A stretch of 64,000 bases of DNA from contig CAZJPN010000036.1 of NCBI GenBank assembly GCA_964547905.1, positions 4,111-68,110 on the forward strand, written 5' to 3'. Below the pieces are notes generated by a model that saw nothing but the letters and a program-made list of their open reading frames with translations, was not told where the DNA came from and ran no database searches. The position numbers were made by a program, and so were the translations under genes. Origin of the DNA: an uncultured Pseudomonadota bacterium. Lineage in GTDB: Bacteria; JAMCPX01. Positions 1-64,000 of the stretch are shown in pieces (the stretch's first letter is position 1; each line of letters begins with the position of its first letter).

Positions 1-293
1 TAGTCCAGTATCTTGTTATAAACCCAGAAATGTTTCCACATGCCAAACAAAACGAGTTTGTAAAATCATTCAAAAAAATGCTTACACGAGAAATAAAAGA
101 TGTGTTTATCGAGCTTGGTATTGACCCCGCCCAACCGATCCGTGAGCAAATGCCAAATCCTCTTCCGGACCGCAAGGCCCTTGATGACATTGTTTTTGAT
201 GTGCTCGGCTTGACGCAGGATGAACGGAACGAGGTGTACTGGGCTGTCTGCGAGTTGGTCCAAAACCGCCTTGCTAAAGCAAAGAGTGTATGA
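1..293 (+). CDS. C-terminal fragment of a DNA methyltransferase / type IIG-like restriction-modification enzyme (partial; continues left of the window)
   Basis: The reading frame is open to base 3 (VQYLVINPE precedes the first Met). The tail ALDDIVFDVLGLTQDERNEVYWAVCELVQNRLAKAK resembles the conserved C-terminal helices of N6-adenine MTase / type IIG enzymes. This is recognition from memory only. Confidence 0.35.
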   Translation, partial: VQYLVINPEMFPHAKQNEFVKSFKKMLTREIKDVFIELGIDPAQPIREQMPNPLPDRKALDDIVFDVLGLTQDERNEVYWAVCELVQNRLAKAKSV

Positions 294-354
294 TAGCTAA
301 TTAACAAATTCAAAAGATGGTTTTGGCTAATCATTTTATGAAAAAGATAAGGAA

Positions 355-384
355 TTGCCTTTCACATAATTGACAAATTATAAT
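355..384 (+). promoter_or_regulatory. Candidate sigma-70 promoter for the Panacea/SNF2 operon
   Basis: TTGCCT (355-360), 18-nt spacer, TATAAT (379-384). An AAGGGAGG SD at 405-412 precedes the ATG at 419. Confidence 0.35.
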
Positions 385-418
385 AAATGAAGGATAAGAT
401 TTAGAAGGGAGGACGGGA

Positions 419-970
419 ATGAGGTTTTGTTTTAATGAGCTCAAATCGGCTCAGGCTGCATCGTTACTTATATCACTTCATGGCGGGGAATTAAATTATA
501 TGGTTCTTATAAAACTCCTGTATCTTGCCGATCGTCAGACCCTTCTGGAGCATGGATATACAATAACGGGTGACAGCTTTGTCTCCATGCCAAGAGGGCC
601 CGTATTGAGCAGAATTTATGACCTTATTACCGTGGGCAGGTACAAAACAATTACCCCGTGGTTTCGCTATATTTCCGAGCCGAAGAATTATAAAGTCAGG
701 CATGCGGAGCATGCCCCGTCAAGGAGAGACGAATTGTCGAAGTATGAGACGAGGGTGCTGCAGGAAATATACAAGAAATATGAGGCAATGGATAAATGGG
801 ATCTCGTCGACCTCATGCATACACTGCCGGAGTGGGAAGACCCTAAGGGTTCATCGCTGCCGATAGATCCTCAAAACATCCTCCGTCTTGAGGGTATAGC
901 TCCCGAAAAGATTGAACAGTTCATCAGCCATGCCGAAGAAGTGTGTTTTTTAGATAACGACCCGGTTTAA
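419..970 (+). CDS. DUF4065 / Panacea-domain protein (GepA/SocA family, PanA-type antitoxin candidate)
   Basis: KLLYLADRQTLLEHGYTITGDSFVSMPRGPVLSRIYDLI and WDLVDLMHTLPEWEDP match the DUF4065 (COG3600) signature. A strong SD sits 6 nt upstream. Confidence 0.8.
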   Translation: MRFCFNELKSAQAASLLISLHGGELNYMVLIKLLYLADRQTLLEHGYTITGDSFVSMPRGPVLSRIYDLITVGRYKTITPWFRYISEPKNYKVRHAEHAPSRRDELSKYETRVLQEIYKKYEAMDKWDLVDLMHTLPEWEDPKGSSLPIDPQNILRLEGIAPEKIEQFISHAEEVCFLDNDPV

Positions 971-971
971 C

Positions 972-1352
972 ATGAAAACCGGAGATACCTTTGTTCTCAG
1001 GCTTCCGAACAAAATACCTCATCTCTGGATCATAATCTCCGACCACACACCCAACAATGAAGTTGTTATTGTAAATGTAACAACAGCCGATCTATCATCG
1101 GATAGTTCCTGCGTCATTACGCTTGGCGAGCATCCATTTATCAAACATGCGTCTGTGGTAGCTTATTATTATGCAAGGCTCATAGCTCTTGAAAAAATAA
1201 CGGAATGGAAAAACAAGCACTATTACGAGTCGTGGCCGCCGGTCAAGCCTCCGCTATTAAGGAAAATTCAGCAAGGGGCAATTGATTCCGACTTTACTCC
1301 ACAAAAGATTCAGGAGATTATAAGAAGACAAATGGAAAAATATGATAAATAA
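972..1352 (+). CDS. Hypothetical 126-aa protein, candidate toxin partner of the Panacea protein (possible MazF/PemK-like SH3 barrel)
   Basis: The ATG lies 1 nt after the upstream stop (TAA C ATG). The N-terminal pattern GDTFVLRLPNKIPHLWIIISDHTPNNEVVIVNVTT resembles the MazF/PemK pattern GD..wv.f.P.....RP.vvlS....vivvP.TT. The fold assignment is inference. Confidence 0.6.
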   Translation: MKTGDTFVLRLPNKIPHLWIIISDHTPNNEVVIVNVTTADLSSDSSCVITLGEHPFIKHASVVAYYYARLIALEKITEWKNKHYYESWPPVKPPLLRKIQQGAIDSDFTPQKIQEIIRRQMEKYDK

Positions 1353-1367
1353 TTATGCCATAATATC

Positions 1368-4300
1368 ATGATCCCCCAAAAAATAATAGATAATAGCGGT
1401 ATAAAACTGGCCGCATTCATTAACAGCGTCCTGCAAGAGATACCCAATACCAGCTTCGACATAGCAACCGCCTTCTTCAATATTCAAGCTTATGCATTTA
1501 TAAAAAATAATGTGCAGGGGGTTAAGCATTTTCGTCTGTTGCTCGGCAAGGCACCGGAAATTAGAAATGATACTACCCTTGGCGATGTTCTTCTTGAGAT
1601 ACTACAGAAGGAGATGGAAGGGTTCGATCTATCAAAGGAGAATAACAGCCTTGTAAAGGAGTTTATAGGCTTTCTCAGGAAAGAGAATGTTGAAGTAAAG
1701 CTTTACGATAAAGAGTTTCTTCACGGGAAAGCATACATATTTGACCAGCTTGTGATAGTGGGCTCATCAAACTTTACACCTGCCGGACTTACACACAATA
1801 CAGAGCTAAATTCCGTCTCGCTTGAAGCGGAAGCCCGGTATGTAAGGACAAACTGGTTTGATAAGTTCTGGAATGAAGCTTTTGATTTCAAGCCCGAGCT
1901 TATCAAGCTCCTTGAGGCTTCAAGGTTTGGGAATAAAGAATACACGCCTTTTGAGGTTTATATAAAATCACTGTATGAATTACAAAAAGAAGACATCAAA
2001 GCTGCCGATAGCAAAGCAGAAGAATTCCGTCCGTCTTCAAAGGTCAACCTCGCAGAATTTCAGGAAGATGCAGTCAGGAGGATATTCAGCCGTCTTAGGA
2101 AGTACAAATCTTGCATGGTTGCGGACTCTGTAGGTTTGGGCAAAACGTGGATCGCAAAAAGAGTTATTGAAGAGTTCGGTTTTTATAAGAGAAGGAGATT
2201 CCTTATCGTCTGCCCGGCTCAGTTAAAGCAAATGTGGAGGAATGAAGTCAAAGACCTCATACTCGCAGATAGCATCCTGTCTCAGGAAGAACTTGCATCT
2301 ACAGAATATCTGAAAAAGGCTGAAAAAGCTGTTGGCGGTAACCTTGAAGAAATCTCTTTGATAGTAGTTGATGAGAGTCATAACTTTAGAAATCCGCTCT
2401 CAAATAGATGGGAAAACTTCTTTACTCTTATGGCTGATCATATAGCAACAGTGAAAAGGAGGCCATACATCGTTTTCCTTACTGCAACTCCAATAAATAA
2501 TACCATCTGGGACCTCTACTGGCAGGTGATGCTTTTGACCCTCATGGATCATAAATCGTTTCTGAAAGAGGGCATTTCCGATCTCTTCAAGTTCTTCAAG
2601 AATATCGATAAGCAAGGCGATCCATCGCTTCTGAACGATCTCATGAACGAAATATCCATACGGAGAACCAGAGATTACATAAAACAGAACTACCCTGATG
2701 CAGAAATTAATAACCAGAAGATTATTTTTCCCGAAAGAGTCCTTGAGAACATAGATTACAAGCTGAATAAAACCTATAAGGGGCTGTACGGCGAAATCTC
2801 CCGAATAATAAGTGAAAAATTGACCATGGCTTACTACAGAGTTCTTGAATACAAAAAAACTGAGAAACTTTCGTCTGCTGAGGAGATGGCACTGGGAAGG
2901 ATGATAGCGTTGGATGGCATTTTTAGGACAATCCTTTTAAAGAGGCTCGAAAGCAGCGTAGAGGCATTTAGGAAAAGCATTGCAACCCATGTCAGATTTC
3001 TGCAAAAACTGAAGGATTATATGAAAAAAGATAAGCTTCTTACCAAACAAACTTTCTACAAGTATATATCGAATCTGAACGAAGAAACCGAGGAAGAGTT
3101 TGCGGAAGAACTGGAGGATATCAATCTTGATGACTATAGAGAAGAAGAGCTGATCGGGGATATTGATAAAGATATAGAATTGTTTGTCGAGATGGGCAAA
3201 AAGGTTGATACGATAGACGAAGATGCTGATTCAAAGCTGAAAAGATTGAAGAAATATCTTCTCGATCTCAGCAAGAATGGGCAGATTGTTGTTTTTACGT
3301 ACTATGCTGACACCTTGGACTATATTTTTCATAATATCAGTAAAGATCCTTCATTCTCAAAAATAAAAATTGAAAAGATATCCGGCAGGATAACTTCCAG
3401 TACAAGACGTGCAGAGATTGTAGATAGCTTTATGAACGGCAAGACCGGTATACTTATGAGTACCGATGTCCTGTCGGAAGGTATGAACCTGCAAAAGGCG
3501 AAGTATCTTATCAATTACGATCTGCACTGGAACCCAACGAGAATGATCCAGCGGGCCGGCAGAATCGACAGGATAGGTTCCTCATTTGAAAAAATATTTG
3601 TTTATAACTTTTTTCCCGAAGAAGAACTCGAAGATCTTTTACGCCTCGTAGAGATCCTTGAAAACAAAATAAGAAACATTGATAGTTCCATCGGACTTGA
3701 TGCCACTGTTTTAGGAGAGGCGGTCAACCCCAAGGTCTTCGGGATATTAAGGAAGATAAAGGAAAAAGATGAGACGGTATTTGAGGAATTGGAAAAAGAA
3801 GTCTTCGGTGGAGGAGAGAAATTCTATCAGCCACTGATAGATTATCTCAAAGCAAAGACGTCTGCAGAATTGGATGCCATCCCTCTCGGGATACACAGCG
3901 GACTTAAGAAAGGTTTTAAAGGAATATTCTTTTATTACAAATATGGCGATGATTTTCATTTCTGGTATCTTTATGACCTTGTTACCGGGAAGATGCTCAA
4001 GAATAAAACAAAGATATTGGATTACATTGTTTGCCCTCCTGACGAAAAAAGGGTTATCCCTGCTTTTTTTGAAAAGGTATATGAGATTAATACGGAAATA
4101 ATGAAAGATATCGAAGAAACTTATAAGGAAGTGGAACAACAGGGGAACGTAGATCCGAAGATTGTCGCACTAACCGGAGATAAGAATAAGAAATTTATTT
4201 ATGCAATCATTCGAGAGATAGATTTGCGCATGAATGATTATTTGCTCGATTTACCGGAAGGTGAGGAAATCGAAAAAACGTGGGAAGCGACACGAGAGAA

Positions 4301-4505
4301 GTTACTATCTGTCAGCCTTACAAAAAAAAGACTCCAGAGTCTGAGAGCGATATGGAGAAGCTATATGAGGGAGCATAAAGACTGGAAGAAGCTCCTCAAT
4401 GATATTTCAGAATTCCTTGAAGGAAAACTGTCAATGGAAAAGGAAAAAATTCAGGTCTATAATCCAAAACTGCTTAAATTGGTTGCGATCGATTTCGTAT
4501 CATAA
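1368..4505 (+). CDS. PLD-family (single HKD) nuclease domain fused to an SNF2-family helicase, with an uncharacterised C-terminal region of about 300 aa
   Basis: HKD motif HGKAYIFDQLVIVGSSNFTPAGLTHNTELN (His codon 1722-1724). SNF2 motifs ADSVGLGKTW (I), VVDESHNFRN (II), LTATPINN (III) and QRAGRIDRIG (VI). Confidence 0.85.
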   Translation: MIPQKIIDNSGIKLAAFINSVLQEIPNTSFDIATAFFNIQAYAFIKNNVQGVKHFRLLLGKAPEIRNDTTLGDVLLEILQKEMEGFDLSKENNSLVKEFIGFLRKENVEVKLYDKEFLHGKAYIFDQLVIVGSSNFTPAGLTHNTELNSVSLEAEARYVRTNWFDKFWNEAFDFKPELIKLLEASRFGNKEYTPFEVYIKSLYELQKEDIKAADSKAEEFRPSSKVNLAEFQEDAVRRIFSRLRKYKSCMVADSVGLGKTWIAKRVIEEFGFYKRRRFLIVCPAQLKQMWRNEVKDLILADSILSQEELASTEYLKKAEKAVGGNLEEISLIVVDESHNFRNPLSNRWENFFTLMADHIATVKRRPYIVFLTATPINNTIWDLYWQVMLLTLMDHKSFLKEGISDLFKFFKNIDKQGDPSLLNDLMNEISIRRTRDYIKQNYPDAEINNQKIIFPERVLENIDYKLNKTYKGLYGEISRIISEKLTMAYYRVLEYKKTEKLSSAEEMALGRMIALDGIFRTILLKRLESSVEAFRKSIATHVRFLQKLKDYMKKDKLLTKQTFYKYISNLNEETEEEFAEELEDINLDDYREEELIGDIDKDIELFVEMGKKVDTIDEDADSKLKRLKKYLLDLSKNGQIVVFTYYADTLDYIFHNISKDPSFSKIKIEKISGRITSSTRRAEIVDSFMNGKTGILMSTDVLSEGMNLQKAKYLINYDLHWNPTRMIQRAGRIDRIGSSFEKIFVYNFFPEEELEDLLRLVEILENKIRNIDSSIGLDATVLGEAVNPKVFGILRKIKEKDETVFEELEKEVFGGGEKFYQPLIDYLKAKTSAELDAIPLGIHSGLKKGFKGIFFYYKYGDDFHFWYLYDLVTGKMLKNKTKILDYIVCPPDEKRVIPAFFEKVYEINTEIMKDIEETYKEVEQQGNVDPKIVALTGDKNKKFIYAIIREIDLRMNDYLLDLPEGEEIEKTWEATREKLLSVSLTKKRLQSLRAIWRSYMREHKDWKKLLNDISEFLEGKLSMEKEKIQVYNPKLLKLVAIDFVS

Positions 4506-4601
4506 CCTGCTCTATTTACTTAAAATTTATTTGATCTATCCGTTCCCCCGTTCTTTAAATGCATTGCCTGTTGTACAGGATTTGTTGTATAAAATAAGCA
4601 T

Positions 4602-5360
4602 ATGAGTTCATTTAAAGATATTGCATGGGATATTTTAAAGGAAGCCGGTAAGCCGCTGCATAGCAAAGAGATTACGAAGATTGCATTAAATAAAGGCTGG
4701 CTTAAAACAGCAGGGAAAACACCTGAAGCTACAATGAATGCTCAGCTTATTGTTGATATAAACGCAAAAAAGGATAAATCACGGTTCATAAAGGCTGGAC
4801 CTTCTGTTTTTGGACTAAATAATAATTTTATCGTACCAGAAAAAAAAGAGATAATAAAAGAAGAAAAGCTTTATAAAATCTCCAAGGATGTCTCCACAAA
4901 ACAAAAAGGTGATATTGCAGAAGCAAGGATAGCGGAGCTTATCACCCTTTATGGTGATACTACCTTATCCTGTTACAAACCGCTGTCTGATGATGAAGGG
5001 ATCGATCTGATTGTAAAGGAAAAGGGCAGTTTAAAAACAATGTACATCCAGATCAAGAGCCGTTTCGGTGATAATCCGGATGAAATATTTACTGCAACTA
5101 CGAAAGCTGCATCCATTGCTGACAATTATTCAATGGCTGCGGTTTTCTGTTTCTTTGATACAGAAGAGGGAGACCTGTGGGATTATCTCTGGTTTGTGCC
5201 TGCTCCAGATCTAATAAGATATGCAAATAAGCTTACTGGCGGAAAGTTTCTTGGATTTGTAGCGGGGAGGAAAAAAAAAGAATCGAATAAATGGGATGAT
5301 TACTTGATTGATAAACGTGGGTTAGCAAATCGCATCATTACCCAGATGAAAAGGATATAA
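4602..5360 (+). CDS. HARE-HTH domain protein fused to a PD-(D/E)xK-like restriction endonuclease domain
   Basis: The N-terminus FKDIAWDILKEAGKPLHSKEITKIAL...TPEATMNAQL...RFIKAGPSVFGL is typical of HARE-HTH. The C-terminus GDIAEARIAELITLYG...DDEGIDLIVKEKG...YIQIKSR fits a D...(D/E)xK-type nuclease core. Confidence 0.7.
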   Translation: MSSFKDIAWDILKEAGKPLHSKEITKIALNKGWLKTAGKTPEATMNAQLIVDINAKKDKSRFIKAGPSVFGLNNNFIVPEKKEIIKEEKLYKISKDVSTKQKGDIAEARIAELITLYGDTTLSCYKPLSDDEGIDLIVKEKGSLKTMYIQIKSRFGDNPDEIFTATTKAASIADNYSMAAVFCFFDTEEGDLWDYLWFVPAPDLIRYANKLTGGKFLGFVAGRKKKESNKWDDYLIDKRGLANRIITQMKRI

Positions 5361-6060
5361 AAGAGCATCGGGCACAGCCTTTGAAATGTGAAATAAGGCA
5401 AGTGGTTGACCCGCGTTAGTCAGGTCTAAAGCATAGTTTTCATTGCCCTCCATTTCTTAATAAAGGACGACATAAGAGGATTTACACAGCCCTGTTTCCC
5501 CTTTTGATAGAGGGGCCAAAGACAATACCACGTCCCGCCGCAGGCGAGACGGAACGCAGAGAGGGCTATCATGCCAGGTGGTCGTGTATCTCTCTCGCAA
5601 TGCTTAGCGGTATGCCCGTGCGCCGTGTAATCTCATCCGGCATTGTATTTCTGATCTCATCGATATTTGCGAATATCGACAGCAGGAGCCGTTTCCTTTT
5701 GACTGAAACGCCCGCAATGCCGTCAAGCCCGGACGCAAGTCCGGCCTTTGACCGCAGCTTTCTGTGGTACGTGATTGCAAACCTGTGTGCCTCATCACGG
5801 ATGCGTTTTAAAAGCATGAGCGGTTCAGAGCCATGTGCGAGGTCAAGCGGGTCTTTCCTGTTCCGCAGGTATATCCTTTCCTCTTCCCTGTTTACCCTGT
5901 TCGGGCTGGCACCAGGCTTCAGCCCGCGGTCCCTGTTGTAAGGATTGGACAGCGGACTATCTTTATGGATCTTTGCAATGCCTATAACATCCGGCTCATG
6001 AATGTCGAGTTCTTTGAGCACATCGAGTGCTATGCTCAACTGCCCCTTTCCGCCATCAAC
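5361..6060. repeat. Copy A of a head-to-tail duplication (uvrC 3' end plus about 210 nt of downstream non-coding DNA)
   Basis: Aligns with 6061-6741. Bases 5422-5606 versus 6123-6307 differ at only 3 positions. Identity decays, with a 21-nt indel, toward 5880-6000. Confidence 0.9.
5569..6060 (-). pseudogene. Truncated uvrC 3' fragment (about the C-terminal 160 aa, covering the HhH region)
   Basis: Its translation SIALDVLKEL...LMLLKRIRDEAHRFAITYHRKLRSKAGLASGLDGIAGVS.KRKRLLLSIFAN.DEIRN.MP.EITRRTGIP.SIAREIHDHLA parallels the C-terminus of the intact UvrC at 6270-8123. It has no N-terminal GIY-YIG or endonuclease part. Confidence 0.85.
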
Positions 6061-6741
6061 AAAAAGTCATGGGGTCTGCCCTTGAAATGTGAAATAAGGC
6101 AGGTGGCGGGCCCTTGTTAGACAGGTCTAAAGCATAGTTCTCATTGCCCTCCATTTCTTAATAAAGGACGACATAAGAGGATTTACACAGCCCTGTTTCC
6201 CCTCTTGATAGAGGGGCCAAAGACAATACCACGTCCCGCCGCAGGCGGGACGGAACGCAGAGAGGGCTATCATGCCAGGTGGTCGTGTATCTCTCTCGCA
6301 ATGCTTATCGGTATGCCTGTGCGCCGCGTGATCTCTTCCGGCATTGCGTTCCTGATCTCGTCTACATTTGCGAATATCGACAGCAGGAGCCGTTTTCTTT
6401 TCTCAGAAACGCCCGCAATGCCGTCAAGCCCGGACGCAAGCCCGGCCTTTGACCGCAGCTTTCTGTGGTACGTGATTGCAAACCTGTGTGCCTCGTCTCT
6501 GATGCGCTTTAAGAGCATAAGCGCTTCGGAGTTCCGGATGATGTTGATCGGGTCTTTCCTGTTCCGCAGGTATATCCTTTCTTCTTCCGTGTTCACCCTG
6601 CCACGGGAGGTATGGAATGACTGCCCCTCCGCCGTACTGTCCCTGTGGATCTTCGCAAGGCCGATAACGTCCGGCTGCTCAATGCCGAGCTCCTTCAGAA
6701 CATCGAGTGCTATGCTCAACTGCCCCTTTCCGCCGTCAACA
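6061..6741. repeat. Copy B of the duplication (the functional uvrC 3' end and its downstream region)
   Basis: See copy A. The junction is at 6060/6061 (ccatcaacaa|aaagtcatgggg). Confidence 0.9.
6232..6252 (-). terminator. Hairpin 18 nt downstream of the uvrC stop
   Basis: Perfect 9-bp stem cgtcccgcc-gca-ggcgggacg. A second hairpin cccctc-ttgata-gagggg lies at 6199-6216. The U-tract is weak, so intrinsic terminator function is uncertain. Confidence 0.45.
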
Positions 6742-8123
6742 ATAATGAGCGACGGTATGTCTGCCTTATCCCTGAACCTCCTGCTCAGCACCTCGTGCAT
6801 CATGGCATAGTCATCCGGCCTGCTGACCTCCCTGAGCCGGTAATGCCTATATTTTGCCTTTACTGGAACGCCGTTCTCAAACCGCACCATGGAAGACACG
6901 CTGTTCGTACCGAGGATATTCGAGTTGTCGAAACACTCTATGGTTGCGGGTGCATGCCTGAGGTGCAGTATGTCCCGGAGCCCTTCAATCGCGGACAGGG
7001 CTGTTGCTTGTTTTTGCAGTGACAGGTGAAGATATTCTGCTGCGTTTTTTTCAGACAACCTGATGAGTTCACGTTTTTTCCCTGCCCTCGGTATTTCAAT
7101 ACGCACTGCCCTGCCCTTCACGTCCGACAGGTGTGACTGAAGGATGCCCATATCCGTCAAGGGGAAGGGCAGGCAAATGATGTCCGGAATAAAGTGGCCG
7201 TTTTCGTAATACTGGCTGACAGCCGAACCCAGGAGTTCTTCCGTATCGAGCGGGGTATCTTTGAACAGGTAGTTGAATGAATTCAGCAGTTGTCCGTTGC
7301 GTATAAAGAGACCGTTGACCGCAACAGTCTGCCCTTCGGACGCCGTGGTAAAAATATCCATATCAACGGCGCTTGAGGTCTCTACCTTCTGCTTTTCAAC
7401 GGTTTTCTCTATGTTCAGGATAAGGTCACGCATCTGGGCTGCCTTTTCATAATGCTCCAGCCCGGACTCCGTTTTCATGTGTGCTTTCAAGGCTTTGATG
7501 ACTGCGCCGGTTTTTCCCTCGAGGAAGAGCCGGGCCTGCTGTACATGTTCCCGGTAGTCCTCCTGCGTTATGTGGCCCGCACACGGAGCGGAACACCGCT
7601 TGATCTGATACTTCATGCACGGCCTTATCCTGTTCCTTAGCTCGGCGTCCGTACACGTCCTGAGCTGGAACAGGTCTGTGATCAGCTTGACTGTTTCCCT
7701 GGCTGCGAATGCCGAGGAGTAGGGCCCGAAGATCAGGGAGCCGTCCCGCGCAGGCCTTCTCACGACCTGGATGCCGGGGAATTTGTGGTCCGTGGATATG
7801 CGTATGTTAACATAGCTCTTGTCGTCCTTTAAACGGATATTGTACCTCGGCTTGTGCTTCTTGATAAGGTTGTTCTCAAGCAGGAGTGCCTCTTTCTCGG
7901 TGTCCGTCAGCATGAATTCTATGCGGTTTATTCTGGGTTTTAGGAAATTTATAAAAGGTCTGGCATCCGGCGATGCCGTAAAATAAGCCCTTACCCGGCT
8001 GTTCAAATCTACGGCCTTGCCTATGTAGAGCACTGTGTCTTTTGTGTCCTTAAATATATAAACACCGGGTTGTTTCGGCACAACCCCGAGCTTTTCATGG
8101 ATATGTTCATCTACCTCTATCAT
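6270..8123 (-). CDS. uvrC: Excinuclease ABC subunit C
   Basis: 617 aa. GIY-YIG N-terminus (PGVYIFKDTKDTVLYIGKAVDLNSRVRAYF), UVR domain, and a C-terminal RNase H-like endonuclease plus (HhH)2. Confidence 0.95.
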   Translation of the reverse strand: MIEVDEHIHEKLGVVPKQPGVYIFKDTKDTVLYIGKAVDLNSRVRAYFTASPDARPFINFLKPRINRIEFMLTDTEKEALLLENNLIKKHKPRYNIRLKDDKSYVNIRISTDHKFPGIQVVRRPARDGSLIFGPYSSAFAARETVKLITDLFQLRTCTDAELRNRIRPCMKYQIKRCSAPCAGHITQEDYREHVQQARLFLEGKTGAVIKALKAHMKTESGLEHYEKAAQMRDLILNIEKTVEKQKVETSSAVDMDIFTTASEGQTVAVNGLFIRNGQLLNSFNYLFKDTPLDTEELLGSAVSQYYENGHFIPDIICLPFPLTDMGILQSHLSDVKGRAVRIEIPRAGKKRELIRLSEKNAAEYLHLSLQKQATALSAIEGLRDILHLRHAPATIECFDNSNILGTNSVSSMVRFENGVPVKAKYRHYRLREVSRPDDYAMMHEVLSRRFRDKADIPSLIIVDGGKGQLSIALDVLKELGIEQPDVIGLAKIHRDSTAEGQSFHTSRGRVNTEEERIYLRNRKDPINIIRNSEALMLLKRIRDEAHRFAITYHRKLRSKAGLASGLDGIAGVSEKRKRLLLSIFANVDEIRNAMPEEITRRTGIPISIAREIHDHLA

Positions 8124-8230
8124 TCCTCTTATTATAATTTAAAAATCCTGTTTTGCAATGGCTCATGAATGCCCCGGTGTTTGCATATCTTCAGAAAAGT
8201 GTGTATATGAGTTATCCGAGGAGACGATGC

Positions 8231-8968
8231 ATGGAGGGAATCACTGTTTTTTATCCGATGTACAATGAAGAATTATACATAAATAGAGCTGTGGAAGCTG
8301 CAAAAGAGACATGCGATCTCATGCTTGAAATAAGAGAAATATCGGATTACGAGATTCTCCTTATCGATGATGCTTCAACAGATGCGACGGGACGGATAGC
8401 GGATGTACTTGCCGGAAAAAACAAAAGAATAAGGGTAATTCACCATCAAACCAACAGAGGGCTCGGGGGTGCTTTAAAAACAGGTTTTTATAATGCAAAA
8501 ATGGATGTGATTTTATACTCTGATATAGATCTTCCATTTGACATGATGGAGATGAAAAAGGCTTACAGGCTCATGAGGTATTATGATGCTGATATAGTAG
8601 CTGCTTTTAGGTTTGACAGGACGGGGGAAGGGCTGAGAAGGCTAATCTACTCTTATGTTTACAATATGCTTATAAAAATATTGTTTCATATGAGGATAAA
8701 GGATGTTAATTTTTCATTTAAACTCGTAAAAAAGGAGATTTTGGAATATTTAAATCTGAAATCAGAGGGTAGCTTTATAGATGCGGAACTTCTGATTAAA
8801 GCACGGAGATACGGATTTAAAATTATACAATTCGGGACGAATTATTTTCCCCGAACCCGAGGTATTTCAACCTTGTCAAGCTCAAATGTAATTATTAAAA
8901 TCCTGAAAGAAATATTCTCCATGTACAAAGAGATCAAATCAATTCAGCCGGTTGTTAAAAGACGATGA
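8231..8968 (+). CDS. Family 2 glycosyltransferase (polyprenyl-phosphate sugar synthase, ArnC/DPM1-like)
   Basis: ITVFYPMYNEE...LLIDDASTDAT...DSDIDLP motifs. The start is chosen at 8231 because a GAGGAG SD lies 9 nt upstream. The ORF is open from 8153. Confidence 0.8.
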   Translation: MEGITVFYPMYNEELYINRAVEAAKETCDLMLEIREISDYEILLIDDASTDATGRIADVLAGKNKRIRVIHHQTNRGLGGALKTGFYNAKMDVILYSDIDLPFDMMEMKKAYRLMRYYDADIVAAFRFDRTGEGLRRLIYSYVYNMLIKILFHMRIKDVNFSFKLVKKEILEYLNLKSEGSFIDAELLIKARRYGFKIIQFGTNYFPRTRGISTLSSSNVIIKILKEIFSMYKEIKSIQPVVKRR

Positions 8969-9771
8969 CAAAATTCCTTATTGTGAATGCCGATGATTTT
9001 GGATTATGCAGGGAGATTTCAAAAGGTATTATTAAGGCGTACTCAGATGGTATTGTTACGGCAACATCTGTTGTGGTCAATGGCAGATATTTTAAAGAAG
9101 GTATATCCCTTCTGGAGGACTCAGGTATTGATGCAGGCATCCACCTTACATTCACTGGCGGTGAAAAGCCCATTTCTGGCAATATCCCCGGACTGATTGA
9201 TAGCAATGGATTCTTTTTGAAAAGCTACAGAGAGGTAATCCCGAGGATTATATTGGGACGTTTTGATCGGAATGCACTTAAGAAGGAATTGTCACAACAG
9301 GTAAGCCTCTTGTTGGATAACAATATATCTGTAAGTCACATCGACAGTCATCAGCACCTTCACCTTTTACCCGGGGTAAGAGATATCGTCATAAGGCTTG
9401 CACAGCAATTTAAGATACGGTGGATAAGGGTGACGTGTTCAAAAGGAATAGGTATGAAGGGTCTTGGAATAGATATGTTAGGCCGGGCACTGAAATCAAA
9501 ATTAAAGTTACAGGGTATAGGATTTACAGACAGGTTCATAGGCCTTGAAAAGGGCGGTTATATGGATGAAACCAATCTATCAAGCCTGCTCAAAAAGATA
9601 GCCAACAATGGCGTTACTGAGCTCATGGTTCATCCTGGTTATGATGCGTCAGCAGATTATGACTGGGGGTATACATGGGAGGAGGAACTAAAAGCCCTTA
9701 CCTCTGATACTACAAAGGGATTGATAAAAAGCATCGGCATAACGTTGACGAGCTTTAAGGGGATTATGTGA
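8965..9771 (+). CDS. YdjC/ChbG-family carbohydrate deacetylase
   Basis: FLIVNADDFGLCREISKGIIKAYSDGIVTATSVVVNG and IDSHQHLHLLP are typical of the YdjC family. There is an ATGA overlap with the upstream gene. Confidence 0.85.
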   Translation: MTKFLIVNADDFGLCREISKGIIKAYSDGIVTATSVVVNGRYFKEGISLLEDSGIDAGIHLTFTGGEKPISGNIPGLIDSNGFFLKSYREVIPRIILGRFDRNALKKELSQQVSLLLDNNISVSHIDSHQHLHLLPGVRDIVIRLAQQFKIRWIRVTCSKGIGMKGLGIDMLGRALKSKLKLQGIGFTDRFIGLEKGGYMDETNLSSLLKKIANNGVTELMVHPGYDASADYDWGYTWEEELKALTSDTTKGLIKSIGITLTSFKGIM

Positions 9772-11279
9772 AGGATAAGAAGTATGCATATTTAGCCTTG
9801 GCTGTAATTGTGGGGTTTCTTCTATTCAGGATCTTTTACATAGCGACGACCCACTATACGCTCTCGCAGGATGAGGCGTATTTCTGGGACTGGTCAAGGC
9901 ATCCTGCATTAAGCTACTATGACATGGGACCCATGATTGCATGGATTATAGCCTTTTTTACGCATATACTCCCCCTGTCCGCGTTCTCTGTCCGGCTCGG
10001 GGCACCGGTATTTTCAGCCATGACTGCTATTGTGATCTATATGCTCACCGTTGAAGTCACGGGATCGAGCATGCTTGGGTTCTGGGTGGTATTGTTGTTC
10101 CATATCCTTCCCATCGGCATGGCAGGTGGCATTATCATGACGTACTATTCCCCTCAGGTTTTCTTCATGTCATTAATGGCACTTTTCTTGTGGAAGCTTA
10201 TAACAGACGGCAGGCCCTGGTGGTGGTACTTGATCGGTATGAGTGCAGGGCTTGGATTGCTGTCGCACCACATGTTTATCTTTTTTACGGCAGAGGTCGG
10301 GCTGTTTGTACTTCTTTCACGCAACAACCGGAAATGGCTGAGCCGCAAAGAACCATACCTTGCTCTCCTGATAGAGCTGATCGTTGCAAGTCCCATCATG
10401 ATCTGGAATGCAATGCATGACTTTGTTATGTTCAGGCATGCTATTGGTATGATGTCAGAGGCACATAATATTACATTTACACTGTTTGAATATATCGGGG
10501 GACAGGCAGGCATAGGAGCAGGGTTTTTCTTCCTTGCTGTTGTGTATGGCCTTATCGTTAGCGGGTACCGTGGCATAAAATTTAAAGATGATAAGTACCT
10601 GTTTCTGTTCTGCTTATCTGCACCGGTTATACTTTTCATAGCCATTCTCAGTATCGGCGGCAGGACAGAACCGAACTGGCCTGTATCAGGATACATAACA
10701 GGGTCTATCGCAGCCGTAGATATACTCTATGAAAGGTATAAAAAGGGTAATCATCTTATCCGTTTGCTTATAAATGCAGGCCTTGGATTGACTATATTTC
10801 TCTGTGTACTCGCCTCTATATTTGCATATTATCCTTCTGTTATGCATGCCGTGGGTATATATATACCACCGGATAGGGATCCTACGAACAGGCTGTATGG
10901 ATGGAAGGAACTCGGGAGGAATGTATCGGATAAATTGCAGGATATGCCGGCCGGCAGCTTCGTTGCAACCGGGGAGTACGGGCTCAATGCAGAGCTTGCC
11001 TTTTATATAAAAGGGAATCCACAGGTTTACGAGATTCCCGTTAACCGTCGGTTTAGTCAGTATGATTTTTGGAACAACTTCAGGGCGGTTAAAGGTAAAG
11101 ATGCTGTTTATGTTGGATATGGACCCATAGGAAAACAGACCTATAGACTATTTAACAAGGTAAATTTTGCAAAAGAACTTGTAATCCGAACCCGGCACGA
11201 TAATGCCATACGCTTCACCTTTTATATCTACAAGTGCTATGGATATAAGGGAACAGCAAAAGAGCTGGCAACATTTTAA
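9768..11279 (+). CDS. ArnT-like GT-C membrane glycosyltransferase (GT39/GT83, PMT_2)
   Basis: Polytopic membrane protein. The motif SQDEAYFWDWSRHPALSYYDMGPM is typical of the family. GTG start in a GTGA overlap with the upstream stop. Confidence 0.8.
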   Translation: MKDKKYAYLALAVIVGFLLFRIFYIATTHYTLSQDEAYFWDWSRHPALSYYDMGPMIAWIIAFFTHILPLSAFSVRLGAPVFSAMTAIVIYMLTVEVTGSSMLGFWVVLLFHILPIGMAGGIIMTYYSPQVFFMSLMALFLWKLITDGRPWWWYLIGMSAGLGLLSHHMFIFFTAEVGLFVLLSRNNRKWLSRKEPYLALLIELIVASPIMIWNAMHDFVMFRHAIGMMSEAHNITFTLFEYIGGQAGIGAGFFFLAVVYGLIVSGYRGIKFKDDKYLFLFCLSAPVILFIAILSIGGRTEPNWPVSGYITGSIAAVDILYERYKKGNHLIRLLINAGLGLTIFLCVLASIFAYYPSVMHAVGIYIPPDRDPTNRLYGWKELGRNVSDKLQDMPAGSFVATGEYGLNAELAFYIKGNPQVYEIPVNRRFSQYDFWNNFRAVKGKDAVYVGYGPIGKQTYRLFNKVNFAKELVIRTRHDNAIRFTFYIYKCYGYKGTAKELATF

Positions 11280-11310
11280 TCCCAAAAGAATTTCTTGTTG
11301 TATTTTTTGT

Positions 11311-14300
11311 TTATCTAACCTCTTCAACCCTTTTATGGTCAATGTACAAGAGATATCCCTTTATCTTTTTTGTTGGATATATATCCGAGATTATATCCAT
11401 ATACTCTTTTACCTGTTTTTTATGTTTATCGATGTCCTTTAACCCGCCGGTTTTATAATCGACAATGATTGCCTCGGTTTGATTTACAATAAGCCTATCT
11501 ATTCTCTTTAAATCCCCGTGCCTGTCTACGACCTCTTTTTCCGTGAAAATGCCCGAGGATGATCCAGAGGTAAACCAGGGCTTAGTCTCTTCAAGCGCGA
11601 GCGACAGCAATATAGTATCAACAAGTGCTGGCTGATTTTGTATTGTTTGTTCTTGAATTGTACCAAGAAACTCTATCAATCTTTCTCTTGTATCGGTATC
11701 TCCGCTCGTTATCCTTGAAAGAATATCATGAATTATATCTCCCCGCTTTTCTTCATTATAATTTTCCAGTGCCGCAATGTCGGGTTGTTTTACATAGATA
11801 TGGTTTTGCCAATGGGTGGATGCCTGTGACTTTTTTCGAAAGACATCATCTCCCTCTTTTTCTTGTTTTTTTAAAACAGTGTGTGCTCCTTGTTCATATC
11901 TGCTGTTTGCATCGAGCTTATGCTCAAACAAGTTATAAAGAGGATCTTTTTTATCCTGTATGAAGATGTAGAGTTCTTTTTGTGCTCTGGTTACTGCCAC
12001 GTAAAATGCATTGAGTTCATCCATGAATGATAAGGACTGCTCTTTTATATAGGCATTGATAGATGCATCATCAGTCTTGATGCTCTGGATTATGCTTCGA
12101 TGTAATTTATTTGTGTAGGATAAATTAAGTTTATTGGGTCCTTCTATGATGAGCATGTTTTGTTTGTCACTGCCGTTCTTTCGAAGATTTAATGATGCAT
12201 AAGGGATGATCACGACTGGAAACTGAAGCCCTTTTGACTTATGTATGGTCAAAAGCTTAACGGCATCCATCGATGTCATGTTTACAAAAAAGCCAGCATC
12301 GTCTTTTTCTTGAGTCTTCCAGTGATCAAGAAGGCTATCAAGATTATTCTCACCCTCATCCTCTCGCTCTTTGAGCATACCAAGCAGGTGCATAAAAAAT
12401 CCTATTGACGACCCAAAATTCTCATGGATTTTGAATCGTCCGATGAACTCATGAACAATATCGTATGCCGGCAGATACCCGACTGCATTTAAAAGCGGCT
12501 TTATGAATTCGTCCCATAATTTAGGTTGCCATTCTTTAAAGGCTATGTAGAGATAAGCCTCTCCTCGTTGATGAAGCAGCCAATCATATATCAGATTCGT
12601 TTTCACAGTAGATACCTTATTGAATATTTCCCCGGAAATAAAACCGATAAACGAAAGGCCGTCGAGCGGGTTATTCAAGAAGCTTAAAAATGATATTACT
12701 TCCCGGATCAGAGTATGTTTCCTTATATCGAAGCCCTGTGTGGATTGGACAGGTATACCATTCTGTTTCAGTTCGCCTGAGAGCGACTCTATTTGCGCGT
12801 TTTCTCTAACAAGGATGGCAATGTCTGAGTAAGAAATACCCTTATCATGTAGACTTACGATAACACCATTGATTCTTTTTACGAGTGCATATTCATATGC
12901 AGACTGTTCGACATCATTGATATCCGACCTACCTTCATCAGGTGATGTTGCAGTCTCTGTGTTTGATGGATTGTCCTTGGAATTACTATGTTCAATGAAT
13001 AAATATCCTGCATCGTTTGGGGATGTATCGTTATGTGGTAAGGACTGTGCTGAATCCCTGTATATTGTATCTATAAGTTCTTTAATCTGTGTGTTGATTG
13101 TGGATGTAATGGGATCTTTTTCATTGTCGACGAACATGCTCTTCAGGTAATCGGGATCGAATGTTTTATTGAAGAAATCCACCAGCAATGACGTTGATCG
13201 ATAATTTGAGCTTAGTTTTTTTATGTAGAGTTCTTTTATAATAGGAGTTATCTCTTTATCTTCTATGACCTCGTCAAAAAGGCTCGAATCACTACCCTTG
13301 AATCTGTAGATAGATTGTTTCTTATCACCGACATAAAAAAGAGAGCCACCGTTTGAAAGGGCTTCGATTACAAGCGCCTTTATATTATTCCATTGTGCCC
13401 TATCCGTATCCTGGAATTCATCGATAAAGTAATGAAGTATACTTTCGCCGAGATTGAAATATACCTCGGGTACATTGTATTCATCTATCAGTTTCCTTAC
13501 ATATTTATTTATATCATCTATTAAGATTTTGCCCCTTGTCATGGTAATTTCTGCGATTGTTTTCTCAATATTCGCCAGAATGTCATGGTAGGCACCGTAG
13601 CGGCTACTGTCCGTTGTAATTAAGAGATCAAACAATAGTTTCCGTACGCATTCCCATGTATGCTGCAGTGTGCTTTGGAAATGAATGCTCTGTTTTTTGA
13701 GAATATATGCGACATCGTCTTTTTGCCACAATTGATTTGAAAAATCATTATTGTTGATCTTACCAATCAATTCATCTTTTGGTGGAAGAAATTTCGTCTG
13801 AATATTGGCGGAAGCTATACCTTCATACAGTTTATCGACGGCTATTTTCAGTGTATTTCTTTTTTGAGTTATCACGTCCGATGTTACCTTATTACTCTCA
13901 ATCCTTTTTCCCTTCTTGTTTTCTAAATATCTGAATCTGTTCACAAGCTCTATAATATTTTCTCGGGGATTAAAACCTGTTTTGCCTTCCACGTTGAGGT
14001 AGATGTCGAGAAACCTTAGAAAAAGCTCTTTTGTATCTTGGTGTATGTGAATGGTGGAGAGCAAGTCGTCAAGGGCATATTCTATATAGGGTATAACATC
14101 CATAGCTATATCGAAGTTAGGCTGTAAATTTGTCTCACGCAAAGATGCCGTGATTATACTTCTCAGAAAGCTGTCGATGGTACGAACCTGAAAATCCGTG
14201 TAATGTTTTATAATCTCCTCGACGAGTTTATCCGAAGATTTCTGAAGGTCTTCATCATCGATGTCTATAGGGTTAAGCTGCCTTAGTGCTTGTTCTCTTT

Positions 14301-14583
14301 TTACCGCTTGTTTGCCATCTTTTATATCTGAAATGGCAATAAGTTTGAGCTGCCTGAGTATTCGCTCCTTCATCTCATTCGCAGCCTTATTTGTGAAGGT
14401 GATCGCAAGCATGTTGTTCAGTGTATTTTGCGAGAGATGGTTCTTTATCCGGTTAGAGAGCAGGAACTGGACGAATCTGAGCGAAAGGCTGTGGGTCTTG
14501 CCTGACCCTGCAGAGGCATTAAGAACAAAAATATGGGGAAACTTCAAATCGTAGTCAACTTCTACAACAGGTTTATCTTCCAT
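11311..14583 (-). CDS. UvrD/Rep-type helicase fused to a RecB-family PD-(D/E)xK nuclease (AddA/RecB-like)
   Basis: Walker A NASAGSGKTHSL, motif II FIDEFQDTD, and C-terminal nuclease motif IDRLIV...IIVDYKTG. Confidence 0.85.
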   Translation of the reverse strand: MEDKPVVEVDYDLKFPHIFVLNASAGSGKTHSLSLRFVQFLLSNRIKNHLSQNTLNNMLAITFTNKAANEMKERILRQLKLIAISDIKDGKQAVKREQALRQLNPIDIDDEDLQKSSDKLVEEIIKHYTDFQVRTIDSFLRSIITASLRETNLQPNFDIAMDVIPYIEYALDDLLSTIHIHQDTKELFLRFLDIYLNVEGKTGFNPRENIIELVNRFRYLENKKGKRIESNKVTSDVITQKRNTLKIAVDKLYEGIASANIQTKFLPPKDELIGKINNNDFSNQLWQKDDVAYILKKQSIHFQSTLQHTWECVRKLLFDLLITTDSSRYGAYHDILANIEKTIAEITMTRGKILIDDINKYVRKLIDEYNVPEVYFNLGESILHYFIDEFQDTDRAQWNNIKALVIEALSNGGSLFYVGDKKQSIYRFKGSDSSLFDEVIEDKEITPIIKELYIKKLSSNYRSTSLLVDFFNKTFDPDYLKSMFVDNEKDPITSTINTQIKELIDTIYRDSAQSLPHNDTSPNDAGYLFIEHSNSKDNPSNTETATSPDEGRSDINDVEQSAYEYALVKRINGVIVSLHDKGISYSDIAILVRENAQIESLSGELKQNGIPVQSTQGFDIRKHTLIREVISFLSFLNNPLDGLSFIGFISGEIFNKVSTVKTNLIYDWLLHQRGEAYLYIAFKEWQPKLWDEFIKPLLNAVGYLPAYDIVHEFIGRFKIHENFGSSIGFFMHLLGMLKEREDEGENNLDSLLDHWKTQEKDDAGFFVNMTSMDAVKLLTIHKSKGLQFPVVIIPYASLNLRKNGSDKQNMLIIEGPNKLNLSYTNKLHRSIIQSIKTDDASINAYIKEQSLSFMDELNAFYVAVTRAQKELYIFIQDKKDPLYNLFEHKLDANSRYEQGAHTVLKKQEKEGDDVFRKKSQASTHWQNHIYVKQPDIAALENYNEEKRGDIIHDILSRITSGDTDTRERLIEFLGTIQEQTIQNQPALVDTILLSLALEETKPWFTSGSSSGIFTEKEVVDRHGDLKRIDRLIVNQTEAIIVDYKTGGLKDIDKHKKQVKEYMDIISDIYPTKKIKGYLLYIDHKRVEEVR

Positions 14584-14597
14584 ATTGTATTTGGGTA

Positions 14598-15479
14598 TTA
14601 ATAAAACCCCTTTGGTATTATTTTGAGTTCATCAAAAAGATACGAATCACTACACGTATTGCCGCTGAGAAGCATATCAATCTGCTCCGGGGTTACAGGG
14701 AATGATTCAATGTTTTTAAGCAATCCGGCAAGTAATTCTACAAGAAAGGCCGGAATATGGATTTTCATCTTTTTTTTCAGATTATACATAGTGGTTATAA
14801 CATCTATTATATCATTATAGGAAAGACTCTTCGGCCCGCATAAGGTGTATGATTTGTTGAAAGTAGAGGGTTTATCTATGATCATGGAAATTGCATTTGC
14901 AAGGTCATCGATATGAACAGGTTGTATTTTATACGTACCATTCCCTATAACAGGTATAACGAAAGGCATTAAGTTTATTATGTCCTTTACGGTAGTTACA
15001 AAATTGATTGTACCTTTTGTTTCTCCGCCGAATACCACGGAGGGCCTTACAATAGTATAATCGATATCCTGTGCTTTTATAAACTCTTCTGCCCGATACT
15101 TTGTTCTTCTATAGCCATCCGATGTATCAGACTTTACTCCATTTGCACTTATCTGTATCCATCTTTTTACACCGGAAAGTTTTGCTCTTTCGTAGAGGTG
15201 TTTTACCCCTTGAACGTGTGCAAGCTCAAAGGTAATGCCTTTTGATGGGAATTCCCTTATAAGCCCGATGAGATAGATAACAGCATCGTATCCGTCCAAT
15301 GCGCTGTTTAATGATGCAGGGTCAGATATATCTCCATACCAGAATTCAATGGGTTTATTGTTTAGTTTTGTTTCAGAACCCCTACGAACAAGTGCCCGTA
15401 CCTTGTGGCCGTCTTTTGCAAGCTTATCTATAACATGGTTTCCTATGTATCCCGTTCCACCTGCTATAAATAGCTTCAT
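14598..15479 (-). CDS. NAD(P)-binding SDR-family protein (NmrA / complex I NDUFA9-like epimerase/reductase)
   Basis: MKLFIAGGTGYIGNHV Rossmann motif. The start is set at the Met that forms an ATGA overlap with the gmhA stop. The ORF is open to 15518. Confidence 0.75.
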   Translation of the reverse strand: MKLFIAGGTGYIGNHVIDKLAKDGHKVRALVRRGSETKLNNKPIEFWYGDISDPASLNSALDGYDAVIYLIGLIREFPSKGITFELAHVQGVKHLYERAKLSGVKRWIQISANGVKSDTSDGYRRTKYRAEEFIKAQDIDYTIVRPSVVFGGETKGTINFVTTVKDIINLMPFVIPVIGNGTYKIQPVHIDDLANAISMIIDKPSTFNKSYTLCGPKSLSYNDIIDVITTMYNLKKKMKIHIPAFLVELLAGLLKNIESFPVTPEQIDMLLSGNTCSDSYLFDELKIIPKGFY

Positions 15480-16060
15480 GACCGCAGATTCTTGATCCTT
15501 TGATCGATAATAGAGCATATTATGTGCCCTATAGTTATATGTGCCTCCTGGATGCGGGGCGTGTCCGGGTGATCGATTATAAGGGCGAGATCCACCATTG
15601 ACCGTGCCGTGCCGCCGTCCTTACCAAGCAGCCCGATTGTAAAAAGCCCTTTATTCCTCGCTGCCTTGAAGGCATTTAAAACATTTGAAGAATTGCCCGA
15701 AGTTGTTATGCCCATGGCTATATCCCCGATTTTTCCGAGGGCTATTATCTGTTTTGAAAAGATATCGTCAAACGAATAATCATTGCCGATACTCGTTATA
15801 ACAGATGTATCGGTTGAAAGTGCTATAGCGGGAAGAGGTTGTCTTTCTATTTTGAACCGGTTAATGAATTCTGCTGCTATGTGCTGCGCATCTGCGGCAG
15901 AGCCTCCATTGCCGAACAAAAACAGCGTTGACCCTTTTGTAAGGGCGTTGTATATAATATCCGCTGTTTTCTGGATCAGTGCTGCATGTGTATCCATGAG
16001 CTTAAGTTTTAACTCAGCACTTGATTTTAGTTCCGATTTTACAATATCTGTTTCATCCAT
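15476..16060 (-). CDS. gmhA: Phosphoheptose isomerase (SIS domain)
   Basis: LFGNGGSAADAQHIAAEF and SGNSSNV motifs. 194 aa. Confidence 0.85.
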   Translation of the reverse strand: MDETDIVKSELKSSAELKLKLMDTHAALIQKTADIIYNALTKGSTLFLFGNGGSAADAQHIAAEFINRFKIERQPLPAIALSTDTSVITSIGNDYSFDDIFSKQIIALGKIGDIAMGITTSGNSSNVLNAFKAARNKGLFTIGLLGKDGGTARSMVDLALIIDHPDTPRIQEAHITIGHIICSIIDQRIKNLRS

Positions 16061-16062
16061 GA

Positions 16063-17529
16063 TTATTCCCCTTTATAATCATACCCTCTGTATATTGTGA
16101 AACTATGCCATGTTATCCCTGTAGCCTTGTCTGTCAATTTAAACACATCCAGTTTTTCAACATGGGAGAATAATGAACTCGTTACGGAGTTTAACGGCCC
16201 GTCTCCCCTGTCCACGATAATTATGTTTTTTCCTTGCAATACCTTCCTGTTCTGGAAGAACCAGTACGCATTTTTTGAACTGGCACCTGTCGTAAGATAG
16301 TATACCTGGGGCTGTCCTTTGAGGTAAAAGGCAAGCTCTGCTGTAACACCGTAATCGGTAGCACCAATAATATCGCCGGGCTTTGAAAACTTTTCTACCT
16401 GCTCCGCAAGCCTGTTCCAGCCTCCGAGTCTGACGGTAAATTGATTCTGAGGAGGAATATTGAATTTCTTGAATATCCATCCCGGATAATGTTCAAAATA
16501 TAAAACCGGTAATGTTGTTATAAACATGAGTATAAACGCGGACACAACAAATTTTTTGAGTCCTTTCATGTACGCCTCCTCAAGCAGATAGACACCGCCG
16601 ATGAACGGGGCGATAAAACCTGCGGCAGGCCAGTTGACCTCGGCTCTGCCTTTGAAGGCAAGAAATGTTATAAACGCAAATGTCGGCAGTGATGTTGATA
16701 GGATTATATTGAATCTTTCATCATGCTGAAACAATCCCCGCCTTATAGAGTATAACATAGTGTATAAAAGAAGGATAAAGACAAACGGTGTTTCAAGCCC
16801 CATATTCCCGAAAAAGAAATTGGCAAATACAAACCATGGATTATAGTGCTCCGGCATAAGAGATAATGCCCTCTTGAACATTCCGAGTCCGTGTGTGAGG
16901 TTCCATATAAACACAGGGCTTGCCGTTATAACCGTTATAATGGCACCGAGATACGGTTCTTTTTTAAACAACCAGTGTCTGTTTTCCTTCGATATAATGA
17001 CAAAGAATACGACCTCAAGACTAAAAAAGAAAAACATGTGATGGCTCAAGATCCCGAGCCCGAGAACAAATCCTATAAGATACCACAGCCATGGCTTTTG
17101 AGTCTGATTGAGCTCAAACAGAAGAAACAGCAAGATGGTCATAAAAAGGATCTGAGGCACATAGTATGTTTCAATAAATGCACCTGCTGAGACAAGAGGA
17201 TTGAGCACATAGAGCATGGTAGCAAACAATGCCGTGGTTGAAGAAAAGAAACGATTGCCTATTTCAAAGAAAACTATGGCTGCGATTGTAGAGAATATAT
17301 TGGCTCCCATCCTTAATGCAAAGGCTGTGGACCCGAAAATGTGTATCATAAGTATGTTAATCCAGGAGATCATGGGCCCCATGTCGAGATAGCTCAGGCT
17401 GGGATGCCTTGCCCAGTCCCAGTAATATGCCTCATCAGGCGATAGAAGCAAATGAGTCGTTTTTATGTAATAGGCATTAAATATAAATGCCAAAAGTATA
17501 ACTGTATATGCTATTGTACGTTTTTTCAT
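16063..17529 (-). CDS. Second ArnT-like GT-C membrane glycosyltransferase (paralogue of 9768-11279)
   Basis: SPDEAYYWDWARHPSLSYLDMGPM and YGVTAELAFYLKGQPQVY parallel the first copy. The start MKKRTIAY forms an ATGA overlap with the upstream stop. The ORF is open to 17604. Confidence 0.8.
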   Translation of the reverse strand: MKKRTIAYTVILLAFIFNAYYIKTTHLLLSPDEAYYWDWARHPSLSYLDMGPMISWINILMIHIFGSTAFALRMGANIFSTIAAIVFFEIGNRFFSSTTALFATMLYVLNPLVSAGAFIETYYVPQILFMTILLFLLFELNQTQKPWLWYLIGFVLGLGILSHHMFFFFSLEVVFFVIISKENRHWLFKKEPYLGAIITVITASPVFIWNLTHGLGMFKRALSLMPEHYNPWFVFANFFFGNMGLETPFVFILLLYTMLYSIRRGLFQHDERFNIILSTSLPTFAFITFLAFKGRAEVNWPAAGFIAPFIGGVYLLEEAYMKGLKKFVVSAFILMFITTLPVLYFEHYPGWIFKKFNIPPQNQFTVRLGGWNRLAEQVEKFSKPGDIIGATDYGVTAELAFYLKGQPQVYYLTTGASSKNAYWFFQNRKVLQGKNIIIVDRGDGPLNSVTSSLFSHVEKLDVFKLTDKATGITWHSFTIYRGYDYKGE

Positions 17530-18083
17530 AATGGACACACATAGAACAAATGAAAATGATATTTGAGATATAATATAATAATAATGGCTGCAAATCCAAG
17601 CCATGCATTGTATTCCTCATGCTTTACAACAAGCTTTAAGTCGAAATCTTTGGATATCCTTACCGGTTTTATCAGCGGAAAGAATACCGGAACCTGCGAT
17701 CTATAATCAAGGAACGAGCCGCCAAACAGCTCGATAAGCCTTTTCTCTTCCTCTTTGATAACACCGGAATATACAAAGTAAAACCCGATAAGGAAGATGA
17801 GGACAAATACAATGCAACTGCCCATTATAGAGGCACCCAGTCCGATAAAAAAACTACCGAGGTACAATGGATTACGGGTGTATGAGTAAGGGCCATCTAT
17901 GGATAGTTCCTTGTTCTTTTTTATGTACCCCGAAGCCCATAATCTTATGAGGAGCCCCATTATGCCGATAGGTATGCCGATTGTCATACCTATAACGCTC
18001 GGCTTTGCCATTACAACAAACAATATTGCGAGGACAAAACCCAGCTTTATTCTGTAGTACGATAGAAATTCATTAATCTTCAT
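17526..18083 (-). CDS. ICMT/PEMT-family membrane methyltransferase
   Basis: YSYTRNPLYLGSFFIGLG motif and multiple TM helices. Confidence 0.7.
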   Translation of the reverse strand: MKINEFLSYYRIKLGFVLAILFVVMAKPSVIGMTIGIPIGIMGLLIRLWASGYIKKNKELSIDGPYSYTRNPLYLGSFFIGLGASIMGSCIVFVLIFLIGFYFVYSGVIKEEEKRLIELFGGSFLDYRSQVPVFFPLIKPVRISKDFDLKLVVKHEEYNAWLGFAAIIIILYLKYHFHLFYVCPL

Positions 18084-18369
18084 AAGGGTTTATTATATCA
18101 TTTTGTTGTGGCTGTCTATATTTGTTGTAGTAATTGCGGCAAATTCTATAAATCTGTTGCGCAGTCTCATAAAAAGTTATATATAATTACAGGACTTATA
18201 TAAGAATGGCTCTGTTAAATCAAATACTGAAATATGTGGGACTATATGGTTTTACTATAAGTGATACCGTATCCTGTTTAGTTGTTTTCCTGCTTATCGT
18301 AGTATTGATTAGGCTTTACAATAGAAAGCGAGTTTAGTACCCGCAAATACCCATAAAATTACTCTATTC

Positions 18370-18385
18370 TGGCATGATGTTTGCT
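18370..18385 (+). promoter_or_regulatory. Sigma-54-type (-24/-12) promoter candidate
   Basis: TGGCAT-GATGT-TTGCT with exact GG-N10-GC spacing. The -12 element ends 18 nt before the ATG at 18403. Confidence 0.45.
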
Positions 18386-18402
18386 TCCTTAAATCTGTAG
18401 TT

Positions 18403-18774
18403 ATGACAAGTAGTATTGTAATTATCGATGATTGCGAGCTGATCAAATTCTCTTTATTGAAAATATTACCTGATTACTCAGGTTCAATTCAGTTTTACTA
18501 TAATTTTTCGGATGCCTTAAAGGAATTAAAAATTGTTAGAGAACGGAAAAAATATATATTCATTCTTGATTTAGAGCTGGTTACGCATAATGGAATTAGC
18601 GAGCTTATCAGTATAATGCCGCAGGGCTGTTGCGACATCATACTGCTTACATCAATGCCAATTGCTCATGTAGAGAAGGAAATGTATGACAAAAGGATAG
18701 TAAAAATTTTTACAAAACCGTTTAATGTTAAAGAACTTACCCAAACAATCATTGATTTAAATAATGCGGGTTAA
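18403..18774 (+). CDS. Stand-alone response-regulator receiver (CheY-like) domain protein
   Basis: IVIIDD..., FILDLEL (phospho-acceptor Asp), IILLTS and FTKPFNVKEL match the REC layout. Confidence 0.7.
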   Translation: MTSSIVIIDDCELIKFSLLKILPDYSGSIQFYYNFSDALKELKIVRERKKYIFILDLELVTHNGISELISIMPQGCCDIILLTSMPIAHVEKEMYDKRIVKIFTKPFNVKELTQTIIDLNNAG

Positions 18775-19175
18775 CCCAATTTTTCATAGAATTCTATAAG
18801 TACGCCGTGTGTGGATAAAGGGTGAACGAATATTGCTTTGTTGCCTTTATAGCCTCTACGCGGTTTAGTATCGATAAGTTTTATGCCGGAAGCCTGGAGG
18901 GATTTTATCAGTATTTCTATGTTCTCAACCTCAAGACAGATGTGGTGAAGTCCTTCCCCCCGTTTTTCGAGAAATTTTGCCACACCGCTGTTATTTTCCA
19001 GGGGTTTTACAAGTTCAATATGCGCATTATCCAGTGACATGACCGCTATCTCGACGCCCTCTGACTCTACCCGCTGTCTTGACTCGAGAGTTGCCCCAAA
19101 TTTTTGGCTGTATGTCGTAGTAGCCTCTTCTAAATCTTTAACCACTATTGCGATATGATCAAGCTTCATCCGCAA
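18771..19175 (-). CDS. mce: Methylmalonyl-CoA epimerase (VOC/glyoxalase family)
   Basis: KLDHIAIVVKDLEEA...GEGLHHICLEVENIE...GVLIEF. Confidence 0.8.
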   Translation of the reverse strand: MRMKLDHIAIVVKDLEEATTTYSQKFGATLESRQRVESEGVEIAVMSLDNAHIELVKPLENNSGVAKFLEKRGEGLHHICLEVENIEILIKSLQASGIKLIDTKPRRGYKGNKAIFVHPLSTHGVLIEFYEKLG

Positions 19176-20883
19176 GCTCTTTAGTGTATGCGTCTATGAC
19201 AAGCTTTTCAATCTCTTCCGCTGATGGAAGTTTTAACGCCTCTCTTACAAGTTTATGCGCACGTGCCTTATTGATCTTTGGAATAAATCTTTTTGCTCTG
19301 TTCATTATACCTATATTCATGCTCAACTCGTAAAATCCCATGCCAATTAATATCGGGAGATAGAGAGGTACGCTTGCCATTTCTCCGCATATCTGTGCCG
19401 GTATTTTGTTCGCTTTTGCCTGTTCGGCTATTAACAATAGCATCCTCAGTACAGCGGGGTGCAATGGTTGATAGAGGTATGATACGTCTTCATCTCCGCG
19501 ATCGATTGCCATTGTATACTGGATAAGATCGTTTGTTCCAACGCTTACAAAATCAAGCGTACTGGAGAGGCTATCCACGATCATTGCCGCGGCCGGAGTT
19601 TCGATCAGAGCTCCGAGTTTTGTTGTGCCGGTTTTGTAGCCCTTGTTTGCAAGATTTTCTCTTTCTTCATCTATAATTTTTTTTGTGGTTTTGACTTCAC
19701 CAACAGATGAGATCATTGGCAATAATATCCTTATTTCACCCAATGCGCTTGCTCTGAGGATAGCCCTTATCTGTGTCCTGAAGAGGGATTGTTCTTTTAG
19801 ACATACCCTGATACCCCGTAACCCAAGCGCCGGGTTTTCCGATCTTTTATAGATTTCTGAAAATAATTTGTCGCCGCCGATGTCAAGGGTTCTTATGGTA
19901 ACCGGAGAGCCGGAAAATAATTTTGTAATGGTGGAATAATGCATAAAACTCGTTTCTTCTGATGGAAGCTCTCTTTTGCGTGTATAGAGATACTCTGTTC
20001 TTACAAGGCCGATCCCTTCTGCCCCTGCATTAAAAGCATCCTCTGCTTCCTCAAGGAACTCTATGTTTGCCATTATTTTTATAACAACACCGTCTTTTGT
20101 TGTTGTACTGCTCCTTACCTCATGAAGGGTATCGCTCTCCTTCTTGTGAGCCCTTGTCCCTTGATATTTATTGATGATCTCAAATTCCGGCTCTACTATC
20201 AGGATGCCGTTATCTCCATCTATAAGTAGGTTTTGTCCGTCTCTTATCTTACTTGCCAGATTCTTTATTCCGGCTACAGCAGGGATTCCAAGTGATCGTG
20301 CTATAATAGCAGGATGCGATACCAGCCCTCCTGTTTCGAGTGCAAGACCTATAACATTATCCTTCATGAGATATGGTGTGCTTGACATGGCAAAGCTTGA
20401 CAAAACAATAATACCGGGTTCCTCAAGCTCATAGGTTGCTTCCTGTCCGGAAAGATTTTTCAGGATCCTTTGCCCTTCGTGGGCTACATCAAATTTTCTT
20501 TCTTTGATATATTCGTCTTCTATTCTATCAAAGGTCTTTTCTATGTTGCTTAAAACCTCGGTTAATGCCCATTCGGTATTTATGGAATTGTCCCTTATTC
20601 TGGCAAGGACATTTTCTATAAATGATTTGTCCTCAAGTATCATCATGTGCATATCAAGTATGAGCAATGCCTCTTTACCGGAAACGGGATCTATCTTTTC
20701 TGAAATGCCCTGGATCTCCTTTTTTGATTTTTCAATTGCTGTGAGGAACCTGTTTATTTCCGAAGGTATGGTATCATAAGTTATATGGTAGCGGGATATG
20801 TCGAATACAGAGCTGATTGGCTTAATTGCCTTGCCTATGGCCCAGCCGGGTGATATCGCTATACCATTAAGGTAGGTAGTCAT
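19159..20883 (-). CDS. ptsI: PEP-protein phosphotransferase (PTS enzyme I)
   Basis: 574 aa. Has the GGLVSHPAIIARSLGIPAV phospho-His region and a PEP-utilising TIM barrel (GTNDLIQYT). Confidence 0.95.
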   Translation of the reverse strand: MTTYLNGIAISPGWAIGKAIKPISSVFDISRYHITYDTIPSEINRFLTAIEKSKKEIQGISEKIDPVSGKEALLILDMHMMILEDKSFIENVLARIRDNSINTEWALTEVLSNIEKTFDRIEDEYIKERKFDVAHEGQRILKNLSGQEATYELEEPGIIVLSSFAMSSTPYLMKDNVIGLALETGGLVSHPAIIARSLGIPAVAGIKNLASKIRDGQNLLIDGDNGILIVEPEFEIINKYQGTRAHKKESDTLHEVRSSTTTKDGVVIKIMANIEFLEEAEDAFNAGAEGIGLVRTEYLYTRKRELPSEETSFMHYSTITKLFSGSPVTIRTLDIGGDKLFSEIYKRSENPALGLRGIRVCLKEQSLFRTQIRAILRASALGEIRILLPMISSVGEVKTTKKIIDEERENLANKGYKTGTTKLGALIETPAAAMIVDSLSSTLDFVSVGTNDLIQYTMAIDRGDEDVSYLYQPLHPAVLRMLLLIAEQAKANKIPAQICGEMASVPLYLPILIGMGFYELSMNIGIMNRAKRFIPKINKARAHKLVREALKLPSAEEIEKLVIDAYTKELADEA

Positions 20884-21149
20884 TGTTCTTCACCAAATTT
20901 GTTTTCTATCAGTTTTTGCAGAGAAACCAATGCTGTCTCTTCATCCTTCCCGTCCACCATGATTCTTAATGTGGTTCCTTTTGCAGCCGCAAGCGTTAAC
21001 AGGCCGAGTATGCTTTTACCATTTGCCCTTTCACCGTTTTTGTATACATGAATCTCACACTCATAGGTGTTTGCGAGCTTTACGAACTGAGCCGCTGCCC
21101 TCGCATGAAACCCGAGTTTGTTGTTTATAACAAAACTGCCTTCTTTCAT
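20880..21149 (-). CDS. ptsH: Phosphocarrier protein HPr
   Basis: GFHARAAAQFV (His15) and NGKSILGLLTL (Ser46). 89 aa. Confidence 0.95.
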   Translation of the reverse strand: MKEGSFVINNKLGFHARAAAQFVKLANTYECEIHVYKNGERANGKSILGLLTLAAAKGTTLRIMVDGKDEETALVSLQKLIENKFGEEQ

Positions 21150-21553
21150 GATTCTGTTTTGTTCAATACATCATCGGCAAGTATGATATTTTTCCTGCCG
21201 TACTCCTTTATCATATTGGCGAGCTCTTTTATCGGCATTTTTGTGTCCATGGATGCGAGCTTGATAAGCATGGGCAGGTTTACGCCTGCAAGTACTTCTA
21301 CAAGCCCCTCGCTGAGAAAAGATAAGCTTATGTTTGATGGTGTACCTCCGAACATGTCCGTAAGGATAAGGACACCTTCTCCTTTATCAACCTTTTTTAT
21401 AGCGTTTGCAATCCCGTCACGCAAAACCTCCACGGGCTTTGTAGGGTCTGTCATAACGGATGTTATGTAGTCTTTTTTCCCTACAATGAACTCGGTGGTT
21501 GCGACCAGTTCATTTGCAAACTGACCGTGTGCAACAACAACAATTCCAACCAT
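21146..21553 (-). CDS. PTS EIIA component, mannose/fructose family
   Basis: MVGIVVVAHGQFANEL N-terminus with the active-site His. 135 aa. Confidence 0.85.
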   Translation of the reverse strand: MVGIVVVAHGQFANELVATTEFIVGKKDYITSVMTDPTKPVEVLRDGIANAIKKVDKGEGVLILTDMFGGTPSNISLSFLSEGLVEVLAGVNLPMLIKLASMDTKMPIKELANMIKEYGRKNIILADDVLNKTES

Positions 21554-21555
21554 AT

Positions 21556-22413
21556 TTACTCCTTTTCAATGTCCCTGTGCTTTATTATGGGTGTATAACC
21601 TAAGTCAGTTATCATGTTTCTCACCTCTTCCACTACGGTTACGGACCTGTGCCTTCCGCCTGTACATCCGAACGATATGGTAAGGTAACTTTTTCCTTCT
21701 GCATCGTAAAGCGGTATTGTGAATTCCATAAATTTTTTCAATAGGTCGAGAAATTTAAGGGTGATGTCATTATTCTTAACATAATTAATTACGTTTTTGT
21801 CAAGACCTGTGAAACTTTTCAATTCGGGTACAAAATATGGGTTCCTAAGAAACCTTACGTCAAAAACTATATCGGTATCCGCGGGAATACCAAACCTATA
21901 GCCAAATGATTGAAGTATTATAGTCATAGCTTTTGTTTTCGTTGATTGTTGAATGAACAGCTTCAATTCTTTTTTCAAATCATGGACTGTAAAATTCGAG
22001 GTGTCTATAATGTGATCCGCCTGGCTCTTGATCTCTTCAAGGTACTTCCGCTCAAGCCGGAACCCTTCTTCTATCGGTATGTCCTGTGCCAGGGGGTGCT
22101 TTCTTCTGGTCTCGCTGTATCTTTTCAGGAGGACACTGTCGTTTGAATCAAGAAAGATAATGGTAACCTTGTCTTTTGTGGATTTTAACGCCTGCAGCTG
22201 CCGGGACAGGTCTGCAAAGAAGCCCCTACCCCGTACATCTATTGAAAAGGCTATGTTCCTGATGTCCTCTTTAGAGTCTGTTATCAGGTCGATAAACTTC
22301 GGTATAAGCTGTAACGGGATGTTATCGACACAGAAAAAGCCCATGTCCTCGAGCATGGCCATTGCCGTTGTTTTGCCCGAGCCTGACATGCCTGTTACGA
22401 TCACAATATTCAT
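21556..22413 (-). CDS. rapZ: RNase adapter / nucleotide-binding protein RapZ (YvcJ family)
   Basis: MNIVIVTGMSGSGKTTAMAMLEDMGFFCVDNIP. The start is chosen by homology to known N-termini. The ORF is open to 22485, with an alternative Met at 22431. Confidence 0.9.
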   Translation of the reverse strand: MNIVIVTGMSGSGKTTAMAMLEDMGFFCVDNIPLQLIPKFIDLITDSKEDIRNIAFSIDVRGRGFFADLSRQLQALKSTKDKVTIIFLDSNDSVLLKRYSETRRKHPLAQDIPIEEGFRLERKYLEEIKSQADHIIDTSNFTVHDLKKELKLFIQQSTKTKAMTIILQSFGYRFGIPADTDIVFDVRFLRNPYFVPELKSFTGLDKNVINYVKNNDITLKFLDLLKKFMEFTIPLYDAEGKSYLTISFGCTGGRHRSVTVVEEVRNMITDLGYTPIIKHRDIEKE

Positions 22414-22423
22414 AGGGTACCTG

Positions 22424-23020
22424 CTATCCATTGGCACTGCCAATCCTTTCCGAGATTCTCTGTTCCAGTTCTTTTGCCTCATCAATCCCCTGGTTTTTTA
22501 ATAAGAAACTTTTAACGGCGACCTCAACAAGTGAAGCCATATTCCGCGCGGGTCTTACGGGCAGTTTAACCAGGGGCAACTTTCTTCCAAGAATGCTGTA
22601 CGTGTAAGGTTTTAAAAAGCCTCTCGCATGGCTTGATTTGTCCCAATCAATAAAGTCTATAACCATATCTATACGTTTTTTAGGGCACAGGGCTTGTTTG
22701 CCGAAATGTGATTGAACCTTGATAACGCCCAGGCCGTGCAGCTCCATGTACCCTCTTATAAGAGGGTCGCTTTTGCCGAACAAGGTACCGTTTTCAACGC
22801 TTGTTATGACAAGGTCATCGGCAACAAGCTTGTGATGTCTTGTTATAAGTTCAAGTGCGCACTCACTCTTCCCTATGCCGCTCTTGCCTATGAGAAGAAC
22901 GCCTACCTGTTTTACCGACACAAGCACACCATGTATGCGTTCTAAAACTTTTGAATTATTTGTACCTGGCACCTGTTTCGATGAGCCCGTAATGGCCGTC
23001 GTCCCTTTTATATACCACAT
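22424..23020 (-). CDS. hprK: HPr kinase/phosphorylase, short form lacking the N-terminal domain
   Basis: GVLLIGKSGIGKSECALELI...LVADD P-loop region. The start is uncertain: Met codons at 23041, 23032 and 23020, and a GTG at 22972. All of these overlap the hpf 3' end. Confidence 0.8.
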   Translation of the reverse strand: MWYIKGTTAITGSSKQVPGTNNSKVLERIHGVLVSVKQVGVLLIGKSGIGKSECALELITRHHKLVADDLVITSVENGTLFGKSDPLIRGYMELHGLGVIKVQSHFGKQALCPKKRIDMVIDFIDWDKSSHARGFLKPYTYSILGRKLPLVKLPVRPARNMASLVEVAVKSFLLKNQGIDEAKELEQRISERIGSANG

Positions 23021-23498
23021 TGACCCTTTCATCCCCGGCATCGAGGTAAACGAGAAAAGGGGTCTCGGATATGTCGAGCTGGAGGACCGCCTCTTCCGTG
23101 GTCATGGGTCTTACGAAGTAATCTTTCTCAGGGATTACCATTACCTCGTCTTTGTCCTCTTCTTCGTCCGCTGGCTCAGCCTGTTGGAGATGCTTCATGG
23201 AAGCTATGCCGGTGTGCTTTTTTTTCTTTTCTTTCAGTTTTGTTATCTGCTTGTCGAGTTTGTCGTAGATGAGGTCTATGGCAGCATACATATCTATGCC
23301 CCGCTCTTTTACCTGCAACTCCTTGCCCGCGGATGTGAGTGTCAGCTCAACGGTATTGTTTTTTTTCTCCTGGGTAAAAATGATATGCACCTCTATGGGT
23401 TCTTTCAGGGATTTTACCAGCTTAGTAATCTTTTCTTCTGCGTATTGCTTTAAAGCATTTGACGAGGGGATATGTCTGAAGGTTACCTGAATGTTCAT
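22956..23498 (-). CDS. hpf: Ribosome hibernation promoting factor (long HPF / sigma-54 modulation protein family)
   Basis: MNIQVTFRHIPSSNALKQYAEEKITKL plus a C-terminal dimerisation domain (VVYKRDDGHYGLIE). Confidence 0.9.
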   Translation of the reverse strand: MNIQVTFRHIPSSNALKQYAEEKITKLVKSLKEPIEVHIIFTQEKKNNTVELTLTSAGKELQVKERGIDMYAAIDLIYDKLDKQITKLKEKKKKHTGIASMKHLQQAEPADEEEDKDEVMVIPEKDYFVRPMTTEEAVLQLDISETPFLVYLDAGDERVNVVYKRDDGHYGLIETGARYK

Positions 23499-23595
23499 AA
23501 GAGTTCCTCCTGTACGGTTTATTTGTTCTATTCATAAGATAGGCTAACGTTAAGACAATTTCAACTGTTTTATTTGCGATTTCCAACAGGGTTGC

Positions 23596-23679
23596 CCCCG
23601 TTAGAAAACAACCCCGGCCATCGTTGGGGGCGTAGTATACAATGTGCCTGAATTAGTAAACATAAATTTTTCATCGGAG
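23596..23679. repeat. Copy of a dispersed inverted-repeat element (degenerate right end)
   Basis: Left end CCCCGTTAGAAAA. The internal GTATACAATGTG is shared with the copy at 37679. The right end tttttcatcggag resembles TTTTCTAACGGGG and abuts TTGACA. Confidence 0.5.
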
Positions 23680-23709
23680 TTGACAAACCCGGCTGTTTCT
23701 GGATACCAT
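23680..23709 (+). promoter_or_regulatory. Candidate sigma-70 promoter of glyQS
   Basis: TTGACA (23680-23685), 18-nt spacer, TACCAT (23704-23709). The ATG is at 23730. Confidence 0.4.
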
Positions 23710-23729
23710 TTCTGCCTTAGGCGGATGAT

Positions 23730-24740
23730 ATGAATATCCAGGATGTTATATTTACATTAAACAAATTCTGGTCAAGCAGTGGATGTATTGTTGATCAGCC
23801 CTATGATGTTGAGGTTGGTGCGGGAACATTTCATCCATCAACCTTTCTCAAGGTGCTTGATGCTAAGCCATGGTCAGCAGCATATGTCCAGCCTTCGAGA
23901 AGACCCACTGACGGCAGGTATGGGGAAAACCCGAATAGATTACAGCGTTATTTTCAGTATCAGGTTATTATAAAACCCCCACCATCCAATATTCAGGATA
24001 TGTATCTTAAAAGCCTTAATACCCTTGGCATAAAAACAAAGGATCACGATATAAGGTTTGTCGAGGATGATTGGGAATCTCCAACACTCGGGGCCTGGGG
24101 GCTTGGATGGGAGGTATGGCTTGACGGCATGGAGATCACACAGTTTACCTACTTTCAGCAGGCAGGCGGTATTGATCTGATGCCTGTAACGGTCGAGATT
24201 ACCTACGGCATAGAACGTATCTCGATGTATCTGCAGGGTGTTGAAAATGTGTTCGACCTGAAATGGAATAACAAGGTCAGGTACGGAGATCTGTTCAGGG
24301 AAAATGAGCGGCAGCATTCGATGTATAACTTTGAATCCGCTGATATCGAAAGACTTTTGCTTCTCTTCAATGAATACGAGAAGGAATCTCTGAGGCTTAT
24401 CAAAGAAGGGTTGTTCCTTCCGGCTTATGACTGCACGCTAAAATGTTCACACCTTTTTAACCTGCTCGATGCACGGCGCGCTATCTCGGTATCTGAAAGG
24501 GCAAGGTACATCGGGAGGGTAAGGGCAATGGCAAAGGGTGTGGGACAGGGGTATAAAGAAAGTCAAGATTCAAAATTAAAGATTCAAGATCCAAAACAGG
24601 AAAGTCAAGATTCAAAATTAAAGATTCAAGATCCAAAACAGGAAAGTCAAGATTCAAAATTAAAGATTATAGATTCAGAATTAGAAACTCAAAACTCAAA
24701 ATTAGAGATTAAAGATTCAAAAACGAATGGTGTAAAATAA
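23730..24740 (+). CDS. glyQ: Glycine-tRNA ligase alpha subunit with a repeat-encoded C-terminal extension of about 50 aa
   Basis: The conserved GlyQ core runs to about ...[13 protein letters not shown]. The tail that follows is [14 protein letters not shown] x2.5. Confidence 0.95.
24558..24722 (+). repeat. 42-bp tandem repeat (2 perfect units plus degenerate units) inside the glyQ 3' end
   Basis: The unit gaaagtcaagattcaaaattaaagattcaagatccaaaacag occurs at 24558-24599 and 24600-24641, followed by diverging copies. Confidence 0.9.
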
Positions 24741-24742
24741 CT

Positions 24743-26884
24743 ATGTCGGAGCTTTTTATAGAGATTGGTGTTGAAGAGATACCGGTTGCAGAGATAGGTC
24801 CTGCGGTAGAACATCTTTCCAATACATTATCAGGGCTTTTTAAAAATGACGGTGTCGATTTTGGCAGCTGCACAACGTATGCTACACCGCGGAGGCTTGC
24901 CGTATGCTTTCAGGAGCTTTCCGATAAAGGTAAGTCAGAAATCATTATCCATACAGGACCCCGGAAAGAGGCTGCATTTGATAAAGACGGCAATCCAACA
25001 CAGGCTGCGATCGGATTTGCACGGTCGAAAGGTATTGACGTTAAATTACTGAAGATCGTAAAGCTCGATAAAGGCGAATTTGTTCAGGTTGAAATTAAGA
25101 AGCCCGGTGTTTTAACAAAAACCCTTATAAAAAAAGAGCTCGCCGGTGTAGCCCTCGGCATAGCCTTCAGAAAATCCATGAAATGGGACAGCGAAAATAT
25201 AAGGTTCATCAGACCAATACGGTGGATGGTTGTGCTGTACAACGGCACGGTAATCCCCCTATCGATAGGCAGGGTTAAAGCGTCGGCTTATACAACGGGA
25301 TTAAGAACAGGCAGTATAAAGAAAATAAAGGTTGCTGGTTCTGACTCGTGGTTGAAAGCAATGAAAAAAGAAAAGATTCTGCCGGATGCTAAGGAGAGAA
25401 AAAACAGTATTACGGAGCAGGCAAGAGCATTGGCGAAAAGGGTAAAAGGTCAGGCGCAACCTGATATTGAATTGCTTGATACTATTACCAATCTCATAGA
25501 ATCGCCGGTAGCCATTTTGGGCAGTTTTGATAAACGGTTCATGAACCTGCCGCAGGAAGTGATCATGAGCGTTATGAAGACCCAGCAGAAATACATACCT
25601 GTTGTAGATGAGAAGTTAGTGCTTATGCCTTATTTTATAGGGATAAGCAACAATCCGTATGGTGATAAGACCGTTATCAGAAAGGGCTATGAGCGGGTGC
25701 TGCAGGCAAGGCTTGAGGACGCGGAGTTCTACTACCACCAGGACATCAAACAGCCGCTCGAGGCATACGTAGAACTCTTGAAGGGCATGACGTTTTATCC
25801 CAGGCTCGGGAGCCTTTATGACAAGACGCGGCGGATTGAAAATATAGCTTCATTTTTATGCGATGAAATTAGGGTAGATGAGGCTTTAAAGGTCGTAACC
25901 CGCGAGGCGGCAAGGCTTTGCAAGGCTGATCTCGCAACACGGCTTGTTTCCGAGTTCCCCGAGCTTCAGGGGGTTATCGGCAGACATTATATACAGTTAA
26001 AAGGTCCGTCATTGGAGTCTATTGCAGACGCAGTCTATGAGCACAACAGCAAGGAATTACCTCGAACACCACCCGGTGCTGCTGTTTCCATGGCAGACAA
26101 GATAGATACGCTCGTCGGTTTTTTTAGCATAGGTGAAGTACCTACAAGCACACAGGACCCTTATGGTTTACGGAGAGCGGCAATAGGTCTTATTAATACC
26201 GTCATTCATAAATATATAGAAATAGATATCAAAAAGCTTATAGAATTTGGTATAGAACAATACAAGGAACCTCCAAGGATGCCTGTAAGTTTTCCTTCAC
26301 CCTCTACTGAATGGCAACCCCCTAATAGGGATAGTTTAAAAAAGCTCATCTTGTCGTACCTCTATGGCAGACTGGCAGTAATTTTAGGTGAGAAATATCA
26401 TACAGTAGAATCTTTTGTGGCAACGTTAAACAAAAAAGGTAACCCCATTGACAAATTAATTAATGCAGTAATAGCAACAGAGCCTGAAAATATGCTTGAG
26501 GCTGATCGTCGAGTCTTTGCTTTCAAAGATATCGTGTTTAAGCCGGATTTTGAACCGGCCTTTCTTGCTTTTAAGAGGGTCATAAACATCTCAAAAAAAC
26601 ACATTGCCGGCGAGGTCAGCGGAGAGTTACTTGTAGAGCCGTCAGAAAAGGCTTTATATAACAGCTACTTGGGAATAGAGCCAAAAATTCAAACAGCACT
26701 TGCAAAAGGAAATTACATTGGCTATATAAATTTGATTCAAAATCTGGTAGAGCCGATAAATACCTTTTTTGATAAGGTACTCGTTATGAGTGATAACGAG
26801 GAAATAAGGACCAATAGATTGAATCTGCTTGCAAAGATTAAAAATCTTGTTATGCAGGTTTTGGATATAACTAAATTGATATAG
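24743..26884 (+). CDS. glyS: Glycine-tRNA ligase beta subunit
   Basis: 713 aa. MSELFIEIGVEEIP N-terminus. Lies 2 nt after the glyQ stop. Confidence 0.95.
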   Translation: MSELFIEIGVEEIPVAEIGPAVEHLSNTLSGLFKNDGVDFGSCTTYATPRRLAVCFQELSDKGKSEIIIHTGPRKEAAFDKDGNPTQAAIGFARSKGIDVKLLKIVKLDKGEFVQVEIKKPGVLTKTLIKKELAGVALGIAFRKSMKWDSENIRFIRPIRWMVVLYNGTVIPLSIGRVKASAYTTGLRTGSIKKIKVAGSDSWLKAMKKEKILPDAKERKNSITEQARALAKRVKGQAQPDIELLDTITNLIESPVAILGSFDKRFMNLPQEVIMSVMKTQQKYIPVVDEKLVLMPYFIGISNNPYGDKTVIRKGYERVLQARLEDAEFYYHQDIKQPLEAYVELLKGMTFYPRLGSLYDKTRRIENIASFLCDEIRVDEALKVVTREAARLCKADLATRLVSEFPELQGVIGRHYIQLKGPSLESIADAVYEHNSKELPRTPPGAAVSMADKIDTLVGFFSIGEVPTSTQDPYGLRRAAIGLINTVIHKYIEIDIKKLIEFGIEQYKEPPRMPVSFPSPSTEWQPPNRDSLKKLILSYLYGRLAVILGEKYHTVESFVATLNKKGNPIDKLINAVIATEPENMLEADRRVFAFKDIVFKPDFEPAFLAFKRVINISKKHIAGEVSGELLVEPSEKALYNSYLGIEPKIQTALAKGNYIGYINLIQNLVEPINTFFDKVLVMSDNEEIRTNRLNLLAKIKNLVMQVLDITKLI

Positions 26885-26892
26885 GGGGTTTT

Positions 26893-29655
26893 ATGGCACA
26901 AAAGATAAAGCGCATATACTTCTTTGCAAAAGGTAAGGCTGACGGCAAAGGCGATATGAAGGATCTGCTCGGCGGTAAAGGGGCAGGCCTTGCTGAAATG
27001 ACAAGGGCAGGCATACCGGTACCGCCAGGGTTTACTATTCCCACAACTGTATGTCTGGAATATTTTAGAAAAGGTATGAAAGTTCCCCCGGATTTAAAAG
27101 AGGATATCAAACAATCGATAAAAAGATTGGAGTCCGTTACAGGTAAAGGATTTGGCAATAAAGATAACCCTTTACTTGTATCCGTCCGTTCAGGTGCAAA
27201 GTTCTCAATGCCAGGTATGATGGATACCATACTCAACCTTGGACTGAATGACCAGACCGTTTCAGGTCTGGCAGACAAAACAGGCAATCAAAGGTTTGCT
27301 TACGATAGCTACAGAAGATTCATGTATATGTTTGGCGATGTCGTACTTGGTATGGGTAAAAAGGTTTTTGAAGAGATCTTCGAGGGATATAAAAAGAAAT
27401 TCAACGCAAAAGATGACACATCCGTTCCTCCGGCAGCATTAAAGTCCGTGGTAGAGGATTTTAAGAGCATTATCAAATCAAAGACAAAGATAGAATTCCC
27501 GCAGGACCCTTATCGGCAGTTATTTATGGCGATAGAGGCTGTTTTTAAATCATGGAACAATGACAGGGCAATATACTATAGAAAGCAGAACAACATACCT
27601 GAAACCCTTGGTACAGCAGTGAATGTTCAAACAATGGTATTTGGGAATACCGGTGATAAGTCCGCAACGGGTGTAGGTTTTACCCGTAATCCTGCCACAG
27701 GAGGAAAAATGTTTTATGGTGAGTATCTCACCAATGCCCAGGGAGAGGATGTTGTCGCAGGTATAAGGACACCAAAACCTATATCAGAGCTTGCCCATGA
27801 GATGCCTGTTGTCTTTCGGCAGCTTAGAGAGATAACGACCAGGCTCGAGAAGCACTATAGGGATGTTCAGGATTTTGAATTTACCATTGAGAATGAGAAG
27901 CTGTACATGCTTCAGACGAGAACAGGCAAAAGAACCCCTCAGGCTGCGCTGAAGATTGCTGTTGATCTGGTAAAAGAAAAGCTTATCACGAAAGAACAGG
28001 CAATAGCAAGGATAGAGCCTGACAAGCTTGAACAACTTCTTCATCCGGTCTTCGATCCAAAGGCAAAGTATGAGGTCGTTGCAAAAGGGCTTGCAGCATC
28101 ACCCGGTGCAGCTTCGGGTATGGTTGTTCTTGATGCAAATAAGGCTGTAGAATGGTCTCAGAAAGGTCAGGCAGTTGTCCTTTTGAGAGAAGAAACGTCT
28201 CCGGATGACATACACGGCATGGATGCGTCAAAGGGCATTCTTACAAGACACGGGGGTATGACATCGCATGCCGCTGTTGTGGCAAGGCAGTACGGTAAAC
28301 CTGCTGTTGTCGGTTGTGAAGCCCTTGAGATCGATGAGAAAACGCATGCCGTAAAGATAGGCGACAAATTATTAAAAGAGGGTGATTATATATCAATCAA
28401 CGGAACGACAGGAGAGGTAATTATAGGAAAGATCCCATTTGTAGATCCGGGTCTTACCGGTGACTTCAAAATCATCATGACTTGGGCTGACAACATCAGA
28501 AGGCTTGGTGTAAGGGCAAATGCTGATACACCGAGGGATGCAAACAGGGCAAGGGCATTCGGTGCACAGGGTGTAGGATTGTGCAGAACCGAACACATGT
28601 TTTTTGCAGAAGACAGGATAGGGATCATGCAGAAAATGATCCTTTCAGAAACAAGGAAAGAGAGACTCAAATTCCTTGACATGCTCCTTGTTATGCAAAG
28701 ACAGGATTTTATCGGTATCTTAAAGGAGATGCAGGGCTTGCCCGTTACGATAAGACTACTCGACCCGCCACTCCATGAATTTCTGCCAAAAAGAGAAGAA
28801 TTGATGGTAGAAATAACAAAGCTTGAACTACAGGGTGGGAATCAACCAGTTTTAGCAGAAAAAAAGAAACTCCTGTCAAGAGTCGAAGAGTTGCATGAAT
28901 TTAACCCAATGCTCGGACTCAGAGGTGCAAGGCTTGGTATTATAATGCCTGATATAACTAGGATGCAGGTTAGGGCAATCATAGAGGCCGCATGTGAACT
29001 TATGAATCAGGGTATAAAAGTCTATCCGGAGATCATGCTGCCTGTAATCAGTATGGTTGAGGAGATGCATGCACAAAAGACGATTGTACTGCAAACAGCT
29101 CAAGAGGTGATGAAACAAAAGAACAAGAAGATAAAATTCATGGTGGGAACAATGATAGAATTGCCCAGGGCAGCCATAACCGCGGATGAGATTGCACGGG
29201 AGGCGGAGTTTTTCTCTTTTGGAACAAACGATCTTACCCAGACTACGTATGGCTTTTCAAGGGATGATGCCGGAAGATTTATAAGCTTCTACAGATCTTA
29301 TTCAGAGCATTGTCCTATATGCGGCGGAAGGCTGAACAAGGACGGAGTTTGTGAAGTTTGCGGTTATCATGTGACAATAAAACCGCAAAATATATTATCT
29401 TTTGATCCATTTGCAACCATTGATGTAAAGGGTGTCGGTGAGCTTGTAAAAATAGCAGTTGAAAAAGGCAGGAAAACAAGGCCGGATATAAAGCTTGGTA
29501 TATGTGGTGAGCATGGGGGTGATCCGCAAACCATTCATTTCTGTCACAATGCAGGCTTGACCTACGTAAGCTGTTCCCCGTACAGGATCCCTGTTGCAAG
29601 GCTTGCAGCGGCACAAGCATCATTGAACGACAAATTAGAAAAACATAAAAAATAA
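26893..29655 (+). CDS. ppdK: Pyruvate, phosphate dikinase (with an inserted CxxC-x9-CxxC segment)
   Basis: 920 aa. Motifs LLGGKGAGLAEM, GGMTSHAAVVAR (catalytic His), FFSFGTNDLTQ and GICGEHGGDP. Confidence 0.95.
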   Translation: MAQKIKRIYFFAKGKADGKGDMKDLLGGKGAGLAEMTRAGIPVPPGFTIPTTVCLEYFRKGMKVPPDLKEDIKQSIKRLESVTGKGFGNKDNPLLVSVRSGAKFSMPGMMDTILNLGLNDQTVSGLADKTGNQRFAYDSYRRFMYMFGDVVLGMGKKVFEEIFEGYKKKFNAKDDTSVPPAALKSVVEDFKSIIKSKTKIEFPQDPYRQLFMAIEAVFKSWNNDRAIYYRKQNNIPETLGTAVNVQTMVFGNTGDKSATGVGFTRNPATGGKMFYGEYLTNAQGEDVVAGIRTPKPISELAHEMPVVFRQLREITTRLEKHYRDVQDFEFTIENEKLYMLQTRTGKRTPQAALKIAVDLVKEKLITKEQAIARIEPDKLEQLLHPVFDPKAKYEVVAKGLAASPGAASGMVVLDANKAVEWSQKGQAVVLLREETSPDDIHGMDASKGILTRHGGMTSHAAVVARQYGKPAVVGCEALEIDEKTHAVKIGDKLLKEGDYISINGTTGEVIIGKIPFVDPGLTGDFKIIMTWADNIRRLGVRANADTPRDANRARAFGAQGVGLCRTEHMFFAEDRIGIMQKMILSETRKERLKFLDMLLVMQRQDFIGILKEMQGLPVTIRLLDPPLHEFLPKREELMVEITKLELQGGNQPVLAEKKKLLSRVEELHEFNPMLGLRGARLGIIMPDITRMQVRAIIEAACELMNQGIKVYPEIMLPVISMVEEMHAQKTIVLQTAQEVMKQKNKKIKFMVGTMIELPRAAITADEIAREAEFFSFGTNDLTQTTYGFSRDDAGRFISFYRSYSEHCPICGGRLNKDGVCEVCGYHVTIKPQNILSFDPFATIDVKGVGELVKIAVEKGRKTRPDIKLGICGEHGGDPQTIHFCHNAGLTYVSCSPYRIPVARLAAAQASLNDKLEKHKK

Positions 29656-29671
29656 ACGGGTGAAAAAACGC

Positions 29672-29705
29672 AAAAGGGTTGGGCAACCAACCCTTTTGGT
29701 GTTTT
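29672..29705 (+). terminator. Rho-independent terminator after ppdK
   Basis: Perfect 11-bp stem aaaagggttgg-gcaa-ccaaccctttt followed by ggtgtttt. Confidence 0.75.
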
Positions 29706-29971
29706 AGATTTACTTTAAAATCCATAATTCTTTAGATTAATAAGATCGTTAGCCTATATTTATTGAATAATTGTCAATATCACTTTTGGTGGGTGAAAGC
29801 ACGCAGTGCATTTCCTTGGTTAACCCAAAAATTGCATTTAAAAGATAGAGGGGATTTGTGTAGTTCGTAGATTTTCCTATTGCATTTTTTTGGATAACAT
29901 CAAATTTTGAGGAAACGTTAATTTTGTAAGTTAATTTGACATAAACTATATTTTTTTGTAGAAAGACAAAC

Positions 29972-30640
29972 ATGCACAAATATATCAAATATAGTGCTTT
30001 AATAGGTTTATTGTTAATATCAGGCTGTATAAATGTCAAAGAGGATATAGTACTTAATCTAAACGGCTCTGGAAGTATGCATCTTGCTTATTATATACCA
30101 GAGGCACTTATGAAAGATCAAAACAGTCTTCGCAATGCCATGGCACAAACGGGCATTGAATTCCCTTTGACGACGAAAGATTTCAACAATCAGTTTGCAG
30201 GTCTCCAAGGTGTAAAGGTTAAGAGTGTAAAGGCATTTACTGACAAAGGATATTATATAATTGACGGAATGATAGGATTTAGCAACATCAATAATTTGAA
30301 GATGAGTAATATACAATTTAACCTTAAGAAAGTTAATAAGGACAATGAATTGATAATTTCTTTAATCAATTCCATGAATAAAAAACATGAACAAACCTCA
30401 GGGACAAAAATAAATTATGAAAATATATTGAAGGGTACCCTTGCTAATTATGGCATAAAATTTGATGTGAGCTTTCCTACGAAGGTGATCTCAGCCAATG
30501 GTAATATACAGAGCAGGGATGTCAAGTGGGATGTGCCAATGAATGTGTTTTTAAAAAGTCAGGCAAAAGAAATGGAGTTGAGAGCTGTTTACAGCGGTAC
30601 TCCCACATTCCTTGACCGGATAAAGGATTTTTTTAGATAA
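29972..30640 (+). CDS. Hypothetical lipoprotein
   Basis: Signal peptide with the lipobox LLISGC (MHKYIKYSALIGLLLISGC). Confidence 0.65.
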   Translation: MHKYIKYSALIGLLLISGCINVKEDIVLNLNGSGSMHLAYYIPEALMKDQNSLRNAMAQTGIEFPLTTKDFNNQFAGLQGVKVKSVKAFTDKGYYIIDGMIGFSNINNLKMSNIQFNLKKVNKDNELIISLINSMNKKHEQTSGTKINYENILKGTLANYGIKFDVSFPTKVISANGNIQSRDVKWDVPMNVFLKSQAKEMELRAVYSGTPTFLDRIKDFFR

Positions 30641-31704
30641 TGAAGGCACTTATACTGAGCGGTGGTAAGGGGACGCGCCTGAGGCCCATTACTCATACAG
30701 GCGCAAAACAGCTCATCCCGGTTGCGAATAAGCCGATACTCTTTTATGCGATAGAGGCTATAAGAGATGCAGGTATAAAAGATATCGGCATAATTGTAGG
30801 AGACACCGCTGAAGAGGTTAAGAATGCCGTAGCGAACGGCAGGAGATTCGGCGTAAAAATAACATACATACAACAGGATGAGCCACTTGGGCTTGCTCAT
30901 GCGGTCCTTATAGCAAAGGATTTTCTTAAAGACGATGAATTCGTTATGTATCTTGGGGATAACCTTATCAAAAGCGGTATTACAAACCTTATTGAGCAGT
31001 TCAAACAACAATCCCCTAATTCCCAGATACTGCTTGCCCATGTAAAAAATCCAAGCCAATTTGGTGTGGCAGAGCTTAAAGACTCAAAGGTGATAAGGCT
31101 TGTAGAAAAGCCCAAAAAGCCCAAAAGTGATCTTGCACTGGTCGGTGTTTACATGTTCGATAAAAACATCCATACGGCGGTCAGAGCAATTAAACCGTCA
31201 AAAAGAGGCGAACTTGAGATCACGGATGCAATCCAATGGCTTATAGACAACAATTTCAAAGTGCTGCCTCACATTGTAACAGGATGGTGGAAGGATACAG
31301 GCAAGCTCGAAGATATGCTTGAGGCAAACAGGATGATGCTTGATCTATATGAAACGGATATAAAGGGTGATGTTGATGGGCAATCCCGTGTGCAGTTTAA
31401 GGTTGTTATTGAAGAGGGTGCCATTGTTAAAAATTCTATAATCAGAGGACCTGCTGCTATCGGCAGCGGTGCAAAAATTATAAATTCATACATTGGTCCG
31501 TTTACCGCCATATCGTCCGGTACGCAGGTTATAAATAGCGAGATAGAACACAGCATAATCCTCGAGAATTGTCTTATAGAGGATGTTGGTATTAAGATAG
31601 AAGACAGTCTTGTTGGCAGAAATGTTGAGGTAAAGAAGCTGAACGAAAAGCCAAAGGTCTACAGGCTGCTGCTCGGTGACAACAGCAAGGTTGGACTGCC
31701 GTAG
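30640..31704 (+). CDS. rmlA: Glucose-1-phosphate thymidylyltransferase, long form with a C-terminal left-handed beta-helix
   Basis: MKALILSGGKGTRLRPITHTGAKQLIPVANKP. The C-terminus has hexapeptide-like repeats. Confidence 0.85.
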   Translation: MKALILSGGKGTRLRPITHTGAKQLIPVANKPILFYAIEAIRDAGIKDIGIIVGDTAEEVKNAVANGRRFGVKITYIQQDEPLGLAHAVLIAKDFLKDDEFVMYLGDNLIKSGITNLIEQFKQQSPNSQILLAHVKNPSQFGVAELKDSKVIRLVEKPKKPKSDLALVGVYMFDKNIHTAVRAIKPSKRGELEITDAIQWLIDNNFKVLPHIVTGWWKDTGKLEDMLEANRMMLDLYETDIKGDVDGQSRVQFKVVIEEGAIVKNSIIRGPAAIGSGAKIINSYIGPFTAISSGTQVINSEIEHSIILENCLIEDVGIKIEDSLVGRNVEVKKLNEKPKVYRLLLGDNSKVGLP

Positions 31705-31740
31705 GAGAAGAAGGAAAAATAAAGTTGATCCCCATTGCTG

Positions 31741-31855
31741 CCCCTCCCTTAATGGGAGGGGAAAAAGGGGAGGGTGAAACTTTCAGCTTATCACCTCCTC
31801 CTCACCTCCCCCGTCGAGGGGGAGGGATAAGAGAACAACTGCGGCAAGACCGCAG
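31741..31855. repeat. Cluster of G/C-rich hairpins in the rmlA-rmlC spacer
   Basis: Hairpins are cccctccc-ttaat-gggagggg (31741-31761), cctccccc-gtcga-gggggagg (31805-31825) and ctgcgg-caaga-ccgcag (31839-31855). Confidence 0.7.
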
Positions 31856-31894
31856 GATAGTACAAGTTAAATATTAAATTAGGAGAATAAATTT

Positions 31895-32350
31895 ATGATA
31901 GAGGGTGTTAGAATAAAAACCTTGAAGGTTATATGTGATGAGCGCGGCAGGCTTATGGAAATACTCCGTTCCGATGATGAACTTTTTACAAAATTCGGAC
32001 AGGTTTATATGACGACGGCATACCCCGGTGTAGTAAAGGCATGGCATTACCATAAATATCAAACGGATAATATGAGCGTGGTGAAAGGCATAATGAAGAT
32101 CGTACTCTACGATGACAGAGAAGGTTCAAAAACAAAGGGAGAGCTAAACCAGTTTTTCGTGGGCGAGCATAATCCAATACTCGTTTCCATACCCGAGATG
32201 GTTTATCATGGGTTCAAGTGTATAAGTGAGACGGAGGCAATTGTTATCAATATACCAACGAACATATTTAATTATAAACAGCCCGATGAATACAGGATCG
32301 ATCCTCACAAAAACGATATACCGTACGACTGGTCCAGAAAGGATGGATAA
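31895..32350 (+). CDS. rmlC: dTDP-4-dehydrorhamnose 3,5-epimerase-like cupin (short RmlC family)
   Basis: DERGRLMEI...VKAWHYHKYQTDNMSVVKG...YHGF, and its position within the rml operon. Confidence 0.7.
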   Translation: MIEGVRIKTLKVICDERGRLMEILRSDDELFTKFGQVYMTTAYPGVVKAWHYHKYQTDNMSVVKGIMKIVLYDDREGSKTKGELNQFFVGEHNPILVSIPEMVYHGFKCISETEAIVINIPTNIFNYKQPDEYRIDPHKNDIPYDWSRKDG

Positions 32351-32362
32351 TAAAGACGTATA

Positions 32363-33391
32363 ATGAAGCTACTCGTTACCGGTGGTGCTGGATTTATAGG
32401 CTCTAATTTTATACTCTACATGTTGGAACACCATCAGGATTATGACATTATTAATCTTGATAAGCTTACCTATGCAGGTAATCTCGAGAATCTTAAGTCC
32501 GCCGCGGCCAATAAACGTTATTTCTTTATCAAGGGTGATATAGCTGATGCAAAGCTTGTCAGCGATATAATGGATAAGGGTGTAGATGCTGTAATAAACT
32601 TTGCTGCAGAGTCCCACGTGGACAGGAGCATACTTGAACCTGCATCCTTCATAAAGACGAATGTGCTGGGCACACAAATACTGCTTGATATTGCAAAGGA
32701 AAAGCATATCTCGCGATTTGTTCAGATCTCGACAGATGAGGTTTATGGGTCCCTTGGTGCAACAGGCAGGTTTTCAGAGACAACGTGTCTGCATCCCAAT
32801 AGTCCTTACTCAGCAAGTAAGGCCTCTGCGGATATGATTGTGCTTGCCTATCATGCGACCTTTCATACGCCTGTCTTAATAACAAGAACATCGAATAATT
32901 ATGGTCCATATCAGTTTCCGGAGAAGCTTCTTCCTCTTGCAATCACGAACCTGCTTGAGGGAGAACAGATCCCAATATATGGAGATGGATTGAATATAAG
33001 GGACTGGATCTTTGTTATGGATAATGCTGAGGCGATAGATATTGTTTTGCATAAGGGCAAAGAAGGTGAGGTTTACAATATCGGAGCAGGATGCGAGAGT
33101 ACAAATATATCCTTAATCAAGACCGTCGTAAAGCTCATGGACAAACCTGAATCGCTGATAACCTATGTCAAAGACAGACCGGGTCATGATAAAAGATACG
33201 CCATAGACCCCTCGAAGATTATGACTCGGCTTGGTTGGTTTCCTCACACCTCGCTTGAAGAAGGATTGGCAATAACTGTAGACTGGTATTTAAACAATCG
33301 AGATTGGTGGAAGAGGGTTAAGTCGGGCGAGTATCTCAAGTACTATGAGCAAAACTATTCAACAAAAGGATTGCAGACAGAGCGAAGATGA
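32363..33391 (+). CDS. rmlB: dTDP-glucose 4,6-dehydratase
   Basis: [25 protein letters not shown]. 342 aa. Confidence 0.92.
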   Translation: MKLLVTGGAGFIGSNFILYMLEHHQDYDIINLDKLTYAGNLENLKSAAANKRYFFIKGDIADAKLVSDIMDKGVDAVINFAAESHVDRSILEPASFIKTNVLGTQILLDIAKEKHISRFVQISTDEVYGSLGATGRFSETTCLHPNSPYSASKASADMIVLAYHATFHTPVLITRTSNNYGPYQFPEKLLPLAITNLLEGEQIPIYGDGLNIRDWIFVMDNAEAIDIVLHKGKEGEVYNIGAGCESTNISLIKTVVKLMDKPESLITYVKDRPGHDKRYAIDPSKIMTRLGWFPHTSLEEGLAITVDWYLNNRDWWKRVKSGEYLKYYEQNYSTKGLQTERR

Positions 33392-34251
33392 TAGCCCCTA
33401 AGGTTGTTATTATAGGTGCCGGTGGTATGCTTGCCACAGCATTGGAACAGGTACTGAGCCATGCATCAAGCTTGATGGCTCTTCCAGAAAGTCAGCTCGA
33501 TATAACGGATAAGGATGCTGTCATCGGGTTAATCAAGAAAACAAAACCGGATGTCATTATCAATGCAGCAGCTTATACGGCTGTTGATAACTGTGAGACC
33601 GATAGAGAAAGAGCAATGCTGGTAAACGGTACTTCAGTTGGCTATCTTGCACGGGCTTCACAGATGACAGGGGCAAGACTTATTCATATGAGCACCGATT
33701 ATATCTTTGATGGAGAGAAAGAAGGTCCATACACAGAGAACGACAAGCCTAATCCCATTTCAGTATACGGTCAATCCAAGCTTATGGGAGAACAGGAACT
33801 CTTACGCTTTACACAGAATTATATAATCATAAGGACACAATGGTTGTATGGAGGAAATGGCAAAAATTTTGTTGATACGATTGTTCAGCTTGCACAGCAA
33901 AAAGATGAGCTAAAGGTTGTTGATGACCAGTACGGCAGCCCGACTTATACGAAAGACCTTGCCACTGTTGTTCAGTGGTTTGTTGAGCACATTGACATTG
34001 ACAGTAGGATCCTCAATTTTTCAAACGAAGGTATTGTTTCATGGTTTGGATTTGCGCGTGAAATATTAAAACTTGCAGGCATAAAAACGAAGATCATACC
34101 AGTTGATTCCGGTGCGTTTCCAAGACCTGCAAAAAGACCTCACAATTCTGCATTGGACAAAACAGCGATCAAACGGATTACAAGGATTGACATAAGGCCA
34201 TGGTATGATGCACTGTATGAATACATGAAAAATACGGAAAGGATACGATAA
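33388..34251 (+). CDS. rmlD: dTDP-4-dehydrorhamnose reductase
   Basis: IIGAGGMLA...STDYIFDG...YGQSKL. Overlaps the rmlB stop by 4 nt. Confidence 0.9.
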   Translation: MIAPKVVIIGAGGMLATALEQVLSHASSLMALPESQLDITDKDAVIGLIKKTKPDVIINAAAYTAVDNCETDRERAMLVNGTSVGYLARASQMTGARLIHMSTDYIFDGEKEGPYTENDKPNPISVYGQSKLMGEQELLRFTQNYIIIRTQWLYGGNGKNFVDTIVQLAQQKDELKVVDDQYGSPTYTKDLATVVQWFVEHIDIDSRILNFSNEGIVSWFGFAREILKLAGIKTKIIPVDSGAFPRPAKRPHNSALDKTAIKRITRIDIRPWYDALYEYMKNTERIR

Positions 34252-34275
34252 CACAAAATTCAACATTAAATATTA

Positions 34276-34323
34276 AAAATTCAAGATTCAAAAAATTAAA
34301 GATGAGAAATTCAAGACTCAAAG
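34276..34323. repeat. Intergenic copy of the ttcaagattcaaaa..ttaaagat repeat seen in the glyQ tail
   Basis: aaaattcaagattcaaaaaattaaagatgagaaattcaagactcaaagg shares tcaagattcaaaa(a)ttaaagat with 24563-24586. Confidence 0.7.
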
Positions 34324-34332
34324 GAGATTAGC

Positions 34333-35631
34333 GTGAAGCTTACTATTATAGGAACGGGCTATGTAGGGCTTGTTACGGGTGCGTGCTTTGCCGACAGCGG
34401 CAACGATGTTATCTGTATAGATATCGATAAAAAAAAGATTGATTTCCTTAAAAAGGGGGTTGTTCCAATATACGAGCCTGGCTTAAAAGAACTTATACAG
34501 AAGAATCATAAAGAAGGTAGATTGGAGTTTACAACGGATATGAAGAATGCTGTCCGGAGATCAAGCATTATATTTATTGCCGTCGGTACACCTTCCGATC
34601 ATAACGGAGCAACGGACCTCGGTGCAATAAAAGCGGTTGCGAGGGATATCGGCAGGTATATGAACGAGCATAAAATTATTGTTACAAAAAGCACGGTTCC
34701 CGTAGGAACCGCCGATGTGATCAAGAAAATTATAGCCAAAGAAACGGGTCTTCAATTTGATGTCGCTTCAAACCCGGAGTTTTTAAAAGAAGGTGCTGCA
34801 ATAGATGATTTTATGAAACCGGATCGCGTTGTCGTGGGTGTAGAGAATGAAAAGGCAGGTGATATTCTACGATCACTGTACGAACCGTTCACACGCACAG
34901 GGAATCCAATCATCGTTACAGATATAAGAAGTTCTGAGATGATAAAGTATGCTGCAAATGCAATGCTGGCAACAAAGATCTCATTTATAAATGAAATTGC
35001 GAATCTGTGTACCATTACAGGTGCAAACATCGATGATGTGAGAAAGGGTATAGGTTATGATAATCGTATAGGTCACCTTTTTCTCTTTCCCGGAGTGGGA
35101 TACGGTGGATCGTGTTTTCCGAAGGACGTAAAAAGTATAATACATGTCGGGAAACGATATGGTTATGGCATGGATTTATTATCTGCGGTTGATCGCGTAA
35201 ATAACAACCAAAAGGCATTGATGCCCATTGTAATAAAAAGGCATTTTAAAGGTAAGTTGAAGGGCAAGCGGCTGGCAGTATGGGGGCTCGCATTTAAGCC
35301 AAAGACAGACGATATACGGGAGGCCCCGTCCATTGTAATTATAAATGCTCTGTTAAAAGCCGGGGCACTCGTCGTAGCCCATGACCCGGAGGCAATTCAG
35401 AATATAAAAGCTATGTTCGGCAACAGGATTAAGTACGCCGAGGATATGTACACCGCTCTCAAAGACGCAGATGGACTTGTGCTCGTTACCGAGTGGAACG
35501 AGTACAGAAAGCCCGATTTCGAAAGAATGTTAAGATTGATGAAGGGAAAAGTGATCTTTGATGGAAGGAATATCTTTGACAAACAACAGCTTTTGGATAT
35601 TGGTTTTGAATATTACGGTATAGGAAGGTAG
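34333..35631 (+). CDS. ugd: UDP-glucose 6-dehydrogenase
   Basis: GTG start with an AAGGAG SD. MKLTIIGTGYVGLVTGACFA and GGSCFPKD (catalytic Cys). Confidence 0.92.
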   Translation: MKLTIIGTGYVGLVTGACFADSGNDVICIDIDKKKIDFLKKGVVPIYEPGLKELIQKNHKEGRLEFTTDMKNAVRRSSIIFIAVGTPSDHNGATDLGAIKAVARDIGRYMNEHKIIVTKSTVPVGTADVIKKIIAKETGLQFDVASNPEFLKEGAAIDDFMKPDRVVVGVENEKAGDILRSLYEPFTRTGNPIIVTDIRSSEMIKYAANAMLATKISFINEIANLCTITGANIDDVRKGIGYDNRIGHLFLFPGVGYGGSCFPKDVKSIIHVGKRYGYGMDLLSAVDRVNNNQKALMPIVIKRHFKGKLKGKRLAVWGLAFKPKTDDIREAPSIVIINALLKAGALVVAHDPEAIQNIKAMFGNRIKYAEDMYTALKDADGLVLVTEWNEYRKPDFERMLRLMKGKVIFDGRNIFDKQQLLDIGFEYYGIGR

Positions 35632-35637
35632 GTTACT

Positions 35638-36573
35638 TTGAATAAAAAGATTGCAATAACCGGTGGCGCCGGATTTATAGGTTCACATTTGTGCGAATAT
35701 TTTCTTGCAAAGTCTTATGAGGTGTTTTGTGTGGATAATCTGATAACAGGCTCTTTGGACAATATATCGCATCTGTTTGGTACGAAAGAATTTGTTTTTA
35801 TGAATCACGATATTGCAAATTATATACATATTCCAGGCAAGATAGATTATGTACTTAACTTTGCATCACCTGCAAGCCCCATTGATTACCTCGAACATCC
35901 GATAGAAACGCTGAAAGTAGGTTCCCTTGGAACTCATAAGTCCATAGGTCTTGCAAAGGATAAAGGTGCACGATATTTCCTTGCCTCAACATCTGAGGTT
36001 TATGGAGATCCGCTCGTCAATCCGCAGCCGGAAACATACTGGGGGAATGTTAATTCCGTTGGACCGCGCAGTGTTTATGATGAGGCTAAGCGTTTCGCAG
36101 AGGCAATGACCATGGCTTACCACAGGTTTCATAATATCGATGTAAGGATTGTAAGGATTTTTAACACCTATGGCCCCCGTATGCGTTTAAATGATGGACG
36201 TGTTGTCCCTAATTTCGTTATGCAGGCACTGCACAATGAACCTTTGACCGTTTATGGCGATGGTTCTCAAACAAGGAGCTTTTGCTATGTTTCCGATCTG
36301 GTTGAAGGTATATACAAGCTTTTAATGTCCGATTATGTCGGTCCGGTAAATCTTGGTAATCCGGAGGAATGGAAGATTATTGATTTTGCAAAGCATATCA
36401 TAGAGCTTTCAAGATCAAAAAGTGAGATCGTATATAAGCCTTTGCCTCAGGACGATCCAAAGCAGAGAAGACCCGATATAACGCTCGCAAAGAAGCTGCT
36501 CGGTTGGGAACCGAAGGTTAAACTGGATGAGGGCTTGAAAACAACGCTGGATTACTTCATAAAGAAGAAATAA
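35638..36573 (+). CDS. UDP-glucuronate decarboxylase (UDP-xylose synthase)
   Basis: TTG start. [12 protein letters not shown] and [11 protein letters not shown]. Has the UXS-like SDR layout. Confidence 0.85.
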
Positions 36574-36574
36574 G

Positions 36575-36627
36575 TCCCGAAAAAGTTCAATAAGGAAGCA
36601 AACTTCCTTATTGAACTTTTTCGGACA
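36575..36627. terminator. Long hairpin between convergent genes (bidirectional terminator candidate)
   Basis: gtcccgaaaaagttcaataaggaag-caaa-cttccttattgaactttttcggac, a stem of about 24 bp with one bulge. Confidence 0.6.
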
Positions 36628-36638
36628 AGGGCCATCCT

Positions 36639-37598
36639 TTATGTGCAGAGCAGACCCATGATATTAATAAGGTCCTTGTTGATCGGTTTTACCTTGCTGA
36701 CTGCCTCCTCAAAAGGCGTAAACGTGATTTCATCTTTGACCAGCCCTACCATCTTCCCGCTGCCGCCGTTTTTTAGAAAATCTACCGCATGATAGCCGAA
36801 TCTTGATGCAAGCAGGCGGTCAAACACGCTCGGTGATCCTCCTCTCTGAATATGCCCGAGGACTGTTACCCTTGTTTCAAACCCTATCTCATCTCTGAGG
36901 TCTTTCTCTATCTGGAAAGCACTTGTTGCGCCCTCTGCAACAATGATAATACTGTTTGTCCGTTTCTGTTCATACCGTTTTCTCAGCCCCTCTGCCACGG
37001 CTTTTATATTGTAAGGTACCTCCGGGACAATTGCGAATTCAGCACCGCTTGCCATTGCTGACATTAATGCAAGATAGCCGGATTCCCTTCCCATCACCTC
37101 TATAATAAAAGCCCTTTCATGGGATGAAGCAGTGTCCTTTATCTTATCAATGGCCTGAACAATGGTATTCAATGCCGTATCAACACCGATTGCCATATCG
37201 GTTCCGTAAAGGTCATTATCGATGGAGCCGGGGATCCCGACTGTTTTTACACCCATCTTGTGCAGCCTCAGAGCTCCTGTCAGGGAACCATTTCCCCCGA
37301 TTATTATAAGCGCATCAATATTGTGCTTGGTGAGCATATTTACGGCCTTTTGCCTGCCTTCTTCTCGCAGGAATTCCTTTGATCGCGCAGTCTGGAGTAT
37401 TGTCCCGCCGAACTGCATGACACCGCTTACACTCCTGGAGTCAAGAACACGAATTTCTTCGTTGATCAGGCCTGAATAGCCCCTGAGTATACCTACGACA
37501 TCCCAACCCAGAGAAATTGCCGTTCTTACGGCTGCTCTTATGGCCGAATTCATGCCGGGTGAATCCCCGCCGCTTGTCAGAATTCCGATCTTTTTCAT
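36639..37598 (-). CDS. pfkA: ATP-dependent 6-phosphofructokinase
   Basis: MKKIGILTSGGDSPGMNSAIRA. An AAGGAG SD lies 9 nt upstream of this Met. The ORF is open to 37607. Confidence 0.93.
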   Translation of the reverse strand: MKKIGILTSGGDSPGMNSAIRAAVRTAISLGWDVVGILRGYSGLINEEIRVLDSRSVSGVMQFGGTILQTARSKEFLREEGRQKAVNMLTKHNIDALIIIGGNGSLTGALRLHKMGVKTVGIPGSIDNDLYGTDMAIGVDTALNTIVQAIDKIKDTASSHERAFIIEVMGRESGYLALMSAMASGAEFAIVPEVPYNIKAVAEGLRKRYEQKRTNSIIIVAEGATSAFQIEKDLRDEIGFETRVTVLGHIQRGGSPSVFDRLLASRFGYHAVDFLKNGGSGKMVGLVKDEITFTPFEEAVSKVKPINKDLINIMGLLCT

Positions 37599-37678
37599 AG
37601 ATAACATCTCCTTCTCTTCGTTTCTACTTTATATCCAGGCGTTTTACAAGCAATCCGGTTATTGAATTTTCTCTTTAG

Positions 37679-37747
37679 CCCCGTTGGAAAGTTGATATAC
37701 AATGTGTTTGGGCGGAAATAGATGCTCCACAACATTTTCTAACGGGG
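37679..37747. repeat. Copy of the dispersed inverted-repeat element
   Basis: CCCCGTTGGAAAG ... TTTTCTAACGGGG termini, 69 bp, directly abutting TTGACA. Confidence 0.65.
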
Positions 37748-37775
37748 TTGACAATTATCGGATTTTTTTTATATT
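37748..37775 (+). promoter_or_regulatory. Candidate sigma-70 promoter giving a leaderless or near-leaderless HAD-gene transcript
   Basis: TTGACA (37748-37753), 16-nt spacer, TATATT (37770-37775). The ATG is at 37784 with no SD. Confidence 0.45.
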
Positions 37776-37783
37776 GTTTATTC

Positions 37784-38524
37784 ATGTATGATTTAGAGGA
37801 ACTGAAAATATCTTTAAAAGATGTAGAAATTATAGCGACTGATGTGGATGATACGCTTACGATAAGTGGTATTCTTACATCGGATGTTATAAAGGCTATT
37901 GAATATTTAAACAATGCGGGCAAGAAGGTTATACTTGTTACAGGAAGATCCGGAGGTGCATGTACCACACTTTCACAGTATCTTCCGGTTGAAATGGTTA
38001 TTGCCGAGAACGGCGGGGTTGTTATAAAAGATCATGATATAAAAACCATTGACCTTCCGGCAAATCATACCGCAATGCTGCACAAATGTTTCGACAGTAT
38101 ACATAAAATGTTTCCACATATAAAACAGGCTCAGGATAATCCCTTCAGGCTTACCGACTTATCAATGGATAACCATTCGATCCAAGAATTGGATATAAAC
38201 AACATAAAAAATATTGCAGTGTCTTATGGATTTACGATAGTCGTAAGTTCCGTACAAACACATATACTTTCGCCTCTATGCAGCAAGGGGGGCACACTAA
38301 AATCAATAGTCAATGATAGGAAAACAGTTACTATAGGAGATTCTGCCAATGATGAATCTATGTTTGACCCGGAGTTGTTTCCGTTGTCTGTCGGTGTCGC
38401 AAATATTAAGGATTATTTCGGTATGATAAAATATAAACCACGGTGGATCATGTCAAAAAAGCAAGGATATGGTTTCATTGAGTTTGTAGACATCTTAAAA
38501 TCAATAAATTATTTAAATACTTGA
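37784..38524 (+). CDS. HAD-IIB family sugar-phosphate phosphatase
   Basis: IATDVDDTLT (motif I), VTGRS, GDSANDESMF (motif IV). The ORF-track TTG start at 37748 is the -35 box itself. Confidence 0.75.
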   Translation: MYDLEELKISLKDVEIIATDVDDTLTISGILTSDVIKAIEYLNNAGKKVILVTGRSGGACTTLSQYLPVEMVIAENGGVVIKDHDIKTIDLPANHTAMLHKCFDSIHKMFPHIKQAQDNPFRLTDLSMDNHSIQELDINNIKNIAVSYGFTIVVSSVQTHILSPLCSKGGTLKSIVNDRKTVTIGDSANDESMFDPELFPLSVGVANIKDYFGMIKYKPRWIMSKKQGYGFIEFVDILKSINYLNT

Positions 38525-38575
38525 CATTTAAAATCTAATATTATAACCATAAAATATATTTAATGGAGGGAGAGC

Positions 38576-39808
38576 ATGAAACACTCAATATTTTTGACGA
38601 TAATGGTTAGTTTGTTGTTAGCTGGTAATGTGTTGGCAGCTATGCCATCGGATAGTGGAGGGAGTGGGCTTATTGTTACGAGGACCCCTGATGTTTTGTC
38701 AAGAAATGCATGGAATGTCAGTGCTTTTTTCGGCTACACAGCGCATTATACTCCGTCAGATTATGGGTATCCAGCAGGTTACAATAGGGATTGGGCTGAC
38801 ACAAACGTATCAGGCATATTTAACTATGGGTTTTTGGATAATTTGGAGGGTGGTATTGTATTTCCTGTAGATATTAGTGGAGGGCCGAAGTTAGAAAGCG
38901 GCATACAAAACGTAGATGTACTTGGTAAGTACAGATTTTTAAACGGGGAAACGACGCCAATCTCTTTAGCTGCGACATTAGTAGTAGGGATCCCTTCTGC
39001 AAGCACAGGTAGTGTTCTTGGTAGTGGTGATACGAATGTTGGTATAGAGGCTGATTTTGGATACAGAATAGCTGGAAGCGAAAGAAATATGCTCTATTGG
39101 GATGTGGGATTTAAACAGGGTGATTATTTTGACAAGGCACAGCCAGCGAAAGGATATCAGTATGTTCCGATAATTCTAGCGTCATTAAGTTATGAGTACG
39201 CTATTCTGCTTGAAAAAGCATACATCAGTGTAGAATTCGTTGGACAGGCTGCCAATCCCGGTACAAGTTCTGGCTCTACAGATATTCTTCCCGGAGATGA
39301 AGACCTTTACGGATTAGTGGGAATCAGATATCTTCCGACAAGGTTTATAGCTTTGACGCTTGGTGGGGGAGGAGGGTTGCCCGACCCTGTCCGAACAGAT
39401 ACCAATTATCTTGCCACAATAGGTGTTTCTTATTTATTTAACCAAACTAAAAGCGAAGCGAGTGGATTCGTATATCAAAAGGCATCCTTACCGAAGCCTG
39501 AGAAGCCGGCTGGTATGGCGACTGAACCAAAAATTGTTGTTGTGAATGGTTGCTCCTCAGGGGATAAATCCCAATTCTTTGCACAAAAAATAAAATCATC
39601 CGGTTTTAATGTCATAGAAGTGGGCAGAGCTCCTACACTTAATTATAATGACTCTGTTGTTATATTTAGCGACCCATATTACAGCCAGGCAGTGAATATT
39701 TTACGCTTGATTCCCGGGAGTGAAAAATTGGCAAAATCAAAAGTAAAAAATCCTGCTTATGATATATATGTTGTAATAGGATGCAGTGGTGTTGCAAACG
39801 CAAAATAA
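38576..39808 (+). CDS. Secreted/outer-membrane protein with a C-terminal LytR_C-like domain
   Basis: Signal peptide MKHSIFLTIMVSLLLAGNVLAA. The N-terminal part is Gly/Tyr-rich and beta-barrel-like. The C-terminus KIVVVNGCSSGDKSQFFAQKIKSSGFNVIEVGRAP...VVIFSD fits LytR_C. Confidence 0.55.
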   Translation: MKHSIFLTIMVSLLLAGNVLAAMPSDSGGSGLIVTRTPDVLSRNAWNVSAFFGYTAHYTPSDYGYPAGYNRDWADTNVSGIFNYGFLDNLEGGIVFPVDISGGPKLESGIQNVDVLGKYRFLNGETTPISLAATLVVGIPSASTGSVLGSGDTNVGIEADFGYRIAGSERNMLYWDVGFKQGDYFDKAQPAKGYQYVPIILASLSYEYAILLEKAYISVEFVGQAANPGTSSGSTDILPGDEDLYGLVGIRYLPTRFIALTLGGGGGLPDPVRTDTNYLATIGVSYLFNQTKSEASGFVYQKASLPKPEKPAGMATEPKIVVVNGCSSGDKSQFFAQKIKSSGFNVIEVGRAPTLNYNDSVVIFSDPYYSQAVNILRLIPGSEKLAKSKVKNPAYDIYVVIGCSGVANAK

Positions 39809-39961
39809 ATAATATATAAGAAAAAGAAACAGCAAGAGAAAAAACTTTACTTTTAAAAAATATTGTTTACAATATACTTTAACAAATAAAGGCGGAAAGC
39901 CTTTTAACCGAAAGTAAATGTTACAACCTTGTAAAAACATTATGTAAGAAGGTAGATACAA

Positions 39962-41221
39962 TTGAATCTAAAAGAACTCAAAACAAAATCCATAGCGGAA
40001 CTTGCCAACATAGCTAAGGAACTAAATGTAGAAAATGCAATGAGTATGCGCAGGCAGGAGCTTATATTCGGCATACTTAAGGCCCAAAGTGCTAACAACG
40101 GTATTATATATGGGGAAGGCGTACTTGAAATACTTCCCGATGGATACGGATTTTTAAGATCCTCGGATTATAATTATTTGCCGGGTCCTGATGATATATA
40201 TGTCTCGCCATCCCAGATAAGAAAGTTTGGTATCAGAACGGGTGATGTAGTAACAGGGCAGATAAGACAACCCAAGGAAGGGGAAAAATATTTTGCACTT
40301 GTAAAGGTCGAAAGTATAAACAATGATGATCCCGAGGTTGCAAGAAACAAGATCCTTTTTGATAACCTTACCCCGCTTTATCCGGAAGAAAAATTTAAGC
40401 TTGAATACAACCATTCCGAGCTTTCGACGAGGATTATAGATCTTCTTGCTCCAATAGGAAAGGGCCAGCGTGGGCTTATAGTAGCACAGCCAAGAACGGG
40501 TAAAACTATTCTTTTACAGCACATAGCAAACGCTATTATCAAAAATCACCCCGAGGTTCATCTCATAGTACTCCTGATAGATGAAAGACCCGAAGAGGTT
40601 ACGGACATGCAGAGGTCTGTTAAAGGTGAAGTTATAAGTTCTACTTTTGATGAGCCTGCACAAAGGCATGTTCAGGTTGCTGATATGGTTCTTGAAAAAG
40701 CAAAGAGGCTTGTAGAACACGGCCGTGATGTTGTTATACTGCTTGACAGTATAACCAGACTTGCGAGAGCACATAATACAATCGTTCCCGCAAGTGGCAA
40801 GGTTTTGTCTGGCGGTGTAGATGCGAATGCACTCCAGAGACCAAAGAGGTTTTTTGGTGCAGCAAGAAATATAGAAGAGGGCGGCAGTCTTACTATTATG
40901 GCGACAGCACTTATAGATACAGGTAGCCGCATGGACGAGGTAATTTTCGAGGAGTTCAAAGGTACGGGTAATATGGAGATCGTTCTGGATAGGAGGCTCG
41001 CCGATAAAAGAGTTTTCCCTGCGATGGATATAAGCAAATCCGGAACAAGAAAGGAAGAACTTTTAATAGATAAAAATGTTATCAATAAACTGTGGGTGTT
41101 GAGAAAAGTCCTGCAGCCTATGGGCGTTGTGGAAGCCATGGAGTTCTTGATAGATAAGATGACAAAAACAAAAACGAATAAAGATTTCCTTGACTCAATG
41201 AACAAAGTTGATCTTGATTAG
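39962..41221 (+). CDS. rho: Transcription termination factor Rho
   Basis: TTG start. [22 protein letters not shown]-loop PRTGKT. 419 aa. Confidence 0.95.
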
Positions 41222-41236
41222 AAAACCGGAGGTAAA

Positions 41237-41464
41237 ATGAAAAAAGGTATACATCCTAACTATGTAAAAGCTATGATAAAATGTGCATGTGGAAATGTCA
41301 TAGAAACACGATCGACAAAGGGCGATTATACAGTGGAGATCTGCTCGAACTGTCATCCGTTCTTTACTGGCAAACAAAAATTTGTTGATTCTGCAGGTAT
41401 GGTCGAGAAGTTCCAAAGGAAGTACAGCAAAAAGGCCGACAAAAAAGTATCGAAAATAAACTAA
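41237..41464 (+). CDS. rpmE: 50S ribosomal protein L31
   Basis: MKKGIHPNY...[12 protein letters not shown]. Confidence 0.95.
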
Positions 41465-41661
41465 GCCATATCCTCGTATAAATAAGGCATGATTCCGGGT
41501 AATAAGGTATATGGCTATTGGAAAGCTTAAACTTGCAAGATCAACAGAACCCGCGATTTTCGAGAGATCAAACCCGGCCCGCATCATTGTTTTATTGAGA
41601 ACGAGTTATTTTTTCTGCGGCAAATTAAAAGGAATCATACCCTTTTACAAAGGCTTGTAAC

Positions 41662-42735
41662 ATGTTTGAAAATATCGAAAAGGTTTTACAGCGTTATAAT
41701 CAGCTCAGCTCTTTATTAACCGAACCGGAAGTTTTTAATGATCCGAAAGCATACACCAGATATATCAAAGAAAAAAACGAGATAGAACCTCTTGCATTAA
41801 CTTATCAAGCATACAAAGAATTAGAAAAGAGTATAGAATCTACAAAACAATTACTCAATACAGGCGAAGATGACATAAAACTCCTTGCAAAGGAAGAACT
41901 GCAATCTTTAGAGAAACAGAAAGAGTCGGTTGAGAATAAGCTCAAAGAACTGATCCTGCCCAATGACCCTCTGGATTCTAAAAATGTATTGCTCGAAATA
42001 CGTGCAGGTGCCGGTGGTGAAGAGTCCGCTCTTTTTGCAGGGGATTTATTAAAAATGTATCTGAAGTATGCAGAGAAGAAAAAATGGCGTACAGAGATTT
42101 TAAGCGAGAATATAACCGGTATGGGTGGGTATAAAGAAATTATTGTGCTTATAGAGGGAGAAAGGGTTTACAGTAGATTGAAATTCGAAAGCGGCGTTCA
42201 TAGGGTTCAAAGGGTTCCTAAAACAGAAGCAAGCGGACGGGTACACACATCAACTGCAACGGTTGCAATACTACCGGAGGCCGATGATGTGGAAATCGAT
42301 GTTAAAGCGGATGATTTGAGAATAGATACATTCAGGGCTGGAGGTCATGGGGGGCAGAATGTTAATAAACTCGAAACAGCCATAAGAATAACACATATAC
42401 CCACAGGCATGGTTGTTGTATGTCAGGATGAACGTTCTCAGTACCAGAACAGGATAAAGGCAATGAAAATAATAAAATCGCGGTTGCTGACCATGAATAT
42501 AGAAAAACAGACATCTGAAAGAGCACTGGATAGAAAGAATCAGGTTGGTACGGGGGATCGCAGTGAAAAGATTAGAACATATAATTTTCCTCAAAACAGG
42601 ATCACAGATCACAGAATCAACTATACAGTTTATGCGTTAAACTCGGTTCTATCAGGAGAAATTGATGAATTTATAGACGCACTTACCGCCTTCTACAGGG
42701 CAAATGAGCTTGCCAACGCAATCTCTTCAAAATGA
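41662..42735 (+). CDS. prfA: Peptide chain release factor 1
   Basis: Has the PKTEASGRVHTS region (RF1 tripeptide slot) and GGHGGQNVNK (GGQ). Confidence 0.95.
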   Translation: MFENIEKVLQRYNQLSSLLTEPEVFNDPKAYTRYIKEKNEIEPLALTYQAYKELEKSIESTKQLLNTGEDDIKLLAKEELQSLEKQKESVENKLKELILPNDPLDSKNVLLEIRAGAGGEESALFAGDLLKMYLKYAEKKKWRTEILSENITGMGGYKEIIVLIEGERVYSRLKFESGVHRVQRVPKTEASGRVHTSTATVAILPEADDVEIDVKADDLRIDTFRAGGHGGQNVNKLETAIRITHIPTGMVVVCQDERSQYQNRIKAMKIIKSRLLTMNIEKQTSERALDRKNQVGTGDRSEKIRTYNFPQNRITDHRINYTVYALNSVLSGEIDEFIDALTAFYRANELANAISSK

Positions 42736-42738
42736 AGT

Positions 42739-43593
42739 ATGCCTCAGCTGAATGACATATATGAATGGATAAAAACTTACACACGTGTTAAAAATATCCG
42801 CATCGCTTTATCAGAAACAAATATTATAATCTCAAGCATAATAGGCATACCAAGAGAACATCTGCTCATACATAAGGATATTGTTTTATCAAACAGTTAT
42901 GTTAGAAAGATCAAAAAGGCCATAAAAAAACGCAGTATCCATTATCCGCTGCAATACATCATCGGTTCTGTAGAATTTATGGGAATCGATTTTCTTATCA
43001 CCCCGGGTGTATTAATTCCAAGGCCTGAAACAGAATTGCTTGTGGAGACGGTTTTAAAGTATATAGCAGAGCTTAAATACAAGACTATTCTTGACCTCTG
43101 TTGCGGTAGCGGGGTTGTAGGATTAAGCATAGCAAGTATAGATAAAAACACATTTGTAAGTTTGAGTGATAGTTCCGTGAGGGCTATAAACCTGACAAGT
43201 AAAAACAGCGGCAGACTTGGTCTTACAGGTAAGATAAACCTTTATAAAGGGGATTTGTTTTCTAAAATACCTTTATCGTCAAAATTCGATCTGATTGTCT
43301 CAAACCCGCCATATGTCCCGCACACCAGGATGCGGCATTTACAAAAGGAAGTATTGTATGAGCCTGTAAAAGCGATAGACGGCGGAGAAAAGGGTTTAGA
43401 GATTATCAAAAAGATTATTCAACAAGCAGGCAAATTTTTAAACGAGGATGGTATGCTTATGATAGAGCATGATGACACACATAAGAAATATCTGGAAACA
43501 ATATGTACGGACGCAGATCAAGGTACACTGAAGTACATCAAAACAATCAACGATCTCTCCGGCCTTCCACGCTTGAGCCTGTTTTCCCATTGA
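42739..43593 (+). CDS. prmC: Release-factor glutamine methyltransferase
   Basis: DLCCGSG SAM motif and NPPY. Confidence 0.9.
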   Translation: MPQLNDIYEWIKTYTRVKNIRIALSETNIIISSIIGIPREHLLIHKDIVLSNSYVRKIKKAIKKRSIHYPLQYIIGSVEFMGIDFLITPGVLIPRPETELLVETVLKYIAELKYKTILDLCCGSGVVGLSIASIDKNTFVSLSDSSVRAINLTSKNSGRLGLTGKINLYKGDLFSKIPLSSKFDLIVSNPPYVPHTRMRHLQKEVLYEPVKAIDGGEKGLEIIKKIIQQAGKFLNEDGMLMIEHDDTHKKYLETICTDADQGTLKYIKTINDLSGLPRLSLFSH

Positions 43594-43693
43594 TTCGATC
43601 AGAGGAGGAGCGATTCTAAACGATTTTTTGCATGACATTTTCCAATACATTTTTTGAGTTTAATTGACTTTTCATATTTCCTACCATAGGAAA

Positions 43694-43764
43694 CTTTGTT
43701 AGAAAGAAAGAGTTTAAAAACTATCTATTATCCCCATCGTAAATGCCGGGGCTTTCTAACGGGG
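43694..43764. repeat. Copy of the dispersed inverted-repeat element (degenerate left end)
   Basis: ctttGTTAGAAAG ... CTTTCTAACGGGGTAAAAA. The right end is identical over 19 nt to the copy at 52751. Confidence 0.5.
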
Positions 43765-43812
43765 TAAAAAATTATATGTGTATGCTGTTGTTGAAAGTGG
43801 AGGGCAATAACA

Positions 43813-46800
43813 TTGCAAACAAATTCTCTTGCAAAGCTGCAAAGTCCTTCGGTGGGAACTGTTGTTTTCAGGAAGAGGCTGTTTCAGAAGCTTGATCAAG
43901 CAAGGAAGAAAAGGATTATCTGGATTACAGGACAGCCAGGCTCAGGTAAAACAACTCTTGTTGCAAGTTATGTATCGGCACACAAACTTCCCCACGCATG
44001 GTATCATATAGACGGTTCTGATGCAGACCTTGCGACCTTTTTCTATTACCTGAGATATGTAGTTAAGAAAATAACACCTGCAAAACGCTCAAGGCTACCG
44101 CTTTTGACTCCTGAGTATCTTGCCGATGTCACAACATATACGCGTAGATATTTTGAGAATCTTTACAGCATGCTGCCCGAAGGTTTTGTTCTTGTGTTTG
44201 ATAATTACCACGAGGTCAATAGTAATCCGCTATTTCACTCTATTATGAATGAGGCATTGATGAGGGTGCCGGAGCACGGGAATGTCGTATTGATCAGCCG
44301 GACAGAACCCCCCGATACATTCTCGCGTCTCAGGGCGAACAATATGATGGAGATTGTCAGTAACGAGATGATCAAGTTTACACCTGAAGAAGCTGGCGAA
44401 CTTATTAGGCTGCGCTGCGGTGAAAACCATACTCTTGAAACGGTCAAAAAACTCCATGATCGGACAGACGGTTGGGCAGCCGGAATCATCCTTATGCTCG
44501 AGCAGAATAAGGAGAGATTCGATGTCGCTTCGCAGGACGGCTTCAAAGACTATCAAGCTATATTCGACTATTTTTCCGCCGAGATTTTTGATCGGTTAGC
44601 GCCGAACATGCAGGATTTTCTTCTGAAGATATGCTTTTTCCCTTTCATCACCGTAGAGATGGCAAACAGGATGACGGACAGAAACACCTCGGAGCGCATA
44701 TTGAACGAGCTGGTAAAGTCCCAGTATTTTACCATCAAACATCAGGATAACACCTATAAATATCACGACCTGTTCAGGGAATTTCTAATGGTGCGAGCAA
44801 AGGTGTATTTCAATGAACCAGAACTTCAGCGTATCTATAAGCAGGCAGCAATGATTCTCAAGGAAAATGGGAAGATTGAAGATGCTGTAGAACTGTTTAA
44901 AAAGTCCGAGAGCGTGGCGGATATTCGGGAGATTATTATAGGGCATGCACAGACATTGATAGCACAGGGCAGGAACAAGATACTTGATGCATGGATAAAA
45001 GCCATCCCCGAGAGGGTATTACATCAGGATCCATGGCTTTTATACTGGCTTGGTGAATCGAGCTCTGTGTTTAATCCTGTTGAAGGTAGGTCATATTTTG
45101 AGAAAGCATTTCAGGGATTTCAAAAAAATGGAACCAATGCTGAAGGAGTTTACCTGGCATGGTGTGGTATTATTGAAACATTCTTCTATGAATTTGGTAA
45201 CTACAAGCATACAGAAAAATGGATTACTACAATGGAAAAAATTATCGCTAACCACCCGAAATTTCCTTCAAAGGAACTTAAAGCGCGCGTATTAAGCTTG
45301 ATTGTTCAGGTACTAACGTTTCAGAAACCAGAACATCCAAAAATTAAAACATGGGCAGAACAGGCATTGTCGCTTTTAGAATATATCAAGGATCCAGACC
45401 TGCGAGTATATTATCTTTCCTATGTAACAAATTATTATTCATGGACAGGCAACATCGTTAAATTTGATTTGCTGATTAATTTAATGAAATCAATAGCAAA
45501 ACCAGAATCCTTATCTATAAGGACAAAGCTGCTTTACCAAATGTTTATGGCTGTACATGCACGCCACCTTTCTTTAAAGGAACCCTGCTTGAATGCCGTG
45601 CACGAAGCCCTTGCTATAGCTGATACGTACGGGGTGCATTATTTTGATCACCTTATCATGGCACAGGCGGTTTATCTCTTATTTGGGACAGGTGATATCA
45701 AAAAAATAGAAGAATTCCTGCATATGATGGGACCCGTGGTTAACCAATCCAGTCTGCTTGAGGTAATACAGTATAATTCCATGCTCGGATGGCTTGATAA
45801 ATTGAACGGCAATACGCAGAATGCAATACAGAAAATTGAGTATTCTTTGAAGCTATCGTTGGCTATGGGTTCACCTTTCCCTGAGGCTCTCATCCGCAGT
45901 GCACTGGCTGAGCTATATTACATGCAAGGTGATTATACGATCGCCGCCAAACATCTTAAGCGTGCATTCTTTCTCGGTAAAAAAATGAGAAGTTATATGC
46001 TCGAATATATGTCTTCTCTTTTAAATATATCTTGGTTTTTTGATAATAATGTTTTTCATAATGAAGAGCACGGGTTAAAGCTTTTACGAAAAACAATGAC
46101 CCTTGGTAAGAAATATAATATCATTCATACTTTTCTGGAAACAAGGCAGATAAGGATACAACTGTGCATGAAAGCATTGGAAAAAGGAATTGAAGTCAAG
46201 TATGTCCATAAGCTTATTAAAAGACTTGAGTTGACACCTGATGCATTCCCCATGAAATACGAGAACTGGCCGTGGGAATTCAAGGTTTATACATTTGGCG
46301 GACTCAAGATCCTAAAGGACGATACAACCATGGCACTGTCAAGAAAGGCCCAGGTCAAGCCTATTGAGCTGTTACAGTTTCTTATTGTCAATAATGACAA
46401 ATCAGTGGCGCTTGATCATATAAGCGGTGCTTTGTGGCCTGAGGCTCAAGGTGATTATGCATACCAGACACTGAATACAACCATACACAGGCTCAGGAAG
46501 ATGCTTGGTTCAAACGATGCCGTTATATTACAGTCAAGGAGGCTTATGCTGAATCCACAAAAATGCTGGGTGGATGTTGCGGCGTATGAATATCTTTTAA
46601 AGAGCATTGAGGGGCTTTTATCCGGCAATAACGAATCTACAAAATTATCTGACAAACAAGAGGAGATCAAAGTTCTGGAACGGCGTATCTTTGACCTCTA
46701 TAAAGGAGATTTTTTTACACAGGAGTCCATACCGTCGTGGGTTATAAGTTTCAGGGATATGCAGCATGACCGATTTATACATTTTGTAGAAATACTTAGC

Positions 46801-47031
46801 GGTTATTATAACGATAGAGAAGATTTTCACCATGCAATCCAAATTTATAAAAAGGGATTAGAAATAGATAATCAGGTAGAATTCTTTTATCAGCAGCTGA
46901 TAATGCTGTATAAATCTTTGGGACGCCGTGCCGAGGCTATTACTATGTATAGACGATGTAAGGTAATCTTATCTCAGACACTTGACATAGAGCTGTCGGA
47001 TAAAACCAAGGAAATATATAGAGACATTTAA
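43813..47031 (+). CDS. STAND (MalT-like) ATPase with a helical-repeat sensor region and a C-terminal SARP module (OmpR-type wHTH plus BTAD)
   Basis: TTG start with a GGAGGG SD. P-loop ITGQPGSGKTT. MalT-like N-terminus. C-terminus FKVYTFGGLKILKDD...KPIELLQFLIV...LNTTIHRLRKMLG...WVDVAAYEYLL... Confidence 0.8.
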   Translation: MQTNSLAKLQSPSVGTVVFRKRLFQKLDQARKKRIIWITGQPGSGKTTLVASYVSAHKLPHAWYHIDGSDADLATFFYYLRYVVKKITPAKRSRLPLLTPEYLADVTTYTRRYFENLYSMLPEGFVLVFDNYHEVNSNPLFHSIMNEALMRVPEHGNVVLISRTEPPDTFSRLRANNMMEIVSNEMIKFTPEEAGELIRLRCGENHTLETVKKLHDRTDGWAAGIILMLEQNKERFDVASQDGFKDYQAIFDYFSAEIFDRLAPNMQDFLLKICFFPFITVEMANRMTDRNTSERILNELVKSQYFTIKHQDNTYKYHDLFREFLMVRAKVYFNEPELQRIYKQAAMILKENGKIEDAVELFKKSESVADIREIIIGHAQTLIAQGRNKILDAWIKAIPERVLHQDPWLLYWLGESSSVFNPVEGRSYFEKAFQGFQKNGTNAEGVYLAWCGIIETFFYEFGNYKHTEKWITTMEKIIANHPKFPSKELKARVLSLIVQVLTFQKPEHPKIKTWAEQALSLLEYIKDPDLRVYYLSYVTNYYSWTGNIVKFDLLINLMKSIAKPESLSIRTKLLYQMFMAVHARHLSLKEPCLNAVHEALAIADTYGVHYFDHLIMAQAVYLLFGTGDIKKIEEFLHMMGPVVNQSSLLEVIQYNSMLGWLDKLNGNTQNAIQKIEYSLKLSLAMGSPFPEALIRSALAELYYMQGDYTIAAKHLKRAFFLGKKMRSYMLEYMSSLLNISWFFDNNVFHNEEHGLKLLRKTMTLGKKYNIIHTFLETRQIRIQLCMKALEKGIEVKYVHKLIKRLELTPDAFPMKYENWPWEFKVYTFGGLKILKDDTTMALSRKAQVKPIELLQFLIVNNDKSVALDHISGALWPEAQGDYAYQTLNTTIHRLRKMLGSNDAVILQSRRLMLNPQKCWVDVAAYEYLLKSIEGLLSGNNESTKLSDKQEEIKVLERRIFDLYKGDFFTQESIPSWVISFRDMQHDRFIHFVEILSGYYNDREDFHHAIQIYKKGLEIDNQVEFFYQQLIMLYKSLGRRAEAITMYRRCKVILSQTLDIELSDKTKEIYRDI

Positions 47032-47123
47032 TCCTGCATATCGATAAATTGATTGGTAGGGGAGAATTTAACCCACGCCTCTACTAAAAACTACGCTACC
47101 GCCCGTTTTGTTATTTCATGCAA

Positions 47124-47152
47124 TTGACATGCATACGGTTTAAATGTAATAT
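47124..47152 (+). promoter_or_regulatory. Near-consensus sigma-70 promoter upstream of the kinase gene
   Basis: TTGACA (47124-47129), 17-nt spacer, TAATAT (47147-47152). The ATG at 47165 lies only about 5 nt after the predicted TSS, with no SD. Confidence 0.55.
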
Positions 47153-47164
47153 AGTAACCATGCC

Positions 47165-48130
47165 ATGACTCTAAAAAAAATCTCAAGATATGAAATAGAA
47201 AAAGAAATTGGTAGGGGGGCGATGGGTGTTGTTTATCTTGCCCACGATCCCATTATTAACAGGAAAGTTGCGCTTAAAACAATGGATATAGCCAATTCTC
47301 TCGATAATACCAAGAGAGAAGAATTAACAAAAAGAATGCTTAAGGAGGTAAGATCAGCGGGTAGATTGAATCACCAGAACATAGTTACAATATATGATTA
47401 TGGCGAAGACGTTCTCCCGTTTGTTGTAATGGAGTATGTCGAAGGTGAGTCATTGGAATCCTTGAGGAAGAAAAAAGGGAAATTCAGCATGAACGAACTA
47501 TATCCTATTATAAAAGGCGTCGCAAGCGGTATTGATTATGCCCATTCTATGGGTATTGTGCACAGGGATATAAAACCCGACAATATATTGCTCACGAAAG
47601 ATTATGTTCCCAAAATAACGGATTTTGGTATTGCGAGAATACTTGATACGTCTTCCACTCAGGACTCGGGCATAATAGGTTCGCCTTCTTATATGTCTCC
47701 GGAACAAATACTCGGTGGTCCCATTGATTCGACCACGGACATCTTTTCACTTGGAGTGATGATATACTATCTCATAGCAGGAGAAAAACCATTCTATGGC
47801 AATACTCCGCATGCAGTGACCTATAGAATATTAAACGAAGATCCGAATCCGCCCAGCTCCTACAATCCTGCATTAACGCTTCACGTAGACGGAGTTTTGT
47901 TAAGAACACTTTCCAAAAAACCTTATGAGCGGTATAAGAAAGCCAGTGATGTGGTTGAATCGCTCATAAGGGCCAATTCAAAACAAACAGAAAAGCCCGA
48001 AGACACGATAAAATATGCAACATCAACCAAAAGGAATATCCTTTCGGAAATTTCGCATGTTGATACCATTATTGAAGAAGCAACAACAAATCTTAGAAGA
48101 CATGTCTTTAATAAAAAACAAAAGAGGTGA
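47165..48130 (+). CDS. Hanks-type Ser/Thr protein kinase (soluble, 321 aa)
   Basis: GRGAMGVVYLA...ALK (subdomains I-II), HRDIKPDNIL, DFGIA, SPSYMSPE. Confidence 0.9.
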   Translation: MTLKKISRYEIEKEIGRGAMGVVYLAHDPIINRKVALKTMDIANSLDNTKREELTKRMLKEVRSAGRLNHQNIVTIYDYGEDVLPFVVMEYVEGESLESLRKKKGKFSMNELYPIIKGVASGIDYAHSMGIVHRDIKPDNILLTKDYVPKITDFGIARILDTSSTQDSGIIGSPSYMSPEQILGGPIDSTTDIFSLGVMIYYLIAGEKPFYGNTPHAVTYRILNEDPNPPSSYNPALTLHVDGVLLRTLSKKPYERYKKASDVVESLIRANSKQTEKPEDTIKYATSTKRNILSEISHVDTIIEEATTNLRRHVFNKKQKR

Positions 48131-48135
48131 TTCAT

Positions 48136-49005
48136 ATGCAAATAAAGTGTCCTTATTGCGGCAACAGTTTCGACATAGACAATTTTGACAAACACAACAT
48201 TACTTGTCCATCGTGCAAGCGTACAATATTATCTGAATCTTTATCCAATACCACCCTCATGGGTATCAACAATGCACCGCAGCAAATTCCAAATGGTTTG
48301 AGGGTTTCCTTAACAGTGCTCGAAGGTAAGGATGTCGGTAAAACCGTTCTGGTTGATAAACCCGACTTTACCATAGGCCGTGAAAATGCGGATATGGTGT
48401 TGAATGATACCCAGGCATCGAGAAAGCATGCCCTTATACAACTCCATGACCGGAGGATTGTTCTGAAGGACCTCGACAGCACCAATGGCACATTTATAGG
48501 TACAAGGCAGATAAAAGAGGAAGAGTTGAAACATCTGGATGAGATTTCCATAGGGAATACAAGGCTGCTCATAACAATATTTGAAACCCCGGATACAATG
48601 CCGGAAGGTTCAGGCGGAACCATCCTCCTGAAAGACGAGGTATCTGTAGAAGGAACAACGCGCATCCAGAGACCGGATGATGTTGAATTCAAACTGCCTT
48701 ACAAACAAAAGATATATCTTGATATCATAGAGGGAATACAAAAAGGTAGCGTCTATGAATTTGCAAGCGGAAGGGTAGTTATAGGAAGAACGGATGGAGA
48801 TCTTATTATGGACGACCCAAACATTTCTAAAAAACATGCAGTTATCGAAACATGGTCAAGAGATACATATTTTATAAGAGACCTTGCAAGCACAAACGGA
48901 ACGTATATCAATGGTCAGCGTATAACAACAACGAAGATAAAAAACGGTGACATCATAACTGTTGGTAATACCAAACTCAGGCTAAGAGTGGAGAATGTAC
49001 TGTAA
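48136..49005 (+). CDS. Zinc-ribbon protein with two FHA domains
   Basis: CPYCG...CPSCK. FHA1 is FTIGRENADMVLNDTQASRKHALIQ...LKDLDSTNGTFI. FHA2 is VVIGRTDGDLIMDDPNISKKHAVIE...IRDLASTNGTYING. The ATG at 48136 follows an AGAGG SD, and a GTG at 48127 is also possible. Confidence 0.88.
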   Translation: MQIKCPYCGNSFDIDNFDKHNITCPSCKRTILSESLSNTTLMGINNAPQQIPNGLRVSLTVLEGKDVGKTVLVDKPDFTIGRENADMVLNDTQASRKHALIQLHDRRIVLKDLDSTNGTFIGTRQIKEEELKHLDEISIGNTRLLITIFETPDTMPEGSGGTILLKDEVSVEGTTRIQRPDDVEFKLPYKQKIYLDIIEGIQKGSVYEFASGRVVIGRTDGDLIMDDPNISKKHAVIETWSRDTYFIRDLASTNGTYINGQRITTTKIKNGDIITVGNTKLRLRVENVL

Positions 49006-49180
49006 TTAAATCATGCTGTCCGTAGAATACATCTTAACGTAGTTGGGTTCGTGTAGTATACTTGACAATCTCAAAGAGATATTCAATAAGATTTATAATA
49101 CTGTATCCAAGAGCAGGATTGTTTTATTCTCATACTGAAGTGGTAAAAAATCATAAAAGCGGGAACAGGCTGAATATTAT

Positions 49181-49723
49181 ATGAATATAGGAGAGATTCC
49201 GAAAGAAGGAAAAAAATTAAATATAAAAAAAGACAACACATGGTTTATGAGCATGGTTGGTGATTCAGATATTGATGTGGAATCTCTTTATGGTGACCTG
49301 ATATCCAAAATCGATATACACATGCAGTACACGAAATCTGTTGTCATAAATGGCAGTGTGCAAGCCGATGTTGTCGTGAGGTGTGTAAAGTGTCTACAGT
49401 TATTTCATCAAGTTATAGACAATAACTTTTCTGTAGTGCTTGAGCCTTATGAGGCTTCAGCACCTACAAAGCATGCTATAGTAAAAACTGAGCTTGAGGC
49501 TGAATTCTATGTTAATGACGAATTCGATCCCGAAGCTGTTGTTTTTGAACAGATAATGCTTAGTTTACCAATGTATCCTTTATGTAAACCCGACTGTAAA
49601 GGGTTGTGCCCATACTGTGGTATTAATCTGAATGAAAATCCGGAACATAAATGTTATAAAAATATGAAAAACAATTCCTTAAGAAATCAATTAGAAAAGA
49701 TAAAAAATATAACGAAGGAGTAA
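49181..49723 (+). CDS. yceD: YceD/DUF177 family protein
   Basis: Sits in the conserved position before rpmF. C-terminal CKGLCPYCGINLNE. Confidence 0.85.
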   Translation: MNIGEIPKEGKKLNIKKDNTWFMSMVGDSDIDVESLYGDLISKIDIHMQYTKSVVINGSVQADVVVRCVKCLQLFHQVIDNNFSVVLEPYEASAPTKHAIVKTELEAEFYVNDEFDPEAVVFEQIMLSLPMYPLCKPDCKGLCPYCGINLNENPEHKCYKNMKNNSLRNQLEKIKNITKE

Positions 49724-49725
49724 AT

Positions 49726-49908
49726 ATGGCACAGCCTAAGAGAAAACATTCAAAATCAAGGACAGGGAAAAGAAGGTCAAGCCACAAGCTGAGCGCCCCC
49801 TCACTTGTTGCATGTCCAAGGTGTCACCAGCTTATGAAACCGCATCATATCTGCCCTACATGCGGTTATTATGCCGGTAAAGAGGTAGTAGAGGTAAAGG
49901 AAATATAA
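49726..49908 (+). CDS. rpmF: 50S ribosomal protein L32
   Basis: MAQPKRKHSKSRTGKRRS...CPRC...CPTCG. Confidence 0.95.
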   Translation: MAQPKRKHSKSRTGKRRSSHKLSAPSLVACPRCHQLMKPHHICPTCGYYAGKEVVEVKEI

Positions 49909-49914
49909 ACAAAT

Positions 49915-50928
49915 ATGAAAGTAGCGCTTGATGCTTTTGGCAGCGATCTCTGTCCAGGCGTAGAAATAAAAGCCGCGAATGAGGCAGTAAAACAAGGAAT
50001 AGATGTAATACTTGTTGGGGACAAAAAGAAACTGAGCGGTATAAATAGCGGTGTTGAAATCGTTCAGGCAGACGATGTTATTTCAATGGACGAGTCTCCT
50101 GCAAACGCTTTAAGGAAGAAAAAAAATGCATCCATGAGGGTGGCAATAGACCTTGTAGGCAGCGGGAAAGCGGATGCTGTCATAAGTGCCGGCAATTCAG
50201 GAGCAATGATGGCACTTTCAATGTTTGTACTTCACAAGCTACCCGGTGTTTATAGACCTGCTATAGTGGGTGTGCTTCCAAGTTACCGCGGCTATACAAT
50301 TTTTATAGATATGGGTGCAAACGTTGACTGCAAGCCTCATTACCTTCGCCAGTTTGCAATCATGGGAAGTGTTTATGCAAAAAAACTTTTTAACCTTTCG
50401 AACCCATCGGTAGGGCTTCTCAGTAACGGCGAGGAAGAGGGAAAAGGCAACGAACTTACGTTTCTTACAAACGAGCTCCTGAAAAAAAGTTCTGTAAACT
50501 ATAAGGGGTTTGTCGAAGGTAAGGACATATATATGGGCGATATCGATGTAATCGTTGCCGACGGCTTTGTAGGCAACACAGTGCTGAAGGCAAGCGAAGG
50601 CATTGCGGAAATGGTAACAAAGATACTGAAGGACAGTTTTAAAGCATCGCCGATAAGTATGCTTGGATACCTGTTTTCAAGGGGTGCTTTTAATAGATTG
50701 AAGAAACGTATTGATTATGCGGAGTATGGGGGGGCGCCTCTTATAGGGGTAAATGGACTCGCTGTAATAACGCATGGACGTTCGAACGAAAAAGCGATAC
50801 TGAATGCAATAAAGTTATCGAAAAGGTTCTATGATACAAAGTTGAACGATGCAATAATAAAAGAATTGAATAATAATATCACGATTGAAGACAATTTGAA
50901 TGAAAAGGTTTACGAAGAGACAAAATAG
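49915..50928 (+). CDS. plsX: Phosphate acyltransferase
   Basis: MKVALDAFGSD...SAGNSGAMMA...DGFVGN. Confidence 0.93.
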   Translation: MKVALDAFGSDLCPGVEIKAANEAVKQGIDVILVGDKKKLSGINSGVEIVQADDVISMDESPANALRKKKNASMRVAIDLVGSGKADAVISAGNSGAMMALSMFVLHKLPGVYRPAIVGVLPSYRGYTIFIDMGANVDCKPHYLRQFAIMGSVYAKKLFNLSNPSVGLLSNGEEEGKGNELTFLTNELLKKSSVNYKGFVEGKDIYMGDIDVIVADGFVGNTVLKASEGIAEMVTKILKDSFKASPISMLGYLFSRGAFNRLKKRIDYAEYGGAPLIGVNGLAVITHGRSNEKAILNAIKLSKRFYDTKLNDAIIKELNNNITIEDNLNEKVYEETK

Positions 50929-50934
50929 ATTGTT

Positions 50935-51870
50935 ATGAAGATAGCATTTATATTTCCAGGGCAGGGTTCTCAGTTCGTCGGTATGGGTAAAGAACTCTAT
51001 GATAAGTATGAAATCGTAAGGGAGTACTACGACAGGGCGGACAAAAAGCTCGGGATAGAATTAAAAAGGCTGATGTTTGAAGGGCCAAAAGAGGAATTAA
51101 CGCTTACCTATAACGCACAACCCGCAATACTGACCATGAGTGTTGCCGTTTGTAAACTCATCCAATCGAAGATCGGCATAGAACCTATTATGTGTATGGG
51201 GCACAGTGTAGGGGAATACAGCGCTCTTACCGCTGCATCTGCAATAGAGTTCGAAGATGCCGTATATGCAGTTAGGAGAAGAGGTGAAGCCATGCAAGCG
51301 GCGGTCAAACCGGGACAGGGAACAATGGCCGCTGTTATAGGAATCGATGAATCTAAAATAAAAGAAATTTTAACGCATGTTCAGGCCGATACAGGCGCAA
51401 TAGCTGAGGTAGCAAATTATAACAGTAATGACCAGATAGTGATATCCGGGCATACCATTGCAGTGGATTATGCAATAGATCTGCTCCGTTCGCAGGGGGC
51501 AAGGTTTGTAAAAAAACTGGACGTAAGCGCTCCTTTTCATTCAAGTCTAATGGAGCCTGCTGTTTCTGAAATGAAGCAAGTATTGAATGGTATAAAATTC
51601 GGCAGTATGGTTTATCCTGTAATATTCAATGTCGATGCAACGGTGCATCCATCGGACGACGTTATAAATATGCTTTTGAAACAACTCGTAAGCCCTGTTA
51701 AATGGGTTGATACGATGGTATACGCTATTCAGCATGGGGTGGATACATTTATAGAGATAGGACCTGGTAAGGTTTTAACCGGACTCGCTAAAAGAATAAA
51801 CAACTCTCTAAGATTGTTTAATGTAAATGATCCTGCTACGCTTGAACAATTAAATGTACTTATACAGTAA
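50935..51870 (+). CDS. fabD: Malonyl-CoA:ACP transacylase
   Basis: FIFPGQGSQFVGMG and GHSVGEYSAL. Confidence 0.93.
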   Translation: MKIAFIFPGQGSQFVGMGKELYDKYEIVREYYDRADKKLGIELKRLMFEGPKEELTLTYNAQPAILTMSVAVCKLIQSKIGIEPIMCMGHSVGEYSALTAASAIEFEDAVYAVRRRGEAMQAAVKPGQGTMAAVIGIDESKIKEILTHVQADTGAIAEVANYNSNDQIVISGHTIAVDYAIDLLRSQGARFVKKLDVSAPFHSSLMEPAVSEMKQVLNGIKFGSMVYPVIFNVDATVHPSDDVINMLLKQLVSPVKWVDTMVYAIQHGVDTFIEIGPGKVLTGLAKRINNSLRLFNVNDPATLEQLNVLIQ

Positions 51871-51872
51871 TT

Positions 51873-52619
51873 ATGGGTTATAATTTTTCAGATAAAATCG
51901 CCTTCGTGACAGGTGGGACAAGAGGCATAGGCAAGTCTATAACGGAAAGACTGCTCGCATACAATGCCACCGTTATTATTGCCTACAGCGCTTCTCAGAA
52001 GGATGCAGACGCAATGTGCAGAATGGCCGGGGCAGAAGGCAAGAAACTGCATGCATTGAAGTGTAATGTTGCAGACTCATCCGAGGTTAAGGCCACCTTT
52101 GATTACATAGAGAAGAATTTTGCCCGTCTTGATTTCCTCGTTAACAATGCGGGTATTACAAATGATGGTCTTGTGTTGCGCATGAGTGATGAGCAGTGGC
52201 TGAATGTTATCACTACCGACCTCAACGGAGTGTTCTACTGCACAAGAGCGGCATTGAAGTTTATGTTGAAGCAGAAATATGGAAGGATTGTTAATATTTC
52301 ATCCGTTGTAGGCATGATAGGCAATGCAGGACAGGCGAATTATGCCGCTGCAAAGGCAGGCGTAATAGGGTTTTCGAAATCTGTTGCAAAAGAGATGGGC
52401 AGAAGAAATATACTCATTAATACTGTGGCTCCGGGTTATATTGAAACGGACATGGTTTCTGGTATACCCGAGGCTATGAAGTCGCGCATGCTCGAAACTA
52501 TACCGCTGGGGCGGTATGGCAATACGTATGATGTGGCAAATGTTGTATGCTTTTTACTCTCGGATGATGCCGGGTATATAAATGGATCGGTTGTGGATGT
52601 TAACGGAGGCATGTATTAG
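51873..52619 (+). CDS. fabG: 3-oxoacyl-ACP reductase
   Basis: VTGGTRGIGKS, NNAGI, YAAAKAG. Confidence 0.93.
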   Translation: MGYNFSDKIAFVTGGTRGIGKSITERLLAYNATVIIAYSASQKDADAMCRMAGAEGKKLHALKCNVADSSEVKATFDYIEKNFARLDFLVNNAGITNDGLVLRMSDEQWLNVITTDLNGVFYCTRAALKFMLKQKYGRIVNISSVVGMIGNAGQANYAAAKAGVIGFSKSVAKEMGRRNILINTVAPGYIETDMVSGIPEAMKSRMLETIPLGRYGNTYDVANVVCFLLSDDAGYINGSVVDVNGGMY

Positions 52620-52631
52620 GAACGGAATAAA

Positions 52632-52763
52632 CCCCGTTAGAAAGGACGTGGCTTTAAACAGCGCCCTTTCTATAAGGAATTTAAAAATTATCATAGTACC
52701 CCCGCCGTTCTACCAAAGGCGGATCAGTCCTATGGCTAAAAATGACGGTGCTTTCTAACGGGG
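52632..52763. repeat. Best-preserved copy of the dispersed inverted-repeat element (132 bp)
   Basis: The termini CCCCGTTAGAAAG (52632-52644) and CTTTCTAACGGGG (52751-52763) are perfect 13-bp inverted repeats. It lies in the fabG-acpP spacer. Confidence 0.75.
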
Positions 52764-52829
52764 TAAAAAGTTACAGACTGGGGAAAAATTTGATATCATA
52801 TATGTTAATTTAAAAAAGGAGGATACATT

Positions 52830-53069
52830 ATGTCGCTTGAAAAAAAAGTAAGGGAGCTTATAGCGGATCGCCTAAAATTGGATATTGAGCAGGTTCAGCC
52901 GAGTTCGAAGTTTATAGAGGATCTTGGAGCGGATTCGCTCGATATTGTGGAGATGATCATGCAGATGGAAGAAGACTTCGGTATAACAATACCGGATGAG
53001 GACGCGGAGAAGATAAAGACCGTGGGTGATGCTATATCATATCTAAAATCTCAGGGTGTGAATGACTAA
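52830..53069 (+). CDS. acpP: Acyl carrier protein
   Basis: [11 protein letters not shown]. 79 aa. Confidence 0.95.
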
Positions 53070-54306
53070 GAAAAGGGTTGTAATTACAGGGCTTGGAACT
53101 GTCAATCCACTTGCAAACGAGGTAGAGAAAACATGGGCTGCTTTATTGAATGGCGGATCGGGTATTGATCGTATAACCCGTTTTGCACCCGACCAGTACG
53201 AGGTACAGATAGCAGGTGAGGTTAAGGGTTTCAACCCCGAAGACTTTATAGAAAAAAGGGACATAAAAAAGATGTCACTGTTCATACATTATGCAGTGGC
53301 ATCAGCTATAATGGGTTACAAAGACAGCGGCTTGTCCGATCAGCACGTTAATAAGGAAATGATGGGCGTTATAATAGGCAGCGGCATGGGAGGACTCGAG
53401 AGTATAGAATACTACCACGGAGCGCTGTTAAAAGGAGGCGGCAGGAAAATATCGCCATTCTTTATACCTATGACTATAGGGAACATGGCATCGGGTTATG
53501 TCGCTATAAAGTTCGGTGCAATGGGTCCTAATCTATGTATAACAACGGCGTGTGCATCGGGTGCCCATTCAATAGGAGAGGCGTACAGATATATACAGAA
53601 CGGATTGGCAGAGGTTGTTTTTGCTGGTGGAGGTGAATCAACCATAACTCCGCTCGCACTGGCAGGGTTTGCCAATATGAAGGCACTGTCTTCGCAGAAT
53701 GATAATCCCAGGCGTGCATCGAGACCTTTTGATCTGAACAGGGATGGATTTGTTATGGGAGAAGGTGCCGGCATACTTATACTTGAGTCTTATGAACATG
53801 CAAAAGCAAGAGGTGCAAGGATTTATGCGGAGATTATAGGTTATGGTGCCAACGGGGATGCTTATCATATAACAGCGCCATCGCCTGAAGGTAAAGGTGC
53901 CGTACAGTGTATGAATAAGGCTATAAAGGATGCGGGTATCAGCCTTCAAGAAGTAGACTATATAAATGCACACGGAACTTCGACGAAGTATAATGATCAG
54001 GTAGAAACACTTGCCATAAAAACTGTTTTTGCAGAACATGCTTACAAACTATTTGTTAGTTCCACAAAAGGGGCAACAGGCCATCTTCTTGGTGCAGCTG
54101 GTGCTGTGGAAGCCATTTTTACCGTGCTTGCACTGTACAATGGCGTAATACCGCCGACCATCAATTATGAAACACCGGATCCGGAATGCGATCTCAACTA
54201 TGTACCCAATCTTCCGATTAAGAAGGACATAAAAGTTGGGATGTCGAATTCATTCGGATTTGGGGGAACCAATGCAGTGCTTCTATTTAAGAAGGTGGAA
54301 GATTGA
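53062..54306 (+). CDS. fabF: 3-oxoacyl-ACP synthase II
   Basis: [15 protein letters not shown] (active Cys), NAHGTST, and NSFGFGGTN at the C-terminus. Confidence 0.95.
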
Positions 54307-56003
54307 AGATCGCTATTGCTTCCGATCACGCCGGGCTTGATTTAAAAAAAGAGATTCTAAAGTTTTTAGAGAACAAAAAGATTGAAGTAATCGATCTTGG
54401 AACTTATTCAGAGACATCTGTGGATTATCCTGATTACGCTGAAAAGGTCGCCGATGCCATAATAAGCAACCGGGCAGAAAAAGGGATACTTGTGTGTGGC
54501 ACAGGCATCGGTATGTCCATATCTGCAAATAAAAAGAAGGGCATTATTGCAGCCCTTGTTTACAGTGATTATACCGCGGAGATGGCGGCCAGACATAATA
54601 AGGCTAATGTCATTGCACTCGGTGGCAGGACAATGGAGAAAGATGACGCATTGAGATATATAGATATATGGATGAATGCAGCATTTGAAGGCGGGAGGCA
54701 TGAGCAAAGAATAAAGAAGATCTTTGATATGGAAAACATCGGAAAGGAGAAGAATTTCATGAATAATTTGAAACAAACGGATATAGAGGTTTATAATGCA
54801 ATCGTTGCCGAAGTAAAGAGGCAGCAGAACACGCTTGAACTCATCGCTTCCGAGAATATCGTCAGTAGGGCTGTACTCGAAGCAATGGGCAGTGTGATGA
54901 CAAACAAGTATGCTGAAGGATATCCGGGCAAGAGGTACTATGGCGGCTGTGAGAATATGGATACCGTAGAGCAGCTTGCAATGGACAGGGCAAAGGCTTT
55001 GTTTGGTGCTGACTACGTAAATGTCCAGCCGCATTCTGGGGCTCAGGCAAACATGGCTGTTTACTTTGCCTTCTTGAATTACGGGGACACAATAATGGGT
55101 ATGAACCTTTCACATGGGGGACATCTTACTCATGGCAGCCCTGTAAATTTTTCCGGCAAATTTTACAAAGTAATACCCTATGGTGTGCGTAAGGATACAA
55201 AAACCATTGATTACGAGGAACTCGAGAGACTTGCAATGGAACACAAACCAAAGTTGATCATTGCAGGTGCATCAGCCTATCCAAGAACCATTGACTTTAA
55301 ACGTTTTTCTGAGATTGCAAAGGCTTGTGGAGCATATTTGATGGTTGATATGGCGCATATTGCAGGTCTTATTGCAGCGGGTCTGCATTCAAGCCCTGTT
55401 CCATGGTCTGATTTTGTTACAACAACGACACACAAAACACTGCGGGGTCCGAGAGGCGGCGTGGTTATGAGTAAATCCCAGTACGAGAAGCAGCTCAAAT
55501 CACAGGTATTCCCGGGTATGCAGGGAGGGCCTCTTATGCATGTCATATCAGCCAAGGCAGTTGCTTTCAAAGAAGCACTGTCGGATGACTTCAAACTGTA
55601 CCAAAAGCAGATTATCCTCAATGCAGCCAGACTTTCCGATGAAATGAAACAGAGAGGGTTTGATATTGTATCCGGCGGTACGGACACGCATTTGTTTCTT
55701 GTGGATGTTTCCTCAAAGGGCCTAACAGGCAAGGACGCGGAAAAAACACTTGAGAAAGCCGGTATTACGGTTAACAAAAATGCAATTCCGTTCGATGAAA
55801 AGCCTCCCGCAGTGACAAGCGGTTTAAGGATAGGGACACCCGCGGTTACCACCCGGGGCATGGGTGAGAAAGAAATGGTACTCATAGCCCAGTACATCGA
55901 TGATGCACTGAAAAGCATGAACAACGAAACAACGCTCGTGGAGATAAAACAGAAGGTAATCAAACTGTGCAGTAATTTCCCGATATACAGCAATATGATT
56001 TAA
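54303..56003 (+). CDS. In-frame fusion of ribose-5-phosphate isomerase B and serine hydroxymethyltransferase
   Basis: Residues 1-145 are RpiB ([14 protein letters not shown]...CGTGIGMSI...[10 protein letters not shown]). Residues from about 153 are GlyA ([11 protein letters not shown]..., [13 protein letters not shown]). The frame is continuous with no stop. Confidence 0.9.
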
Positions 56004-56006
56004 AAA

Positions 56007-56504
56007 ATGAAATGCCCTAAATGCGGATACATTGATACATCCGTTATAGATTCAAGAATGTCGAAAGACGGCCTTGCCATAAGAAGACGCAGGGAGTGTC
56101 CAAAATGCAATTCTCGTTTTACAACGTACGAACGCGTGGAAAACATGGTCCCCATGGTCATAAAAAAGGACAACAGAAGGGAATTATTCGACAGACAAAA
56201 GATCAAACAGGGGCTTTTGAAGGCATGTGAAAAAAGACCGATAAGCATGGACACCATAGAAAAGGTTGTGGATCGTATAGCAAAAAAATACGAGGATGCC
56301 GCAGAAAAGGAAATAGCGGCAAGCGACATCGGCGCAGAGATCATGGCCGAACTTAAGGAGCTTGATAAGGTCGCCTATGTAAGGTTTGCCTCTGTGTACC
56401 GCGATTTTAAGGATATCAGCGAGTTTATGGACGAGTTGAAAGGACTGCTGAAAACCAAGCTGACACCAAAAGAAAGCAACAAAACTAAAAAATCACGCAA
56501 ATAA
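56007..56504 (+). CDS. nrdR: Transcriptional repressor NrdR
   Basis: [17 protein letters not shown]...[12 protein letters not shown] zinc ribbon plus an ATP-cone. Confidence 0.93.
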
Positions 56505-56528
56505 TCCTCTTCTGATTATGGACAAAAT

Positions 56529-56744
56529 ATGAATATTAAAAGTAAAGTAATTAACGGAAAACGGTTTATCTATGGCAGAGGAACACCCGCTGAAGTTGAG
56601 CGTCTCAATGTGGAGAAAAATTTTGATGATGTTCTGGACCGTCTGTATGCGATAAAACGCTCTGTATACTACTTGTTCAATGTGAAGGATGCCATGAAAG
56701 TAAAAAGGAAAATGCATGGGAAAAGAAAAGCAGTACGAGAATGA
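56529..56744 (+). CDS. Hypothetical small basic protein (71 aa)
   Basis: Supported only as an ORF. It overlaps the next gene by 29 nt, has a weak SD, and has no recognisable motif. Confidence 0.3.
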   Translation: MNIKSKVINGKRFIYGRGTPAEVERLNVEKNFDDVLDRLYAIKRSVYYLFNVKDAMKVKRKMHGKRKAVRE

Positions 56745-57177
56745 CTACAAGGAATTTATAGAATTATTAAATAAACACGGCGTAGAATATATGATCATAG
56801 GTGCCTATGCTGTTATGTACCATACAAACATTGCAAGGGAGACAAAAGATATTGATTTCTGGATCAAGAGAACTAAAGAAAATGCTAAGAAATGCATTCA
56901 GGTTATAAAAGAATTTGCAGGGTTAGACGTTGATAGTGATGATTTGCTGAAAAAGAATGAAATATTCTTTATAGGGGCTGAGCCTTACAGAATAGACATT
57001 TTCAATGAGCAGGGGGATTTTTCCTTCTCTAAGGCATACGCAAAAAAGAAAGAAGGAAAATTTAGGAATGTGAGAACCTTCTTCATTTCTAAGAAGGATT
57101 TGTTAGCCTTAAAAGAATATTTTTATAGAAAAGACGATATCAAAGACATAAAGAGACTGCGCCAAGTGGAAAAATAA
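56716..57177 (+). CDS. Putative minimal nucleotidyltransferase-fold protein
   Basis: FIELLNKHGVEYMIIGAYAVMYHTNIARETKDIDFWI resembles a widespread family of small NTase-fold proteins (pattern G.YA...H...R.T.DIDiwi). This is recognition from memory. Confidence 0.5.
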   Translation: MGKEKQYENDYKEFIELLNKHGVEYMIIGAYAVMYHTNIARETKDIDFWIKRTKENAKKCIQVIKEFAGLDVDSDDLLKKNEIFFIGAEPYRIDIFNEQGDFSFSKAYAKKKEGKFRNVRTFFISKKDLLALKEYFYRKDDIKDIKRLRQVEK

Positions 57178-57230
57178 GAAATAATAGACGATTCTCCACG
57201 CTCTTGTGTATCAACCGACTCTATAAAACA

Positions 57231-57269
57231 TCCTTGCTTATTGAAACAATATGTTTCAATAAGCAAGGA
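57231..57269. repeat. Perfect 17-bp-stem hairpin / palindrome
   Basis: tccttgcttattgaaac-aatat-gtttcaataagcaagga. Confidence 0.85.
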
Positions 57270-57285
57270 TAATAAAGAGGATTTA

Positions 57286-57432
57286 TCATGTAAACAGGGG
57301 TTTATCGTATATCCTGGAAAAGAATCGTATCCTGTTACACGCAATGTCAGCTATTTGCCTGTATCCATGATAAATAAAATCTTATCAACCGCTTATAAAG
57401 ACAAGAACGACAAATGGGAAATATCAAATTAA
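57286..57432 (+). pseudogene. Possible C-terminal remnant of a DUF4143/AAA-ATPase (COG1373-like) gene
   Basis: QGFIVYPGKESYPVTRNVSYLPVSMINKIL resembles the characteristic C-terminal end of that family. There is no upstream ATPase part. Confidence 0.25.
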
Positions 57433-57494
57433 ACTCCACAGAACTCCTGCACAACCTTGACATTATAACACTGTTTGGCTATATTAAAAATGAA

Positions 57495-57731
57495 ATGAAG
57501 AAAAAAACAATTTACCAATATCCGGTGTTCATTGAACCATGTGATGAGGGTGGTTTTTTTGCAACGTGCCCCGCACTTGCAGGCTGTCATGTGCAGGGTG
57601 AAAGACTTGAGGACATACTAAACGAGATGAAAGCAGTAATTGATGCATATCTTGAAGATCTCAAGTCACACCATGAGTCCATACCGAAACCTACCAAATT
57701 CACAATCAGCTCAATTGGGGTTGCTGTTTAA
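57495..57731 (+). CDS. hicB: HicB-family antitoxin (UPF0150)
   Basis: YQYPVFIEPCDEGGFFATCPALAGCHVQGERLEDILNEMKAVIDAYLE. The start is set at MKKKTIYQ. The ORF is open from 57414. Confidence 0.8.
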   Translation: MKKKTIYQYPVFIEPCDEGGFFATCPALAGCHVQGERLEDILNEMKAVIDAYLEDLKSHHESIPKPTKFTISSIGVAV

Positions 57732-57965
57732 GTGTCTACGCGGTTTCTTGCTGTTACCGCCAAACAGATTATTCGTGTTCTCCTACACTTAGGGTTTAAG
57801 TTCTCCCGCCAAGCAGGAACAAGTCATGCTATATATTTTAGAGCTTCTGATGGAAAAAGGACCGTAGTTCCTATATATGCTGGAATAACTCTCAAGCGTA
57901 AAGCTATGAAAGCCATTCTTGCCGATATTGGTATTACAGTTGAAGAATTACGTAATCTTTTATAA
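57732..57965 (+). CDS. hicA: HicA-family mRNA interferase toxin
   Basis: GTG start directly after the hicB stop. KQIIRVLLHLGFKFSRQAGTSHAIYFRASDGKRTVVPIY fits the HicA/YcfA pattern. Confidence 0.8.
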   Translation: MSTRFLAVTAKQIIRVLLHLGFKFSRQAGTSHAIYFRASDGKRTVVPIYAGITLKRKAMKAILADIGITVEELRNLL

Positions 57966-57982
57966 CCCTCGTGTAAGAGCTT

Positions 57983-57998
57983 TGGCACATTGTTTGTT
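57983..57998 (+). promoter_or_regulatory. Sigma-54-like promoter candidate (imperfect -12)
   Basis: TGGCAC-ATTGT-TTGTT. The -24 is consensus, and the -12 has GT instead of GC. It lies 18 nt before the ATG at 58016. Confidence 0.3.
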
Positions 57999-58015
57999 AC
58001 ATCATAAGGTGTGTA

Positions 58016-58882
58016 ATGATTTCTGTTATAATAGTTAATTACAATACAAAGGATTTGCTGAGAAATCTTTTAAACTCTCTTAAGAAATTCTTTCAAGGAG
58101 AGAAGGTCATCCTTGTTGATAATGCATCGTCAGATGACAGTGTGGATATGGCCTCTCACGAGTTCCCCTGGGTGAGTCTTATCGCAAACAAGGACAACGT
58201 TGGTTTTGCAAGGGCAAACAATCAGGCTATGGACATTGCCCGCGGCGATGTCTTTGTCCTTATAAACAGTGATGCGGAGCTGATCGACGACAGCCTGAAG
58301 CAGGCTGTATCCATGGTAACGAACAATAAAGATTATGGGCTTATCGGGTGTAAGCTGTTGAACAGCAATACCAGCACCCAGTTTTCTGTCGGCAGGTTCC
58401 CGGGCATTTTGTATACGTTATTATCAAATACCGGATTAGGATTGCTGCTGCCTGCCAATTTAAAATCAAAACTGTTTGCAGGCAGGTACTTTGATTACAC
58501 CAAACAATCAGAAGTGGATTGGGTTATGGGTGCATGCATGATAGTACGGAAAGATGTCTATAAACAGATCGGCGGGTTAAATACCGGTTATTTTATGTTC
58601 GGCGAGGATATGGAATGGTGCTACCGCATAAGAAACTCAGGGTATAAAATCTTGTATACCCCTTCATCACAGGTTAAGCACCACTTCAACAAGAGCGGCT
58701 CTTCCGGTGCTGCAAAGCGCTACGAGCTTATGTACAAAAACTACTACTCGTTCTGCAACACCTATCTCGGCAAACATGAAACAGCCGTTATAAGAATACT
58801 GAATATCATAGGGCTGCTGCTCAGATATATGGCTTACAAAGCAGGACTGATTAAAACAACCGCCCCATTCCTGTCTTATTGA
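58016..58882 (+). CDS. Family 2 glycosyltransferase
   Basis: ISVIIVNYNTKDLL...VDNASSDDS...NSDAE. Confidence 0.85.
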   Translation: MISVIIVNYNTKDLLRNLLNSLKKFFQGEKVILVDNASSDDSVDMASHEFPWVSLIANKDNVGFARANNQAMDIARGDVFVLINSDAELIDDSLKQAVSMVTNNKDYGLIGCKLLNSNTSTQFSVGRFPGILYTLLSNTGLGLLLPANLKSKLFAGRYFDYTKQSEVDWVMGACMIVRKDVYKQIGGLNTGYFMFGEDMEWCYRIRNSGYKILYTPSSQVKHHFNKSGSSGAAKRYELMYKNYYSFCNTYLGKHETAVIRILNIIGLLLRYMAYKAGLIKTTAPFLSY

Positions 58883-58901
58883 AGGAATGGTGTCAAATCT
58901 T

Positions 58902-59035
58902 TGCAAGCTGTCCGACAATGTCATTCTGAGGCTTTAGTTGAGAATCTTTTTTTATAACTCGTTAAAAATATTAGATTCTTCACTTCATTCAGAATGACAA
59001 AACCGGGTTTTTTTTGAATTGTCGGACAGCTTGCA
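58902..59035. repeat. 134-nt composite palindrome between convergent glycosyltransferase genes
   Basis: The outer arms are a perfect 18 bp (tgcaagctgtccgacaat at 58902-58919, and attgtcggacagcttgca at 59018-59035). The inner arms are gtcattctga (58920-58929) and tcagaatgac (58989-58998). Confidence 0.85.
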
Positions 59036-59053
59036 AGAGAGGGAAAAAAGTAA

Positions 59054-59138
59054 GGAATTGTCGGACGGCATGCTTGACGGGAGGTATTGGATACCCGTGC
59101 AGGGCTTTAGTCAGAAGACGAAAATTATCGGACAACCT
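59054..59138. repeat. Two further direct, degenerate copies of the AATTGTCGGAC arm motif
   Basis: gaattgtcggacggcatgcttgacggg occurs at 59055-59081 and aattatcggacaacc at 59124-59138. ggctttagt recurs at 58930 and 59103. Confidence 0.6.
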
Positions 59139-59272
59139 CTTAATGGGGAGAAAATTTTACATGTCTGTTTCGAACATGTGTTGACATACCCTAAGAATTT
59201 ATCCTTGCAAATCCAAACGATTATTTTAATATACAAGTCCTGATTGCAAGTTTTCAAATGAGATTTTTGTAG

Positions 59273-60343
59273 TTAATTCGTGTTTTTATAATCTTTTATC
59301 GCCTTCATTACCGATTTGCTATCATTCCATCTCATTTTTATTATCCTTTTTGCTATGCGAAGAACATTCGCAGCTTTTATAAACGCTATCTTTTGAGGAT
59401 AATACTTACTATGGTATTTCAAACTTCCTTTTGTATAGTAATATTCAGCAAAGGAACTCGCTCCGTGCATTCCCATCCCGCCTTTATGATAACAAACCGC
59501 ATCTCTACATACTTTCAATGTATAGCTTTGGCGAATTGCTTTAGTACACCAATCGGTTTCTTCCCAGTATAAAAAATATTCTTCCGGCAGAAGGCCTAAA
59601 ACCTTAAAACTTGTTATATCTGTAAATAATGCGCCACCCGATATAAAGCTTAACTCATCAAGTTTTTTTGCCTCCTTTATGAATTTTATTGTTCCTGTAT
59701 AATGATTAATTTTTCCTCCACCTAAAAACAGTATTTTATCCGATTCACTATAAGCTTTAACCGTAAATCCATAAATGACTTTTTGGGGTTTGTCGGAATT
59801 TACGAAATCTATTGCGGTTTGTAAGCTGTTTCGATTTAGTATCATATCGGGGTTTAGCAAAAGGACCATACCTTGGCTGTTAACGCTGAGCAACATTCTC
59901 AAGGCTACATTGTTGCCACCTGCAAAACCGAGGTTCTTGCCAGTTTGTATTAAAATCAATTTGGTGCTTGTTGTAAGATAAGAAAGATCTTTAGAATTTG
60001 GGTAGATAGAGGTTTGCCCTTCAATATCTAAAATGGAGCTATGTAAAATATTGCTTTGATTCTCAGCCTTTTCTCTTGAGTAAATAAGATAGAGAAGGGG
60101 CTTTTTTTCAGGTGGAAAGGATCTGTTTCTTAATGGATGTGCAGGGCTAATCCATACAGATAATTTGCCCTCAGCCCAGGCTCTAATATATTCTAAAGAA
60201 TTATCCGAAGAATCGTTGTCAATAACAATAATCTGATAGTTTGAATAATCACTTTTAAATATGCTTTCCAAACATTCAATAGTATTTGCCCAACTATTGT
60301 AGTTAAGTATAAGTATATATATTTTAGGATGTTTTGAATTCAT
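59273..60343 (-). CDS. Family 2 glycosyltransferase
   Basis: KIYILILNYNSWANTIECLESI...VIDNDSSDNS. Confidence 0.85.
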   Translation of the reverse strand: MNSKHPKIYILILNYNSWANTIECLESIFKSDYSNYQIIVIDNDSSDNSLEYIRAWAEGKLSVWISPAHPLRNRSFPPEKKPLLYLIYSREKAENQSNILHSSILDIEGQTSIYPNSKDLSYLTTSTKLILIQTGKNLGFAGGNNVALRMLLSVNSQGMVLLLNPDMILNRNSLQTAIDFVNSDKPQKVIYGFTVKAYSESDKILFLGGGKINHYTGTIKFIKEAKKLDELSFISGGALFTDITSFKVLGLLPEEYFLYWEETDWCTKAIRQSYTLKVCRDAVCYHKGGMGMHGASSFAEYYYTKGSLKYHSKYYPQKIAFIKAANVLRIAKRIIKMRWNDSKSVMKAIKDYKNTN

Positions 60344-60406
60344 TTAAAATAGGGCTTTCATTATCGGTATTTTTATTCCTATTAGTTATGCCTATGTAAT
60401 TCCTCA

Positions 60407-61378
60407 TCATTGGTCAACAGTTTTTCTCTTATGCATAAAAAAAGCTTTATAGCAGGCTTTTATATTTGTTATTTCAGCTTCTACAAAGCCTTTAGATTCA
60501 CTGTAATTCTTCCTAATAATAAATAAAATGCCGATTTTGATATAACCGGTTATAATACGTCTTGCGTGCTGAATTGCCATAAGTAAATACCGTAAAAGCC
60601 ATGTAGAAGGGTGGTATTTCTGGAAGATGTATTTTAAGGAACTTGCCCATAATATAGCTAAATAGGAATTAGGAACATATTTAGATGATCTACCATGTAA
60701 ATGGTATATGCTTGCTCTTGGGTAGGTTGTAATAATGTAATGGGATTTTCTTAGCCTTAAAGAGATATCGGTTTCTTCATCATACAGAAAAATATTATTA
60801 TCAAATCCACCTATCTTGGAAAATGACTGTTTCGTAAACATCATTGCACTACCATGTATAATATCCGGTATAAATGTTTTTTGTTTGTCTATATATTTTT
60901 TGTAGGTAAGTTCTTTATACATGAAGAACCTCTTTAAAAGAGGTGGGGCAACTATATCAAGAATTTGTACAGAAATATGGGCATAAAATTTGTGATAGAA
61001 TTGAAGATTATTGTTGGCATCATATATTAGTGGTCCTGTTAGACCTACTTCAGCATGTTCAAGCAGATAACAGCTCATGTCTTCTATACCATTTAGAATC
61101 AGAGTGTCAGGGTTAAGAAAGAACAACACGTTTCCTTTTGCATGCTCTGCACCTATGTTGTTTGCTTTACCAAAACCAAGATTTTTATTATTTCCAATTA
61201 TTTTTACCCACGGAAATCTTTCTGTTATGGCATTAATGCTGCCATCTGTTGAGCCATTGTCCGAGACAATAACCTCATAAGGGATTTTATGGATCTTATC
61301 CTTAATGGATTGAATACACTCAAGGATTTCTTTCCTTACATTGTAATTGACGATAATTATAGAGAGGAATGTTGACAT
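60407..61378 (-). CDS. Family 2 glycosyltransferase
   Basis: LSIIIVNYNVRKEILECIQSI...VSDNGSTDGS...NPD. Confidence 0.85.
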   Translation of the reverse strand: MSTFLSIIIVNYNVRKEILECIQSIKDKIHKIPYEVIVSDNGSTDGSINAITERFPWVKIIGNNKNLGFGKANNIGAEHAKGNVLFFLNPDTLILNGIEDMSCYLLEHAEVGLTGPLIYDANNNLQFYHKFYAHISVQILDIVAPPLLKRFFMYKELTYKKYIDKQKTFIPDIIHGSAMMFTKQSFSKIGGFDNNIFLYDEETDISLRLRKSHYIITTYPRASIYHLHGRSSKYVPNSYLAILWASSLKYIFQKYHPSTWLLRYLLMAIQHARRIITGYIKIGILFIIRKNYSESKGFVEAEITNIKACYKAFFMHKRKTVDQ

Positions 61379-61470
61379 AAGATAAATTGAGATTTTATTT
61401 CTTTAAAAATTCTACTGATTCCAGAGAGCTTTCCGCCAATTTTTTTTAACAACATTCTACCTGCTTTATA

Positions 61471-62337
61471 TTATAATGTCTTTATTAAATGACTGTAGTT
61501 GTTTTTGTTCATCAGGATAAATTTTGGGAAAGAATCATCCAGTGCAACGAATTTATATGAAAAATTTCTGCCAAAAATATCCTGCCCGTTGTTTATTGCG
61601 AATTCAATGCTATTAGTATCTTTAAACTCTTTTTTGTCATATTCAGTGTGAGCAAACGCCTCCAGCTTTTTTATAATAGAATTCACCCCCCCGAGATAGC
61701 TGAAATGCCATCCGCCATTATCAACACAAAAGAGTCTTTTCCCTTTTAAATCAATATTTATAAATTTCCATAGTTTTACCCGCATACGATGAAGGAACCT
61801 TTCGGGATAGTAATCCCGCATCTGTATCACTACTTTTCGTAAATCCTGTGGGGTGGTAAGATCGCTATAATTAACCATAGCAGTTCCTGTCCACTTATAT
61901 CTGCCGGCATTGGTTACATTTATACAATTTATAAAATAATAAAATGATTTTTGTTTGAAAATCTTTATTCCGGGTTTGCTCTTGTATTTAGAAATTTTTT
62001 CCGGATTTGGGATTTCGTCTAAATCGGATATCATGATCACATCGTTTGCGTTACAATTTTTTAAGCCATTCATGATCATATTTCTCTGGTAATTTTCAAG
62101 AACCCATGTCTGTTTACCATGATAATCCGGATATCTATCTACGACAACATGGATTATTTTATCACGGAATTTTGAGTAACGGGCTATGTTTTCTAAAAAA
62201 TGAAGCGGCTTATCTTTACCGTGGTGAGTTTTTGTTGCTTCAACAAGCACAAATTTATCCACCGAGTCGTTAAGGACATTTAATCGTATTTCCAATAGAT
62301 CAAGTTCATCAAAAAAGATAAAACAATCGTAAATCAT
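61471..62337 (-). CDS. Family 17-like glycosyltransferase (bisecting GlcNAc-transferase homologue)
   Basis: MIYDCFIFFDELDLLEIRLNVLNDSVDKFVLVEATKTHHGKDKPL and ISDLDEIP are the GT17 signature as I remember it. Confidence 0.7.
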   Translation of the reverse strand: MIYDCFIFFDELDLLEIRLNVLNDSVDKFVLVEATKTHHGKDKPLHFLENIARYSKFRDKIIHVVVDRYPDYHGKQTWVLENYQRNMIMNGLKNCNANDVIMISDLDEIPNPEKISKYKSKPGIKIFKQKSFYYFINCINVTNAGRYKWTGTAMVNYSDLTTPQDLRKVVIQMRDYYPERFLHRMRVKLWKFINIDLKGKRLFCVDNGGWHFSYLGGVNSIIKKLEAFAHTEYDKKEFKDTNSIEFAINNGQDIFGRNFSYKFVALDDSFPKFILMNKNNYSHLIKTL

Positions 62338-63551
62338 CTTTGATTCCCAATTTTTAATATAGCATTAAAATGGTTGATAAGGTTATCCGTTGCTTTTTCC
62401 CATGTCCATTTTTCTCTTATAAACTCAATTGCATTTTTACCCATTAAAAGTCTTTTATCAGGCTCCTGTATAAGATACTTTATAGCGTCTGAAAATTTAT
62501 CTAAGTCTCGTTCAGTAACCATACCGGTAATACCATCCAAAATGCTTTCTCTTATTCCACCCTCACTCACGCCTATTACAGGGGTTCCACAAGCCATTGC
62601 CTCCAAAGGTACCAGTCCAAATGGCTCCAAATATGGTGCATACAATACCAACATTGCTTTATTATAGTATTTAATAAGCTCTGTATCAGTTATACTAACT
62701 CTTATCTCCATATCAACATGATTCTTTTTTGCAAGTGCATCTAATATGTTTCTTTCACTCGCATTATCTTCGTCGCTAATGATAACAATCTTGGGTTTGT
62801 CATGTAATTTTCCAATTGCCTTTATTATAAATCTAAAGCCTTTACTCTGTATTATACGACCAACGGACAATATAAAATTTTCTTTTTTAATATTTTTATT
62901 TGGTTTAAATTTTTCTGTATCTACTCCGAGATACACAACGTATGAGTTTAATCCATAAGCCCGCATTACAGATTCATGTGAATAGTGAGAGTTAACAACT
63001 ATTCTTGAAGCATGCATGGTATTTGATTCATCAATAGATTTTATCAGGGTACGAAAGAACAATCCTCTTACGTTACGAAAAAAGGAATTACTGAGTGAAG
63101 AATTGTAAGTTTCTTCAATCAAAGGATGCTCATTCACCCATCTATGCGGTTCCTGAATGTAGTACAAAGAGGGTATTTTCAAATATTTTAATATGAAAGG
63201 GCTCTGTGTAATAACGGAATGATGCACAAATACAAGTGCATAATCGGTATTGTTTATTTTTTCAGCAATATGTTTTTGATTCATCGCTTGGGATAGAAGT
63301 ATTGTTCTTAGATATAACCATCTGAAGCCTGTAATGTTTATATCAGGGGATAGTGTTTTTACAGGATAGACAAATTTCTTATCAACTACCTCATCAAGCG
63401 GTAGGAACTGCTCATTGGCTGTTTCTGGCAAGTATGCATCTATGGTATATCCCCTTTTCTTAAGCTCTTTTGAAAACTCATAAAGAGCCCTTTTAGCCCC
63501 TCCCTGAGGAAGGTTATGAAAGACGGCAATCTTCATGTTACTTTCCTGCAT
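62334..63551 (-). CDS. GT-B glycosyltransferase (family 4)
   Basis: EPFGLVPLEAMACGTPVIG. Confidence 0.85.
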   Translation of the reverse strand: MQESNMKIAVFHNLPQGGAKRALYEFSKELKKRGYTIDAYLPETANEQFLPLDEVVDKKFVYPVKTLSPDINITGFRWLYLRTILLSQAMNQKHIAEKINNTDYALVFVHHSVITQSPFILKYLKIPSLYYIQEPHRWVNEHPLIEETYNSSLSNSFFRNVRGLFFRTLIKSIDESNTMHASRIVVNSHYSHESVMRAYGLNSYVVYLGVDTEKFKPNKNIKKENFILSVGRIIQSKGFRFIIKAIGKLHDKPKIVIISDEDNASERNILDALAKKNHVDMEIRVSITDTELIKYYNKAMLVLYAPYLEPFGLVPLEAMACGTPVIGVSEGGIRESILDGITGMVTERDLDKFSDAIKYLIQEPDKRLLMGKNAIEFIREKWTWEKATDNLINHFNAILKIGNQR

Positions 63552-64000
63552 TGAATCAGAAGAGCTGCACCTTTATCTTTCGATTTTACATCTAATAAAT
63601 AATATTTGTTTAAATACATGAACCAGAAAATCTTTAAAACAGATATTGGTGTGAAAGATAGTGCTTTTGCTTTATAAGATCTCAGCATGATAAAAAATTC
63701 TCGTGTAAAAAACTCCTCTATCTGATCCCATTTTGAAAATACTTTTTCAGGTAGATAATAATTGATCTCTATTTCTTTAAACCCAATTTCAAATAACAGT
63801 TTTTTCCATTGCTCCGGTGACATGTAATAATAGTGTTCATGCCTTAAATCATTTTTTTTTATGTATTCCTGTGCCTTATCTTCACGGCCAATTTTTATAT
63901 AGTTTTTGTAATGGTATAGATAATCATGATAATTCTCACTTGGTACCGTCAATATAAACATACCAGATGGTTGTAAAATTCTGTAGACTTCTTTAATAGC
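63533..64000 (-). CDS. Class I SAM-dependent methyltransferase (partial; N-terminus beyond the window)
   Basis: The frame is open to the window edge. AIKEVYRILQPSGMFILTVP is the typical post-motif-III segment of the Methyltransf_11 type. Confidence 0.65.
   Translation of the reverse strand, partial: AIKEVYRILQPSGMFILTVPSENYHDYLYHYKNYIKIGREDKAQEYIKKNDLRHEHYYYMSPEQWKKLLFEIGFKEIEINYYLPEKVFSKWDQIEEFFTREFFIMLRSYKAKALSFTPISVLKIFWFMYLNKYYLLDVKSKDKGAALLIQCRKVT

Follow-up and report, generated by a model that had tools for sequence, protein, structure and literature searches.

The closest known relatives of the locus described here are MANTIS, also called Gao_RL or the Type-2, DUF499-centred BREX-related (BR) system, and the DrmD-DrmMI module of DISARM and ARMADA. 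MANTIS (MtsA-D) combines an N6-adenine methyltransferase (MTase) with a single-HKD PLD-SF2/Swi2-Snf2 effector and follows a restriction-modification (R-M)-like logic (PMC12839542; bioRxiv 10.64898/2026.09.23.753747). The effector, MtsD, is a dimer of PLD+SF2 chains that share one active site, and it acts once asymmetric hemimethylated sites have been recognised in an MTase-dependent way (bioRxiv 10.64898/2026.09.23.753747). Both methylation and restriction require MtsA, a DUF499 AAA+ ATPase, and MtsB, a DUF3780 protein; DUF3780 is found in 98% of Type-2 BR loci. DISARM class I and ARMADA join a BrxHII-like Swi2/Snf2 helicase, DrmD, to a large, PglX-like gamma-class adenine methylase, DrmMI, and in DISARM the PLD nuclease chemistry is supplied by a separate protein, DrmC. 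In Type ISP (LlaGI/LlaBIII) and Type III enzymes, a nuclease and an ATP motor work with an MTase and target-recognition domain (TRD) that recognise an asymmetric site; to find its target, the Res-like subunit relies on the Mod-like one.

The locus resembles these systems and lacks the defining partners of MANTIS and of the DrmD-DrmMI module. It lies at the left end of a 64,000-nt stretch from an uncultured Pseudomonadota bacterium (contig CAZJPN010000036.1, positions 4,111 to 68,110), which was analysed as a whole and is here called the window. On the + strand, the 3´ end of an MTase gene (1..293, frame 3-293, the last 96 codons) is followed by four co-directional genes at 419-970, 972-1352, 1368-4505 and 4602-5360, with spacers of 1, 15 and 96 nt. 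An earlier note on this DNA had given the same genes and spacers, as well as the Panacea, PLD-SNF2 and HARE-HTH domains, all of which Pfam recovered, and its view of defence-type DNA joined to an R-M-type methyltransferase holds. It also rightly suspected that the locus extends leftward, since the MTase gene is cut at the window edge. Position 355, from which it had counted the operon, has no start codon and belongs to a promoter-like site, TTGCCT-18-TATAAT (355-384); the earliest possible start is 419. PADLOC, NCBIfam and Pfam assign the four proteins to no named system, as had been anticipated. We think it quite probable that the locus consists of three independent layers: an MTase/PLD-SNF2 core, an embedded PanA-PanT cassette and a HARE-HTH nuclease at the 3´ end.

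The right boundary of the locus is formed by a tandem direct repeat of uvrC sequence. The first unit (5377..6077, - strand) copies the intergenic region downstream of uvrC, a terminator hairpin (5528-5559) and the last ~476 nt of uvrC, and contains a 156-aa fragment ORF with a UvrC_RNaseH_dom match (Pfam). The second unit (6078-6745) belongs to the intact gene (6270-8123), of which it is the 3´ end. By blastn, the units are 84% identical over 664 nt and 93% identical over the 124-nt intergenic part, and the hairpins at 5559-5528 and 6260-6229 have identical stems. What had been described as an att-like scar is this repeat; a role of the two units as att sites bracketing the locus was rejected because both lie on one side of it, in tandem. 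The status of a compositional island was rejected for 1-5400, whose GC content (~0.40) matches that of the remaining window; the uvrC segment stands apart, with 0.52.

We regard the 1045-aa protein encoded at 1368..4505 (+) as the core effector. It comprises an N-terminal single-HKD PLD nuclease, a Swi2/Snf2 ATPase motor and a ~250-aa C-terminal region without a recognised fold, with Pfam matches to PLDc_2 (E=1.5e-11), SNF2-rel_dom, ResIII and Helicase_C (E=6e-24). Its motifs are HGKAYIFD (aa 119), GSSN (132), GLGKT (256), DESH (335, nt 2370) and QRAGR (728); the HKD histidine is H119 of the HxK motif, at nt 1722-1724 as previously placed. The PLD and helicase catalytic motifs are invariant among PLD-SNF2 subfamilies down to 29% identity. 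Pfam detected no recognisable DNA-specificity domain. The best PDB profile matches are CHD1L, an Sso Rad54-like protein, Ino80 and RapA. The best PADLOC match (184 bits) carries the label C3a139 HKD+Snf2, which denotes merely a Type III CRISPR-neighbourhood cluster. Among NCBIfam models, DrmD matches the helicase core best, with 201 bits against a cut-off of 610. The architecture matches that of MtsD, but the scores with the NCBIfam PLD anti-phage family (151 bits, cut-off 1100) and PADLOC PLD_Helicase (87 bits) are low, so we consider the protein a homologue and not an orthologue of MtsD.

The window covers only 96 codons of the MTase, and full-length features come from its relatives. By tblastn, the tail shares 78% identity with aa 1138-1233 of the 1233-aa Eco57I/MmeI-type MTase of the closest relative, L001, and 56-88% with the MTase tails of other loci; window 1-294 also shows DNA homology to L001 (blastn). 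At full length, the gene would thus encode an N6-adenine MTase of the MmeI/Eco57I type, ~1,230 aa long, in which the target-recognition region is hypervariable. In full-length relatives, Pfam places Eco57I (E=9e-34) and MmeI_Mtase domains at aa 423-800, and the alignment is conserved at 1-930 and 1166-1233 around a hypervariable block at ~940-1165. These relatives thus show the arrangement of Type IIG/IIL enzymes, with a gamma-class N6-adenine MTase domain and, after it, a variable TRD. The top PADLOC matches are REase_MTase_IIG (184 bits), above the DrmMI profiles (78 bits), and PglX NCBIfam profiles score 55-61 bits against cut-offs of 400-900. PDB sequence and profile searches gave only weak core matches (CamA, the 8zek adenine MTase and MmeI), none informing the 420-aa N-terminus. 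In 6 of 10 relatives the N-terminus carries a D/E-x9-E75-x-K77 pattern, which we take to resemble the MmeI catalytic motif, and given this pattern the MTase itself may have nuclease activity.

The MTase had been treated as a mere neighbour of the other genes, and it proves to be the true conserved partner of PLD-SNF2. It lies upstream of the helicase gene in every related locus with enough upstream DNA (15 distinct loci), and tail-only fragments are present at the contig ends of L007 and L022 as well as in the window. The pair-bearing loci span Nitrospirota, Desulfobacteraceae, Brocadia/Loosdrechtia, Thermoplasmata and Argoarchaeum. Order and orientation are strictly kept in both domains, while the contents between and around the two genes vary; outside the pair, the loci share no gene either before the MTase or after the helicase. 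In the 10 kb upstream of a distant helicase homologue, L029 (34% identity), this MTase family is not represented. The conserved unit is therefore two genes, MTase and PLD-SNF2, and the other neighbours vary.

The alternative that survives best, although we consider it unlikely, is that the MTase is a self-sufficient MmeI-like Type IIG/IIL enzyme, equipped with an N-terminal PD-ExK nuclease, and PLD-SNF2 an independent, SauUSI-like defence nuclease-helicase that shares the same island. The Type IIG matches of the MTase and the N-terminal pattern in its relatives fit this reading, and single-chain PLD+SF2 restriction enzymes do exist, such as the modification-dependent SauUSI (bioRxiv 10.64898/2026.09.23.753747). 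However, 4 of 10 relatives, L001 among them, have T or S in place of the pattern's lysine, and the MmeI N-terminal nuclease family is not among their Pfam matches. The strict pairing amid changing surroundings and the lack of a recognisable DNA-specificity domain in PLD-SNF2 likewise argue against this reading.

A weaker alternative is that a bigger, already described system (MANTIS/Gao_RL/Hma, DISARM class I, ARMADA or BREX type 3) has the locus as its right-hand part, in which case DUF499 and DUF3780 genes, DrmA/B/C, a YprA helicase or PglZ/BrxC would lie to the left of the window. The cut MTase gene leaves room for such genes, the helicase matches DrmD, BrxHII, HmaA and PLD anti-phage profiles, and the MTase weakly matches DrmMI and PglX profiles. 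Set against this, 12 related loci with 1.9-5.8 kb of sequence upstream of the MTase share no common upstream gene and have none of DUF499 size; no conserved or large flanking ATPase that could be MtsA/HmaC is present in these 12 loci, and the precomputed Pfam annotation of L001-L005 contains no DUF499, DUF3780, DUF1998 or PglZ. DUF3780 was also not matched by any of the gap or flank proteins scanned in related loci, and these loci lack the BREX PglZ phosphatase and BrxC ATPase. DrmA (a YprA-type helicase) and DrmB (DUF1998) are absent from window 1-5400, which agrees with the earlier view that this is not DISARM, and from all related loci. The equivalog scores fall far below their NCBIfam cut-offs (201 of 610 for DrmD, 151 of 1100 for the PLD family, 61 of 900 for PglX), and DrmMI reaches only 78 bits in PADLOC. 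We therefore hold a larger known system to be very improbable.

The MTase/PLD-SNF2 pair also differs from the known systems in construction. Compared with MANTIS, the MTase here is Eco57I/MmeI-like and ~1,230 aa long. Unlike in DISARM, the PLD domain is fused to the Snf2 motor with no separate DrmC, and unlike in DISARM and ARMADA the order is MTase, then helicase. By analogy, the combination of a nuclease and ATP motor with a gamma-class adenine MTase/TRD could be likened to Type ISP and Type III enzymes. However, the nuclease is of the PLD and not the Mrr/PD-ExK type, the motor is Swi2/Snf2 rather than Type ISP or Res, two polypeptides replace the single chain of Type ISP, and the MTase is not a beta-class Mod as in Type III.

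The interval between the two core genes is a variable slot for toxin-antitoxin or defence cassettes. It measures 620-4,700 bp among related loci, and every locus examined carries at least one gene in it. Its contents include DUF4258/DUF2283, HigB/HTH-M78, UPF0175/PIN, DUF433/PIN, MNT/HepT, Fic, RelA_SpoT, GmrSD_N, AAA_15/21 ATPases, DUF3800 pairs, HSP70-TPR with UvrD and an IS200-like gene, and several match PADLOC candidates for embedded genes (PDC-M04A/B, 306 and 131 bits; HEC-06, 230 bits). Such embedding of defence cassettes has been documented for Hma and related BR systems, BREX, DISARM and Type I R-M (bioRxiv 10.1101/2024.01.29.577857). Since the slot is occupied in every locus, the pair may require some third, interchangeable component.

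In the window, the slot holds a Panacea gene and a 126-aa gene. PanA (419..970, +; 183 aa) is a putative antitoxin of the DUF4065/SocA-like Panacea family, with a full-length SocA_Panacea domain (PF13274, E=6.1e-23) and a phrog_1281 match of 80 bits. The 126-aa protein, PanT (972..1352, +), starts 1 nt downstream and had been called unknown; it is now a predicted toxin of the MazF/CcdB (PemK-like) fold. Its AF2 model has a pLDDT of 89.8, and the top 37 Foldseek matches in the PDB are all MazF or CcdB toxins (probability ~1.0, TM 0.5-0.63). The PanT family has no Pfam model (phrog_19071 is matched) and comprises 3,477 representative clusters at E<=1e-3, all ~120-135 aa, with 9 close relatives only; G4, D5, H17, L18, W19, N35, T37, D44, G52, H54 and S61 are invariant. 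MazF/PemK-like PanT toxins with Panacea antitoxins have been experimentally validated as translation inhibitors (PMC8832971). As in PanAT modules, the Panacea gene lies directly upstream of a small gene for a predicted toxin of MazF-type fold, and from the models the cassette (362..1356, +) is predicted to be a PanAT-type toxin-antitoxin module that carries a promoter-like site of its own (355-384) and an RBS, AGGGAGG, at ~406-413. Unlike described PanAT modules, it is embedded inside another defence system.

The Panacea/126-aa pair moves as a cassette of its own, whose DNA borders are sharp. Blastn matches window 362-1356 to L037 1106-2100 and to L039 at 82% identity, homology stops outside this segment, and the flanks (1-294 and 1362-1696) match L001 and not L037 or L039. 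A Panacea homologue lies upstream of every 126-aa homologue with readable upstream DNA; the pair is kept in L037-L040 and L042, and in L041 and L043, too, the 126-aa homologue has a Panacea-like sequence in front of it. Remoter 126-aa homologues (38-41% identity) have a Panacea gene upstream and no helicase directly downstream. In L037-L039, cassette homologues (86% and 78% protein identity) lie beside a helicase only 30% identical to that in the window. As one cassette accompanies two PLD-SNF2 genes that have diverged this far, it may be functionally coupled to them and not a hitchhiker.

The last gene (4602..5360, +), a 'rider' on the operon, encodes a 252-aa HARE-HTH protein with a putative PD-(D/E)xK nuclease domain. 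The N-terminal HARE-HTH domain is clear (Pfam, E=6.8e-22), while PDDEXK_5 scores 25.0 bits, just below its cut-off of 26.1. In 22 sequences E107, D135, Q150 and K152 are invariant, an Mrr-like E107...D135...Q150-x-K152 arrangement, and the nuclease fold is putative, from this motif and the sub-threshold score. The AF2 model is confident for residues 1-80 only (pLDDT <50 for 81-252, from a shallow alignment of 78-90% identity), and a PDB sequence search found nothing significant. HARE-HTH-REase fusions have been named among auxiliary effectors (PMC12839542) and attributed to R-M systems (PMC3417536). Like the Mrr-type and HARE-HTH-REase effectors of BREX and BR, the protein combines a winged-helix-type reader with a putative C-terminal PD-(D/E/Q)xK nuclease and is encoded beside methylase-based systems; unlike them, its family is unusually conserved and takes the last operon position. 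The best 120 of its 911 homologue clusters are 77-100% identical, and in 82 other loci from very distant taxa and host systems the protein is 76-90% identical. In that survey it is the final gene of methylase operons of the Type I-like, Type III, Dam-like and EcoRI-like kinds. Among the 59 loci with enough upstream DNA to be evaluated, it follows a co-directional gene in 57 (median gap 3 nt), and R-M genes of at least 5 types lie upstream in 49. A promoter-like site at 4435-4463 suggests that the gene is possibly also transcribed on its own.

Least probable of all, and largely refuted by co-occurrence, is the proposal of the earlier note that all four genes, here joined by the MTase, work together as subunits of a single defence system not yet described: the genes are co-directional and tightly spaced, the Panacea/126-aa pair precedes PLD-SNF2 in a second, divergent lineage (L037-L039) and the HARE gene overlaps the end of PLD-SNF2 in L092, but conserved co-localisation failed when tested, in that 0 of 31 PLD-SNF2 loci have a homologue of the Panacea, 126-aa or HARE protein, L037-L039 lack a HARE gene and carry housekeeping genes after the helicase, PLD-SNF2 lies upstream in only 1 of the 59 evaluable HARE loci and a Panacea or 126-aa homologue in 0 of 82, and the cassette has the make-up of a textbook toxin-antitoxin pair, with sharp borders.

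For the three-layer reading, gene content, motifs, synteny, cassette borders and predicted folds are observed, and from these we infer biochemical activities and the interplay of the layers. The core pair would be a two-gene, ATP-dependent R-M-like system. The MTase, through its variable target-recognition region, would mark host DNA, probably by hemimethylating an asymmetric site. PLD-Swi2/Snf2 would be the restriction effector, recruited at unmodified sites recognised by the MTase, and would spend ATP on translocating or remodelling DNA. Cleavage would take place in one PLD active site built by dimerisation of the single HKD, an analogy taken from BfiI and from MANTIS MtsD. As MANTIS needs MtsA and MtsB, both absent here, the two-gene version may work differently or need a host factor. 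PanA-PanT could serve as an addiction or abortive-infection backup module in the hypervariable slot, rather than as a subunit. The HARE nuclease would be a horizontally mobile add-on that joins adenine-methylase R-M operons of diverse kinds. Its likeliest role would be that of a sequence-independent, Mrr-like (type IV-style) nuclease, a second line against modified DNA missed by the primary system.

A more ambitious version, which we offer only tentatively and think rather doubtful as a whole, is that the pair is an autonomous, unnamed class of two-gene R-M, a 'minimal MANTIS', with an obligatory slot and a universal HARE add-on. Such a system would have passed between archaea and bacteria, with identities of 60-90%, and would discriminate self from non-self in an ATP-dependent manner without an AAA+ loader, the slot would be a recombination-driven docking site for interchangeable abortive-infection modules, and the HARE nuclease would sense failure or evasion of adenine-methylation-based restriction.

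The locus illustrates how tight, operon-like spacing can mislead annotation, as three independently mobile units here resemble one system. The nearly invariant HARE-HTH nuclease, found on at least 5 kinds of adenine-methylase operons, is a candidate general backup effector. The always-occupied slot allows new defence and toxin-antitoxin cassettes to be sought by 'guilt-by-embedding' in little-studied anaerobes and archaea. If the MTase/PLD-SNF2 pair works alone, it would be the simplest member of the BREX-, DISARM- and MANTIS-related methylase-plus-Snf2 defences, and would show which parts of the multi-protein systems are dispensable for self/non-self discrimination.

The gene array in the region 1-5400 proved to be exactly as the earlier note had placed it. 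ORF calling on the + strand gives the tail of a methyltransferase (MTase) gene ending at 293, a 183-aa Panacea ORF (419-970), a 126-aa ORF (972-1352), a 1045-aa PLD-SNF2 ORF (1368-4505) and a 252-aa HARE-HTH nuclease ORF (4602-5360), with spacers of 1, 15 and 96 nt between the four genes from 419 to 5360. Pfam bears out the domain calls: SocA_Panacea (E=6e-23); PLDc_2, SNF2-rel_dom, ResIII and Helicase_C in the PLD-SNF2 protein; and HARE-HTH (E=7e-22), while the PD-(D/E)xK part proposed for the same protein is borderline, PDDEXK_5 falling just short of its cut-off (25.0 against 26.1 bits). Position 355, taken as a gene start, has no start codon and opens a promoter-like site (355-384) that is followed by a strong RBS ahead of the Panacea gene. 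The array is thus confirmed; its reading as one novel four-gene defence system is not supported, as none of the 31 fetched PLD-SNF2 loci that were compared contains a homologue of the Panacea gene product, the 126-aa protein or the HARE nuclease.

What recurs instead is the pairing of the PLD-SNF2 gene with the MTase. Relatives of the PLD-SNF2 protein number in the thousands, the best 120 being full-length PLD+SNF2 proteins, 60-92% identical, whose source-named taxa include Deltaproteobacteria, Nitrospirae/Thermodesulfovibrionales, Candidatus Loosdrechtia, Atribacteria and Helarchaeota. The 96-aa MTase tail shares 78% identity with the C-terminal end of a 1233-aa N6-adenine methyltransferase of the Eco57I/MmeI type. 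Wherever the upstream DNA is long enough, such an MTase precedes the helicase gene in the same orientation, 620-4,700 bp away (15 distinct loci; at two contig ends only the tail is present). No gene common to the loci was found upstream of the MTase, among related loci with upstream DNA, or downstream of the helicase, among the fetched PLD-SNF2 loci.

H119/K121, GSSN, Walker A, DExH and motif VI are invariant in PLD-SNF2 proteins down to 29% identity (H119 of the HxK motif is encoded at 1722-1724, DESH at 2370), and the top PDB profile matches of the motor, CHD1L, a Sso Rad54-like protein, Ino80 and RapA, argue that it is genuinely Swi2/Snf2-like. In our MTase alignment (A2), aa 1-930 and 1166-1233 are conserved, and the block between them, ~940-1165, is hypervariable, as is typical of a diversifying target-recognition domain (TRD). 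The N-terminus (aa 60-80 of the closest full relative, L001, and equivalents) shows an MmeI-like D/E-x9-E-x-K pattern in which E75 is invariant, whereas 4 of the 10 sequences have T or S in place of the lysine; it may be the vestige of a decaying nuclease domain.

MANTIS/Gao_RL (Type-2 BR) follows the same logic of an MTase and an HKD helicase, but it is defined by two proteins that it also needs in order to function, the DUF499 ATPase and the DUF3780 protein (PMC12839542; bioRxiv 10.64898/2026.09.23.753747), and the MTase/PLD-SNF2 loci have neither. DISARM-I, ARMADA and BREX-3 share a pair of Snf2 helicase and PglX-like methylase (PMC12458937), but the YprA/DUF1998 or PglZ/BrxC components that accompany it there are missing from the loci compared here; the earlier note was right to set DISARM aside. 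Given these missing partners, equivalog scores for the core proteins that all fall far under the cut-offs, and a literature search that turned up no named two-gene system of MTase + PLD-Snf2, we class the core pair as a new minimal variant within the methylase + Snf2-helicase systems. By our inference, the MTase, through its TRD, would recognize and methylate an asymmetric site, and unmodified sites would license a PLD-Snf2 dimer to translocate and cut. Dimerization would build one active site from two single HKD motifs, since each PLD-SNF2 chain has only one; a dimer with one active site has been solved for MtsD of MANTIS (bioRxiv 10.64898/2026.09.23.753747).

The gap between the two core genes is a slot whose co-directional genes change from locus to locus and are drawn from the pool of toxin-antitoxin and defence modules. 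They include DUF4258/DUF2283, HigB/HTH-M78, UPF0175/PIN, DUF433/DUF5615-PIN, MNT/HepT, Fic-HTH, a 968-aa RelA_SpoT protein, GmrSD_N, DUF5677 and an IS200-like gene, as well as an AAA_15/21 ATPase with a partner, DUF3800 with a partner, and HSP70-TPR with UvrD. Several match the PADLOC candidates PDC-M04A/B, HEC-06 and HEC-01/03-type ATPases, which were themselves discovered through embedding in other systems, and embedded cassettes are known in Hma, BREX, DISARM and Type I R-M (bioRxiv 10.1101/2024.01.29.577857). An empty slot was found in none of the 15 distinct MTase/PLD-SNF2 loci (L001-L030), and the shortest gap (620 bp, L015) still contains a 201-aa ORF with no Pfam match; for Hma systems, by comparison, the share with embedded genes is ~63%.

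Additional stretches of the C-terminal MTase tail occur inside the slot, one before each stacked cassette (L006, 5020-5112, 6838-6903 and 7694-7825; L030, 6240-6413 and 6864-7007; L011, 6898-6966; L026, 8351-8482). This placement suggests that cassettes are acquired through recombination at the MTase 3´ end, bringing a piece of the MTase along. In another locus, L092 (1-2833), two genes (255 and 200 aa) lie between an MTase fragment (aa ~749-965) and a separate ORF with TRD and tail; from this order, the MTase appears either to have been split by a cassette or to carry a second TRD copy.

The cassette in our slot has exact borders, 362-1356, where DNA homology switches: the flanks (1-294 and 1362-1696) correspond to the end of the MTase gene and the beginning of the helicase gene in L001, and 362-1356 is 82% identical to 1106-2100 of L037, in which nothing else matches. 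The 126-aa protein, described earlier as unknown, has only 9 close relatives, although profile searches reach similar small proteins in ~3,500 representative clusters, and the phage family phrog_19071. Its AF2 model is confident (pLDDT 89.8), and every one of the top 37 PDB matches is a MazF or CcdB toxin. Since pairs of Panacea antitoxin and MazF/PemK-like toxin have been validated by experiment (PMC8832971), the modelled fold indicates that the two genes are a slot-embedded PanAT module of an already known type, with predicted toxicity. In L037-L040, a 126-aa homologue (78% identity) is encoded downstream of a 183-aa Panacea gene (86% identity) and ahead of a PLD-SNF2 gene, immediately so in L037-L039. 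The product of that PLD-SNF2 gene is only 30% identical to ours, and these loci have an IS256 transposase upstream, housekeeping genes downstream and no HARE gene. More distant homologues (38-41% identity) are also downstream of a Panacea gene, with no helicase next. The presence of the cassette beside two divergent PLD-SNF2 genes hints at either repeated capture by like slots or functional affinity.

The HARE-HTH gene rides with other partners. Its product has 911 homologue clusters, of which the best 120 are 77-100% identical and have source-named taxa including Patescibacteria, Pacearchaeota and Humimicrobiaceae. Across 82 further loci from very distant taxa (L032-L036, L046-L125) it is 76-90% identical, its gene nearly always last in a co-directional operon. 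A co-directional gene lies upstream in 57 of 59 evaluable loci (median gap, 3 nt), and R-M genes of at least five types occur within four genes upstream in 49 of the 59: HSDR_N_2+N6_Mtase with Methylase_S, Type III Mod and Res, EcoRI-like methylase with GmrSD_N-HNH, Dam/D12 methylase, and Type I HsdR. All methylase families scanned with Pfam near HARE genes are of the N6-adenine class. A PLD-SNF2 gene of the 30%-identity subfamily precedes it once, in L092, where the two genes overlap by 8 nt at the helicase stop. The invariant residues E107, D135 and Q150-x-K152 form an Mrr-like PD-QxK pattern. With systems this varied, a cognate sequence-specific enzyme would not be so conserved, and our reading is a mobile nuclease, type IV-style or backup, with a putative nuclease fold; HARE-HTH-REase fusions are listed as auxiliary effectors in BREX-related systems (PMC12839542). 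Consensus matches to a promoter-like site inside the helicase 3´ end (4435-4463) and a weak hairpin in the 96-nt spacer (4567-4579) suggest that the gene may also be transcribed separately from the operon.

Beyond the HARE gene lies a tandem direct repeat (5377-6077 and 6078-6745, 84% identity) that copies the last ~476 nt of uvrC together with the uvrC terminator hairpin and 124 nt of the intergenic region. GC content is ~0.40 in 1-5400 and in the rest of the 64-kb window, the sole exception being the uvrC segment (5500-8100) at 0.52. From its composition and the repeat, it is uvrC, rather than the defence locus, that looks foreign or recombined.

We class the cassette and the HARE gene as members of already known kinds. 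The interest of the locus lies in the minimal two-gene architecture of its core, a slot that is always filled, and a promiscuous HARE nuclease.
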